64,000 nucleotides of DNA, taken from the NCBI RefSeq assembly GCF_964204645.1, contig NC_134034.1, forward strand, positions 6,918,914 to 6,982,913. The letters run 5' to 3'. Of this stretch, positions 1 through 64,000 are shown piece after piece (within the stretch, counting starts at the first letter, position 1; each line of letters begins with the position of its first letter). Below the pieces are notes generated by a model, which was not told the origin of the DNA, made no database searches, and saw only the letters and a list, made by a program, of their open reading frames with translations. The stretch is from Tubulanus polymorphus. Lineage: Eukaryota; Animalia; Nemertea. The position numbers were made by a program, and so were the translations under genes.

Positions 1-1850
1 GTTCGAATGCGCGTTCACGACCTCTCCTCCGCACGTACGATATTCACTCTGTGAAGTCACAATACGCTGGCGGACACGGACGTCCAACCAATATAGAATA
101 CATTTAGGAATCCACTCTAGTGGAATCAGCACAATCTACACTAATGAAGAATTTGGATCAATCCACAGATCATTCAGTCTCCGACTGGTAGTACAGCACA
201 TTTTTTATAGTAGGGAGCAATTATCAATAAAAATTCTACAACCTTACAGAGCCTTAATAAAACACAGGCTCATCAAGCTACCATCTTGTCATACGTGGCA
301 AAAATCCAACCTAAATTTTCCTACGGTATCTCTATAATTACAGACTCACTTCCCTGTGGAAGATTTTAGAATAAATTCAAAACAAAACGAACTAATTCAT
401 TATTTCTACTTATATGGCAGTACGTGCCAGAACATAGGTTCTAGAGGAGCGCATTTGAACTTATTGTTTATTTAAAAGAAAAAGATAACCAGCTATCCGT
501 CACCACTTTCAGAACTGCTTGCCTGGCAATCGCGTGATACTGATGGTGGCAACCAGCTTGCCAATGACATGGGCTGTTTCGGAAGCTTTTTCAATGGTGC
601 AAATGGAAGTACCACTAAATAAACATTTCAAGAACTGATGCAGCCATAAGAACAGTTGGAATATACTCTTTCATATTACCTCTGTTATGGTATACTTCCG
701 AAATCTTTCCAATTCCAGATAAATATATAAAAATCTTTGAACCAAAAATTATCAATTTTCTATGGGACAATGGAAAACGCCTTGTCGGTACATAATACAC
801 AAAATAATCCAACACGGAGGCCTCGACATACGCAGCACCAAATACAGACAACAAACACAGGCAATTAAGACGATCATTAACCATGCTCTAAAACCTACAC
901 ACTGGAAACCACTAATGAACTGCAATCTGCATAAATACCTCAGCCCAGGCTGGAATACTTCAAACATCATTCACAATGAAATACCAAAAAACTCATTACA
1001 AACGACTACTACAGACATGTATTAAAATTATGGTCAGTTTTCCAACAACATCTAGTTCCAACTGAAACCATTACCGAAATTCTGCAAAAACCTATTTTTG
1101 CCAACCCAAAAATTAGGCTCAAAAAGAAAAGCGATGTCACAGAATACATACATCACGGTATAATCAATCTACGACATCTATTCGATAATCGTGGCAACTT
1201 CAAAGCACTTAACGAAACTCCATTATCAAATAGATTTAAACACACATCTATATACAATGCGATACCGCAACATTGGAAACTAATTCGATCTGACTGAATT
1301 TTAGACCCTGATGAATTACCAAAAATCTATGTACAATTTGGTAATATAGATTGTACTATAGGAAAACTTTTATCATCTCAAATTTATAGAATTCTATTAT
1401 TAAAAAATCTCCATCAAATCACACCGATTGGGCAAACTAAAATTACTGAAATGTTAGATTCTGATCTGAACTGGCTGGAAATTTGGAATGAAGTTTATAA
1501 TAAACATATAGATAGTTGATTTAGTGATATTCATTTGAAATTACTACATAATACTCTTGCAACAGCTTCAAAATTAGTACTTTGGAAAATAAAAACTGAT
1601 CCAAATTGTAAAATTTGTGGACGCGCGGCAACGAATGACCATGTAGTATGCTCATGCACAGAAGCACAGCAATTAGAAAATAAAACAAAAAAAAGAAAGA
1701 AAAAAAAAGAACAGTTGGAATCGCTTCTTTTCCGTTGCTGCAATACATTTTGCATTATGATAGATGCTTCAGTAATTTCGATTAACATATCGCGGGTGTC
1801 TAAAATCTTTCTTGAGGCACCCATTACAGGCTATATATTTTGAGATTAAC
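1..1850 (+). mobile_element. Decayed L1/Tx1-clade LINE, 3' part of ORF2
   Basis: Frameshifted fragments PIPDKYIKIFEPKIINFLWDNGKRLV and QHGGLDIRS, then a zf-RVT-like motif LLHNTLATASKLVLWKIKTDPNCKICGRAATNDHVVCSC (1535-1660). Confidence 0.75.
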
Positions 1851-2490
1851 ATATAAAAACCGAATATTTTAGTGTATTATATGAGCTCATGATATATTTG
1901 GTTATGATTTGTGATTAGATACAGCATCTATGAACATACATGTCCTCCATTTTAAGGGAGTGAGAAGTATCATGGAAAACCTTATCCTAAATATAACAGC
2001 CTAAATCTTAACTGTTTATTTTATAGAAATGACGCATTTATTGAAATAATTACTGAAAATTCAAGTTATTTTAGAAATTAACTTCATGCAAATAGATAAA
2101 ACATGTTATTTTATGTATGAAGTGTTACATCTTCGAGGTTCTTTTTCAATGAAGTTCAACATTTCCTCTGGGGATAGATTGAACTATATATATAATATCT
2201 TTCCAGACTTTAAGCTCTCCATAAGATATTCTCTTCTTGCCCAAATTACTCATTAGGGCCATGTCAGCAACTGCATAATAGCCTGCTCACTTACTGCCTG
2301 TTAACTTCATCACTATGCCAATAAAACAATGACACTTTTAGCTCACTTGGGACTTAAGTATCAGCAAGCTATTGCATTCACTTTTCGTTCAATCATTTGT
2401 TCATTCATTCATTCATACATGTAACTACCCTTCTGACATATTCAGCCAAATAGCTGTCTTGGTGTGAACTATATACTTTTATCTTTTCAG

Positions 2491-2638
2491 TGGTCATTTT
2501 GGAAATTGGAATGAAGTTGACCATAATAAATTTGAGTGTATCAGGGATCAATACCCAAGAGACATGCCTAATAGGGAGCAATTATACATGGATCGTTTGC
2601 AGCGAGAATTCAGAGACTCTTTCTCCAAAACAGAGCTG
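2491..2638 (+). CDS. CCDC148: CCDC148-like coiled-coil protein, internal exon A
   Basis: Bounded by ttttcag| and |gtaagt; 148 bp (1 nt + 49 codons). Encodes GHFGNWNEVDHNKFECIRDQYPRDMPNREQLYMDRLQREF..., resembling the CCDC148 segment [22 protein letters not shown] as recalled. Splices in phase to exon B. Confidence 0.85.
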
Positions 2639-2718
2639 GTAAGTTTATAATATGTTATCTGTTTATACATGTCAATACTTTAAGTTGTTACACCAAATCA
2701 CACCAAAATTTGAAACTA

Positions 2719-4158
2719 CAGGGTGTCCCATTAATTACTATACATAAAGAAATGTCTGTCATTTCCAAACCGCTTGAGATAAATCAGCCAAATCTTCAGG
2801 AAAGATGGACTACAATAATACTTTTCGTAATATTAAATCAGTTTATTAAAATCCCATTAGTTTACAAAATATGCTCAATGTGAGAGCCTTTTGATTTTAT
2901 CACATGATTCAGTCTATTATTGAAATTTCTCAGTACGTTGCCCAGTACATCGCTGTTGATAGCGCGGATCTCTTTGCGGATGTTTCTCTTTAAATCATCG
3001 ATAGTTACTGGTTTGTTTCGGTACACGGTTTCCTTCAGATAGCCCCACAAGTAAAAATCCAGTGGATTTAGGTCAGGTGAGTATGGGGGCCAGCTGTTTG
3101 TAGTCTTCAACGATATGATTCTGTCACCAAAATGCTTGCGTAGAACATCAATCGTTTTGCGTGCCGTGTGACATGTCGCCCCATCTTGCTGGAACCACAC
3201 TTGATTGAGACTCCCTCCTTGATGTCTGCGAAGTTTTGGAATGAAGTAATGTGTCAACATCTTACGATAGCAGGCTCCATTCACAGTGACTACGCTGCCT
3301 TCTTCCTCAAAAAAGTATGGCCCAATAATGTTGGATGACCCAAGAGCACACCTGACAGTACACTTGGTGACGTGAAGCGGCTTCTCAGCAATCAAATGGG
3401 GATTCTCAGAACCCCAATATCTATAGTTCTGACTGTTGACTTGACCAGTGAGATAGAAATGGGCTTCATCACTAAACCAAATCTTCTGAAGCAATTCCGG
3501 TGATGCCTGCAGTTCTTGTGACATCCATCGCGCAAACTGACGTCTTAACACCTTGTCCTTATCTCTCACTTGCTGTCTGATTTGAATTTTGTATGGATAG
3601 AGAACCAGTTCATTGACCATAATTCTGTGGATTGATGATCTGCTTATTCCTGTTTCTGATGAAATTCTTCTAACAGATTTATAGGGGTTATCGTCCACTG
3701 CAACTCTTACTTTCTCAATAGATTCGCTGAGGTGGAGTGTTTAGGTTTCCCATTCTTCTTTCTTTGGTCTTTTACTGAGCCATTCTCTTCGAATTTCTTT
3801 ATCAGGTCATACACTGCTTTTCTGGTCGGAGCTGTTTTAGTGTTAAACTTGACTTTGAATCTTCTTAACAACTTTGAGACAGATTTATTCTCATACCACC
3901 AGCATACTATGTAGGTTTTTTCTTCCAGAGACTTAGACATGGTTTACTAGTGTTTTATTCTAATTCAGAAATACCAAAAATCACTACAACAATGTAATCA
4001 GTTGCTACGAAATCACTAAGCAAATTACCATAGCAACCACGGTAATAATCCAAAAGTACCCTTACCTTCTATCATTTGGTGGAAAATCAAAACATTTCAT
4101 TAAGAAATGTGAAGGATACAGGCAGTTCTTTATGTATAGTAATTAATGGGACACCCTG
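2719..4158 (-). mobile_element. Tc1/mariner DNA transposon, DD41D (rosa/Visitor) family, full length (1440 bp)
   Basis: Perfect 33-bp TIRs CAGGGTGTCCCATTAATTACTATACATAAAGAA at 2719-2751 and 4126-4158; TA TSD at 2717-2718 and 4159-4160. Confidence 0.95.
2862..3940 (-). pseudogene. DD41D transposase split by one frameshift near 3725
   Basis: N-terminal HTH ORF 3707..3940 plus catalytic ORF 2862..3698 with WFSDEAHF, WFQQDGATCH and SPDLNPLDFYLWG. There are 41 residues between the 2nd and 3rd Asp. Confidence 0.92.
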
Positions 4159-4164
4159 TACTTA

Positions 4165-4266
4165 ATTAGGGTTTCTGCTGCTTTCGCAGAAACTATTGTA
4201 ATTCTACTGATTATTATTATTATCATTATTATTGGGTTTCTGTTGCTTTCTCTTGTAATTCTGTTG

Positions 4267-4299
<33 letters not shown>

Positions 4300-4700
4300 A
4301 ATTTTCCACTTTCCAGCCGAAAATTTTTCATAAAATGTAACTCCGCTCAGATTCTACTACTTACAGCTAACGTAATTTTCAATTATGAAAGAAATATAAT
4401 TCAGTGCCTGACCATTTCTAATTTGTGTATAGTAATTCATTATGAATTAATTCCGCGTAATTATTGGGTCTAAACAGCAAATAAGAATGTCGCAAGCATC
4501 ATCATCCATTGATCGTATATCCCAAAAAGCCTACAAATTACCAGACGACCTTGAGCTTCAAACTCAACCGTAAATCACGGATTCGGACACGGATTAGGGC
4601 GAACATCAGTCTGGATACAATAACTACAGTGGTGCGCAACGAAACAACATGGCGGAAGGTTGAAATCATTTTCGGCTTAAATTTATCGCGAGTTTTAGGA
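4165..4700 (+). repeat. 5' end of a HINE-like non-autonomous element with an (ATT)n microsatellite
   Basis: ttagggtttctg...gcagaaac short stem followed by ATT runs at 4208-4297. The same head architecture occurs on the - strand at about 8985-9052. The right boundary is uncertain. Confidence 0.5.
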
Positions 4701-7692
4701 CTTAAATGAATTTCACGGGACCATGATCCCTAAAATGAGCCAATTGATTAATTCTATTCGTAAATCAATTGACGTTGGCTACATTCCCTGAAGATCTCTG
4801 GCTCAAATCAACGTAATATGGACAGAAATGGCAGGGTTTTTCATAAGGAATTTTACTTTTGCGTTCACTTGACGATCGATGACAACGATGACAGCAGAGT
4901 TTATGTAATTTCAGGTGAGAATCCGTTAACCCAGGGAATGTTTTATATGATTTCTTGAGTACATATGGTAGCAAATGAGCACTCGGTGAAGCAATGATAA
5001 TTGTTGGCTACCCGATATCTACAGTCTTAATGCCTAAATTTAGCTAGCTTTTTTGGGGGGGATACGCCTAGAATAGATTAAGGCCCTAAATATAGTGTGT
5101 AGAGCCAGTGAAAAGCCTATGTAGTTAGTAAGGGGCTTGTTTACACTCTGTATGACTATTCATTTTGAGTATTTTCTTTCCAGCTATTATTTGTGGAATA
5201 AACTGGTCACTACGGTCTTCAATTCCTTTGGCGTTGCAGATTCTTGCAGCTGGTGGAAATAAATTCAAACCACAGTGTGCAAGTGTACTTGACGTTTTGT
5301 GTAATTGATTTTTCAATTACCACGTTTATATTTAGATTAGTTGTGCTAAACGTACATGCAGAATTGGATTCATTGTTATTATGGGATGATAATTCATGGG
5401 CGTCAAGAGTCCTGCGACTTACCCTTGAGCTGAAGTTTATCAGAGACTTGTTTTGGAGAAAACCGAATAGCCCTTAAAACACCAATTCCACATGGCTTAA
5501 TGGTGTCTATGCTCTGCGAGACAGTAGTTATAGATTTTTAACGACAAACGCACAATTAAAATTGGTCTCCTAAGATTTCTATTATGCTTTCTTTCGCTCA
5601 TCTATAAAAGCATATAACTGAGTAGTTATTACATTTGATTGCTTAATTACAAGTGGGAAGAGGTCAGATGGCATGAAAATCGACTGTGGCTGACAAATTG
5701 ACTCGCGCAGATAAAGGGTTAAGGTTTCAAAAGATGTTGCCAATATGTTTGTATCATCAGGGGTAGACAAATTATCCGAAGATAAATGAAAACTCCACCT
5801 TGTCGATCGTCAGTTGATTTTGCTGTTATTATTTCGTCTGGATAAATCGACACATAATTGATTTCAAAGTCTGTGTTCAGTAGAATTTCTTTCAATAAAA
5901 TAAGAATCTATTTGACTAATTTTTTACTAATGTATTCAGGAGTGAATTTGAATTGATCTCAAAATCAGAGAAAGCATTCTTCAAAAATTTAGAAAATCCT
6001 AGACTCATAATCGAATTCTGTGAAGTCATTTAAGGTCTTTTGCTGGAATCAAGCCTAGGGCTCAGGTGGCTAAAATTCAATTCCTCACTGTCCTATGATG
6101 CCAAGTATGACGGAGCAATATAATGCAGCCCTGCCCGCGCGCTCCATCTGAGACATAAACAAGTTGGACTGTCTTGCTTCGATGCTTTAAAAAATGGACT
6201 CCTAGTATCCACATATCCAGCATAATGTTGACACGGGTTGCGCTTCTTGGCAATAGTCATATGTTATGGGCTAGAGATAGAATTGTTTCGATTAAATCTT
6301 CGTACACTTCCCAGTTCGACATATGAACCAGTTAGGCAGAAAACCGTTGATATATGCAGTGATAGAGAGCCCTGGTCTAGATCTGTAGTAAACAGTATTT
6401 TTATCACTTAAGGAGTCGATTGTTTTGCTATTGAAATAGGTCATTCTCGAGTGAACGCAACTGAGGAATTTTTATAGCCTTGTTTGTGCCGTATACACAA
6501 GTTAGAGAGCATCTGGCTTTAATAGTTCGCAGTTAATAGAGATCATCATATATAGGCTTTAATACTTTGAATTCGGCTAGTAACAAGAATATTGCTGAAC
6601 GAATTTACTTAAAACTTGTGTGAGATGTACGGAACAACGGTACCTTGAGGTAAGTCAAAGGGATCCTTGATTGGGAAGCCCCTTCACCCACCAGGGTGTG
6701 TTATACTTTTGAAAATTCTGACATCCAAATAGTGCTGTGTGAGAAAAATTTTTGTCTTTGAGTTTTCAGCTTCGGGCGAGCACGAAAGTTGTTCATGACA
6801 ACTCGGAGGTTAAAAAAGTCAGTGGCATGCCATACCTGCGATTAATCGTTTGGGCTCTACGGGCTCGAAAATTGGACCCCATAATTCTGTTAATGAGATT
6901 TTTTGCCCTAGCTCCTTAACCGTTGGAGATAGAATCGTGGTTGCAGTGAGTGGTCAGTAGCCTCTAACAAGACGCTTTTGTTGATGTACGTTTTAAGTAG
7001 GTAACTCATATGGCTCTCCAGTAGCGCTAAAAAGCGAATTTTCATCTATATCGACTAAGGATATCAATGGATTTCTATAAAGATTAGTACACATGTTCCT
7101 GGTTACTTAATACAACGAACCCTCCCATAATTAGTTCCTATTTTAACCACTAGGGAGCGTAAATTTTGAAAACTTATTTCAGCATCCGTTTTTTACATGT
7201 AAATGCGGTCAGTTAAATCACAAAACTTGGTATAAGTACATAGACATGTGTGTAAAATGCCAACCTGCATGATAAGTTCATACAACTGCCACCAGGGGAC
7301 TGTGAAAACAACAATTTTTGCTCCTAGCTCCTTTACCATTAGCGATAGGATAGTGGTTGGTCACTAGTCATATACGAGACTTGTTGCTGGAAATGAATTT
7401 CCATTGATATCTACTAAGCGGATAGAGGGATTTCATTGAAAACTGTTACACATGTACCTGGATATAAGATACGATGAACCCCTCACGCCATTCATTCCTT
7501 TTCTAACCACCAGGGCGCGTAAGTTGTGAAAACTAATTCTAGCATCCATTTTTACAGGCACGGTATGCTAACCAGCTAAATAAGTTCATACAACTGCCAA
7601 TAGGGAATGGTAAAAACACCGTATCTTTGTTATTCGCAAAGTTATTTTCCCTAAACTTGGTACATTAGTACTTTGCTTTGCAAAGTTATTTG

Positions 7693-9003
7693 TTATTATT
7701 ATTTTCCACACTTTTTTGTCAAAAGTACATAGGCTTTTTTACATTACCGCTGTTGCCGATACAATCCGTCTGATATCATTCAGCTCACTTCCATCTACAA
7801 AAACTCCATGCGTATTTTGAACAATCAACGTTACAAAAGCACTGTCGGGCCGTAAACATCGAAAATTGAGCCCCATTCAATGAGCCGACATGTTTTTCTT
7901 GTAACGTCGATTATCAATTCAAGCATAAATTAACAAATTTATTACCCAAAGATTGCACATTCAGTCGCGGTTTTTAAAAGCTAATTTTAACAATAGCCCA
8001 TTTTCCTCATCAAATCATATTACCGATACACAGGAAATTTACTACTTAAGATTTTAAAAGCACTGTCGAGCCATAAACATCGACGAATCGACGTGTGTCA
8101 CTACATAGTCGTTCTGGGGATCAGCTGCGAGTTTCTCCTCATCATGAGAATTTATTACTACCAGTGATTTGGCCGCGGGCTTCAATCAGTTAGTTTAAGA
8201 ATACCTATTTTTCTTTACCAAATTAACCGTGTATTTACTAAGATAAATCATTAGTGTACCGGGGCCTAAACTAAACACGCCGAAGAGATGTAGCGGAGAA
8301 AAGCTGTTGTGTCGACAAGGTATCAAAATAAAATATCTCTTCGGCGTGTTTCGTTTAGGCCTACGACTCCCCGGTACACTTATGATTTATCTTAGTAAAT
8401 ACACGGTTAATTTGATAAAGAAAAATAGGTATTTCTAAACTAACTGCATGACGCCCGCAGCCAAATCACTGGTAGTAATAAATTAATTTGTACTCGATTT
8501 GATTCTCATGATGAGGTGAAACTCGCAGCTGATCCCCGGAACGACAATGTAGTGACACACGTTGATTCGTCGATGTTTACAGCTCGACAGTGCTTTTAAA
8601 ATCTAAAGTAGTAAATTTGCTGTATATCGGTAATACGATTTGATGAGGAAAATGGGCTATTGTTAAAATTAGTTATTAAAAACCGCGACAGAATGTGCAA
8701 CCTTTGGGTAATAAATTTGTTAATTTATGCTTGAATTGATAATTGATGTGAAAAGAAACGTGCGGTAGATTTCGGAAAGAGGACTTAGAAAAACATGTCG
8801 GCTCTTTGAATGGGGCTCAATTTTCGATGTTTACGGCCCGACAGTGCTTTTGTAACGATGATTCTTCAAAATACGCACGGGGTATTTGTAGATCGAAGTG
8901 AGCTGAATGATATTAGACGGATTGTATCGACAACAGCCGCAAGGTAACAAAGCCTTTGTTCTTTTAGTAAAAATGGTGTGGAAGAAAATAATAGTAATAA
9001 TAA
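7693..9003. repeat. Long inverted repeat (foldback) with ~600-670 bp arms and a 45-bp spacer
   Basis: 7693-8289 is the reverse complement of 8335-~9003, with scattered substitutions and small indels (e.g. aaacacgccgaagagat / atctcttcggcgtgttt). Confidence 0.92.
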
Positions 9004-9289
9004 TCACGCGGATATCAATAGGGTTTTCTGTGAAATAACAGAAAACCCTAAATATATTGGTTTATTCGGCCACGGGCTTCAACCATTTATCAATACTCTA
9101 TATATCCTACTGTACATACCGATCTTTGTCAAATGCACAAGGTATTTACTAAATACAAGTATATAACACACTTCTATCCGTATGCTGGTCTCACACTTGA
9201 CATTCGGAGTAAGCGTTTGCCGTGGAGGAAAGGAGATCGTTCACTGTGTCGCTTGAAGTGTTTATTGAGGTGTACGCGGGCGTAAGGCC

Positions 9290-9642
9290 TACCGGTACTG
9301 AGCTTTACTGTCTCAAACAAACACAGTGTAATTGTTGCGTTTATTAACGGACTCATTGGATTGAACTTCAAAAAAAAATTTACGATGTTTAGGAGGGTTG
9401 TAATTCAATAGGCCAATGACCAATCTGTCCGGATGTCAGGCCTACATAGACAATAGCCTCTTCTAGGTTAAAGCTAAGTTCACTGTAAAGGAGGTATCAG
9501 ATTTAATAAAATGCATGTTAATCAGTGATTAACTGGTTCTGACAGTCACAATCATCAATTTTATTTACAAAAATGAAGATTTTTTTTGAAAATTTCGTGT
9601 GAGCAGACAGCTTTATAAGCCAAACTTTTAATTTGAGTTTTT
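9290..9642 (+). repeat. Interspersed repeat; second copy at about 14870-15347
   Basis: Shared blocks ctcaaacaaaca, ggattgaacttcaaaa, tacgatgtttaggg and gctttataa.ccaaactt in the same orientation. Confidence 0.7.
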
Positions 9643-9961
9643 ATCTCGGGCAAAGCCCGTGATGTTGTAATGGGTCCAAAAATCGAATTTTTGCTAACTA
9701 ATGAGGTTGTAATTTTGACCCAAAGTCATGCAATCTACTATTTCCAAGGAGCATTTTGTTTCATAAAATGTCCAGAAGGCTGTTGTACATTGTTAAATTG
9801 ATGTAAAATAAATGTTTCCTGCAGTTAGCTGATCTCCCGCAGTCAATCAATGTAAGGCCATATTCGATAATACGATGCAGACAAACCGGTCTATTAATCT
9901 GCTCGAACATTGGTGTGCCATTTCTTAGGATTGACTTTCTCATTTCCCAGTCATTGGACAG

Positions 9962-10970
9962 TTTTATTGTCCCCCGCGTAGGCCGCGAGCCGGGGACTTG
10001 GTATCCGCCTCCGTCCGTCCGTCCGTCCGTCCGTCATAGCATCCGTCCGTCCGCATGAGCTTGTGAACGTGATTCAAGAAGAACCATTGATCGCAGAACT
10101 ATGATATTACACAGTATGATTACCCCTAGGGAGAGGATGTGCCCTATTGATTTTGGGTTCTAAGGACCGACGGTCAAGGTCACTACAGGTCATTCATGTA
10201 AAACCTTGTGAACATGATTCAAGAAGAACCGTTGATAGCAGGACCATGATGTGACGTAGTATGATTACCCATAGGGAGAGGATGTGCCCTATTGATTTTT
10301 GGGTCCAAGTACCAAAGGTCAAGGTCACTACAGGTCATTCATGTGAAAGCTTGTGAACGTCATTCAAGACGTACCGTTGATAGCAGGACCATGATATTAC
10401 GTAATATGATTGCTCCTAGGGAGAGGATGTGCCCTATTGATTCTGGGATCAAAGGTCAAGGTCACTTCAGGTCATTCATGTGAAACCTTGTGTCGTAAAT
10501 GTGATTCAGAAAGAACTGTTGATAGCAATACAATGATATTACATCGCATGATTACCCCTAGGGTGAGGATGTGCCCTAGTGATTTTGGGGGAAAAGGTCA
10601 AGGTCACTAGATATCATTCATATAAAACCTTGTAAACACGATCCAAGAAGAACCATTGATAACAGAACAATGCTATTTCATAGTATGATTACCCCTGGGG
10701 AGAGGATGTGCATTAGTGATTTTGGAGTTCTAGGGTCAAAGGTCAAGGTTGGTAGATGTCTTTTGCCTAAAACCCTATAAACTCAATTCTTAAATAACCA
10801 TTCATAGCAGGAAAATGATATTTCATAGTATGGTTATCCCTGGATACACTCATCATTTTTCTATACCAAAGATTAGTGTCTTCGGGGGTACATTCATTCC
10901 CTACTGGCTATCGCGGGGGACAATCGAATTGGCCCAGACCCGGTGCCGCGCTGAATGACATTAGACTGTT
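9962..10970 (+). mobile_element. HINE/DINE-1/pearl-like non-autonomous element with a ~145-bp internal tandem array
   Basis: 13-bp subterminal IR attgtcccccgcg (9966-9978) / cgcgggggacaat (10912-10924); (TCCG)n microsatellite at ~10010-10053; about 5.5 tandem units (ttgtgaac at 10061, 10206, 10351...). Confidence 0.8.
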
Positions 10971-12119
10971 AGATTTTCTTTCGATTTAGCATTTTACGCA
11001 GTAAGTAATTATTTATATCGTAGAGTGCTGATGATATAGTTTACTGGATGAAGAAGTAAAGGTACACTGACATAGACCGTAAAACTATCATAAATTGTGC
11101 GTTTAATTTACAGGGCTTTCAAAATACTCGTTCAAAATAAGCAGTCGGCCATCACATCCGACTGTGAGTAAGAATCCTGCGACGGCTATGAAATATCTCG
11201 TCTCATATAATGATAATATGAAAGCTGTGATCAGTGGCTATATTTAAATGTAGGCCTACTGCAGTCAGTGTGCATCGTGTGAAAATTTGCCTCAGACGTG
11301 TGGCCTAGTTTAAGTCTCCAGGAAATTGGCTCCCTTCAAAACAACTGCCAATTATACTTGCGACTGCCTGTGTTTAAGGAGTAGTGTCTATTCAATGAAT
11401 TGTCTCATTTTGAGCACAGATGCGCAAGGTGAAAACTTTGTTCGGTGAACTCACAGAGACAATTAGTTCGGGTAGCCTAATAGCATCAATGTGCTCTTAA
11501 GCTGGCTGCTTAACCAATCAACAGTTACTGATTGCCATCACTGCAGTCAATTACACTTGCAAATCAATTAATTTGATATTTTCAAAAATCAAAATATGCA
11601 ATTTCATGTATACACTATTCCTAATTCCTGGCTATTATCACTATTATGGTGCTTTTTTTAGATAGAGAATCTGATTTAAGCATGTCCATGAAATTTCAAT
11701 AAATAAGTTTCCGTAACCTAAAGATAACTAATTATGAGATAGCTAAGTATTGCTGTGAAAAAAGCACTGTGTCATTGGTGGGGGAAAATTTTGCAACTGC
11801 TATTTCTTTGTCTGCAACTGGTATCTTTAAATCAAACTGGTGTGGTGGGTTTATAAAAAAATCAAACAAAATTTACCAACCGAATAAATAATGGCCAATC
11901 CCTATTCTAATATCAAAAGAATGGAAAACAGTGATAGGGTTTGGGGTTGACAATCGTTTTGTTATCCGATTTGTACCAGTGCACAATAAAATCTTTTATA
12001 GGCTGCGTAATCGGCATTCACTATAGGATTCACTTGTTTGTATTTTTACAATTGTGACCAGGTTAAGCGTCCCTTGCCTGTTTTATGCGTCAACGATAAT
12101 GCTTTCCATTTCCAATTTA

Positions 12120-12610
12120 CTGTGGACCTCTTTCCACATGGCCGACTTATTACTTACTTTTGACACAGGAACTCTCCGTGTACACGAAAAATCAAAAACC
12201 GCTTGCCATGATTTCATTTAATTGTTATGGTATGTGCATGTATGGTGGTATCGTGGGGAACTCTTTTGGGGAATCTATGATTCAAGATGGCCGAATTATG
12301 ACCTATTTTTGACACGTGTACGTGATAACTAAAAAATCGTTTGAGAAAATTTCATGAAATTTATATTAGATGTGTTTGATAGTATGATGTAAACCTTATT
12401 GTTTTGGGGACTTCTCCGATTCAAGATGGCCGACACCATCTACTTTTGAAAGGAACTTTCCGTATACACGATAACTCGAAACCGTTTGGGATAAATTAAT
12501 GACATTTTTATGGTATGTGTATGATAATATTAAAAGGAACTGTTTTGTTCGCGGAACTTCTCCAATTCAAGATGGCTGACTTATGACCTACTTTCTGTTC
12601 AAAATGGCAT
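12120..12610 (+). repeat. Degenerate ~140-146 bp tandem array (4 units)
   Basis: (caag)atggc[ct]ga recurs at ~12138, 12282, 12421 and 12567. Confidence 0.7.
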
Positions 12611-13374
12611 GTTTTGAACTTATTATTGTTACGCTGTCTTCTGTACTTCTTGTAGATGCTTCATCTGTTTCTACACTGCCCTGGGATTTTGTGATTAAAG
12701 CTGCGTGTATGAGCGTGCATTTTGACACAACTATGTTTATTTTCTACTTGGGTCAATAGCACGGAAATCAGGAAGTTGTGTGCGTGAACCGAAAACCGAG
12801 CATAGCAAACTCTGGTGCATTTGGCGAGTAACTTTACTGCCATATTGCCAACAGTGATGTGTACACAACTACTTATTTACACTGTTCCTATATCATCTGT
12901 TCATTAGCCCCACAATTCATTCCACATCCCAATGGTCCCACATCCGATTAGTTCAACGTCTAAATGGTCCCTCAATTTTTTTATTTGGCTTATTGCGCCC
13001 GAGATATAAAGATCCGTGGATCTCTTGCTTCATCATAAATGAAACTGGTATTTTATTAATTCCTAATGGCTTCAGCCGGGCGTAGGTAGGCCTTGCAACG
13101 GCATGCGACTCAATGCAACGTCATTCACTGTGACCGCCAGCAACAATTGTGTCGCAACGACTTATCGATCTACGCTCCCTTGCGACGGAGCAAGGAGTCG
13201 CACGTGTCCTACTTTCTGCGACGCGACACGACCGTCACAACCGACCTACGCGCTCTTGCGACTGGCAGAAACTAGTTACACACAGTCGCTGACGATTGTA
13301 TCGCAACCGACTTGCACCGAAACTTGCGATGCAAAGCGAGCATCGCAAAGCCGACCTACGTCCGGCTTTAAGTT

Positions 13375-13945
13375 ACTGCGGAGCCCCAGAAAAATCTTTA
13401 TTTTCGTTCAAAAGACCTTGCGCTCGAAAATTCTTTCGTCGGAACATAATTCTTTTCGTTCGAACCAATAATATTCCATTCGATTGAACCAATTTGAAAA
13501 AATCGTTAGAACAAAGTTGAACAAACTTTTTTTTGCCCAAATGAAAGGTTTTTCATTCGAACAATCGTTCGATCGAACAGAATCGTTTTAATTTGAACAG
13601 AATTTTCTTGTCCGAACATTAAGTTTTTCGTTCGAACAAGTATATTGTAAAAAGTTTTTTCTCCGAACCAAAAGTATGAAGTTTTTCGTTCAATCGAACA
13701 GAATGGTTTTCATTCAAACATCCGTTAGAAAAAAATTATTTTCGCTCAACCAAATCTTTTTGCCGGGATAAAAAGTTTTTTCATTTCAACAATAACATAG
13801 CTTTTTATTCGAACACATTTTTTTGTCAGAATGAAGAAAAGTTTTCGTTCAAACAAAAAGCGTATTGTTCGATCAAACAGAATTGTTTTCATTCGAAAAC
13901 AAGATTTACTTGTCGAACATTAAGTTTTTTCGTCGAACAGCGTGT
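13375..13945 (+). repeat. TTCGAAC/GATCGAAC-rich minisatellite-like MITE family; other copies at 15394-15745 (+) and ~21020-21430 (-)
   Basis: The + copies share the head ttact.cggagcccc and carry dense short motifs ttcgttcgaac and gatcgaacagaat. Confidence 0.65.
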
Positions 13946-15744
13946 TAAGGTCGTTTCGGAAATTTACTCGGTCCGGTACATTTTAGATTACTGTGTATGT
14001 CATTTATCAGTACATTAAAAGAGACGACGACTTAGGATACTACCTTGCGTGCCTCCACTAGTTAGACCGACTTATTCCAAGGTGACGCGTTCCGTTGATT
14101 TCGGCTACTTGTTTTCGTTCAGACATAACTGCTGAGCCATTTGAGCGAACTATCATTGATACTGTTTCCTAATAGCCTATTTAGTAATGGCTGATTATTC
14201 ACATTTTCACACTGTATCTTACTGAAAATCTATAAACTACTGTAACTTACTCCCATTCTTGGTGAAACCATATTTTATCACAAGTACTTCGTTGCATTGA
14301 CAAATACTGCACGGGTTTTCATCTGATCCTCACAGTTTAATCACTCCAACCCTCTAAACAACACAAATTATCGCCGTATTGAATAGTTCGCCATTTTAGT
14401 GGAGCGTCATGTTATTCTTGAAAGTCGAGTAAAAAATGAGTGTTGCCTATACTGTTAAAATGCCGAACAATCAAATTCAAATCGCGTACTTTATTGTTTC
14501 TTTTTCCCAATATCGTATGAGTAATATATCGAAGTGACGATGATATAATGATACGTTTTAACATAAAATAATTTATATGCTATAGTCAGTTTGGGGGTGT
14601 CATGCGGAACGATTAGTTGTCATTGGAGTCGCGTGGAGTTAGACTGGTTACCAGTATCTACCTTCAGTTACGGGAATCGGACACCACTACTCGGCAGGCT
14701 GCTCGTCACTTCGATTATCAATTCAAGTTTAAATGAGCAAATTTATTACCGCAAGACTTCACATTCAGCCACGGTCTTCAAACAGTAATTTAAACAATTA
14801 CCCATTACCCCGGGGGTTAGGAGATTGTTTTTAGGTAGCTTGAAGTATTCATTGAGTTGTACACAACCTTTAGGCCTACTGAGCTTAACTATCTCAAACA
14901 AACAAATCATAATTGTTGTAATTATTTACGGATGGATTGAACTTCAAAACAAAATGAAAAATCCGGCAACATTGATGCGATGTAGAAAAGATGTCTGTCT
15001 TCATAATCCGAAAATGAAGTTGATTTCACGAAGTGAATACCCCAGAGACCTATCCCTGTCGAATGAGGTGTAGGAATACGATGTTTAGGGGGGTTGAAAT
15101 TCAATAGGCCTAGGCCCATTCTGTCTGGATGCTAGGCCTACGCATATACATAGGCCTACTAAGTTAAGCTAAGTTTCCTGTAAAGGAGGAATCGGATGTA
15201 TTAGAATGGTATTAGTGATTCACTGGTTCTGACTTGCAATGATCAATCACAATAATCAAAGATATTTTATTGGCAAAAATGAAGATTTTTTTCTAATTTC
15301 ATCTGATCAGACGGCTTTATAAACCAAACTTATCATTTGAGTTTTTCATCATTAATGAAACCGGTATCTTATTAATTCCTGATGACTTAGTTACTACGGA
15401 GCCCCGAATGAAAGGATCTTTTGTGTTCGTTTAAACACCTTCGCCAAAAATACTTTGTTTGATCGAACCAATTTGAAAAAATCTTTCGAACACAATTGTT
15501 TTTGTTTGAAATCATTTTTTTTGGTCCGAACGTATATTGTTTGATCGAACAGAATCGTTTTCATTCGAACAATTGTATTGATGAATGGTTTCAGTAGGTA
15601 ACACACATGGTTCTCCAGTAGCCGTTTTCTTTCGAACAAAATTTTCTCGTCGCAACATAAAGTTTTTCGTTCAAACAAGTATATTGTAAAAAGTTTTTAG
15701 TTTCAACAAAAGTTATATTGTTCGATCGAACAGAATTATTTTCT

Positions 15745-16755
15745 TTTTAGCCCGCTTGGGACCTAAGTCCCAGCAGGCTATTGCGTTCACTTTTCGTCCG
15801 TTCGTCTGTCCATTCGTAGATGGAATTCAGTTATTTTGGGAAGTTTTGAAGACACTTCAATGTAATGTTTTGATATTTCGGTTACACGTGTATCTACACT
15901 AGACACATCTTCAGCCCAAAAACTGGCCCTGTCCGAATCAAGATGGCCGACTGGCAGCCATTATTGTTCGCCAAAATCAACACTTACATATTTTTGAACT
16001 TTTTGAGGGAAATTTTGAAGGCGCTTTGATCGATTACCTTGTTCTTTCGGATGTATGTGAATCCCCCCAGGGCCCATCAGCATAACAAAAATAGGGTCGA
16101 TCGGACTTAAGATGATCGTCCTATGACCTTTTTAGTGCCCAAAAATGTCAATTTTGGCCCGAATTCTGAGTCCTGTAGCTCCCTACTGGTTTGCTATTTC
16201 TCATTGCAATTTGTGATGGGTATTCTTTGAAAAGGGATGTTTTATACCTGAGGCAGGTATTTTTGATCAACCAATTATGACGCAATTGGCGGCCATCTTG
16301 GTGTCATCAGTACTTATTCGTAGGTGGGAAAAAGTTTTTCCACATTATATTGATACCTAAGCGTATTTTGTTACAATATATACAATATCTTAGTATTTCT
16401 ATATTATATTCGTATCAATGCATATTTTGTAACCACAATCAATTGCAAAGTTGTAGCTCACGACATCATCTATAATTGTGGCAAGTTTTAAGATCATAAG
16501 TTATTCTATATGGTCACCAGAGATGAATAGTAGAATTACTTAGTATTTCCTTATTATATTGGTACCTAGGCATATTTTGTTTCCATGATCAATTACAAAG
16601 TTATAGTTCGTGACATGTTCTATGATTGTGGTGAGTTTCAAGGTCATTGGGTTTTGAATATGGTCACCAGGGGACGTTGAATATTGAAATTGTTAGATTG
16701 TTGAGCATTTGGAACCACTTCCCAAGTGGGCATGGTGTCCCTGGACCCCTAGTTT
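15745..16755 (+). mobile_element. HINE-like family with ~151-bp internal repeats, complete copy
   Basis: 5' subTIR gcccgcttggga and 3' tcccaagtgggc, then the terminal stem ggtgtccctggaccc; cgtc-type microsatellite near the 5' end. A head fragment also lies at ~2337-2415. Confidence 0.8.
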
Positions 16756-16844
16756 ACAGATGACATATCAGCGTACGTACAACAAATAATTTGACTCTTC
16801 TCACCTGTACAGTTTTGTACGCATCAGACATAAAGAAATCAGAA

Positions 16845-17672
16845 GTTTTTCCACATTATGTACGTTGATACCTAAGCATATTTTTTACCACAATCACTTG
16901 AACAGTTGCACCTCATAACATGTTCCATGATTGTGGTGAGTTTCAATGTCATTGGTTTTGGTATGTGGCCATCAGGGATGTTGAATAGTACAGTAACTTA
17001 GTATTTCTATATTATATTTGTACCTATGCATATTTTGTTACCACAATCAATTGGATAGTTGTTGCTCATGACGTGGTCTATAATTGTGGTGAGTTCAAGG
17101 TAATTGCTATTTGTATATGGCCACCAGGGTGTATTGAATGATACAATTACTTAGTATTTGTATCTATGCATATTCTGTTACCACAATCATTTGGAAAGTT
17201 GTAGCTCATGACATGTTCTATGATTAAGGTGAGTTTCAAGGTCATTGGTTTTGTATATGGCCACCAGGAGGCATTGAACAATACAATAACATAGTATGCC
17301 CTTATTCTATTGGTGCCTTGGTTTATTTTGTTACCATGACCCAATTGAATGACCCAATTGAAAAGTTGAAGCTCATGACACGTTCTATGATTATGGTTAG
17401 TTTCAAAGTCATTGGCTTTGCATATGGTCACCAGGGGGGCGCTGTATAGTAGAATAACTTAGTATTTCCCTATCATAGTGGTAACTTGGCATATTTTGTT
17501 ACCACAATCAATTCCAAAATCGTAGCTGCTGACATGTTCTATGATTTTGGTGAATTTCAAGGTCATTTTTTTTTTCAAGGTCATTGGATAGGGGCATTGA
17601 ATATTGAAATTGTTAGATTTGTTGAACATTTGAAGCCACTTCCAAGTGGGCATGGTGTCCCTGGACACCCTT
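16845..17672 (+). mobile_element. Same HINE-like family, 3' portion
   Basis: ~151-bp units (tatgattgtggtgagtttcaaggtcattgg) ending in ccaagtgggcatggtgtccctggac. Confidence 0.75.
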
Positions 17673-18402
17673 AATTATCAATCCAAAAAGGAAAGTGCAT
17701 ATTTTTACAAGACGAGGCATACATTTTTCAACAAAAGGTTTACCACCTTTGAGCAACCGGAGGTCTTTATGTATAAACTTTAGTTACTTCTGGTTAAAAG
17801 GTCGCATATAGTACAATTTTGATTGTATTTTGCCTGTTCAATGCCTTCAATACCTTTCTAGGCCAGGATTTATTTTTATCGTCAGTTGCGACATTTTTTT
17901 TAGAAAAAATAAAAGATCTTGAAAAATATGATTAGTCTATTATCTACAGTCAGATGCAGGGCTGATTTTTTCCAGGGGGTTCTACTTGCGGAAAAAAGGT
18001 GAATGTCACCCATAAAGACACCTAAGATGGTGATGGTGGTGGTGGTGGGCCGGACTGTGCGACCGCCTCGGGGTGAGAAATTTTGATAATTTACCTGTTT
18101 TTAGGTCAAAATATGAAACATAAACATAGACAGATCACGGGAAAACTTGTAAAAAAGAGTATTATCCACGAAAAACAAGGGGGTTCTGGGGGTCCTCCCC
18201 TAGAGATTTTGTGAAAATATAATGTTTTTTATGCCAATGAAGTCCTGATACAAATTGTGCTTTTTAGGAAATTCACTGCATAAGTTCTAGTTTCAAGAAA
18301 AAAAGATGAAATCATGAAGAATGGTGAACCTTTTTGTTGAAAAAACCATAACCTTTCCAGCTATATTAAGCTAACCCTCTTAATTGTTATGTACCATTGT
18401 AG

Positions 18403-18609
18403 ATAGAGCATGATAAGTGGAGTACGCTGAATAATTACTACAAAGATCGGCGAAAAGCAATAATTAATGATTGGCATCGTGATCGTGCAGAGTTACTGAA
18501 CAAAATTAAGAATACTTTTGCTGACTTACGTCTTATTTATGATAGAGCTCATGCCTTGGAATGTGACAGACAAAAGCAAACAGAAATATGCAGATCACTT
18601 AGAGAAAAG
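18403..18609 (+). CDS. CCDC148: CCDC148-like internal exon B
   Basis: Bounded by ttgtag| and |gtaaaa; 207 bp, phase 0-0. Encodes IEHDKWSTLNNYYKDRRKAIINDWHRDRAELL...RQKQTEICRSLREK, collinear with CCDC148 VEHEKY...QQELCADLKAK. Confidence 0.85.
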
Positions 18610-18672
18610 GTAAAAACTTTTGCAAAGTTTGAGAGTTGCATCGACTTTTTCGTCATCTTTTTGGAAATATTA

Positions 18673-19448
18673 AAATGAATGAGGAAGTCCCGAAATTCTG
18701 ACATTGCAATCCATGCCGGCAATCCGACATACCACGATCCTAGCACCTCTCTACAAATTATAAGGGAATTATTAGGAACCGGGCACCCGATCCCGGCACC
18801 TCTGTACAGGGATACATTAGGAACCGAATGCCCACGATACCTGCACCTATCTACAGGGGAATATTAGGAACCTAAAGCCCCACGATCCCGGCACCTCTCT
18901 ACAGGGGAATATTAGGAACCAAAAGGAATGTCGGGAGTCTCGATATTCCGGCACTCTTGAGACACCGGCACTCCCAACACACCAGCAATCCCGACATCCC
19001 GGGGCTCCCGACATTCCGACACACCGTCACTCCGGCAATCCTGCAGGCCGACATACAGACATTCCAGTCATTATTTAACCTGGTCAGTTGTATTGAAAAC
19101 ATTTATTGAAAGGCTTGGGCGTTTAGTTCCTAATATTCCCCTGTAGACAGGTGTCGGGATCGTGGACATATGGTTCCTAATATTCCCCTGTAGAGATGCT
19201 GGGATCGTGGGCGTTCGGTTCCTAATATTCTCCTGTATAGAGGAGCTGGGAACGTGGGGCTTAAGGTTCCAAATATTTCCGTGTAGATATGTGCAGAGAT
19301 CATGGGCATTTGGTTCCTTATGTATCAGGGATCGGGTGTCCGGTTCCTAATAATTCCCTAATAATTTGTAGAGAGGTGCTAGGATCGTGGTATGTCGGAT
19401 TGCCGGTTTGGATTGCAATGTCAGCATTTTGGACTGCCTCATTCATTT
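18673..19448. mobile_element. Foldback/MITE with long modular TIRs
   Basis: Ends aaatgaatgagg / cctcattcattt. The inverted arms (~250-330 bp) are built from ~46-bp subrepeats (taggaacc...cacgatcc..gcacctctctacaggggaata). No clear TSD. Confidence 0.8.
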
Positions 19449-19849
19449 GAATTAAGCTTCTGCAATAAGGGACTTTATTACCATATTTTTACTTGATCCG
19501 GTTCAACTTTAGTTGAGAATGAATACGCCACCTCAAGTGAAGTGAATACGCCAATTTAAGTGACCTGAATACGCCGCCTCAAGTGACGTAAACAGCCTAG
19601 AGGCCGAGTGTTGACCGATTGTTTTTAAACTTGGTACACAAGTAGGGTATCACTTGCACCAGAAGCCAATTTAAAATTGGGTCGATTCGATTCAAATTAT
19701 TGCCACCAGGGGGCTGACATGAAAGGTGGTGATTGTTGACCGATTAATTTCAACCTTTCGGTACTTAAGGTACACAAGTAAGTAATAACAAAATCAGGGT
19801 TTCATACCAGAGTACGACTCGCCACCACAAGTAATTTTTTTTTTATAAA

Positions 19850-20430
19850 TGGGAGACAGAAAAGCTTCTTAGCATCAATAAATAGCAGAATAAAACCATC
19901 AAAAAACAATTTGAAATTAGTCGATGTTTCACAAGAAATTAATTGAACATAAAATATTAGAATTAGAAAAAATAAAAACTGAATATGGTGAAAAAAAGGC
20001 AAATTTGAGTTATTTTAGCGTAAATACAACACGTGAATTCAAAGTATTTTTACCTAATAAATGGGTTTCATTAAATAAAGATGAATTAAAAGATTTAGAA
20101 GGATTTAAGATAATTCATCATGGAAGAAATGGAGATGGCCATCATGATTTAGAATTGTTGAAAAAATGTTTTTAAATTAATAATGAAAAATAGAAAAAAG
20201 AATCAAAAATGTTTTTTGTTGCTTTTTTTCACACTTAAAAACGAGGTTACATTGAGGAGTAAAAATTGATTGAATCTTTAAAATAAAAGCTGAGGTTAAA
20301 ATGAGAAGTAAAAGTTAAATGAACTTTTAAGATTAAAAACGAGGTTAAAATGAGGAGTAAAAAATTAATGAAGTTTTTAAATTAAAAACGAGGTGATAAT
20401 GAGGAGTAAAAATTTATTGAATCTTTAAAA
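19850..20430 (+). other. AT-rich virus-like/transposon fragment: small frameshifted ORF plus four ~53-bp tandem repeats
   Basis: ORF 19924..20175 (KIKTEYG...FKVFLPNKW...IIHHG) aligns with ORF 57379..57609. Repeats ttaaaaacgaggtt...gaggagtaaaa lie at 20235-20430. Confidence 0.5.
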
Positions 20431-20519
20431 TGAAATAAAGCTGCAAATAGTGATAACGGGTTTTCTGCACAGTCTTGTTATCCTGTTCAACGGTCAACAC
20501 AGTTTTATAAAAGGAAGGT

Positions 20520-21010
20520 CGACAAACAGTCAATTATACCTACTTGGTGCCATGGACGACCCGACCAGATGGTCTTATTTGACTCTGGAAAATCGACTGT
20601 TGGGCCTTAATTAGTCTTTATGGATTTGGCCACAAATCATTTGATAAGGTACATCAGCCATTACTAAATAAGCTATTGGGAAACAGTATCAATGATGGGT
20701 CGCTCAAATGGCCCAGCAGTTATCTCCAAACAAAAACAGGTGGAAATCAACGGAACGCCTCATCTTGGAATACGTTTGTCTAACTATGGGAGTCACGCAA
20801 GGTAGAATCCTAAGTCCTCTTCTCTTCACTGTCGTGATAAATTATATACACAGCAATCCAACATGTACCGGACCGAGTAAATTTCCAAAACGATCTAAAC
20901 AAGCTGTGTTCGGTACATGGTCAGGAACATGGTAGATGGGCCTAAACTCAAAAGGCATGATATGGATATTGGATACAAAGAAAACCAAGGTTCAGATTAT
21001 ACCCTTGTGT
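20520..21010 (+). mobile_element. Highly decayed CR1/L2-type reverse transcriptase fragment
   Basis: KSFDKVHQPLLNKL and GVTQGRILSPLLFTVVIN resemble the LINE RT motifs KAFDxVxH and GVPQGSxLxPLLF. Confidence 0.65.
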
Positions 21011-21769
21011 TCAAGTGAAAAGATTATTTTGTTTGAATACAGATTATTCATTATAACGAAAAGACCATTTAGTTCCATCAAAATTTTGTTGTTTGGAACG
21101 AAAAACGCTTCGATCGGACAATATACTTGTACGTACAAAAAACTTAATGTTCCAATCAGAAAATTTCGTTAGAATGAAAACGACTCTGTTCGATCGAACG
21201 ATATGCTTTTCATTCAAACAAAAACTTTTCTTCGTTTCGTCAAAAAATTTGTTCGAATGAAACACGATGTTATTGTTCAAACAAAAAACTTTTAGTCCTA
21301 GCAAAAAAAAAATTTGTTGAGCGAAAACAATTTTATTCGAATGAATGTCTGAATGAAAATGATTCTGTTCAATCGAACGAGAAACCTTTCGTTAAAAAAA
21401 AATGTTTCCGAACGAAAACAACTTTTTCGGCGAAACTTTCAATGAAAATCTTCATTTTTGCCAATAAAATATCGTTGATAATTGTGATCATATCGGCATT
21501 TCTGGAATGCCGATGTGATACTTGCTTTACTGTCTCTAAATATTTTCCAAACCAAGGTCTTTCCTTTTCCATAAGATCCTCCGCATGTATCACAGCTTGA
21601 AAGATAGTAAAATTCACTATGTACAGTCTTTTAGAGTATATCCATCATACGTATCATGACTGAGAAGTAACATACCTATAAAACTATTACGAAGTGTGGG
21701 ATTTTTGCGATTGACTAGATTGTTTTATATATTACAGTTTAGCATTACAAACAGTAAATCTAGATTAAA

Positions 21770-23900
21770 ACTAATGCATACCTGTAAATGACTGGTAACC
21801 TGGAAGTGCAGCAACCATATCATCACCAAGTACTCTATGGACCGCTACCAATGAAACTTTCCTCCGGTTTGATACTGCTCCGATTTCAACTTTTGGTTTT
21901 AACCCAAGTTTACGAAACATATACAGGGCAACAATGAACACATCACTATCTGGTGTCATAATTGTGATAGTCACAAGCCCATTATTCTTCAAGTTTAACC
22001 CCATGCCATATTATTATATTGTCTGCTTCCTCGTGTTTATTGTCATAATCTGACACATCTCTGAAATTTGATGCTGTACCCTTGCTGTACCCTTCCTGAG
22101 TTTGCCAACTGGTGTGTCATCTGTGCACAAACTGAATTTACCATCGAAAGTGTTTCCCCGCTTCGATGTTTGCGTTTCCCTTTAATGATCTATCAAGTAT
22201 CTATCAAATATAAAAAGTGTCCCATCATAGTGTCTGGATCTTGACTTAATGATGTTAATGTAGAATTTGGCAACATCAAGTCAAGTGTTGAACTCTGTTG
22301 TTCCAAGCTCTTGCACAATGACCATTCCAACAATTATTATAACTATTATTAAACATAAGGGAACAGTCTTCTTTTACTTCATCTTTAGCAGCCAACTTTT
22401 TTTGTCTTTTTCGTATCACTCCACTTTTTGAGATTTAGTTTTTTCATCTTAGCCCAGTTGTTACCACTCTTAATCTTTTCCTCGACATAGTTTTTTAATG
22501 CTGCAGATGCTGTCATCCTGATAGTATACCTTCTTGCATTTCAACTGGAATGACCACCTTGGAATAAATGTTGTACAGGTGGTCAGTTGCTTCAATTGTG
22601 ATGCTGTTTGCAAGTGCTTCATGGAGTGTATTTACTGCAGCATTCTCACGTGGAGTTATCCTACTTGAAGATTCATGGTGTAAATTAACTGCATAATTTG
22701 TCGAATGACATGCGATGCTGTCAGCTTCCTGGCTTAGATGAACGAGGTCTGGAAGAAAAACCTTTTTAGAGCATCTTCTCTTTAATTCCTCGTATTCCAC
22801 CTAACACTTTCATCTTCCTATTTTCTTGCTCCAAAGCATGATCTACACCAAGGAGGCAGAATGGCGCATTAGATTTTTTACACAGAAATGTCCGCCCTGG
22901 AAAAACTTCGATATCTCAGGATCTGTTATCTCTAGGCTTCTTATTTTAGCTATGTATCCTGGAACGTGCTGGGCATATTGTCTGTACTTCCCAAAGAAGT
23001 AAATGCATAGCTGCTCCATTGCTATCAAATGCATATCTTAATCCACGTTTATTCATTCCACTACAACTTCACACTAGAACTAAATAAATAACACGACATA
23101 TAGATATAACGACTAAAAATAAATAACTCTATAATAAATTAATTATATATACTACTTATGGCTCACAAGCCTTCTATCAACACTATATTCCTGCACAGCC
23201 TACTGCTATGTACAAAACTCACAAATCCCCCCATATCAAATCCTACCCAATACTTATATAACCAAACCCACCCATGCCCAATAAACACATACTGAAAACC
23301 CAAAAACCATGACACAACTTATATACCACAGCACCACTGGAGAATACATACTAGAAAATGCATACAGAATAAAACCAATATCACTCACACATAAGTAAAT
23401 CAATAAATAAATAAATTAATAAATAAAGCAAACACTGAAACCGTCACAGCACTTCTAGTTGGTTTTAGTGTCTTTTTTGTTACTTTATCAGTAAAACCAT
23501 TATTTGAAAAGATTTCGGAATACTGCTCTGTAAGGGAATTTATTGGGAGATGTGCATTTGGTCGAGACAACCGTAACTTCAGTCCATTATAGAATTCAAT
23601 ATTTGTTGCACTTCTGGGCCACAGTCTTAATCACTTTGATTCCTTTGCACATAAATGATACTGTAAGTGACAACCTGATGAAGTAAGAGACGGGAACTTG
23701 ATGTAAAGTTGAGTGTTCAAACTTCTTATCACAGCAGCCTGTATTTTGTCTACATTTTTTTCTTCATCCCAGGGATATGGTGTATAGCTTTTCACTAAAC
23801 GTGCCACAGAAAAAAAAGCGTCTGGTTCAAACAAGTTTTGCTGCGATCTAAGGGTATCACTTTGCTTAACGTCCTCTTTGGTTTGAAGTTGTAAAACAAC
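21770..23900 (-). pseudogene. Decayed AcademX-like transposase with XPG/PIN-like nuclease region
   Basis: - strand fragments in order: HLIAMEQLCIYFF...QYAQHVPGY...FQGGHFCV, GVDHALEQENRKMKVLGGIRG, FIFDRY, KHEEADNIIIWH, TPDSDVFIVAL, ALPGYQSFTG. Many stops and frameshifts; interrupted at ~23040-23445. Confidence 0.7.
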
Positions 23901-25259
23901 TTCTAACCATAGTTATCGTACCGACGAAAGAAGTTTGTCGAAAAATGGCATCGGAGAAAACAAAACATAAAGTCGTGATTCGGTCAAATAGTTCTGCAAT
24001 ACATCAGCCATATACATCGATGATACCTGTTAAAAGCTACCATTCTGTTAAATGTACAAAAGAAGTTTCTTAATTTCAATTGTTTCTTAAATTCCAAATT
24101 TTGTAATTTGAGTCCGATTTTAATCAAGTGCGTAGGGATACATTAGGAATAGCAAGTGATTGACAAGTAAGCTGCACCATGTTTAACAGCGTCGATTGTT
24201 GGTTGTGTCGTGGATTACTCATATCCGTATGAAGTATTAAGGTGAGTGTCAGTGATTGGTGTGTATAGTTTATTCCTCATGAATGCATGGAGGGCCTTTG
24301 AATTGTGTGAATAGACATTCATAGCATTGAGAATGACTGCTATGGTCTGCAGTACTGGTACACGCGCGCTGTTGCCGACATCGGCCTCCTCTTCGAAAAT
24401 TATGAAAAAAATATACCTCCAAAGAAATGTATTTAGCGTCGGATATTGTGTCGAGAATTTCAGATTGATAGATTTTCATATCTTCCAACCACACAGGGGC
24501 CGTATCTCATAGAATTGAAGTACCGTACAATGGTGCCGATCGGGTACTGTAAAAACGATAATCCATTTATCCTTTGTCTTTAATGTGTATAAATATTATT
24601 ATACATCATAGGCACAGAATTATTAGATTATCGATTTACATGTACCCACAACTGGAAAGCTCTGTGCAGCATGTATATATAAAACATTGTATTCATTGCC
24701 TATGCCTGTAGATGACAGCAGCCAATGAGTCATTGGAAAAACCCATTCCATGTATTGATCTACTGCTGCTCATAATAGTCCGTGGCTCCACTTCGCGAGA
24801 TACTGTAGCTCTTCATATGTGGTTGATAAATCAATTACCTAGAAAAACGTTTCTTTTTGGAAAATATTCTGGAAAGCAGGTCCATTTTTCCTGGGAAAAG
24901 AAGTATTCCTAAAATTGGTCGGGTCTGGTGTATGAACCAATTAAGTTTCGCGCCTCGCGCCTCAATTTGTCGATGACGTCGGATATGAACAATAACATTA
25001 CCACGTGCGCAATGCAAACAGACAAATGAGAAAAAAATATTTGAATACATACATGTATTTGATTAGGCGTAACAGAGATTCCTTTGACTTTTGATGAATT
25101 ATTTTAACTTAAGCCAGCTAGTGGGTGGAATAATTCAATAGTCTCCACATTTTATTCCACAAAGTCTCAAATAATTTCTGCCGACCTTTATTATTCTGCG
25201 CATGATATTAGATTTTTCTTTATTTTTAGGATATGAAAAACAAAGAATCATTTGGCAGG

Positions 25260-27775
25260 TACATTTCATGACTGATCACACTCTCTGCGATAAGGTCACG
25301 GATGTCAACAAAAGGCTTCGAGAAGTTTGTGAATCTAATTTGTGTTTTAATTGTCTGGGCAAGCACCGGGCCATTTGGTGTCGTTCAAAAAAACGTTGAA
25401 AAAAATGTTCGCAAAATCATCATACGTCTTTGTGTGGTGCCGTGTTCTCGAATCGTGTTAATCCTGTGAAGCGAATCATTCATTCATCAATTGGAGTGCA
25501 CACGGTATCGACCTATGATCAACCTTCTTCAAACGTCGCGTCATCATCAAATCATGTTCCAGTATCCTCAGAGCTTTGCAAATGTTAGTCCGAAAATTTG
25601 CTTGAAAACCACGGTCGTCTCGTTGCAGTCAGAAAGCGTAAATTTGGACGCGAATTTATTATTTGATGACGGATCTCAAAGGACCTTCGTCACAGAGAAA
25701 TTGGTTAGAGAGTTGGGTGTACAACCAATTGGCAAAGAATTAATTAGTATTGGTAGTTTTGGTTCTAACGTGCCGAGTAATCAAGAAGTTGACGTAGTTA
25801 GCATTAAAGTTTTATGCAATGATAATTCAATAGAAATAATCGAAGCTTTAGTCATCCCCTTGATTACTTGACCCTTAGTTAATTTCCAATTAAATCTATG
25901 CAAAATTCCGGAATTCAATGGGTTAAGGTTGGCACGTTTTTGTACATCTAATAACTCAAAGTTTGAGATTGATATTCTAATCGGTAGTGATTACTATTAC
26001 AAATTCATTCAGTCCAATCTAATTAAATCTTCAGCTGGACCTGTAGCATTAGATTCCAGATTAGGGTACATTATATCTGGACCTGTATTTTATGAATTTA
26101 ATTCTAGTCGTTCTGAGACCAATCAGCTAATGAGCGTTGTTTTTGAACCTGAAGAGAATTATTGAGTCTTGAAACTATTGGTATACAACCACCTACACTG
26201 CAAGAGAATTTTTTTTGAAAACTATTGTACCAATTATATTTCGAAGTCAGATAATATGTACATTGCCAGATTGCCCTGGAAAGAATCGCAAGGCAATTTA
26301 CCAAATAATTTTGGTCTAGTTAATTCCAGAACACTTTCATTAGCTCGTCGATTAGCTAAAACTCCAGATATGCTGGACAAATATCATGGCATAATTAAGT
26401 ATCAATTAGAGCGGGAATTTATAGAGAAAGTTGATTCTAATGACTGTGTATATTATGATAAGTTACATTATTTGCCTCATCATCCCGTTTTCAGACAATC
26501 CAGTACAACTCCTATACGAATTGTTTTTGACTGCAGTAGTCGTCAGACCAATAACACGTAGTCTTAATGATTGTCTAGAATCAGGTCCTTTATTGAATGA
26601 TATTTCTTCAATTCTAATACGCTTTAGATTGTCAATATACGGGATTGTTTCTGACATTGAAAAGGCTTTCCTTCATGTTGGCTTGCATAGTGCTGACAGA
26701 GACTTAACTCGATTTTTATGGTTGAGCGATCTAAATGATCCAGAAAGTGAATTTGAAACTTTCAGATTTAAGAGGGTATTATTTGGAGCCACTTGTTCCC
26801 CGTTTATCTTGAACAGTGTTATTATTTACCATTTACGGGCTAGTGGTGGATTATTTTCAAATAAAATTTTACGTGACATTTATGTCGATAACATAATAAC
26901 TAGTATTTCTAGCACTGTAGATGTAGTGAAATTTTATGATGAATGTAGATCTATGAAGTCATCGACAAGTTTCAATTTTCGGTCATGGGCTTTAAATTGT
27001 TCAGAATTGAATAGTTAAGCTTCAGAACATGGTATTTTGGATACCTCGGAAAATGTCAAATTTAAGGGATGAATTGGAATCCGGTTTTGGATAAATTTTC
27101 GTTTCCGCATAGTGAATTGCCTTTTAAATCTCCTGTAACCAAAAAGAATATCTTACACTCGATAGCATCTATATTTGACCCATTTAGGTATTTGAATCCT
27201 GTGACTATACGTGCAAAGATTTTGTTACAGGACATCTGTAAGGCAGGACTTGATTGGGATTCTGAACTTCCATGTGAAATTGTTGAAAAATGAGGTTCTA
27301 TCCGTAAAGATTTAAACGCGTCTCTCAAGTTGGATTTCAATCGTTGATATTTTTGTGGTGATATTTTAGAGCCCGATCTTCATGTATTTGGGGATTCTAG
27401 CTCACATGCTTATGGTACAGTAGCTTTTTTGAAAGGTGATAAAGATTCGGCTTTCATTATGTCAAAGAATAAAGTTTCGCCCTTGAATGGTATGTCAATT
27501 CCAAAACTCGAATTAATGGCTGCGACAATAAGTCCAAGATTGTGCAACCATGTCAAAAAATCTTTGGAGCCTGTACTGAAATCACCATGAAAAGTATTTG
27601 TATGTTCTGATAGTCAAGTAGTTCTCAGCTGGATTCGAAACGAGAAAAACCAACCTACATTCTCTCAAAATCGAGTGAATGATATACGGAAAATTACTGA
27701 TATAAATGATTGGCATTATGTATCGAATGTCTGTTTCGAATCCAGCTGATATACTCACACGCGGTATAAGTGGCT
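25260..27775 (+). mobile_element. Decayed BEL/Pao LTR retrotransposon gag-pol (no LTRs or integrase seen)
   Basis: Gag CCHC CFNCLGKH...C...HHTSLC; protease LFDDGSQRTF and DILIGSDYY; RT YLPHHPVFR, SDIEKAFL, FGATCSPF, YVDN; RNase H HVFGDSS, IPKLELMAA, SDSQVVLSWI, NPADILTRG. Confidence 0.93.
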
Positions 27776-28726
27776 ACATTTGATTTATTTAATAAATCTT
27801 TTTCTCCTTTACTCGAGTTTTCCAGTGGTTATTACTTGGTTGACCTATTTTGCATCATCTCACCACCAATATAAGTCTTTAAACTGACTCCTGAAATGGA
27901 ATAATCTTAACTGAACCTTAATTGATTACAAAGAACTATTCACACATTGATGAGATGTGTTACTTGTTTGCCAATCTATGTAACTATTCCTTATAAGTTT
28001 TTTTTGAATAAATGAATTCTGGTTTTTAAATTCTTTTAATCTGTGAATAGTGGGATTTTATCTTATTATCCGTTCACAACGTTTGAGTGTGGTTATCGTT
28101 CTATTCCTAATAAGACTGTTTCTTCGAACCTCAGGACTCTCAAGTCCTCTTGTTAGAATGGTCAATGGTTTGTTTTTCTACCCTTCCTACCTAAACGGAT
28201 ACAGTCCAGATTTGACGATGCTACTGATTTATTGTAACATTCTTTTAGTTGTTGTAGTTGTTGTTGAGTAATTGGCCATTTTTCCAAAAAAACTATGTAA
28301 TTACAGGCAGGAAATTAAAATGAGGGGGAACCAATAAACTTTTGGGCATAGGTTCCCTGCTTTACAGGAACATCGCCTGCACCATCATCATCCATTTCGA
28401 AGGATTTCAGATGTCTGTGTTACTGGCATTATCTATTGCCCCTTATTGCTATGCATTGTAACATATCAAAATTGCAAGTGTGAAATGAATAAGAATAATG
28501 GCACCAGAATTATCAGGGGGCTCCAATCTATTTCATGTAACAAATGATCAGGGCTTGGTAAACAAGCGATAACTAAGATAATGGAAACAGGCACTGTTGC
28601 CATGGTAATTAATTGCTATTTGAACCTTTTTTGGGGTCAAATCCAGAGAACTTTATCTACACACACACACGTCAAATCAAAGAATATCAATCATTTAACG
28701 ATTGAATTAAAAATTAAAGAAAATCA

Positions 28727-29936
28727 TTCGTCCGTCCGTCCGTAGACGGAATCCAGTTATTTTGGGAAGTTTTGAAGACGCTTCAAGGTAATGTCTTGAT
28801 ATTTGGGTTACACATGTATCTACCCTAGACACATCTTCAGCCCAAAAACTGGCCCTGTCAGATTCAAGATGGCCGACTGGCAGCCATTGTTGTTCGCCAA
28901 AATCAGCACTTTTTACACATTTTTGACCTTTTTGAGGGAAATTTTGAAGACGCTTTGATCAATTACCTTGATCTTTCGGATATATGTGAATTCCCCCAGG
29001 GCCCATCGGCATAACAAAAATTGGGTCGATCGGATTCAAGATGGCCGTCCTTTGACCTTTTTAGTGCCCAAAAACGTTAATATTGGCCCAAATTCTGAAT
29101 CCTGTAGCTTCCTACTGGTTTATCATTTCTCATTGCAATTTGTGATGGGTATTCTTTGGAAAAGGATGTTTTATACCTGAGACAGGTATTTTTCATCAGC
29201 CAATTATGACGCAATTGGCGGCCATCTTGGTGTCAGCAGTACTCATTCGTAAGTGGGAAAAAGTTTTTCCACATTATATTGATACCTAAGCGTATTTTGT
29301 TACCACAATCATTTAGAAAGTTGCAGCTCATAACATGTTCTATGATTGTGGTGAGTTTCGAGGTCATTGGTTTTTGTATATGGCCACCAGGGGGGGTTGA
29401 ATAATGCAATATCTTAGTATTTCTATGTTATATTCGTATCAATGCATATTTTGTAACCACAATCAATCGCATAGTTGTAGCTCATGACATCATCTATGAT
29501 TGTGGCAAGTTTTAAGGCCATTAGTTATTCTATATGGTCACCAGGGGGCGTTGAATAGTAGAATAACCTAGTATTTCCTTATTATATTGGTACCTAGGCA
29601 GATTTTGTTACCATGATCAATTACAAAGTTATAGTTCGTGACATGTTCTATGATTGTGGTGAGTTTCAAGGTCATTGGGTTTTTGAATATGGTCACCAGG
29701 GGGCGTTGAATAGTAGAGTAACTTAGTATTTCCATATTTAAGTGGTAACGAGGCATATTTTGTTATCACAATCAATTACAAAATCGTCGCTGCTGACATG
29801 TTCTATGATTGTGGTGAGTTTCAAGGTCATTGGATTCTGTATATGGTCACCAGGGGGCGTTGAATATTGAAATTGTTGGATTGTTGAGCATTTGGAACCA
29901 CTTCCCAAGTGGGCATGGTGTCCCTGGATCCCTAGT
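28727..29936 (+). mobile_element. HINE-like family copy (same family as 15745-16755)
   Basis: Runs from the (TCCG)n microsatellite through ~151-bp units to the cccaagtgggcatggtgtccctggatccc end. Confidence 0.8.
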
Positions 29937-30468
29937 TACTTATAGCACAATGACAATAACAAAAAAAAATTCCCCTATTTGACAGGTACTCCAACAAAAA
30001 CCATTGCTATGGCAACTAAGACAACAAAAGAAAAAAACGCAACATGATTTTTCTGACTCGTCATGGTATCTTGAATCTGAAACTGGTTGTTGCCAAGCTC
30101 TAACATAGATTTCCCACTCAAGTGAATTGCCTCCAGACTATTAGGGGGATACTGGAGTTGAGCACCTAGGACCTTTAATTTTTCCTTGTTGTTGCTTTAC
30201 TTTATGGATTTGTCAGTTGAGGTGGGAAATATAATGACATGGTAGTTGGCATCATGGTATCATGTCTTATGAATATTAGTTATCATTACAACATGAAATA
30301 GTACTATGAAACATTCATCTCTAGGCTTTCGGGGAACATAAGTTGGTTTAGAATTAAAGAATTAATAACCTACTATCCTCTGTGTAAAATGCTCTCAGCA
30401 AACTATAGAGTTGGGAAGCATTCTGGATTTTGAAAAAAATTGAAAATTATTCTTTTTTTCATCATCAG

Positions 30469-30609
30469 GTTTGTGTTTGGAGAGAACAGAAATCTGAACT
30501 AATGGAACTTGCAGCTGCAGTTGAAAGAAAGCGTAAAGAGAAAGAAGAACACAACTATTTAAAGGAACTAGAAGGACAACGAAGACGTAGGGTTATAGAA
30601 AAAATGAAG
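30469..30609 (+). CDS. CCDC148: CCDC148-like internal exon C
   Basis: Polypyrimidine tract plus cag| acceptor and |gtagga donor; 141 bp, phase 0-0. Encodes VCVWREQKSELMELAAAVERKRKEKEEHNYLKELEGQRRRRVIEKMK (inside ORF 30430..30654). Confidence 0.85.
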
Positions 30610-33600
30610 GTAGGATGCTTGTGCACACTTTTCCAAACCATCTACATATTCTAGAAGTTTCATGAGTGAAGATCGCAGGCAATACTGGATCATAAAACCT
30701 TTCTGAACAGTTTAAAGCATTCATTCATACAGTCAAATCCGCTAAATCTTATTGATATTATCGGTTAGGTTAATCAGATACTGTTAATCTGTATTCCGTC
30801 ATAATTTTCTGGTCCAAATGTCACTTTCCTATGTATATTTCCTTTGAGTACTGTACCCTTTCCTATGGTCTTTGCAAATAATTTCTAAATTTGGATTGAT
30901 CGCCAATGGATCTATGCGACCTGGCTCTGTGGTATTGCATTCAGCCACTCGGGATTATTCGTTTCAATCTGAATTAATTCATAAGGGATTTAGGATGAAG
31001 GAGACTTTGCTGCTGTCTTTTTTTCTTTTTTTACCTTAGGTTAAGGATTGACCCTGTTATTTATTTGATTGTTAGACCCACCACCCCTGCCTGGAACAAA
31101 ATGCAGGATTTTTTCCAGGAGGGGGTTCATAAAAAATATTAATGTTAAACTGCCGACTAAAATCTCTAATGATAGCAGGGTCCTATAAGACATATTGTTT
31201 GGCCAAACATAAGATGATATGGTTCCGATAATGCGGTACTGTCCGCCCACTTTGTCTTAAGTACATTCTTTCAAGAAAACAATTACAAAAATTTTATGAT
31301 AGTTGACTGCTCGCGACCCCTGAAATCTGGATCTGCGCCTAAGGGGGTTTGATTTTGAAAATGGAAATCGAAGTACAGATATAAGTGTGGTATCTCAACT
31401 CAAGCACAAACACCAACGACTTCTTCAGAACAGATCACGTTTTATTTAAAAATGTGAACAGCGGCTGACAGCCATCTCTAATTACATCATCAATTACAAC
31501 CGATAGGGCGCACTGCCGTATATAACATTGTATTAACCCATTAATCTCAAATACACTACAATAAGGTAGTTGTTTGATCGGCGGGCGAGTTGATAGAATT
31601 TCTCGGGTAGATGTTGATGTAAAATTCATCTAAGTTGAAAGTCCCGCGTGTTGACTAGATGAAAGGAAATCATCCAAAGTGAAGTTATATGACATCAGCG
31701 GTGCAGCTTCGGTGAGGATGGGTCTCTCCGTCAACTGATGCAGTTGGCCCATCACATCTGGTGATGAGTTTGCTTAAAAGTGAAAGTTGTACATGGGGGC
31801 AGTTTTGTGTTTATGGTATACAGTGCATATACTTGCGCTCTCTTTACGGTGAGTCCTTTTGGTTTGGGGCTTCCCTATTTAATTTTACATTGTTTGGTAA
31901 GTTAATTCAGCTAATTCAAAACCAATATTAATCAAGAAACGAGCTGGACACCAATAGGCCACCACCAGGCCTCCTTCCGTCCGTGATTTTGATGATGATG
32001 ATGATGACGACGACGACGACGACGAAATTTATCGTACTGTGAAGTTTCTCATTTTTAAACTGCGTCTTTCCTGGAAGAACTAACTGTAGACCGTGATAAT
32101 TGGAGTATTAGATATCTATTAAACTGAATATTTAATTTGGTTGTATTTTGAATGCAATAATGCTGCTCCCTGCTTAAGGCCAACATCGTGGTGGTTACGG
32201 ATGAGGTCATCTGTTCAGGGCCTGGGACAATCAAGTTCTGTTTTCGTCCTGTCGGGCAAAATCGGACATTGTTTGCTCAAGGGATAATCCTTGCAGGACT
32301 TATGAGGTTTGGTCGGAAGATCTTTGCATTCGGACTGACAAATCCCGGAACAGAAAGATCATTGGCAGAGATTCCTCAGTTTCGGCTGACGGGCTCACTG
32401 TAGAGCTATTGGCTCTATTAAGCGTATAAACGGAGCAGTCGCTGGCTGTACTAGCATGGTCAGCTTCCCAATTCTGTTCTGGAGTTACTACAGGTAAGCC
32501 TATTCCTGATTGCCTGTTAGGTCACTAGCCCACTCATTTATTCGGAATTTTGACACTGAATTCCTGGATGCTGGGGTAGGGTCTTATTTCAATGAGGATT
32601 TAGTCCCAGAGGTGGCAATTCCTTCTGGCTCGTAACACGGTTAGCCATGCCTTATCTCTGTGCCGTTCATTTTTATCTGATCCTGCGGGGAACATGCCAT
32701 TTTATGATCAGTGAGTTAGCAACTCGCGCTAAACCCTCGGTGGCTCATCTTGTCGGCAAGTTTCTTGTCCGCCGTTACAAGAGAATGGGCTCGATTAGAT
32801 ACGCAATTATGGGGGAAAATTCGCCGTTTTCATATCCTCCCTCCAACAGGGCATTAAATCTGGGAAATATTTTAGTTCGATGGATTGACCTATAGGGGCA
32901 TTTTGCTCGGCTTATTAGGCGACTCCATGTGCTGTGGATCATGTTCACTGGATACTGGATCATGTTCAGCCCGGATACTGGTTTAGCACTGTCGGGTAGT
33001 TCTCTGCCTTAGTCTGGTCTGGGGGCGACAACGTCAATCCTGGACGTATCGGCCCCACTCCGCGCAGTTTTTACGCGAAGCAGCAAACACAAACATGGCC
33101 ACTCTCTCAATTTTCAATGATAGAAATCGTGTGTGTTCAATTATTTCGGCTGTTAGAGTTTTAAGGCACAATATAAGTTGATGATGTGATATGGCGATGT
33201 TAATTAATGATAATTCCGCAGTGAAGCTAGTCACCAACGGTGCCGATTGAGTGTACAGCTGCCAAAAACACTGAAATGTGCGTAGTTGCATAACTATTTG
33301 CAGTGAATTGCAGACGAAACATGAAGCCTTAACGGCCGTTTAAAAAAGAATTATACCAATCGCAATTGTAAAATAAAAATGAGATAGAACCTAAGTTAAA
33401 ATTCTGGCCATTTCTAAAGTGTTATTACTAATTTTTAGTCAGTGCCAAACGTTTAGTTTTCCAACAACAATGAGGGGTGGTAGGTAGTCATGCAATTCAA
33501 GTCATCATTTATTACACGTTACTTCCGTGTTGTTGAAAATCTCGCGAGTCCTGGACCAAACCCAATTGAACAATGTGATCTGTGTGCTGGCCACAAATGC

Positions 33601-35750
33601 ACACAGATCACACTACACTACCCATTACACACTCCAGTACCCACAGCTTTCATATATCCATCCAAATATTAAGAGTGTCTTTCTTCCTGGATATCCTTAC
33701 AAGGGTAGGTTTGTTCCAGCATATAACAGTTTTGACAATTGAGCTATGCGAAACTCGCCCTTGTCCATGGTACCTCCGACCCAGAGTCAGTTTCCAGGAA
33801 AATAGAGGGAATGCAGTGTTCTCTGGGCCACCCTGCTAAAATTTAATGCCGCCCTGCTAAAAACTCAGAGCCCTACCTAATGTTTTTACTGCCCTGCTTA
33901 ATTTTTTTTCGGTTTCGTTGTGGTATGCGTAATTTACGGGAAGCTAAATCACGATGTGCCTACATTGTTGTGAAATCGGATGCGTAAAATGTTCAAGTAG
34001 TTGGAACGTAGCCAACGATAACGGCGGTGTGTAGAATGATTGGCAGCTCAGTGTTCGGAGCCTACTATCAGTATCTACAAGAGCGCGCGCTGCATATGGC
34101 AAGCGTCTCTGATCAATAAAGTTTGTTTAGCGTCTGTGGATCATCAATACATGTATGCGCAAATAAAGTTTTTTTTGTTGACTGCATCATTGATATTGTG
34201 TCATATATATCTAGTAGGATTTTCTTTGAGCTGAGTAAAGGTAACACATCAAAAAAGCAGCCAAAAAAGTGATATGTAGCGGTGATAGTTAACATCAACG
34301 TGAGTGTGACAGTGTATTCATATCCCTGGCCAAGTGCCAAGTACCTGGTTTCCTGGAAAACTACAACTAAGCCACGTGTTGAGGCATGTTCTTCTCACTA
34401 CACGCTGCGCTGCCTCGGCGCTGTTGCTTGTAAAATATCTTATCTTATATGTCCCATTTGATTTCATCAAAACCATTTGATTTCATCAAAATAGATTTTA
34501 CGCTTCAAAATCGTCTCGCTTTATTTTCTAAAAAAATTGCATGTAAGTGTTCATGCATTCATTCTCTCCAGGGCGTAGATCATTGTCAGTTTCTCTAAAA
34601 ATAGACAACCATCATAGTAACTGAGCCACTCGCCCAGTTTTCGTTGATAGATTTATTGTGATATTTGGCGTCCAGCATTAAAACCATCTGTGACTTCATG
34701 AATTCCAGTATGATTTTCTGTCTCAGACACTCTGAGTGGCGTTAAATTTTAAAATTTTCTTGAGGGAAGGCCCCCAATCAACGCGTCATCATTGAAGAAC
34801 AAGGATGGGTTTCGGGTCAGGCTGATCTTATTTTTGCCTCCCGCAGTCAATTATGGGCACCAGTTCCAAAGCTAGTCTTACGTTGTTGAGAGCTCTGTTC
34901 TTCCCGTCTCTTCTGTTGGTGTGTTCCTGTATTTCCGTTGAATTGAGGAAGATTCAAGAGATCCAAACCAAGTCCACCATGTGTACTCCATGGAAGAAGT
35001 GCTCTGATCCGGCTCCGGCGACGCAAGGTTCGGCCCGGACTCTGGCAGAGCCAGCTCAAGCTTCGGATCAAGTGCCATCTGGTCATAACAGTTCCAGTGC
35101 GTATCAGGGCATGGGGAAGGCTCCAAAAAGGGCTCTTTCGGAAAAACTAAAAATGAATTCTCGGGACCAGTTGGATGTTGTCTGCAACAGGCAGCCACCC
35201 ACTGGTCCGACCTTTTCGCAGACATGTAGCCCTCCCGAGTCATCTCACGCAGCTCCCGTGTCAGTTTCTTATGGCGACCGAGCCAGCTACGACTATCCTG
35301 ACATATATACATATTTTACGACGAATTAAAAATTTAAGTAATAAATGTACGATTTAATTCTTCAATTTTAATGATACCATAAACTGTTATCATACTATGT
35401 AGTTGTGACTAAGAAACTAATTTCATCAATAAATGTTTACGGATTAATTCTTCGATCAATAAACTAGACTCCACTTGAGTCGGATCTCATCTTGGGACTG
35501 TAATAATATGACCGTCGAGTGATATCCGTGTTGGATGTTATGTATTTTATAAAAATTGTTCAAAAAAATTCCCAATCGAACGCAAAACTTAAACTATGCA
35601 CGACTAGAACGAAGACCTATGCACTTTCACAAAACTTTCTTCACACATGGAATTATTCATGTAACCACTTCGGGGAAGCTCCAGCTACGACTATCCTGAC
35701 AAATGTACGTATTTACGATGAATAAAACGAAGTTTTCATCTATATGGCAC

Positions 35751-36203
35751 ATAAACTGTCATCATACTACGTTGTCATGGCTGATACAATATTTGCACCA
35801 ATAAATAGTTACGATTTTATTCTTCTATCAATACTCTAGACTCCACTCGAGTCGGATTTCATCTTTGGACCGTAATAAAATTTTTCAACAAACATCTCGT
35901 GTCGAACGGTTATCCAGGTTGATCGTTTCCTGATCAAGCGAAGTCCGCAGTACACGTTTATGTGTCAAACGTTTATGTCGTTTATGTGTATAAACTGTCA
36001 TCATACTACGTTGTCTTGGCTAATACAATATTTGCACCAATAAATAGTTACGATTTTATTCTTCTATCAATACTCTAGACTCCACTCGAGTCGGATTTCA
36101 TCTTTGGACCGTAATAAAATTTTTCAACAAACATCTCGTGTCGAACGGTTATCCAGGTTGATCGTTTCCTGATCAAGCGAAGTCCGCAGTACACGTTTAT
36201 GTG
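35751..36203 (+). repeat. Near-identical 239-bp-period tandem duplication within a larger degenerate repeat block (35283-36390)
   Basis: Units start at 35751 and 35990; ccagctacgactatcctgaca recurs at 35283 and 35682; hairpin at 36241-36334. Confidence 0.85.
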
Positions 36204-37569
36204 GCTAAGAAATTCCTCGCCATTAACAAAATTGAACTGGGTGCATAGGTCTTCGTTTTAGTAGTGCATAGTTTTAGTAATGCTCACACACGCAAAATCA
36301 AAACTATGCATGACTAAAACGAAGATCTATGCACTTATACAAAACTTCCTTCAAACATGGAATAATTCATGTAACCACTTCTGGGAAGCTCCCATTTCCA
36401 ACAATAGGGTACCCGCATGAACAGCTATCCACCAGATGGCGTGACGAGCAGTAGATTATCTGTTGTCAAATCAGCTCATTTTCAATCAACTTTGAACTGG
36501 ATTTTTGTTACTCCCAAATTATCACAAATACAATGTCTATCATAAAATACTGTCACAAAAAGTCTGTCACAAATACTGTCATTCTTATACTGAAACTCTG
36601 ATATCGGTATAGTTTTCATTAATATTTGATTTGTTTTAGATTCAATTGATATGTAGAACAGTTCGAACGTGGACGAACATACGTATATATGCATAAACAT
36701 ATGAATTGAGGCACTTGGACTGAAAAATCTGTTCCATTCAATTTGAAAAAAGAAATGTACTGTTTGTCATAAATTGCGTTCAAATGTAGGAAAAACCACG
36801 ATCATCAATAGTTTTGTTTATATGTGATAGCCAAGGGCTTTCAAATTTATCCAATTGATACAAATTGAAAGATATTTATAAAGAATTGAATTAAGTATGC
36901 TTTCCTTTCCAGTTACCGGTTTGACCCAAAAATTAATCACCGTGCGTCTAACGTCTATAAACCTAGATGTGATAATACTTGTAAGTTGCGAGAATATTTT
37001 GTCACATTAAAATGCACAGAAGAAACAATGAGTATTTTCTAAAATCAATATTTTCATATCCCCAGATCTTACACCAGTACATGGCTATAGGAGCGACACA
37101 CATATCAAATAATTCAAACATAACATCAATGGGGAGTTTTGACGTCTGCCTTTTGAGTGATCGAAAACATAGCTCTTATTAATTTATCGTGAAGATACTG
37201 TTTTGCCTCAGCAAAGTTACGATTGCACCAAAATGTTACTCCAAGCTGTACATATTCTTCAACTACTTCTAAGTCTTCTCAAATCGCTAAACATTAATTT
37301 CTAAATCGGTGACGGTCAGTGCTTCTAAATTGTCAGTCAACTTTCGTAATCATAGCCATGATGTATATAATGGGGTACCCCCAACGCTACTGTGGCAATT
37401 GAGGATTCCATGTATGGCAGGCGAGGATCCGCTAGGTTTGCTAGTGGTTACTCGGTTACCACACTTCAATGTCTTCTACATTTCAATTTAATTTGAGTCC
37501 ACTTTTCTCATTTGTAAACCAAATTCTAATAAAACTATACCGTACACTTATTGGGTATAGCATAGATAT

Positions 37570-37995
37570 TCTGTCAAAATGTAACAACAAATATACCCGT
37601 CAGACTTTCATTTTTTACCCGTAAAAACTAAACATCGAAATTTACTCGTCAACTCAACTTAAATACTCGTCGAAATGTCGTATTTGAAGTGTCAAATACG
37701 ATCTCACATATTCTGACAAAACGAAATCGCTATCGTTGATATTCTGTCAAAACTGAATGTTCATTTGACGCGTCAAAAACGGTATCGTAGAATTCTGTCA
37801 AAATTAAAACTTCATATTTGCCAATCGCCCATCAAACACAAAGTATTTATCCGTCAAAAACATTGTATTTACCCATCAAAAACATTGTATTTACCCGCCA
37901 AAACCAATGATTTTACCTGTCAAACACATCGATTTTACCTGTCAAACACATTGTATTTACCCGTCAAAAATATCTTGTTTTTACCCATCAAATTA
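37570..37995 (+). repeat. Degenerate minisatellite (tttacccgtcaaa / attctgtcaaaa units, ~21 bp)
   Basis: The motif recurs more than 12 times. Confidence 0.7.
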
Positions 37996-39158
37996 TGCAT
38001 CAAGTTACATATTTGGAGGAATATCTGGACCTCAAATATCAATTTTTGAAGACGCTTCAATGGATTGGCCTCATATTCTTTTTCGCCAAAATTAGCACTA
38101 TTCGCTGATTTTTTAGGGAAATTTTGAAGACTCCTCGACCTTTATCTTTTACATATATTTCAGTATAGAATACATGCAATATGAGCTTTTGCGCGAACTG
38201 TTACTCGCGCGAGCATTCTACGAATTCAGCGCTTTGCGCGAGGTGAAACTATCGACGGGAGCCGTTCGAGTACGCGAGCTTTAAATCACCACTCCGCCCC
38301 GTTCGAGTGCGCAAGCTTTAAACCACCACTCCGCCCCGTTCTAGTACGCAAGATTTTTTGAGAACATTTTCATACGCAAATACGATATTCAGATATTTTA
38401 TGAACATGTTTGATGAACATTTTACGCCTAAGTTGCACGGATTTAGGAAAACCCACAACCATGTATATTCATGATGAATCATCATAGGCCTATGACGGTA
38501 CTACAAGTAATGCTGAGATCGTCTCAATTGACTGACGGATTGACGGATTGCCATAAAAACAGCAATTTTTATTTCCCCATCTTACTTTTCTGCAAGAAGT
38601 CATAAAAATTATCTTCGTGCATATATATTTGAAATTTTGAATAATGCGTTATATAGAAAAATGGTTTTCATTTAAAAAATAAAAAATAAAAAACCACCGT
38701 CCTCGACATTTCCAACTAAGCCGCGAGTTTTCAGTATTTTTAACTTACACAGCTCGTAGAATCGTATATATGTTAATCGTGGAATCAAGATGCAAATTGT
38801 GGTGAATTTTAGTGGGAACTAGACGCCATGATGAATCATTTAACCCTCTAACTTGATTAGTCATTCTTGTATTTGGCTCGGCGAACTAATTTAACAAATT
38901 AATCCTAAACAAAAAGACATATTTTGCAAATGTAGTGGGAACTACTAATTTTTAATAGCCGCCGCCGCAAATTGTGACTGAATGATTATGCCCCTAAATG
39001 CGTAATTAGATTAAACCATACATTGTCATCTCTCCCTGATTTTCAATATAAATTCTTAAGCCTTGAATTATAAACCTTAATATACATTCAACCTTCCAAA
39101 CGAAAAGACTACATTTTATAGCTCCTTGAAATACATTCCAATACGTACACGTGTGATA

Positions 39159-41350
39159 ATGAATGCTGCGGCGCGTAAGGCATGGCAACAGGTCGAAAAA
39201 GCAGTTAAAAGATACGCAGAGGTTACCAAAAACGAAGTTGCAGCTTTGTGTTTTTTTGGAAACCAATCTCAAAAGATTGAGAGTGTTTTGACTGGGACTA
39301 GCGATTTAATGCAGGAATTAAACGAAAAAAGTGGCGAAATCTTGGAGAATATGAATAAAAGAAAAGGTGATGACCGTGATGGAGTGATATTGTCATGTGA
39401 AAAAATTTGCCTGCCGGATGTGAAGAAAATTTATGGAAGATCGTTATGCGATTTGAACAGCAATGAAGTTCGAGGATTTTGCGCTAATTTAGTATTCACG
39501 AGCAGAAAACTCTTAGGAAGGATAGCTAACAATCCGAAATGGGGTGACGAATCGCAACGTTTACCCTGGTGGCCTGAAACACTGGAATGGAAAAATCCCC
39601 GGTGTGATTTCAGACCAAAAAATCAGCGTGATATAACATTTGCAGAAGCTATACGCAAAGTTTGTGGAGCTGCTTATCAGTTCCATGAAGTATCTCAACT
39701 AACCGGTAAGAAGTTTTTTATGTAATAATATTTAATGACATTATTTTTTTCATGAGGCCTTTCATTTAGTTCGGACAATTAGAATACATATAATTAGTAT
39801 CTTCAAGAAGTGATATAAAAGCGGTGGATAAATTTAATTAATATCATAAACATATTTACCTGTGAACCTAATTTAGCAAACTAAGGGAGCAGTGAGATAT
39901 AACCATCGTAAATTTAACTATACGCATTTAATTTTAGACTGCCTTTTTCATGATCAAAAAAGTTGGTCTCAATATACATGTAACAATGTTGAAATATATG
40001 TCCACTTCTCAACAGGCAATGACATTACAGCAGAACTGACACCGCCTTTTTCATGATTAAAAAAGTTGGTCTCAATATACATGTAACAATGTTGAAATAT
40101 ATGTCCACTTCTCAACAGGCAATGACATTACAGCAGAACTGACACGGCTTTCAGAAAATTCGTCATTCGTTTCTGTATTACCAGCACCAGTTGAATTCGC
40201 AGATGTACCAGAGACTGAATTCGCAGATGTACCAGAGACAAGTAAGTAACACAGGAGACTTGTTTGACATTAGTTGGGCTATTTATTCTAATGTTTTGGA
40301 TGTTCAAATAATAACTAAAAATTCATTCGAGAAAATTATAATTTATTATTTACATTTGAATTCTATAATGATTTAAAAGGATGAGGAAAATACCCGTACA
40401 GAAAAAAACATAATTTTTACATTAGCAATTGCTGGACAAAACTTTATTGGTATATTTAACTAATAATGTAAATTATTTCTTTGTCTACGTTTTTCAGCCA
40501 AAAGCTCGTCATGTAACACAAGTGCTGTAAATCATCTGCCTCAATCATCATTTCAACTCAGCAAGTCCATGATTATAGAAACAATTGAAAATGGCAACAT
40601 AAGTGACATCTTGAAGCTGAACGTAACAGAAATATCAGGTAAATGAATACACTAATGCCTAATAACATTTTTCCAAACTGCAGCAAGATATTCTTTACAG
40701 TATATACAAATACATTTTTCTGAATTAACCTTCAAAAATCTAAAGTTCTGATCTATATACATGTCGATATTCTACTGATTATAAAAATGTATGAATTCTA
40801 TAATGAAAATAATGTAAATTATTTCTTTGTCTACGTATTTTATCCGAGAGCTCGTCATGTAACCCAAGTGCTGTCAATCATCTGCCTCCATCATTTCAAC
40901 TCGGCGAGTCCATGATTATGGAAACAATTGAAAATGGCAACATAAGTGACATCTTGAAGCTGAACGTAACAGAAATATCAGGTAAATAAATACATTAATG
41001 CCTAATAACATTTTTCTTCAAAAATCTAAAGTTCAGATCTATATACATGTCAATATTTTAAAAATTATAAAAATGTATGAAATAATAAAATTCAACTTAT
41101 GAATGAAATTATCAATTAAATAATTGTATGAGTTCATGAAATAATAATTTTCTAAATAGCCAGGATGAACGAATATGATGGACCTGAAATCCTAAGCCGC
41201 ACAACAGATGATGTTTATGAAGACAGTAGCTCGAAAGGTGATAAAGCCGTCAGCAAAACATCAATAACAACAGAAACTAAACGCCCTAACAGGAAGAGGA
41301 AACCAACAGAGAAAATGTCCGAGTACTTGAAGAAGCGCAAAGTTCTGTAA
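39159..41350 (+). CDS. Transposon-borne protein with an NRF1/EWG-like DNA-binding domain; exons 39159-39705, 40119-40241, 40498-40638, 41160-41350 (333 aa)
   Basis: All introns GT-AG and phase 1; 1002 nt open to TAA; AATAAA at 41362. NPKWGDESQRLPWWPETLEWKNPRCDFR...ITFAEAIRKVCGAAYQFH resembles NRF1 PGWGKESCKPIWWPEDIPWANVRSDVR...VSWTQALRTIVKNCYKQH. Basic C-terminus RPNRKRKPTEK...KKRK. Confidence 0.75.
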
Positions 41351-41429
41351 ATACATGTATCAATAAAACAATTAAAATATTCATATTTCCTTGATGTAAT
41401 AGAATCAATATTTGAGGAAAGGTACTTTA

Positions 41430-44400
41430 TCACGACGATGCATTAATCTTCTGTTTCTTATCTTTATTCTTTATTGTTAAAAACAAAGCAATGTTACGAA
41501 CAAAATTTTCAGGTTTCATGTATGAAAGCTGAGCTTTTAACCTTACAATGCCAGTATTAGCTTGTTCATTGATTTGAGTATTAATGCTGTGCAGGTCAAC
41601 ATTGGACTTGTATGTATCTATCTTGTAACCTTCACAGCATCCAACATGATTCTTCCAATGCAAACGGTCAACACAGAACATAGTATGTAGAAAAAACTGT
41701 GGTTCCCTAAAAATCATGTAAAAAGAAAGTAAATACTTTAAGAAATAGAATTATTTCTAAATAAGGTCACGTGCAATGAGATATTTTACTATTGCGATTA
41801 CAATTATTTGTTTTAAAAAAACATACCGGTTCAAGCTATACTGATGTAGGCGACAGGCATTGTCATATACAATAACTTTCGGAGCTTTTGCAAATCTTGT
41901 TTTGAAGATGCTAAAAGGGTGCCTGGGAGATTCATGACTCTGCATAACCTAATTAATAAAAGTGGATAGTTTATTTCATACATGAGTGTAGTTAAAAATT
42001 ACACTGTCCAATTAAGTTAGGCATTAATAACTTTAAAACCCACTGTATACATAATTTAAGATGCAATAATAAAAATAAATTAAATAATAATTTGTTTTTA
42101 ATCTTAAATCTTGTATGTAGTAGGTTTGAAACTTATTATCTGTTCTCCACATTTGAGTGGTAATTCTACTATTAAGTTAAACACATACCTGGAAACCATA
42201 GTTAACACCATGCGAACAGAAAACTGTGAAGATGCCCGAAGTTAACACCCAGTGAGTTTTTGCATACTTGTTACAACTATCACCTCTTCTACATTTAACA
42301 CGGTCATTCTTTGCATCCATTTCGTAGTTTCCGTCTCTAAAATAATGAAGGGTCAAATAAATCAGGTATATTTAGAATACAATTTTACTTGTTGCATAAT
42401 TACAGATTCACTAATTATTACCTGTGTAGTTTTGGGAGACAGGGAAAAAAACTTAATGTATTGAACAGATCTTCATTTGTTGATTCCCGCAGCACATGCT
42501 TGGGATTATCAGATACCTGCAAGAAAAAGTAAAGTTCATGCTATCATTGAGTTAACTAGTTTTTCAATTTATAATTTTTAATTTATAATCACATAATGTA
42601 CCTGGAAGCAGACTTTGGCACGTTGAATAAGATCCTTCAGGAAACCAATACAATACTCATCTAATCTACCAGTAGATACTGATATTCTGAATGTAGTTGT
42701 GTATAATAGGTGCACATCTTATGAGCTCGCCTATTTCAGCATGGTTTTCGCTTTAAAAAAAATCAGTTTCAGCAGAAAGACATCTTTCGACTAGAGCAGC
42801 TGTCTGTATGAAGTTCGTTGACTGCACAACTGCACAAGCTGGTCCATTGCATGATAACGCTTTTAAAAGTTCTTGTTCCTCTGGGAGAGCATTATTGTCA
42901 CCATTCCTTTCAACAAGAAATTTCAGATTAGATAAGTGTGGAGTTTTCCCAAGAATATTAACCAACTCCTTCTTTTGGGTATCAGTATGCGGGACTGGAG
43001 TGTGTGGTGACTGCTTTGTTTTGTCACTCAAAATAGGTCCACCAGCATACTGGCACAACAAATTCCGACATTTAGCATTAGGCATGAACACTCTATCATC
43101 ATGTTTGCTCCCAGAAATCACAGGACTATCTGCAGATATTATAGGCTGAACATCTTGCAATGAATGGAGCAAATCCTTACGAAAACCGAGATCTACACCA
43201 TCGCATATTACCACGGTTGGGTAATCTTTACTAAGTGGACAACGAAACTCTGATGTCAAGTTGAAATCGAGAAGTCGCATGAATGCACTCCAACTCTTTT
43301 GCAATGTGTGCAGCGGTATTGCTGATGATCCGAGTAAAATATTTGCGGATCTTTCCATGCTTCTGGAATAAATACACAATCCGAATGAAAATGTCTGGTT
43401 ACTTTCTCCATTAGTTGTTGTATATTATTGAAAGTTACTAAATAAACAAACCCCAACTACCCTTGATATGATGACAGGGGATTTCTAGCCTCAGTCATGG
43501 CATGCAGATATTTGAACAACAGTCTGTAATCTACCAGTTGAAGTTATTAACATTCAACAGTAATTCCCTCTGTCCATCAAAGAAGAACTGACAATTACAA
43601 TCACCGATTGATGGTCGATAATACACTGCAAAATAAATATCATTACTTGAATATTAAAATAAATTTCATGCGATAAAGTTTAAAAATGTGTCAATACTTT
43701 AAATATATGTACATACAGGCTCGTACATACCATTAATTCTTTTCAAAACACCACCAAGCAATGCGAACTCCTGGCTGCCTGTTTCATTAAATACAGTGGC
43801 CTTTTTATCGAAACGCCAATTCATCAGAACAGGATCGCGACAATCCCACGAAAAATTATGAGTACATCTTGACTCTGCATCAAAAATAGGCACAAAATTC
43901 TCTGGGTATGGCATGCCATACATTCGGTTCTGTAAGACCATCTGCAGTTCAGTGGGTAGCGGATAAGAAATAAGATGACGTGACACTACCGACATGCTTG
44001 TGTGACTATGTGAAACATTTGATAACGGAGGCTGAGGTTGTATGCCCTTTTCATCACACCAGTCTTTATACATGTTAACATGAACACAATTTGAATTGTA
44101 TTTGCATGTTTCACAAATAAAATGCGCCATGCGACTGCTCCACTTAACAATGTTCACTGACTGTTGACAGGTAGCAGAAATTAATATAGGCGCTTGCGAC
44201 AGAATATGGATATCTGTACCATCAGCTGGCCACACACACATTTCTATATCCCTGTATAACATAGTTATGGCAAAGCAATGCTTGCAATAATTTGCTTGAC
44301 ACCGGACCTTAAACTGCGAGATTGCTTCCGTTAAATTTTTGTCCAATGACGATAATTGTTTCATGCGCCTGTATCCAACGGGACAGTTACAATTTAATAT

Positions 44401-44587
44401 CGAGCACTCTCCATCCGCCAAAAAGTATGGCAATTGGTTCTTTACAATGAAATGTTCGTTGCCATCTGCCAGTACAAAGACTCCAGGAAATAAATCCCAG
44501 TATTCTTTGTTCTTTCTTTAAGTCATCAAATATATCTTATTTTCATCCAACGGACATTCTATGTGTACGGTTGTGACACTTGGATTA
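41430..44587 (-). pseudogene. Spliced KDZ-type transposase (HMGXB3-related, SWIM/CxC N-terminus), disrupted; 5' exon(s) unresolved (possibly up to ~45170)
   Basis: Exons 44587-43731, 43625-43461, 43362-42602, 42516-42422, 42336-42189, 41948-41827, 41706-41430. Motifs: CNC...CKH, FDGQRELLLNVNN, VVICDG, LTSGIFTVFCSHG, HESPRHPF, VYDNAC, VDRLHWKNH..C, NTQINEQAN. Stops at 44518-44520 and 42753-42755; frameshifts near 43540 and 42690. Confidence 0.85.
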
Positions 44588-44600
44588 CTGAAATAAAAAA

Positions 44601-44606
<6 letters not shown>

Positions 44607-44655
<49 letters not shown>
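44607..44655. repeat. (AT)n microsatellite in a transposase intron
   Basis: About 24 AT units. Confidence 0.95.
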
Positions 44656-44658
<3 letters not shown>

Positions 44659-47600
44659 TACTAAATATTAAAAATAAATAAATAAAACATTTTTAAGTTT
44701 AAATTCAATCATCCTGGTTTCTACATGTTTTACTCAAAATCAAACATGAAAAATGAAAAAAGAAATACATGCGTGAAATTTATGTCATCACCGAGGTCAT
44801 TATTTCGGATAATCCCTTCGAGCTGAGCGAGCGAGCGCTCGAACTACGACGACAACGCCCCCAATCTGCCTCTTTCTGTTTATCATTTGATTTCTATAAG
44901 TCACAGAGGAAGGCTAAAACGATCCTATTCTGGATACAGTTAAATTTCTGGTAAGTTGATTCAATATAGCTACAAACCTGGTTTTATTTTGTTGCGAGCG
45001 CGATTTCAATGACATTGACAATGATTGGCTTTCTACTCCACCGGTCGTTGTCGTTGTTGTTGCATCATTGCCACCTTGCTGACGATTTTCAACAAATAAT
45101 CCTCTTCGACGACGTTTCTTGCACAGCTGCTTTTTCTCCTCTAATTTATTCATATAAATATCTAAAGTATGCACACGGAGACGTGACGTTCACGCCGTTT
45201 TCTTAGCTTGTGATTGTTAAGAGTGCCATAAACTGGCACGGCAGGCTTGTGTTGCCCTGTTAGCGGACTAGGCCAAATGATAAACTATTGAAACGAAACA
45301 ACGGTATTGAAAATAATTAACATTTTATGACTAAACATTTACCATTTGACATTTTTGTAAACAGATAATTCGGAAAGTTACCGGTCCTATTAACATCTAT
45401 ATCCAGCTCTTATAACAGGTCAGTGAAAAAAAAACATCGTTGGTTTCGTTTTCAGATTTTACGCTCCGGTAAAACTTTAGATTTTTCGTATGCTATTGTA
45501 GACCCAGAAATGTCATATTTGATTCGGAGACACGGTCAAGTTTTTATCATGGATTAATTTCATCCTTTCAAGTTGCAAACCACGCACGAACGCTCACTCA
45601 CTCGCGTACTCGCTAACCACACTCCGCGCGATCGAGTTCCGAGAAGCCTTCTCACTTCGCGCGCTCGAGCTTCGAGTAGGCCTTCTCACTTCACGCGCTC
45701 AAGCTTCGAGTAGGCCTTCTCACTTTGCGCGCTCGCGCAAAGCCGAATGCTCGCACGAGTAACTCTTCGAGCAAAACATCAAAACGATACCCATTTTATA
45801 GCTCTATATTTGTATAGAGCCCATCAGCATGAGAAAAAAGTTTGGTTGATCGGACTCAAGATGGCTGCCCTCTGACCTTTTTTGGGCCCACAATGTCAGT
45901 TTTGGCCTGAATTCTTGGACCTGTTGCTTCCTAATGATTTGCCAAATTATTCCTAATGATTTTTCATTGAAATTTGTGATGGGCATTCTATGAAAAGAGG
46001 TCTTTAATACACCAAACAGGTATTTTCGATCAGCCAATTGGCATGCAATTGGCGGCCATCAAAGTGTCATCAGTACTCATTTGTTGATTGAAAAGGGTTT
46101 GTCGAGGAAAATAGTATTTGTATGATTGTTGTAAGTTTCAAGGTCAGATTTCAGTAAGGTCAATGGGATCCTTAATGTTGCAAACCAATATCCTCTAATA
46201 TTACGTCCATCACGTCGCTTTAGAGGGGTCCGTAAAAGGGCGCTGTTTTAGCTTAAAAGTTAAGACTGGGTGCCTGTCAAATTCTGCATCCCCTGCATTC
46301 GTGGTCATAGGTTACAGTTGCTATGAAACAATTTCAGTGAGGTCCAAATATTTCTCCAAATATATCCCAGCGAGAAAACCTGGTTACTATTTATAGTAAA
46401 ATTGAAAAAATTCTGTTTTTTTTTAAATACCGCAATTCCGCAATATGACAGCACCGAACTTTTGGTGCGCTTTATGAATAGCAAACGTTTGGCAAACTAA
46501 TAGATTTGATTAAGAACAATGAAATTAGCTTTGTTAGATAGATTTTAAAACAATCCTTGGTGAAATAAGCAGTGTAAGTCGGATATAATTTAACAGTTTC
46601 CAGTCTCCTTTAATCCTCTCAGAAGTTGTTAAAGATTCCTAAATTCTCTCTGGTGTATAGCGTTGATGCTGTTATACACAACCCAAAAACATACGATGGA
46701 TAGCCAGCAGTAGAGGTGCGAATATGGTGAAGGAATGATGTTGGTTTATAGATTTTATATATAGGCTATAAGTACTGAGTTCGGCAAAGATGACTCTTGA
46801 TTGCGCTGCTGACTGGCGGCTGCAACCGCGATGCATAGGCTATATAGGTCAATGATCCAGTTATTTAATTTTACTGATTTAAGTAAGACAAATGAATTAT
46901 TTTTTTCTATAAGTCTGATCCCATGCTTTTACTAAAGCATCATTTGGAAAGTAAATCTCAAAAAGTAGGAATTAGAGAGCATTTAACCTAGAGGCTTTCA
47001 GTGATGTGAAGCTAGAAACAGGGATGATTGGAAAAGAATTGAAATGAATTTTGGGACGATTTTAGCATTGGTTGACGTCTGTTATGTCATGCAAATGCTA
47101 GTAAAATGGATCAAAAGTTGTGGTAAAAAAAAAGGCGCCGACTCTTCTCATTTTCATAGTCATTTCAAATTGTAACTCCATTCTCGTAAAACATTAGACA
47201 CAGCTGAGAATGACTCAAAATAATGTAACGGTTATTCCCTACAAAGATAGCGTCACCGGATTAATTGACCCAAAAAGTAAGGTTATTCTATTTCATTTTT
47301 TTCGTTAGTTATGTGGTAGACGAGCGGGGGTTAAGCAATCGTGTAGTGATATGTCCGCATCGACATTGGCAGTAAAGAATGGGGAATGGCCTCTTTTGAA
47401 TAGAAAAACATAAATTTATGTTACCCCGGTATATTAATATCATAGTCTTTAAATATCACTGTTATTCCTCCTATCAGAAACAATGAGATTAATTGGGATT
47501 AATTCTCAGCGGCAGAATACATATTTCTAGAGTGGAATGGTTGGCCTACTCATGTCTGAAACCCGTGTAGGTAAATTATGTGATCGCGCAGGAATGCCTT

Positions 47601-48061
47601 TACTGAAGTTGAAACAATTTCATGATGACACAAAACATCAAATGGTAAACAGTACTACCCAACCATGATTCGATATCACCAATAAAGATAGATTATTTAT
47701 TCAATTTTACCAGAGTTGTTTATTGGAGGAAAATATCATTGTTAACTACGCCACGAACAACCATGTTGTGTCATCAATCATTTGACTGACATTTTATTGT
47801 AAAATTCCATCGGTTCCGCTATATTCTAAGATTTTCATTCTAAGAAGCTCTGCCTGTCTACTGCGCACTCACGAGGTGGTAGCAGCCCCGTATGCACTCA
47901 GCAGATAGATTCGCTTTGTAATGCGCGCCAGGAAAAATAACTGTTATCTTTTGCATGCGTTGAATACCACAAGACTGATTAAATTTACACGTTGTTGGTC
48001 TTAAATTGCAATATCGCGATATTTGTTTGACGCTACTGTAGTCTTTTGGAATTGAATCGAG

Positions 48062-48271
48062 CAGACTCGGTAGCTCAGTGAGATAATGCGCAATCCTGTT
48101 GCATCCACTATCAGTGCTGAGTCAAGTGGGTTCGAGTCATGCTGACTGCTTACAGTGTGTGGGCAACACTTCAAAGGCCGTCCCGTCGTGAGGTTAAGTG
48201 AAAAATCCAATAGGATTAAAAACCAAGGTCCGAACAATGTTAACAAACAAAAAGACAAACAAACAATCAAC
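48062..48271 (+). mobile_element. Probable tRNA-derived SINE
   Basis: A-box-like TAGCTCAGTGAG (48071), B-box GGTTCGAGTC (48129), and an (AAAC)n-like tail at 48242-48271. Confidence 0.6.
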
Positions 48272-49339
48272 AGCCTGCCTCAGTGACACCAATGCCTGCA
48301 TCGCTCTCTGTGCGATGTTTTGATGCGTATGTTTTCCGGTTGATCTACCTATAATGCAGCAGAGTATTTTGCATTCAGAAAAATTGTTCTGTTTTTGTTT
48401 TCATTATTTAGCAATAGGGCCTAACAGTTCATGCAAGAAAAACCACAGTCAGTCGAGATTACCGTTACAGTTGTATGTTGAGTACGAATCTTGTGTGGGT
48501 TTTTGCATACAAATCTTGATTTAAATCTCTTGGCTGGGACATGATGGAAAACATCAGAATAAACTAGTTTCGTTTTTAACAGAATCGCATTAATGAGGTT
48601 TAACAATAAAAATAGTGTAGGCTAAATCGTTTGGCAGAAAAATTAAATTCATTCAATTCTTAAGTCTGTGGTCCTCCCAATCAACATCGTCATAGATCAC
48701 CGATCCGGAGTGCATGACTTCGATGGAGAACTCCGGATAATCTTTTCAAGTTCGGTAGATGTAACCGGCATAAAATAGTTCATATGAGTATCAGGTACTG
48801 ATAATGAGAATCAAACCGGCTGATCACACACTGGAATAACCTGCAACTCTGCTAACTTAGATCTGATCTGAGTCACGTTATCCTCAAAGAAGTCTGCAAA
48901 ACGATTTGCAGACTTTAGTGTTGACTGCTTTTGAGAGTGGTAGTGAGATATAACCAATTAACAAGAAATAATCAGAGATTGTGACATAGAAGTCACACAT
49001 CGGTTATCGAAGTTTATGTACTTTTTGCAACTTAGTAGAACCAATTATTAGTTCAGGGCCTCAGCCCAGGTTGAGCTGTAGTTTCAGATGGCTGCAAACG
49101 TGAAATGTGCTACGACCAAACTTGTTCTGCCATCTAGTAACGACGCGCAAGAATAATCCAAAAACCAGAATATGCATGATGTTTATTTAATTTCATCTGA
49201 TATCGATCACTTTGTGATATTTCTCTTGATTGTTTGAACACATACCTCAATTTGGTCATAATACGACCAGTGAAAACGTGCACTCTTGATAAACCATCGT
49301 TTTTATATCAACTTTACGATGCAGCGTCAATTGAATTAA

Positions 49340-50063
49340 TTATCTCAGGCGAAGCCCGAGATGTTGTAATGGGTCCAAAAATCTAATTTTTGCTAACAAA
49401 TGAGGTTATAACCTTGACACGAAGTCATGCAATCTACTATGTTTATGTGCAAAATGTAGCTTTATCATGCGGCTAAAATCTGTTGGAAATGGAATTTTGA
49501 ATATCGCGTTCATTTAAGAGAAATCGACGAATTTGTGGCGATTTTTAAAGAAATTTCAAGGAGCATTTTGTTTCATCAAACAGCTAGAAGGCCGATGTAC
49601 AACGTTACATTGAAGTAAAATAACTGCTCCCTGCGGTTGGCTGAGCTCCCGCTGTCAATCAATGTAAGGGCATATTCGATTGACGCAGACAAACCGGTCT
49701 TTCAATCTTCTCATCTATTAATCTGCTCGGTTCTAGTTTCTCATTTCCCAGTCATGGGAGCATCTTATATGTTTATTTATGATTTGATAGACGAAGTATC
49801 GATTCTGTCTCCCCATATCTATTTCAATATGCAAATAACGGAAGATTCAATCGATACGCTACTTCACGGAAGATTATGCGCGCAAAACCGAATAGGCCAA
49901 AACCTCGTGTATTGCCGCGACGATTGCTGATTAGATTTCGATGATGTTGTTCACCGAAATCAGCAGATTTTACACATCCATGAAGTGTCCAAGGAGATGG
50001 CGCCTATACATTACAAAGATAGTATTCTGCGCCCGAGATATTAAGATCTGTGGATCTCTTGTT
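49340..50063 (+). mobile_element. Third HINE-like family, complete copy; 5' part also at 9643-9955 and 3' end at 12994-13030
   Basis: 5' tatctcaggcg aa gcccgagat; 3' cgcccgagata followed by the hairpin agatctgtggatct. Confidence 0.7.
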
Positions 50064-50620
50064 GAAGGCTTATAATTGGTAACAAACGCAGATCTCGTAG
50101 ATACTGTCTCACCCGATGTACTGTCTTGGTTAACAGACCCAATACACGAGTCACTGTGGGATTAGCAGTCAATGTTGATAGATTAATTGCCTATGTTAGT
50201 TTACCTATGTAAGCGATATTGAAGTTGGCATTGAACAATTATGTAAAATCGTGGAACGTTTTTTAATGTGAGCATTTGTTTCATTGGTTCTCGGCCTATA
50301 TTGAGGCGATTGAAGACATGGAGAACCTCCGTCGATGACATGGTCAACTTAGTAAGAATTCACCGAAAAATTGTTTTGGCAGGAAAATTATTAGGTCTTG
50401 CGTATGAAATTGCAATGACTTTGATTGGGGGCGTCGTCTCTGCAAGCAAATGTGATTGGCTGTTTTTGGGATATATGGGGAATTCCGGCGCTACAAAAGT
50501 AATTATTGGAAAGCCATAATGGTGAGCGTTTCATGGGAATGGGTGCTGTACGCTCGCGAATTCCAAATGCTCATTACTGGTGAGAAAATAATAATTTCAC
50601 ATATCCGCCATAGGTACTGT

Positions 50621-50727
<107 letters not shown>

Positions 50728-52151
50728 ACACTACTATATAGTGATACTGTAACCCTGCTTGCTGGGGCGTGCATGTTTGACATCAAAATTTAAACTTTAT
50801 AACTGAATATTTTAGTGGTAAAATCCAGGATTTGAAACAATCCAGGCCAATCTTTACCGGTACCGGTATTTTAGCTTCTGCGGCCCTACATTGGAAGAGG
50901 TTTCCAAAACTTCCAATATTCAGCCACCCTCTGATCGGTGACATCATATGAATTTTTATTTGAATATTTATATTATATTTATATATTCATATTGTGAAAG
51001 ATTTTTTTTTTCAAATATAAAATAGTTTCCCTATGAAATTTTGGACAGAAAACAAACGTGAATTTTGAAGTCACAAATTAAAAAAATTTTCATAGATTTT
51101 TCATTGCTCCAAACAACCTCTAGCTTTTAAGGTAAACCACACTTTGCCCATGGGCAATTTATTTCTGGTTGGGAAGTATCGTTAATCTGTTGGGTGAAGA
51201 TAGTAATAAATTATCATATAGGCCTACTGGATACCGGTAATGTAAGCATGCGTCCAGTGTCCTGTTCAACAAGGGGTTTTCCCATAGAAAAAACTGGTTA
51301 ATATTTATAGTGAAACTGAAGAAATTACGTGTTTTTTTTAATGATACCATGACATGACAACTCTGGCTTCAATGCCCATGGGCCTCTTGTATTAAATGCT
51401 GCTTCCAATTTTGATTTTGTGCGTTTACCTTTAACTTTATGGTATTGGCATTGTGTATACTCAAGGAATGCTAACATTGAACAAACTAGTCCCCTCAACA
51501 TTCTTTTTAGCATTATTATTCCATTTCCCAATTGACAAAATATCCATGCACTCCTTTAGTAAGGTTTCTCCTGTTTGCACTAATGTTTTTTTGTATTCTG
51601 AAGCTCAGGGTCTTCAGGGTCATTGACTACTAGCTATTGCGGGGGACGTATAGATATGTTGTATCAAATTGTCTTGTTACATTTTGTGGTCCCATATTTT
51701 GCCCCAAAGGCTGCTAGGATAATGGGTATCCTGGAACCCTGAACTTCAAATGGCCATATCTTGGGAAGATATTTAGAGGACTTAGATGAGATGCGATAAA
51801 AACAAGCAGACCTTAAGATTTATGTCCTGGTGATACAAGTATCAGGACTATACGATAATGTTTTACCTGGTTGGACCATATCAACAATTCAAGATTATGC
51901 GACCTAAAGAACAGGATTTCCTTGATTTGAGGAACCGGTACAAATAGCATTATTTCACAAAAAACAAAGCTACGCCTTCAATGATATTCATATTCACTAT
52001 TCTGTTATTCAAAATTGAAATGAATAGTGGATAGGTTAATCTTATTCCTCTTTTGGGTAGGCGCCAAACAGCAACAATTTCTTTGACATTATTACCCTTA
52101 TCACTGTATCGTCTACCCTACACAACCATACTATAATATACTCCATTTTAG

Positions 52152-52270
52152 ATCCGGCAATATCATTTAGAGAAAGAGCAGAAAGAAAGTCAAATGCAAG
52201 AAGACATGATAAAGCGAATGGAGACATTGAAAAAAGCTTTAGAAATGCAGGCAGCTTATGACCAAGAAAG
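52152..52270 (+). CDS. CCDC148: CCDC148-like internal exon D
   Basis: Bounded by ttttag| and |gtatat; 119 bp, phase 0-2. Encodes IRQYHLEKEQKESQMQEDMIKRMETLKKALEMQAAYDQE(R) and supplies exactly the phase needed to join exons C and E. Confidence 0.85.
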
Positions 52271-52987
52271 GTATATTGAAAAGCATGCAAATTCTTGCTA
52301 AGTTGTTAATGGTTCAAATCTGTCCCTGCCAAGAGCAGTCTTGTCCGCCTTAAACTTTGGATACCAATCAAGAAACCTGTATACTGGTTTAGGCTAATTA
52401 GAATAATTAGTTCATTAAGAAATAGATTTCCTTCCGAAGCAACAATGGGTAATATGTCATTCTATTTAAACAGCAAATTAAATTAATTTTGTTACCGAAG
52501 TGCAGGCTATGGTGTTCACTGTTTATTCGTTGTGTAACCCGTCTGCCAGATAGAATCCACTTATCTTGAAATCTTTTCGAAATCAAATATATCCCCTTAG
52601 GCCTAGCATCAAAGGAAAATTTGGGTCACGGAAAACAAGATTCTGTTCTTTTTTCACCTTTTGTTAAAAAAGTCATCTTTGGGTTTTAGGCTTTTAGGCC
52701 AATAACATGGTTTTTCATATTTCATTGAATTTTTAGTTAAACATATCTAAAACTATTTTTTACATCTGGAGGGTATTTTGACGAAAATATCCATTGGTTG
52801 TATTTTATGTAGTCTCTATAATCGATAATCATCAGTATTTGATACTTGCCTGCATCTTCCTTATTTCGTTTTCCACATTAATCCAGGAAATTGAAATATA
52901 TATCATCCACAATTGGGTGAAGCTTGGTTTCAAGAATATGCGCCTTATTGAGATCGAAGTTAATATTTTTTCTTTCTCTGTACACAG

Positions 52988-53156
52988 AATTGTCTTCCGT
53001 GAGCATCAATATCATTTAAAGTTGCAAGCAAAGGAGCAAAAAGAGTTTACGAGGTTGCAACATGAAGCTGATAAACATTGTCGATTGGAAGCTATACGAG
53101 AATTAGTAAGAGTGGAAGCAGTTAAAGATCCCAAGAGATTAATGTCTGACACTGAG
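52988..53156 (+). CDS. CCDC148: CCDC148-like internal exon E
   Basis: Bounded by acacag| and |gtaagg; 169 bp, phase 2-0. Encodes (R)IVFREHQYHLKLQAKE...RLEAIRELVRVEAVKDPKRLMSDTE, matching CCDC148 [24 protein letters not shown]. Confidence 0.87.
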
Positions 53157-53221
53157 GTAAGGCCACAAAAAGTCCTCTTTCTCGGGTGAAGCAATCACCA
53201 AAATTGGTAGGTATGATAGGT

Positions 53222-53665
53222 TTTTTTAGGCCATCCGTAGGCTGAGCCTATAACTATGCAAATGGAGCAAAATTAAATGACACGGTTTCCAGAGCTGAGG
53301 CCCGCTGACTGTGCAACGGAGCATGTATTCATACAAATCATTCATTAAAGCATTATCCGTTATCCAAAACGTAGGGAGCTGAATCAAAAAAAGGGCCACG
53401 TAAAAATTTATATGAGCTCATTCGCGAAAATCTGAACGAAAAAATATCGGTTTTAAAAAGAAAATCAGAAAGCAAGGACTCCTTTATGATTGGCTAAGCC
53501 ACAGAAATCAGCAGGTGTTCACGTGAACCCGCGATATCATCTACTGTTATACTTTTATTTTAAGATATAAAACAGTTTTTTGAGATTGATTTCTATGAAA
53601 TCTTTAGTTGATTTGGTTTTTCATAGGAGTTTCTTCTTGATAGGACTTCTTTAGGGCATTCTATT
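53222..53665 (+). repeat. Interspersed repeat (HINE-like head); longer copy at 57648-58805
   Basis: Shared ttttaggcca.ccgtaggctgagccta..actat.caaatggagc head and caggtgttcacgtgaa block. Confidence 0.7.
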
Positions 53666-54774
53666 AACCGACGGAGGGCGGCGACACTAGACTCGTAAAT
53701 GGCTCAGTGAACACAGTCGATTTGTCATTCAATTTGATTTCTCGACATCTTTCGTTGCATGGCGCTTCCCAGACAAAACCGAAACCTATCGATATAATGC
53801 CATTCTCAGGCGAATGTCTGGATCCCCCTGGCGAAGATGGTAGGGCCATCCTACATCAGAGTAAATTAGTGGATCAGGCCTCGAAGCATTATCAACATCA
53901 ACATTATTGGGCTCTGCGCAGGCCTTATCTACAGGCGGTATTTTCAACCCCTACTAGAGGAGGTTATAAGGAAGGCAAATTGTTTTCTGTCAACAACTCA
54001 AGAATTTCAGGTTATTGTAAGTCTTATTACGACTGGGGGCAGTTAAACGCATGCTTACTTGAAATCTGATACTGACGGGATGAAGTTTTTACATATTACT
54101 GGTCAGTCCGCCTCTCTTTCAAAACAGAACATGACTTCAATCGAAGACCTCATGAAGGCGGCTACACAGATTATTTTGTTCAACGACTGAGAACTTTGTG
54201 CGAACTGTTCAGTTCTGATTCTGAAAGGGACAAAATGGCCGATCATTTTACAGTGGTAGATTGGATGGTACAGTCTTTGAGCTGGGAAGTTCCACATGCA
54301 ACTGCAATGGGGATGAAACTTCAGGCTAATTTTACAATCCAAGGTCGCTATCGATGTCTTATGAGCAAAGCTGCACCATTTCCCCATTTCCAGAATCAAA
54401 TTGTTGTAAATTATTTTCATAATGTCGATCTCAGTGTCGACATCACAATTGATTAAAAACAAAAAACAAAATATTTACAAGAATGAAGCTCTTTCAAGTC
54501 GGTCGGCCACATATATATTTTTGAAAAAAAATGTCATCCCAAATTATGAAATAGGGTCATTAAACAGTTTTATTTCATTTCGAAAAGAAATATTTGAAAT
54601 CACATAAAATTGGGTCGGTCGGGCCTGAGTTACCAGGTTTTCTCTTGGCGTGGCCTAAGTTTCTAATATTTACATCCCTTGGCAACGATAGTTTTTGTCA
54701 AGTAGACCTAGTTCCTGCTTTACTTTTCAGATGACTCTTTATCCAATAGAGTGAGAAGGTGGATGGGGCCAATT

Positions 54775-55150
54775 ATATTATCCCTGCAACAAAGTGTAGG
54801 GGGTTATACCGAGTCAGGTCGTCTGGCGCATTCCGTGGACACAATCTTGTCCGGATATCTCCTTCTAAACTACTAGCTCTCTCTTCTTGTAACTTTACAC
54901 ATATGTTTGTCTGGATATGTTGTTGTGCATGTGCGTTTTTTATTTTGTAACTGGATCCAAGATGGCTGAATGGTGGCCATATTTCTTTTCTTTGACACTT
55001 ATACATGAAGATACAATGATGTCAGATAAATTTCTAAATGTAGCAGATTTTATGATAGAAATGTGTTACAGATATGTAGATGGTGGAATGCTTAGACCCT
55101 GTGCAAAATTTCCAGGTCGCATGATATAGCATGTGGCCACCAGGTGGTGC
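54775..55150 (+). mobile_element. Pearl/HINE-like element, 5' fragment
   Basis: ttatatccctgcaacaaagtgtagggggttata head stem, followed by caagatggc and gccaccagg motifs also found in the other HINE arrays here. Confidence 0.5.
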
Positions 55151-55649
55151 TCAATACATGAAAAAGTGACTTAATCTAATGTTATTAATGTCTTGTATCT
55201 TTTACTACAAATTTCGAATTTCGCATCTTTAAAATTTCATTCTTTCTATCTGAAATATAATTAAGATTATCTATTACTTCAATATATTTAATTTTAAAAT
55301 CATCATAAAAATGAAACAATTGTTTTAAACTATGAACTGAAAGTGAAACTAATCCTGAAATCATAATGAATAATTTCATTTTCTTTTCTTGACTTCTGAT
55401 TTAATAAATATAGTACATTTTGACTCATTTAATTAGAAAAAAATTTAATTGATTGATTCATTATTCAATCTGATTCAATAAGTTTCTTGTGATTGTTACC
55501 GTTTTTATGATTATCTCCATTTCTAATATTAAATTTTTTCAATTTCCTTCTTATTTGAAAATTTTTAATATATATTCATATTAGATGATAATGCAGCTAA
55601 TACTAAACCTCCTGCAATTAAATAATGTTTCAAAGCACTACTTCCGGTT

Positions 55650-56830
55650 GAAATGAAATCAATCGTTTATCAAAGAAAAAATAATTGATTTTTTTTCAGT
55701 CATTTTAAAAATATTAAACTTTAAGATATTCAAATCATTTAAATAAATTCAATAATTATTTGATTAAAATCAATTATCGTTTTATTCATTTTAGACAATT
55801 TTAAATTTGAAAAATATTAAAAAACATTTAATTTAACCATTATTTATTCAATTATTTAAGAAATATTTAACTTCTAGATATTCAAATCATTTAACTAAAT
55901 TCAATAATTTTTTGATTTTGATAATTTATTTTTTCAATCATTTTAACCAATTTTGAATTTAAAAAATTTCTTGAGACATTTAATTTAACAATTATTTAAA
56001 AAATATAACTAAGATAATCAAATCATCTTACTAAATTCAATTATTATTTGATTCAAATCAATCATCGTTTCAATTATTTTAACCAATTTTAGATGAAAAG
56101 AAAAATTTAAAACATTTAATTTAACAATTATTTGTTCAATTATTTCAAAAATATTAAACTTTTACATATTCAAATAATCTAACTTAATTTAATAATTATC
56201 TGATTTGAGTAAATTATCGTTTCAATTATTTTTACCAATTTTGAATTTAAGAAATATTTAAAACATCTAATTTAACAATTATCTATTCAATTATCTTAAA
56301 AATATTAAATCTTAAAGATATCATTTCATTTAACTAGATTCAATAATTATTTGATTTAAATCAATTATCGTTTTAATTATTTTAACCAATTTTAAATTAG
56401 AAAAATATTTAAAACATTAAATTCACCAATTGTTTATTCAATTATGATAAAAATATTGAATTTTTAGATTGTAAAATCATTTCACTAAATTCAATAAGTA
56501 TTTGATTTTATTCGATTACCATTTCAATTATTTTAACCAATTTCAAATTAATGAATTATTTAGAACATTTAATCTAACAGTTATTTATTTACTATTTAAA
56601 ATATATTTAACTTTTTGATATTCAAATAATCTTTCTTAATTTAATAATTATCTGATTCAAATAAATTATCCTTTCAATTATTTTAACCAATTTTAAAATT
56701 AAAAAATATTTACAACATTTAGTTTGACAATTATTTATTAAATTATTTTAAAAATATTAAATCTTTAGATATTCAAATCATTGAAATATATTATATAATT
56801 ATTTGATCTAAAATTAAATCTTTAATGTTA
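55650..56830. repeat. Extremely AT-rich satellite array, ~151-bp period, about 8 units
   Basis: gatattcaaat variants at ~55726, 55877, 56013, 56165, 56317, 56466, 56617 and 56768. Confidence 0.85.
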
Positions 56831-57378
56831 TTAACCATATGAAATTTTTTAGCTTTTAATTCATTAACCCTTTCGCTGCTGAGGCCTATTTTTGCCCTGT
56901 GCTGAGCCTTTTTGTCAAAATTTGAATTTTCCTTAAATTACTGCAATTGATCTATTTTTTCACATATAAAAAGCATAAAACTAATTGTGAATATATTATT
57001 TCATGAATTTTATATTAGGCATCCCATTGTGGCCATTTTAATACATATGGCTGACCATACTAAAACCAACATTTAAAAAACAAAATCACAAAATCAAAAA
57101 TAAATACCAATAAAATGATTATGGGGAGATGGCAGCACTGTATGGTAACGGGGGTGATATTATGGAACGAACACCAGAATAAAAAAAATTCAAATTTTTG
57201 GGTATTATTTCGATTTTCCCACTGGTACCCAGGAGCAATCCACAAGATTTTGACAATTTGCAAAACAATTTTTGATTTTTTTTTTGGATAGTGCTGACAA
57301 TTCAAAACAAAACGAGCGGCGTTGTGCTGCAGTCAATTTGAAAAGAAAATGATATTTATTTACTAATGTAAATTTACA

Positions 57379-57636
57379 ATGTTAACAGAATTAACAATTT
57401 ATAAGAAATATTTAATTACAAGTATTGAAAAAATTGCTAATAGATATGAAGATAGATTAGGAATTCATTTAGAATATGAAGGAATAAAAGGAAATAAATA
57501 TAAATTCAGAACGTATTTACCAGATAGATTTCATAGATTATCTAGTGAAGATATTGAAGAATTATGTTCTGGTGATCTCTATTTCATATATAAAGGTAAG
57601 AATGACTAAGGACACCGTGATATAGATTTCGAATAA
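57379..57636 (+). pseudogene. Small AT-rich ORF homologous to 19924..20175, with one internal stop
   Basis: YKKYLITSIEKIANRY...FRTYLPDRF...FIYKGKND*GHRDIDFE. Confidence 0.5.
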
Positions 57637-59082
57637 AATAATATCAATTTTTAGGCCAGCCGTAGGCTGAGCCTATTACTATACAAATGGAGCGAATTTA
57701 AATGACATGGTTTCCACACAAAAGGCTCTTTTGCTTGCCAAGTGAGGGCATGTTCGAACAAATCACGTATTTAAGCGTAATCCATTCTCGGAATCGTAGC
57801 GAGCAGAATTTTGAAATAGGGTCTCATAAAAATGTTTTCTGCATTTTTCACGAAAGTTAAATCGGGAAAATTTCAATTTTTATCAGCCAATCAGGAAGTT
57901 GTGTCTTCCCTGTGATTGGTTTATCTGAAAATATCAGCAGCTGTTCACGTGAATTATCGCGATTTCATTACTGACGCTTTTGCGCATGACGTCATGTATC
58001 AACACGCGACAATACTTCCGCGTTCGCTACGTGTTCGCTGATTGGCCCATTTACTGGGAAATTCCACAGAAGCCTAATGTGGTTTGTTACAAGCGCTGTG
58101 ATTGGCCCGACCCGATTCTGGCATGGCTGTAGCTTAGTGGGTTCGAATCCCTTGACGGGTGAAGATGATGGATCCTATCAATATCTATTGAAACAAATAA
58201 GTTTCACGGTTGGGCAGCCGCGGATATCTACCGGAAGTGTTCCGGTTCGATATTTCGAGGTTTCTTTGAATTTTGGAGTGATATTGAAATCCGGTAAATA
58301 CGGCAGCGGTAGATTGTGAAAACCCATTGCATGATATTTGTATTACTTAATCAACGAAAAGCGTCGGGGCCGCGCCAGGAGTTTTCGTGATTCAAGTAGC
58401 GCAATAGCCTACTTCTTCGTGTTTTTCCACCTCAATTTTCACTCCGCCGATCTCTGACACGGCTCTGTCCCCGTCGGCGCTGTGATTGCACTTTCGTACC
58501 AACAAAATTTTTTATTTCTATATCAGGGAGGTCTGGAGAATAAAAAAGTCAAAATTTGAATATCACATAGGCCTGATTTCATCGAATAAGTCGACCATGG
58601 TCGTTACGTTTCCGTACTTATTACCACCTAAAACCGTCTGAACAATTTTGTCACAACCAACATTTCGTTTACAGAAATCAGGTGTTCACGTGAATCCGCG
58701 GTATCGTCTACTGTACTGTTTTACTTCCGGGTTTTATTTTAAGATTTAAAATTGTATTTCAAGATCGATTTCTATGAAGTCTTTAGTTGATTTGGTGTTT
58801 GGGAGGAATTTTTATTTGCTCTACAGAAAATTCATCCTTGACAATTGCGCAAGGTTCGCGAAAAAAAGGATTTACCAAATCGGGTGTATGACCTTGATAT
58901 GCTAATTAGCCATGTGCCCGAATTGCAAATTCAATCAAATTTTATTCTGCCAAAAAATGTTAAATACAATTCGCTTTCCGAGAGTTAATGGTATGCTGCA
59001 TGGAACAAAGTTGTTTTGAGATGGGTCTTGAAGCTATTGAGGTCGAGAGATAACCATCTAGATAGTTCGTGAGAGTTCCAAA

Positions 59083-59750
59083 GTTTTGAAGACGCTTCAA
59101 GGTAATGTCTTGATATTTGTTTTATACGTGTATCTACCCTAGACACATCTTCAGGCCAAAAACTGGCCCTGTCAGATTCAAGATGGCCGACTGGCAGCCA
59201 TTGTTGTTCGCCAAAATCAGCACTTTTTACACATTTTTGAAGTTTTCGAGGGAAATTTTGAAGACACTTCTATCAATAACCTTGATCATTCGTATATATT
59301 TGTATCCCCCGAGGGCCCATCGGCATGAGAAAAATTGAGTCGATCGGACTCAAGATTGCCGTACTGTGACCTTTTTTGTTCCCAAAAATGTCAATTTTGG
59401 CCTGAATTCTGAGTACTGTAGCTTTCTAATGGTGCGCCATGTTTCATTGCAATTTGTAATGGGTATTCTTTGGAAAGGGATCTTTTATATCGGAGAAGGT
59501 ATTTTTGACCAGGCAATTATGACGCACTTGGCAGCCATCTTGGGGTCATCAGTACGCATTCGTAGGTGGATAAAAAGTTTTTCCACATCATAATTGATAC
59601 TTAAGCATATTTTGCTACTATAATCAATTGGAAAGTTGTAGCTCATGACATGTTCTATGATCGAGGTGAGTTTCAAGCTCATTGGTTTTTTTTATGGCCA
59701 CCAGGGGGCGTTGAACAATACAATAACTTAGTATTTCTATATTACATTCG
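59083..59750 (+). mobile_element. HINE-like family (15745-type) fragment; a matching 3' part lies at 60890-61526
   Basis: High similarity to 28768-29440. The 60890-61526 piece ends in ccaagtgggcatggtgtccctggacccctagtt. Confidence 0.75.
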
Positions 59751-62700
59751 TTCCTGCTGTCTGTGTTAACACACGATTTTACTATGTAAATGATATTGAG
59801 CAGGGAGTGTATATTGATAAATATAACCCACAGATTACATCATTTATAAAAAGCAAATCTGACAGGCTGGCCATTGTGCCCCTTGGGGCTCTTGTTAATG
59901 ATAGAAGTGTGAGTAAAGTGTTAGTAAAATAATTTAGATTATGATAAAGAGAAATAATTATGTATATTATTAATAAAATGTGAGTAAAGTGTTAGCAAAA
60001 TAATTTAGATTTACAACATTAAATATAATAAAATATTTATATATTTTGATTATAAAATTGTGGGTAAAGTGTGCAAAATAATTTAGATTTATAACATTAA
60101 ATGTTCATATCGATATATGTTAGATATTTTAATTTAGATTAGAAAATTTTTAAGAAAATTTTTTTTTCTTTTAACTTTTGATATAAAAATGAAAAAAAGA
60201 GCTTTTTAGTACGGATTAAGTGATTTACGGATAACAAATAATTCGTAATTTATATTGCACAATCCCTGTAATAGCTGGTTTAGTTATCTCTCAAACCGAG
60301 AATGACTGCAACAGTAGAATCACATTCTAACTATCCATGGGGGGAATTAAAAGTTCATAGTATTCGATGGTTCATTAGATCCATTTAATATATCATTTAT
60401 ACATGAAAAGAAAACACCCCCTGGTGTGATGAAACACAAACCAACTGGTTATAGTAAGGTAGGACTCAGTATTTGAGGCCATCGTGTGTCTAGAACAGAT
60501 AACTCACAGGCCATGTACTTGACTTTTGCTGATTGACAGATAATTGCATTTGTACTGAATATTTAGTGAAGCTTGAGACTATGACATTGATGGATTAACT
60601 TAATTGTTTTCTGGAGTTTCTCATATTTCCTACTGACCACATAAACCTCATTAGATTTACAGATTTCTATACTTTTTTTCACTTCAAGTGTATGTTCCCG
60701 TCAGCTGATACCGCTGATAGGGATTACGCGGGTTTGTTTAAGGAATAAGTGAAAATACGGATTATGGAGTACGAATTAGACACAAAATTTTAAAGAGAAT
60801 AACATAACTGAAAAACAGGAAAAAAATTTATTTATACGGAATAAGCACTTATACGGTTTAACGGAGACGGATTAACCAAGGTTGACTGTATATTGGTAAC
60901 TAGGCATAGTTTGTTACCGCAATCAATTAAAAAATCCTAGCTGCTGACATTTTCTATGATTGTGGTGAGTTTCAAGGTCATTGGTTTTTTTACATGGCCA
61001 CCATGGGGCGTTAAACAATTCCATAACTTAGTATGTCCATATTATATTTGTACCTAGGCATATTTTGCTACCACTATCAATTGGAAAGTTCAGGCTCATG
61101 ACATGGTCTATAATTGTGGCGAGACTCAAGGTCATTGGTTTTTATATATGGCTACCAGGGGGCGTTGAACAATACAATAACATAAGTAGTCCCTTATCAT
61201 ATTGGCACCTAGGCATATTTTGTTACCCTGGTCAATTGAAAAGTTGTAGCTCATGACATGTACTACGATTATGGTTAGTTTCTAAGTAATTGGGCTTTGC
61301 ATATGGTCACCAGGGGGCGTTGTATAGTAGAATAACTTTTTATATTACAGTGATAACCGGCATATTTTGTTACCACGATCAATTTTAAAATTGTAGCCGC
61401 TGACATGTTCAATGATTTTGGTGAGTTTCAAGGTCATTGGATGGGGGCGTTGAATATTGAAATTGTTAGATGGTTGAGCCTTTGAAAACACTTCCAAGTG
61501 GGCATGGTGTCCCTGGACCCCTAGTTAAATTCTTAAGTTTATCTTATCATTATTACCTTTTGAAAGTATTAAATCACTATCTCTTTCATTAATAGGAATC
61601 TCAATAATATTTACTATTCTTTCATCTAAATTTCTTTTATAATTTAAAACTATTAAATATTTTAAGATTTTTGACACCATTATCGAAAGTATCTATTAGT
61701 TCAGTAATTTAATGTTTCATTTAAATATATTTGATTAATTACAGTAATATTATCAATTTTATATTGTCTTCCATACACTAAATTTGTTGCTGAGATATAA
61801 TTTTTAACATTAGATAGTGAAAATAAGTTATTAGTTTCTTTTATTTCAATTTTATATGCGGATTCTTCTTCTTTCAAAACTTTTATAAAAATGAATTTTC
61901 TAGATTATTTATATTTAAAAATCTAACTTATATCGATATGAAAATTTGATGTTATAGATCTAAATTATTTTGCTAACACTCTACTCACACTTTTATAATT
62001 AATATATATAATTATTTCATTACATTTAATGTTATGAATCTACATTACTTTACTAACACTTTACTCACACTTTTATAACTAATATATATAATCATTTTTG
62101 GTGAACCATAGGTTTGCCTATGCAAACGGTCTGATGAAGCAGTTTTCATTGAAAATGAATAGAGTACCGGTGTGTCAACAAGGCACAAACATTGGCTGTT
62201 GAACCAATTGTGTTGATTTTTGGTTTCATGCTTTGGCTTAATGAGTTCTCGAGCCCACAAAAATTTCATAGTGATCGAGTTATTTTTAGGAGACTTATTC
62301 TTGAAAAACACGCAAAAACCCTGCTTTTTGATGGGTTTCGTCGTCAGACGAACCCATCTATGGCATCGTCGTCATGTCTGTCTGTCTGTCTGTCCGTCTG
62401 TGGATGTTTCTTTATGACACGATTTAAGCTGTTTGTGTGGACCGACAATTCTGTAATTTCACACAGGTATTCTCTACTTGATGTAGATGGTGCAGCGTGG
62501 TTTATATTTGATTCCGATGGTTATAAGTGCTCTAATTTGGTTAAAAGATAATTAACGTTACTCGCTAGTTCAAGCCGCTGTATAGCGCGTTGCTACGACG
62601 ACGCTCTATCAACATACTGGTACTCGCTGTGTAATACTGAACACGTATATACCTTTAGATATTGATCGTACTAGCACCAGTTTTAGATAGCGCGCGCGCT

Positions 62701-63424
62701 GATCGGTCTTAACACTTCTCGGAACTGCTGTGCTAAATTCTGAGAGGCCGAATCTATGCGCAATCATTTATTGGGCTCGTCACATTTGATAGTGAATGGA
62801 TAAATAACCGGTGTCAATGATGGTCGCTACTCCCCATCAGTATAACTCATCAGTATAAGATATAATTCTTTCGAGTTTTTTTTTTCAATCCCCGAAGTTG
62901 TTGACCTCGCCGTTTTATAAGCTTACCGATGATTCTTCTAGTATTTTCAAAGTCACAAGACATGACGAAGTCGCAAAGTTTTGTACAAATTTCACGAAAC
63001 AAACAATTTTTTAGGCGGCACCTGATCTATTGATTAATTACGATAAATAATGTTTATTTCATTAAAAACTAGTTTTATTCAAACACTACTTTCATCGCAC
63101 ATAGCGTGATCGGTAGGCCCTACTATTCTACGGTGGGCCATGGACTCTTTCATGTGGTAGGCCTATTACAAATGATACAATCCGCGTGTCCGTGAATAAG
63201 TGACACGTGGTGGGGCGGGTTGTGAGGAGCATCGAAACTAATCCATCACAAATAATAGATAGAAAACAATACCTTAAGAGGTTAACTTTAATTAACATCA
63301 TTACCAAATCAAAACCTGCACATCCTATCATAAATAGAAATTCTAAGAATTTATTTCAAAGAATAATAAATTACGTCTAAATATTGGGATTCGAACTCGT
63401 AGCATCGATTCAGGTGCCTTTCCC

Positions 63425-64000
63425 AAAGCGTTGGTTGTTTTTTGTTTTAATTGCTGCGATAATACCAGGAGTTATCCATGGTTTATGGAATGAGGGATTA
63501 GTATGATTAACTGGTACCAGAGGGAAAACTTGATTGAAAACTAAAGAAACTTTTTCAATGAAAGTAGTGTAAGCAACTGAGGGATTATCAGATGAATACA
63601 CTTCACTCCAGTTAATATTCATTAGTAATCTGTTGAAATTAGAAATATTGCGCTGCGAGAAAATTCTAGTTTTAAAAGGTTGTCTGTCAGATAGAGGCTG
63701 ATCACCACTGCAGATAGTAAATATTGGGTAATGATCCGGAAGGTCGGTCATAAAAATCCCAGATTTGTGAACATGTCGCAAATCGTTACAAAAAATATTG
63801 TCAATTAAGGATGTCGAGTCACAAGTTACTCGAGTTGGCTTGTCAATCAAAGGTGAAAAAGAATGAGAAAATAAAGATTCGAGAAATATTTCAGTATGTT
63901 TGTGCGTATCATATTTCATGAGATCTATATTAAAGTCCCCCACAAGGTAGCAAAGTTTGTTCTCGCGAATAATTTCTGCCGTTAAAACTTCAAATTCATC
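63425..64000 (-). mobile_element. CR1/L2-type LINE ORF2 fragment (APE endonuclease C-terminus and linker), 3'-truncated
   Basis: GDFNIDL, LIDKPTRVT...SLIDNIF, DLPDHYPIF and KPWITPGI in ORF 63410..63943; continues past the window edge. Confidence 0.9.

Follow-up and report, generated by a model that had tools for sequence, protein, structure and literature searches.

The window, a 64,000-nucleotide stretch of the Tubulanus polymorphus genome, contains a cut-and-paste DNA transposon of the KDZ (Kyakuja-Dileera-Zisupton) superfamily, in a copy that is decayed and dead. Its family, seen in one ribbon worm, two species of acorn worm and an amphioxus, always pairs a KDZ-type transposase with an NRF1-related gene; the two genes are kept together and diverge in parallel in Nemertea, Hemichordata and Cephalochordata. 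The structural part of this explanation, a two-gene KDZ transposon comprising a transposase and an NRF1-type partner, is nearly certain. The explanation as a whole, in which the NRF1-like protein would be the element's own sequence-specific DNA-binding factor, is put forward with moderate confidence. No paper linking NRF1 domains with KDZ or Zisupton elements was found in the literature searched, in agreement with an earlier reading of the window, made from the sequence only, which knew of no description of this pairing. The features of the element, by position in the window, are the following.

38154-38160: left target-site duplication, TATATTT, 7 bp, read directly
38161-45804: whole transposon, 7,644 bp, termini 5'-CAGTATAGAAT...TTTTATAGCTC-3'
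38161-38360: 5' subterminal region, with an inverted-repeat arm (38182-38218), two 37-nt direct repeats (38262-38335) and repeated GCGC/CGCGAGC-type motifs
39159-39705, + strand: partner exon 1, coding for the NRF1-like region for dimerisation and DNA binding; it closes on the conserved 'LTG', where the donor is G/GTAAG; conserved across paralogues
40119-40241, + strand: partner exon 2, predicted from AG/GT sites and frame; acidic stretch
40498-40638, + strand: partner exon 3, predicted from splice sites and frame
41160-41350, + strand: partner last exon, basic C-terminal tail; coding to 41347, TAA stop 41348-41350
41430-41705, - strand: transposase last exon (T_E), D-x-x-H and N-E-Q motifs, stop 41430-41432; 45-55% identical to the C-terminal KDZ-domain region of the relatives P0006 and P0152
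41826-41948, - strand: transposase exon T_D, ESPRHPF...VIVYDNAC motif; 60-88% identical in diverged paralogues
42189-42335, - strand: transposase exon T_C, GIFTVFCSHG motif
42424-42507 (approximate limits), - strand: small transposase exon, found by tblastn of P0152 (46% identity over 28 aa)
42599-43379 (approximate limits), - strand: large central transposase exon (T_B), with which a protein library was searched (171 matches)
43466-43626, - strand: transposase C-x-C ... F-D-G exon, part of the CxC4 module
43711-44517, - strand: N-terminal cysteine-rich transposase exon (T_A), open for 272 codons
44917-45189, - strand: candidate first coding exon of the transposase, open frame with a basic KKRRRR stretch; 90% identical in the sister copy L021
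45563-45804: 3' subterminal region, with four 34-nt direct repeats (45613-45747), an inverted-repeat arm (45745-45781) and GCGC-rich motifs
45805-45811: right target-site duplication, TATATTT, 7 bp, read directly

The sequence-only reading had proposed a delimited 7.6-kb element with a target-site duplication, subterminal inverted repeats and a split target repeat, all of which were borne out. In the window the termini read 5'-CAG(G)TATA...TATAGCTC-3', with short repeats close to both, and the two 37-nt inverted-repeat arms are 84% complementary. A second full-length copy on another chromosome (L021, C2:11799412-11806447) is 93-99% identical at the nucleotide level, and its alignment spans the window from 38163 to exactly 45804 and nothing beyond. 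The host site is a common interspersed repeat, uninterrupted copies of which serve as empty sites; three such paralogues of the flanking repeat (L054, L056 and L057) hold a single TATATTT at the junction of the window flanks, which confirms the target-site duplication and the split target repeat. Matching 7-bp duplications at nine further insertions of the family (10 insertions in all, in two phyla) exclude chance. Short derivatives bearing both element ends occur on C9, C3, C5 and C1. Other subfamilies have the same termini as this element, and terminal inverted repeats reach ~210 bp in one subfamily; the ends of the lineage can be written 5'-CAGGTATA...TA(G/C)CTC-3', with 7-bp target duplications.

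The partner gene has the four exons first read from it, and their predicted lengths sum, by arithmetic, to the proposed 333 codons; it converges with the transposase gene, the two stop codons, placed ~80 bp apart in the earlier reading, being separated by 79 bp. The exons are in frame and all introns are GT-AG and of phase 1. The acceptor of exon 2 lies inside a 103-bp tandem duplication (39938-40143), and a 343-bp tandem duplication (40462-41081), absent in L021, provides a second copy of exon 3 that lacks an AG acceptor. The last exon is 98% identical in L021. Across the family the partner is a protein of ~330-390 aa, whose N-terminal half is a dimerisation and DNA-binding module of the NRF1/EWG/P3A2 type, followed by a middle part that is acidic or of low complexity and by a basic tail; the tail is also present in the hemichordate and amphioxus homologues.

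The NRF1 domain claimed for this gene was recovered at three levels: profile, sequence and predicted fold. For exon 1 the Pfam Nrf1_DNA-bind profile (PF10491) gives 46.7 bits and an E-value of 4.2e-12 (cut-off 23.5 bits), while six Tubulanus paralogues score 46-56 bits and an amphioxus ORF 54 bits. Among PDB sequences it matches the human NRF1 chains 8K3D/8K4L (E 2e-7), and the alignment places the N and R of the partner 'WKNPR' opposite human N242 and R244, two of the three NRF1 residues critical for binding (PMC10810270). When the predicted structure was compared with that of NRF1, it matched 8K3D with a TM of 0.78 and an rmsd of 1.9 A over 101 columns, and also 8K4L; every non-NRF1 match of the fold search had E>3. 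The model of a partner homodimer reached an ipSAE of 0.70, against 0.00 for the best of three controls, although the model may have learnt this arrangement from the solved NRF1 dimer. Among solved structures, the mark for a homodimer is attained in 21 of 30 homodimers and in none of 23 single chains. Agreement among the three runs is at least 63% of contacts, with a partner pLDDT of at least 68, and the modelled interface involves residues 4-34 and 49-68.

The minus-strand gene had been described as a spliced transposase of the KDZ type, a class noted to carry CxC/SWIM modules. It is indeed multi-exon and its full-length relatives pass the Pfam cut-offs for KDZ (PF18758, 27.7-35.3 bits, cut-off 26.6) and CxC4 (PF18717, 29-34.4 bits, cut-off 26.9), but Pfam detected no SWIM module, and in the window copy two frameshifts and a nonsense codon disrupt the gene; the partner gene of this copy, unlike the transposase, is still open. 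The first lesion is a 1-bp deletion at ~43541/2, where the frame shifts within a continuous alignment to P0006 and L021 has one extra base. The other two fall in T_B and are private to the window copy: a TAA at 42753-42755, which is AAA in L021, and a 2-bp deletion at ~42677-42679, relative to L021 and homologues. A protein search with T_B retrieved 171 proteins, with E-values down to 6.5e-33, and supplied the full-length relatives. T_A is 39-41% identical over 266 aa in paralogues and aligns to residues 68-378 of P0006, a stretch whose end falls in the CxC4 match of P0006; a basic first ORF comparable to the candidate first exon is present in L031. The last three transposase exons of the window are 41-55% identical to the KDZ-domain region of full-length relatives. 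Taken singly, the separate exons gave no Pfam match at threshold, and a six-frame KDZ scan of the Tubulanus genome did not flag the element; KDZ membership consequently rests on the relatives. Distant relatives of the same transposase exon, T_B, also occur in Owenia ('HMG domain-containing protein') and Pecten, but these putative HMGXB3-like domesticated KDZ genes are single genes over 9-15 kb with many introns and no NRF1-like neighbour.

The pairing recurs in the genome and beyond it. Tubulanus has at least 10 more loci with both genes, in at least three divergent subfamilies, namely the sister copy L021 and at least nine diverged paralogous elements, and the convergent order is kept in L021 and nine further loci. 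In Ptychodera flava there is one convergent pair, formed by an annotated 384-aa Nrf1_DNA-bind gene and a KDZ gene. The pair of Branchiostoma belcheri is in tandem, which indicates that the arrangement itself is without constraint. Glandiceps talaboti has three copies on three chromosomes, 99.5% identical, with 7-bp duplications and the CAGGTATA terminus, and a fourth, more divergent pair. When elements are compared in pairs, identity in one protein rises with identity in the other (r=0.87; 15 pairs, not independent of one another).

Short motifs repeated at both ends of an element are a classic signature of binding sites for a transposition complex. Here, over the outermost 350 bp at each end, GCGC occurs at 17/kb, compared with 1.2/kb in the element interior, and the density of the short motifs specific to each subfamily is 13-17 times higher over those 350 bp than in the interior. 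In this element the motif is of the GCGC/CGCGAGC type; two sister subfamilies have CTGCTCGG and GTTGCTCA, and Glandiceps has CTGCTAGTA. These motifs are candidate sites, which the transposase's own cysteine-rich N-terminus could equally bind. We infer that the partner probably serves its own element, as an accessory protein that binds the ends or as an activator. It would attach, probably as a dimer, to the short repeats clustered in the two subterminal regions, and would thereby bring the transposase to the ends or place it there or, alternatively, drive the two end-proximal promoters. For the accessory role, with the protein binding the ends, we see an even chance.

A less probable, though not negligible, possibility is that the NRF1-like gene is cargo outside the transposition reaction, activating the two end-proximal promoters or shielding them from silencing by CpG methylation. 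It would then resemble the TET/JBP genes carried as a second gene by fungal KDZ elements, thought to counter silencing; fungal hAT, Harbinger and other elements also carry TET/JBP cargo (PMC12730594). Host NRF1 is itself a promoter-binding activator at GCGC sites (PMC10810270). The convergent layout puts both promoters beside CpG-rich subterminal repeats, and the acidic or low-complexity middle of the partner resembles an activation region. Against this, the element does have the repeated motifs at both ends that mark transposition-complex sites, and the motif changes by subfamily together with the protein. Internal-deletion derivatives in Glandiceps, which keep the partner gene and the ends and have lost the transposase, fit either reading, and the accessory and cargo roles may both apply together.

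Division of labour between a transposase and a second protein is found in PIF/Harbinger (transposase plus Myb/SANT protein) and in En/Spm-CACTA (TnpD plus TnpA). TnpA and the Myb-like protein may, by analogy, be the closest functional parallels of the partner: the Tubulanus element likewise has a transposase plus a separately encoded, here predicted, sequence-specific DNA-binding protein, and its short motifs in both subterminal regions recall TnpA sites. It differs from both systems in transposase superfamily, in DNA-binding fold and in target duplication (7 bp against 3 bp). Kyakuja, with a reported 7-bp target duplication and 5'-CA start (PMC12730594), both shared by the Tubulanus element, is the closest KDZ group by duplication length; however, its terminal inverted repeats are reported absent, whereas the Tubulanus family has them, and the 3' end here is ...CTC, not ...TG. 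As in fungal KDZ elements a second gene is carried, but here it codes for an NRF1-type DNA-binding protein rather than a dioxygenase, and the hosts are animals. The 13 other KDZ loci detected by Pfam in Tubulanus are all without an NRF1-like neighbour.

Concerning the origin of the partner, it shares with NRF1/EWG/P3A2 the same domain, two of the three key DNA-contact residues and a predicted dimer using the equivalent N-terminal region. It is nevertheless only ~25-35% identical to host NRF1, whose DNA-binding core is roughly 75% identical between nemertean and human (counted by eye), and it is much shorter, with a different C-terminal half and different intron positions, multi-copy and inside transposons. 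Gene capture by DNA transposons is common and the transposon-borne sequences cluster by host phylum, as expected if each lineage's transposon had independently taken its own host's NRF1, the pairing being convergent and not inherited. We consider such recent capture very improbable. The phylogeny against host NRF1 (maximum likelihood, 24 sequences) groups all 12 host NRF1s, from 12 bilaterian genera, in one tight cluster, separated with 99/99 support from all 12 transposon-borne sequences, and no transposon copy groups with its own host's NRF1. Moreover, the Tubulanus host NRF1 has introns within the domain and none at 'LTG', whereas in the transposon gene a single exon encodes the domain and an intron lies at 'LTG', where the hemichordate genes have one too; different phyla also have in common the CAGGTATA terminus, the 7-bp duplication and the gene order. 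The relationship may go back either to an older capture of an NRF1 domain by a transposon or to an origin of NRF1 from a transposon. That the + gene is an unrelated insertion or a host gene lying by chance in one copy is favoured by nothing more than the single copy in the window and has a negligible probability, since both genes are present in L021, in nine diverged paralogous elements and at four loci in three other species, and 17/17 non-host Nrf1_DNA-bind matches in the Tubulanus genome are multi-copy, every one examined adjoining a transposase or the family's 5' terminus. Between the two young copies, dN/dS is 0.30 for the partner and 0.93 for the transposase, a contrast that rests on 11 and 14 substitutions, respectively.

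The window occupies C10:6918914-6982913 of the Tubulanus polymorphus genome (268 Mb in 77 contigs). Searching this genome with window positions 38161-45804 recovered a sole other full-length copy of the transposon, L021 on contig C2 (93-99% identity), whose alignment begins at window position 38163 and stops exactly at 45804. Short derivatives that keep only the ends are also present, for example one of 950 bp on contig C9. In three uninterrupted copies of the flanking repeat (L054, L056 and L057) the two window flanks are contiguous and TATATTT is present once. These copies are paralogous empty sites of the insertion, and they confirm both the target-site duplication and the split target repeat that had been proposed from the sequence alone. 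The subterminal inverted repeats noted in the same reading are also real (37 nt, 84% complementary), and tandem repeats of 37-nt and 34-nt units lie close to the ends. Ten insertions of the element family carry 7-bp duplications, in agreement with the 7-8 bp target-site duplication used as the cut-and-paste criterion of the KDZ superfamily; the reference values are 7 bp for Kyakuja and 8 bp for Zisupton and Dileera (PMC12730594).

An interspersed repeat surrounds the element (45805-46100 and 38075-38160) and includes its right flank; this repeat has more than 1,500 candidate copies at about 77% identity. Immediately left of the insertion site lies a tandem array of about nine 22-bp units (window 37806-38003). 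The duplication and the predicted exons that follow the first one in the plus-strand gene are located as follows.

38154-38160 and 45805-45811, flanks of the window element: target-site duplication TATATTT, read directly
40119-40241, plus strand: exon 2 of the plus-strand gene, GT-AG sites, phase 1
40498-40638, plus strand: exon 3 of the plus-strand gene, GT-AG sites, phase 1
41160-41347, plus strand: last exon of the plus-strand gene, GT-AG sites, phase 1

Exon 1 of this gene (39159-39705) scores 46.7 bits against Pfam Nrf1_DNA-bind (cut-off 23.5 bits; profile positions 47-208 of 213) and, in sequence comparison with the human NRF1 chains 8K3D and 8K4L, reaches an E-value of 2e-7. Six more transposon-borne homologues, five Tubulanus paralogues and an amphioxus ORF, score 46-56 bits. 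A word-indexed protein search with exon 1 gave no match; an alignment used as query found four relatives, and a wider alignment including host exons found 962. Residues R206, N242 and R244 of human NRF1 contact bases and are critical for recognition of the TGCGC half-site (PMC10810270). In exon 1, the N and R of 'WKNPR' line up with N242 and R244, and two paralogues have K in place of this R.

An AlphaFold2 model of the exon 1 product, built on nine paralogues, has a mean pLDDT of 70, with 76-93 over the C-terminal 100 residues (approximately 81-183) and a low-confidence N-terminal part. Foldseek aligns it to 8K3D with a TM-score of 0.78 (rmsd 1.9 Å over 101 columns) and to 8K4L with an E-value of 4e-5; the significant PDB matches are NRF1 entries only, the next fold standing at E 3.5. 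The NRF1/EWG-like domain recognized in the sequence-only reading is thus borne out by profile, sequence and predicted fold. A homodimer is also predicted through the N-terminal helix-strand-helix (residues 4-34 and 49-68), with an ipSAE of 0.70 vs 0.00 for the best of three controls, a contact agreement of at least 63% and a pLDDT of at least 68 in the runs; because the NRF1 dimer is already solved, and the model may remember it (8K4L), this score would express likeness to NRF1 rather than proof. Among solved structures, 21 of 30 homodimers and none of 23 single chains come up to the mark used.

Arithmetic on the separate predicted exons gives 333 codons, the length expected of the four-exon gene. 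A search for RNA runs found none that contains the element. The reading frames of exon 1 and of the last exon are undisrupted in both the window element and L021. Tandem duplications of 103 bp (39938-40143) and 343 bp (40462-41081) affect introns and exons; L021 lacks the larger one, which copies exon 3 but not the AG acceptor.

The opposite strand carries five large open segments (T_A to T_E, from N- to C-terminal) and several small ones, collinear with full-length library proteins. A single exon (42756-43424) gave 171 matches in a library of 1.84 billion proteins (best 6.5e-33), and relatives come from Tubulanus, Glandiceps talaboti, Ptychodera flava, Branchiostoma, Owenia and Pecten. Full-length relatives exceed the Pfam cut-offs for KDZ (PF18758, 26.6 bits: P0050 35.3, P0056 35.0, P0002 34.3, P0039 29.5, P0098 27.7 and P0001 27.7) and for CxC4 (PF18717, 26.9 bits: P0006 34.4, P0071 29.4 and P0050 29.0), and T_C, T_D and T_E align to the KDZ-domain region of P0006 and P0152 with 41-55% identity. 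By homology, this places the spliced minus-strand transposase in the KDZ type, as first proposed. The classification is made through full-length relatives because Pfam found nothing at E<1 in single window exons, and a six-frame PF18758 scan picked up 20 other places in the genome but missed the window element. In this copy the CxC4 module is split by an intron between the end of T_A and the exon 43626-43466, and T_A alone has no CxC4 match. A C-x-x-C...C-x-H pattern is visible in T_A, but Pfam detects no SWIM finger there and we rejected that reading. Of the CxC/SWIM modules anticipated earlier, the CxC part is thus supported, through the relatives, and the SWIM part goes undetected by Pfam.

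The motifs C-D-G in T_B, Y-D-N-A-C in T_D, and D-x-x-H and N-E-Q in T_E may contain the acidic catalytic residues. The window copy of the transposase gene is dead, with a 1-bp deletion at about 43541/2, a TAA codon at 42753-42755 and a 2-bp deletion at about 42677-9. L021 is undamaged at these three places and has lesions of its own, a 226-bp deletion and three 1-bp indels. Comparison of dN/dS between the two copies was set aside, the substitutions being too few to weigh. The two genes are convergent, their stop codons separated by 79 bp, very close to the earlier estimate of about 80 bp. A (TA)n microsatellite (44585-44669) lies upstream of the large transposase exon, and 44660-44702 is a simple-repeat stretch.

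A six-frame scan of the Tubulanus genome for Nrf1_DNA-bind detected a multi-exon host gene on contig C3 and 17 other, mostly single-exon, matches. We inspected the 10 kb surroundings of 15 of these 17. Nine loci (L030-35, L037, L040 and L042) have a diverged transposase homologue in convergent orientation 1.5-3 kb downstream, with identities of 30-60% for the transposase and 30-48% for the partner. The other six are fragments present in multiple copies; in four of them the 5' terminus of the family is retained, at a distance of about 1.3-1.5 kb upstream from the Nrf1 domain. The possibility that the plus-strand gene is a one-off nested insertion is rejected, as the partner also accompanies the transposase in the nine diverged loci. 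No NRF1-like match was found near 13 other KDZ loci detected by Pfam in this genome; therefore, the NRF1-like partner marks one KDZ clade. At least two other KDZ families, each with several near-identical copies, are likewise without an NRF1-like neighbour (e.g. C2:16360582, C8:2544095, C6:11058925, C12:8555215 and C4:6656898).

Two further subfamilies, represented by loci L031 and L033, were delimited by comparison of copies. All five of their insertions have the ends 5'-CAGGTATA...TTTATAGCTC-3', with the 7-bp duplications CACAATC, CAGTAGG, AACGATG, ATACATC and AAGACAT. Kyakuja elements have 5'-CA...TG-3' termini and are without terminal inverted repeats (PMC12730594), whereas the window element ends in 5'-CAGG...CTC-3' and inverted repeats are present, the 37-nt subterminal ones here and ones of approximately 210 bp in the L031 subfamily. 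We do not file the element as Kyakuja. The duplication AAGACAT belongs to L037 (C10:6985301-6995300), a second family element with both genes located 2.4-12.4 kb past the end of the window; it belongs to another subfamily than the window element (96% identity to L033) and contains the annotated RefSeq transposase fragment P0151. The approximately 18 loci of the NRF1-partnered family all lie at 0.37-0.61 of chromosome length (worked out by hand): at 13.9-16.1 of 32.1 Mb on C1, 11.8-15.4 of 31.9 on C2, 13.7-14.9 of 27.8 on C3, 12.8-14.8 of 24.9 on C5 and 6.96-6.99 of 14.3 on C10. This suggests that the family accumulates in central, perhaps pericentromeric or low-recombination, chromosome regions.

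The pairing extends to other invertebrates. In Ptychodera flava a KDZ gene is followed, after a gap of 164 bp, by a convergent annotated gene of 384 aa with an Nrf1_DNA-bind match; the Ptychodera locus L051 breaks off at its end and is uninformative. Glandiceps talaboti has one convergent KDZ and NRF1-like pair. In addition, elements on three of its chromosomes, 99.5% identical to one another, encode one and the same 385-aa partner and have the duplications TGTATTG, AATAAAG and ATATATA and the ends CAGGTATA...ATACCTC. The transposase of one of these elements is collinear with nearly all of P0002, and the two others are internal deletions that retain the partner gene; the copy L058 appears complete. 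The lineage appears to have been recently active in Glandiceps. In Branchiostoma belcheri a 644-aa ORF, with an N-terminus matching Nrf1_DNA-bind at 54 bits, lies 1.1 kb downstream of the transposase gene in the same orientation. The association is found in all three species, convergent in a Ptychodera and a Glandiceps pair and tandem in the amphioxus. The distant relatives in Owenia and Pecten are long intron-rich single genes with no NRF1-like neighbour. Pairwise identities of transposase and partner co-vary (r 0.87, for six elements giving 15 non-independent pairs).

An open NRF1-like gene is kept while the transposase is lost or broken in L059 and L060 (Glandiceps), the window element and L021, which are few copies. 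Three 3-kb Logan contigs (L045, L047 and L048) contain uninterrupted ORFs of 784-896 aa for related KDZ transposases. Their sequences look like assembled transcripts of other species, in which case relatives of the transposase would be expressed.

In every subfamily a distinctive short motif recurs many times within 350 bp of each end and is scarce in the interior. In the window element GCGC occurs at 17/kb in the terminal regions vs 1.2/kb internally, and CGCG at 19/kb vs 0.6/kb. The L031 subfamily carries CTGCTCGG-type repeats (GAGCA/TGCTC core 30/kb vs 1.8/kb) and the L033 subfamily GTTGCTCA-type repeats that include near-palindromes (same core, 23/kb vs 1.5/kb); the subterminal motif of the Glandiceps elements is CTGCTAGTA. 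The NRF1 dimer binds TGCGC half-sites (PMC10810270), and the simplest reading, by analogy, would be that the partner protein binds the subterminal arrays as candidate sites. Such binding could assemble the transposase at the element ends or activate two outward-lying promoters. The conserved linkage of both genes and the subfamily-specific arrays bear indirectly on this question; the partner may have an accessory DNA-binding role at the ends and may be needed for transposition, as in the Harbinger/Myb-like and En/Spm TnpA systems.

The relation to host NRF1 was addressed with an unrooted, long-branched tree of 12 domains carried by transposons and 12 NRF1s of hosts, the latter representing 12 genera and including those of Tubulanus and Ptychodera themselves. 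All 12 host proteins form one tight cluster, the branch separating them from the transposon copies having 99/99 support, and the transposon-borne copies fall into three deep groups that correspond to the three host phyla. The host cluster attaches among these three lineages, beside the hemichordate group (91/84). In the Tubulanus orthologue, encoded by the host gene on C3 (P0163), the domain is spread across four or five exons and 'LTG' is not interrupted by an intron; the transposon-borne gene has an undivided domain and an intron at 'LTG', a position common to the hemichordate genes. The window protein, lying across the 99/99 split from the host NRF1s and differing from them in gene structure, is on these sequence criteria a member of the Nrf1_DNA-bind family, but not an NRF1 orthologue.

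Given its long branches and the absence of a root, the tree is compatible with one ancient capture or with an origin of host NRF1 from such an element. An NRF1-like domain may have been captured by the transposon. That the host NRF1/EWG/P3A2 family arose by domestication of such a DNA-binding partner, encoded as an accessory protein by an ancient KDZ transposon, seems unlikely to us; a root within the transposon diversity would make host NRF1 the derived form. Independent recent capture from the host is ruled out by the 99/99 split, the reversed exon structures and the 'LTG' intron common with hemichordates. Consequently, where the sequence-only reading had offered capture by the transposon or a transposon reservoir or origin, a transposon-borne branch apart from host NRF1 stands and independent recent capture falls. 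The annotated host NRF1 of Ridgeia piscesae (P0162) contains the DNA-binding core twice in tandem ('AQLR.FIP...WANVRSDVR' blocks), which may reflect either a genuine duplication of exons or an artefact of the gene model.

The KDZ superfamily, the NRF1 DNA-binding domain and the concept of a transposon with two proteins are each already known. To our knowledge, KDZ elements have been described well mainly in fungi and fish; little is known about their members in animals, their ends or their accessory genes. Our searches of the literature, with Repbase and Dfam outside their scope, found no paper linking the NRF1 domain with KDZ/Zisupton, in line with the initial impression that the pairing had not been described. 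Neither the combination nor an animal KDZ lineage delimited across three phyla thus appears to be described in the searchable literature. The lineage with an NRF1-like partner common to these phyla is fully delimited, with its termini, 7-bp duplication, gene structures and non-autonomous derivatives, and it adds a partner protein of a new type.

The structure of the NRF1 DNA-binding fold dates only from 2023, and the fold is regarded as a hallmark of a single-copy host factor. The multi-copy, fast-evolving transposon-borne branch provides a naturally occurring set of protein variants, each with its own variant of the candidate sites, which makes a recognition code testable; whether NRF1 arose from a transposon or was taken by one likewise becomes a question open to testing. 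Transposon genes are probably included where 'NRF1 family' transcription factors have been counted in amphioxus and hemichordates; a census of transcription factors lists three members of the family in one species vs 0-1 in others (PMC8122590).
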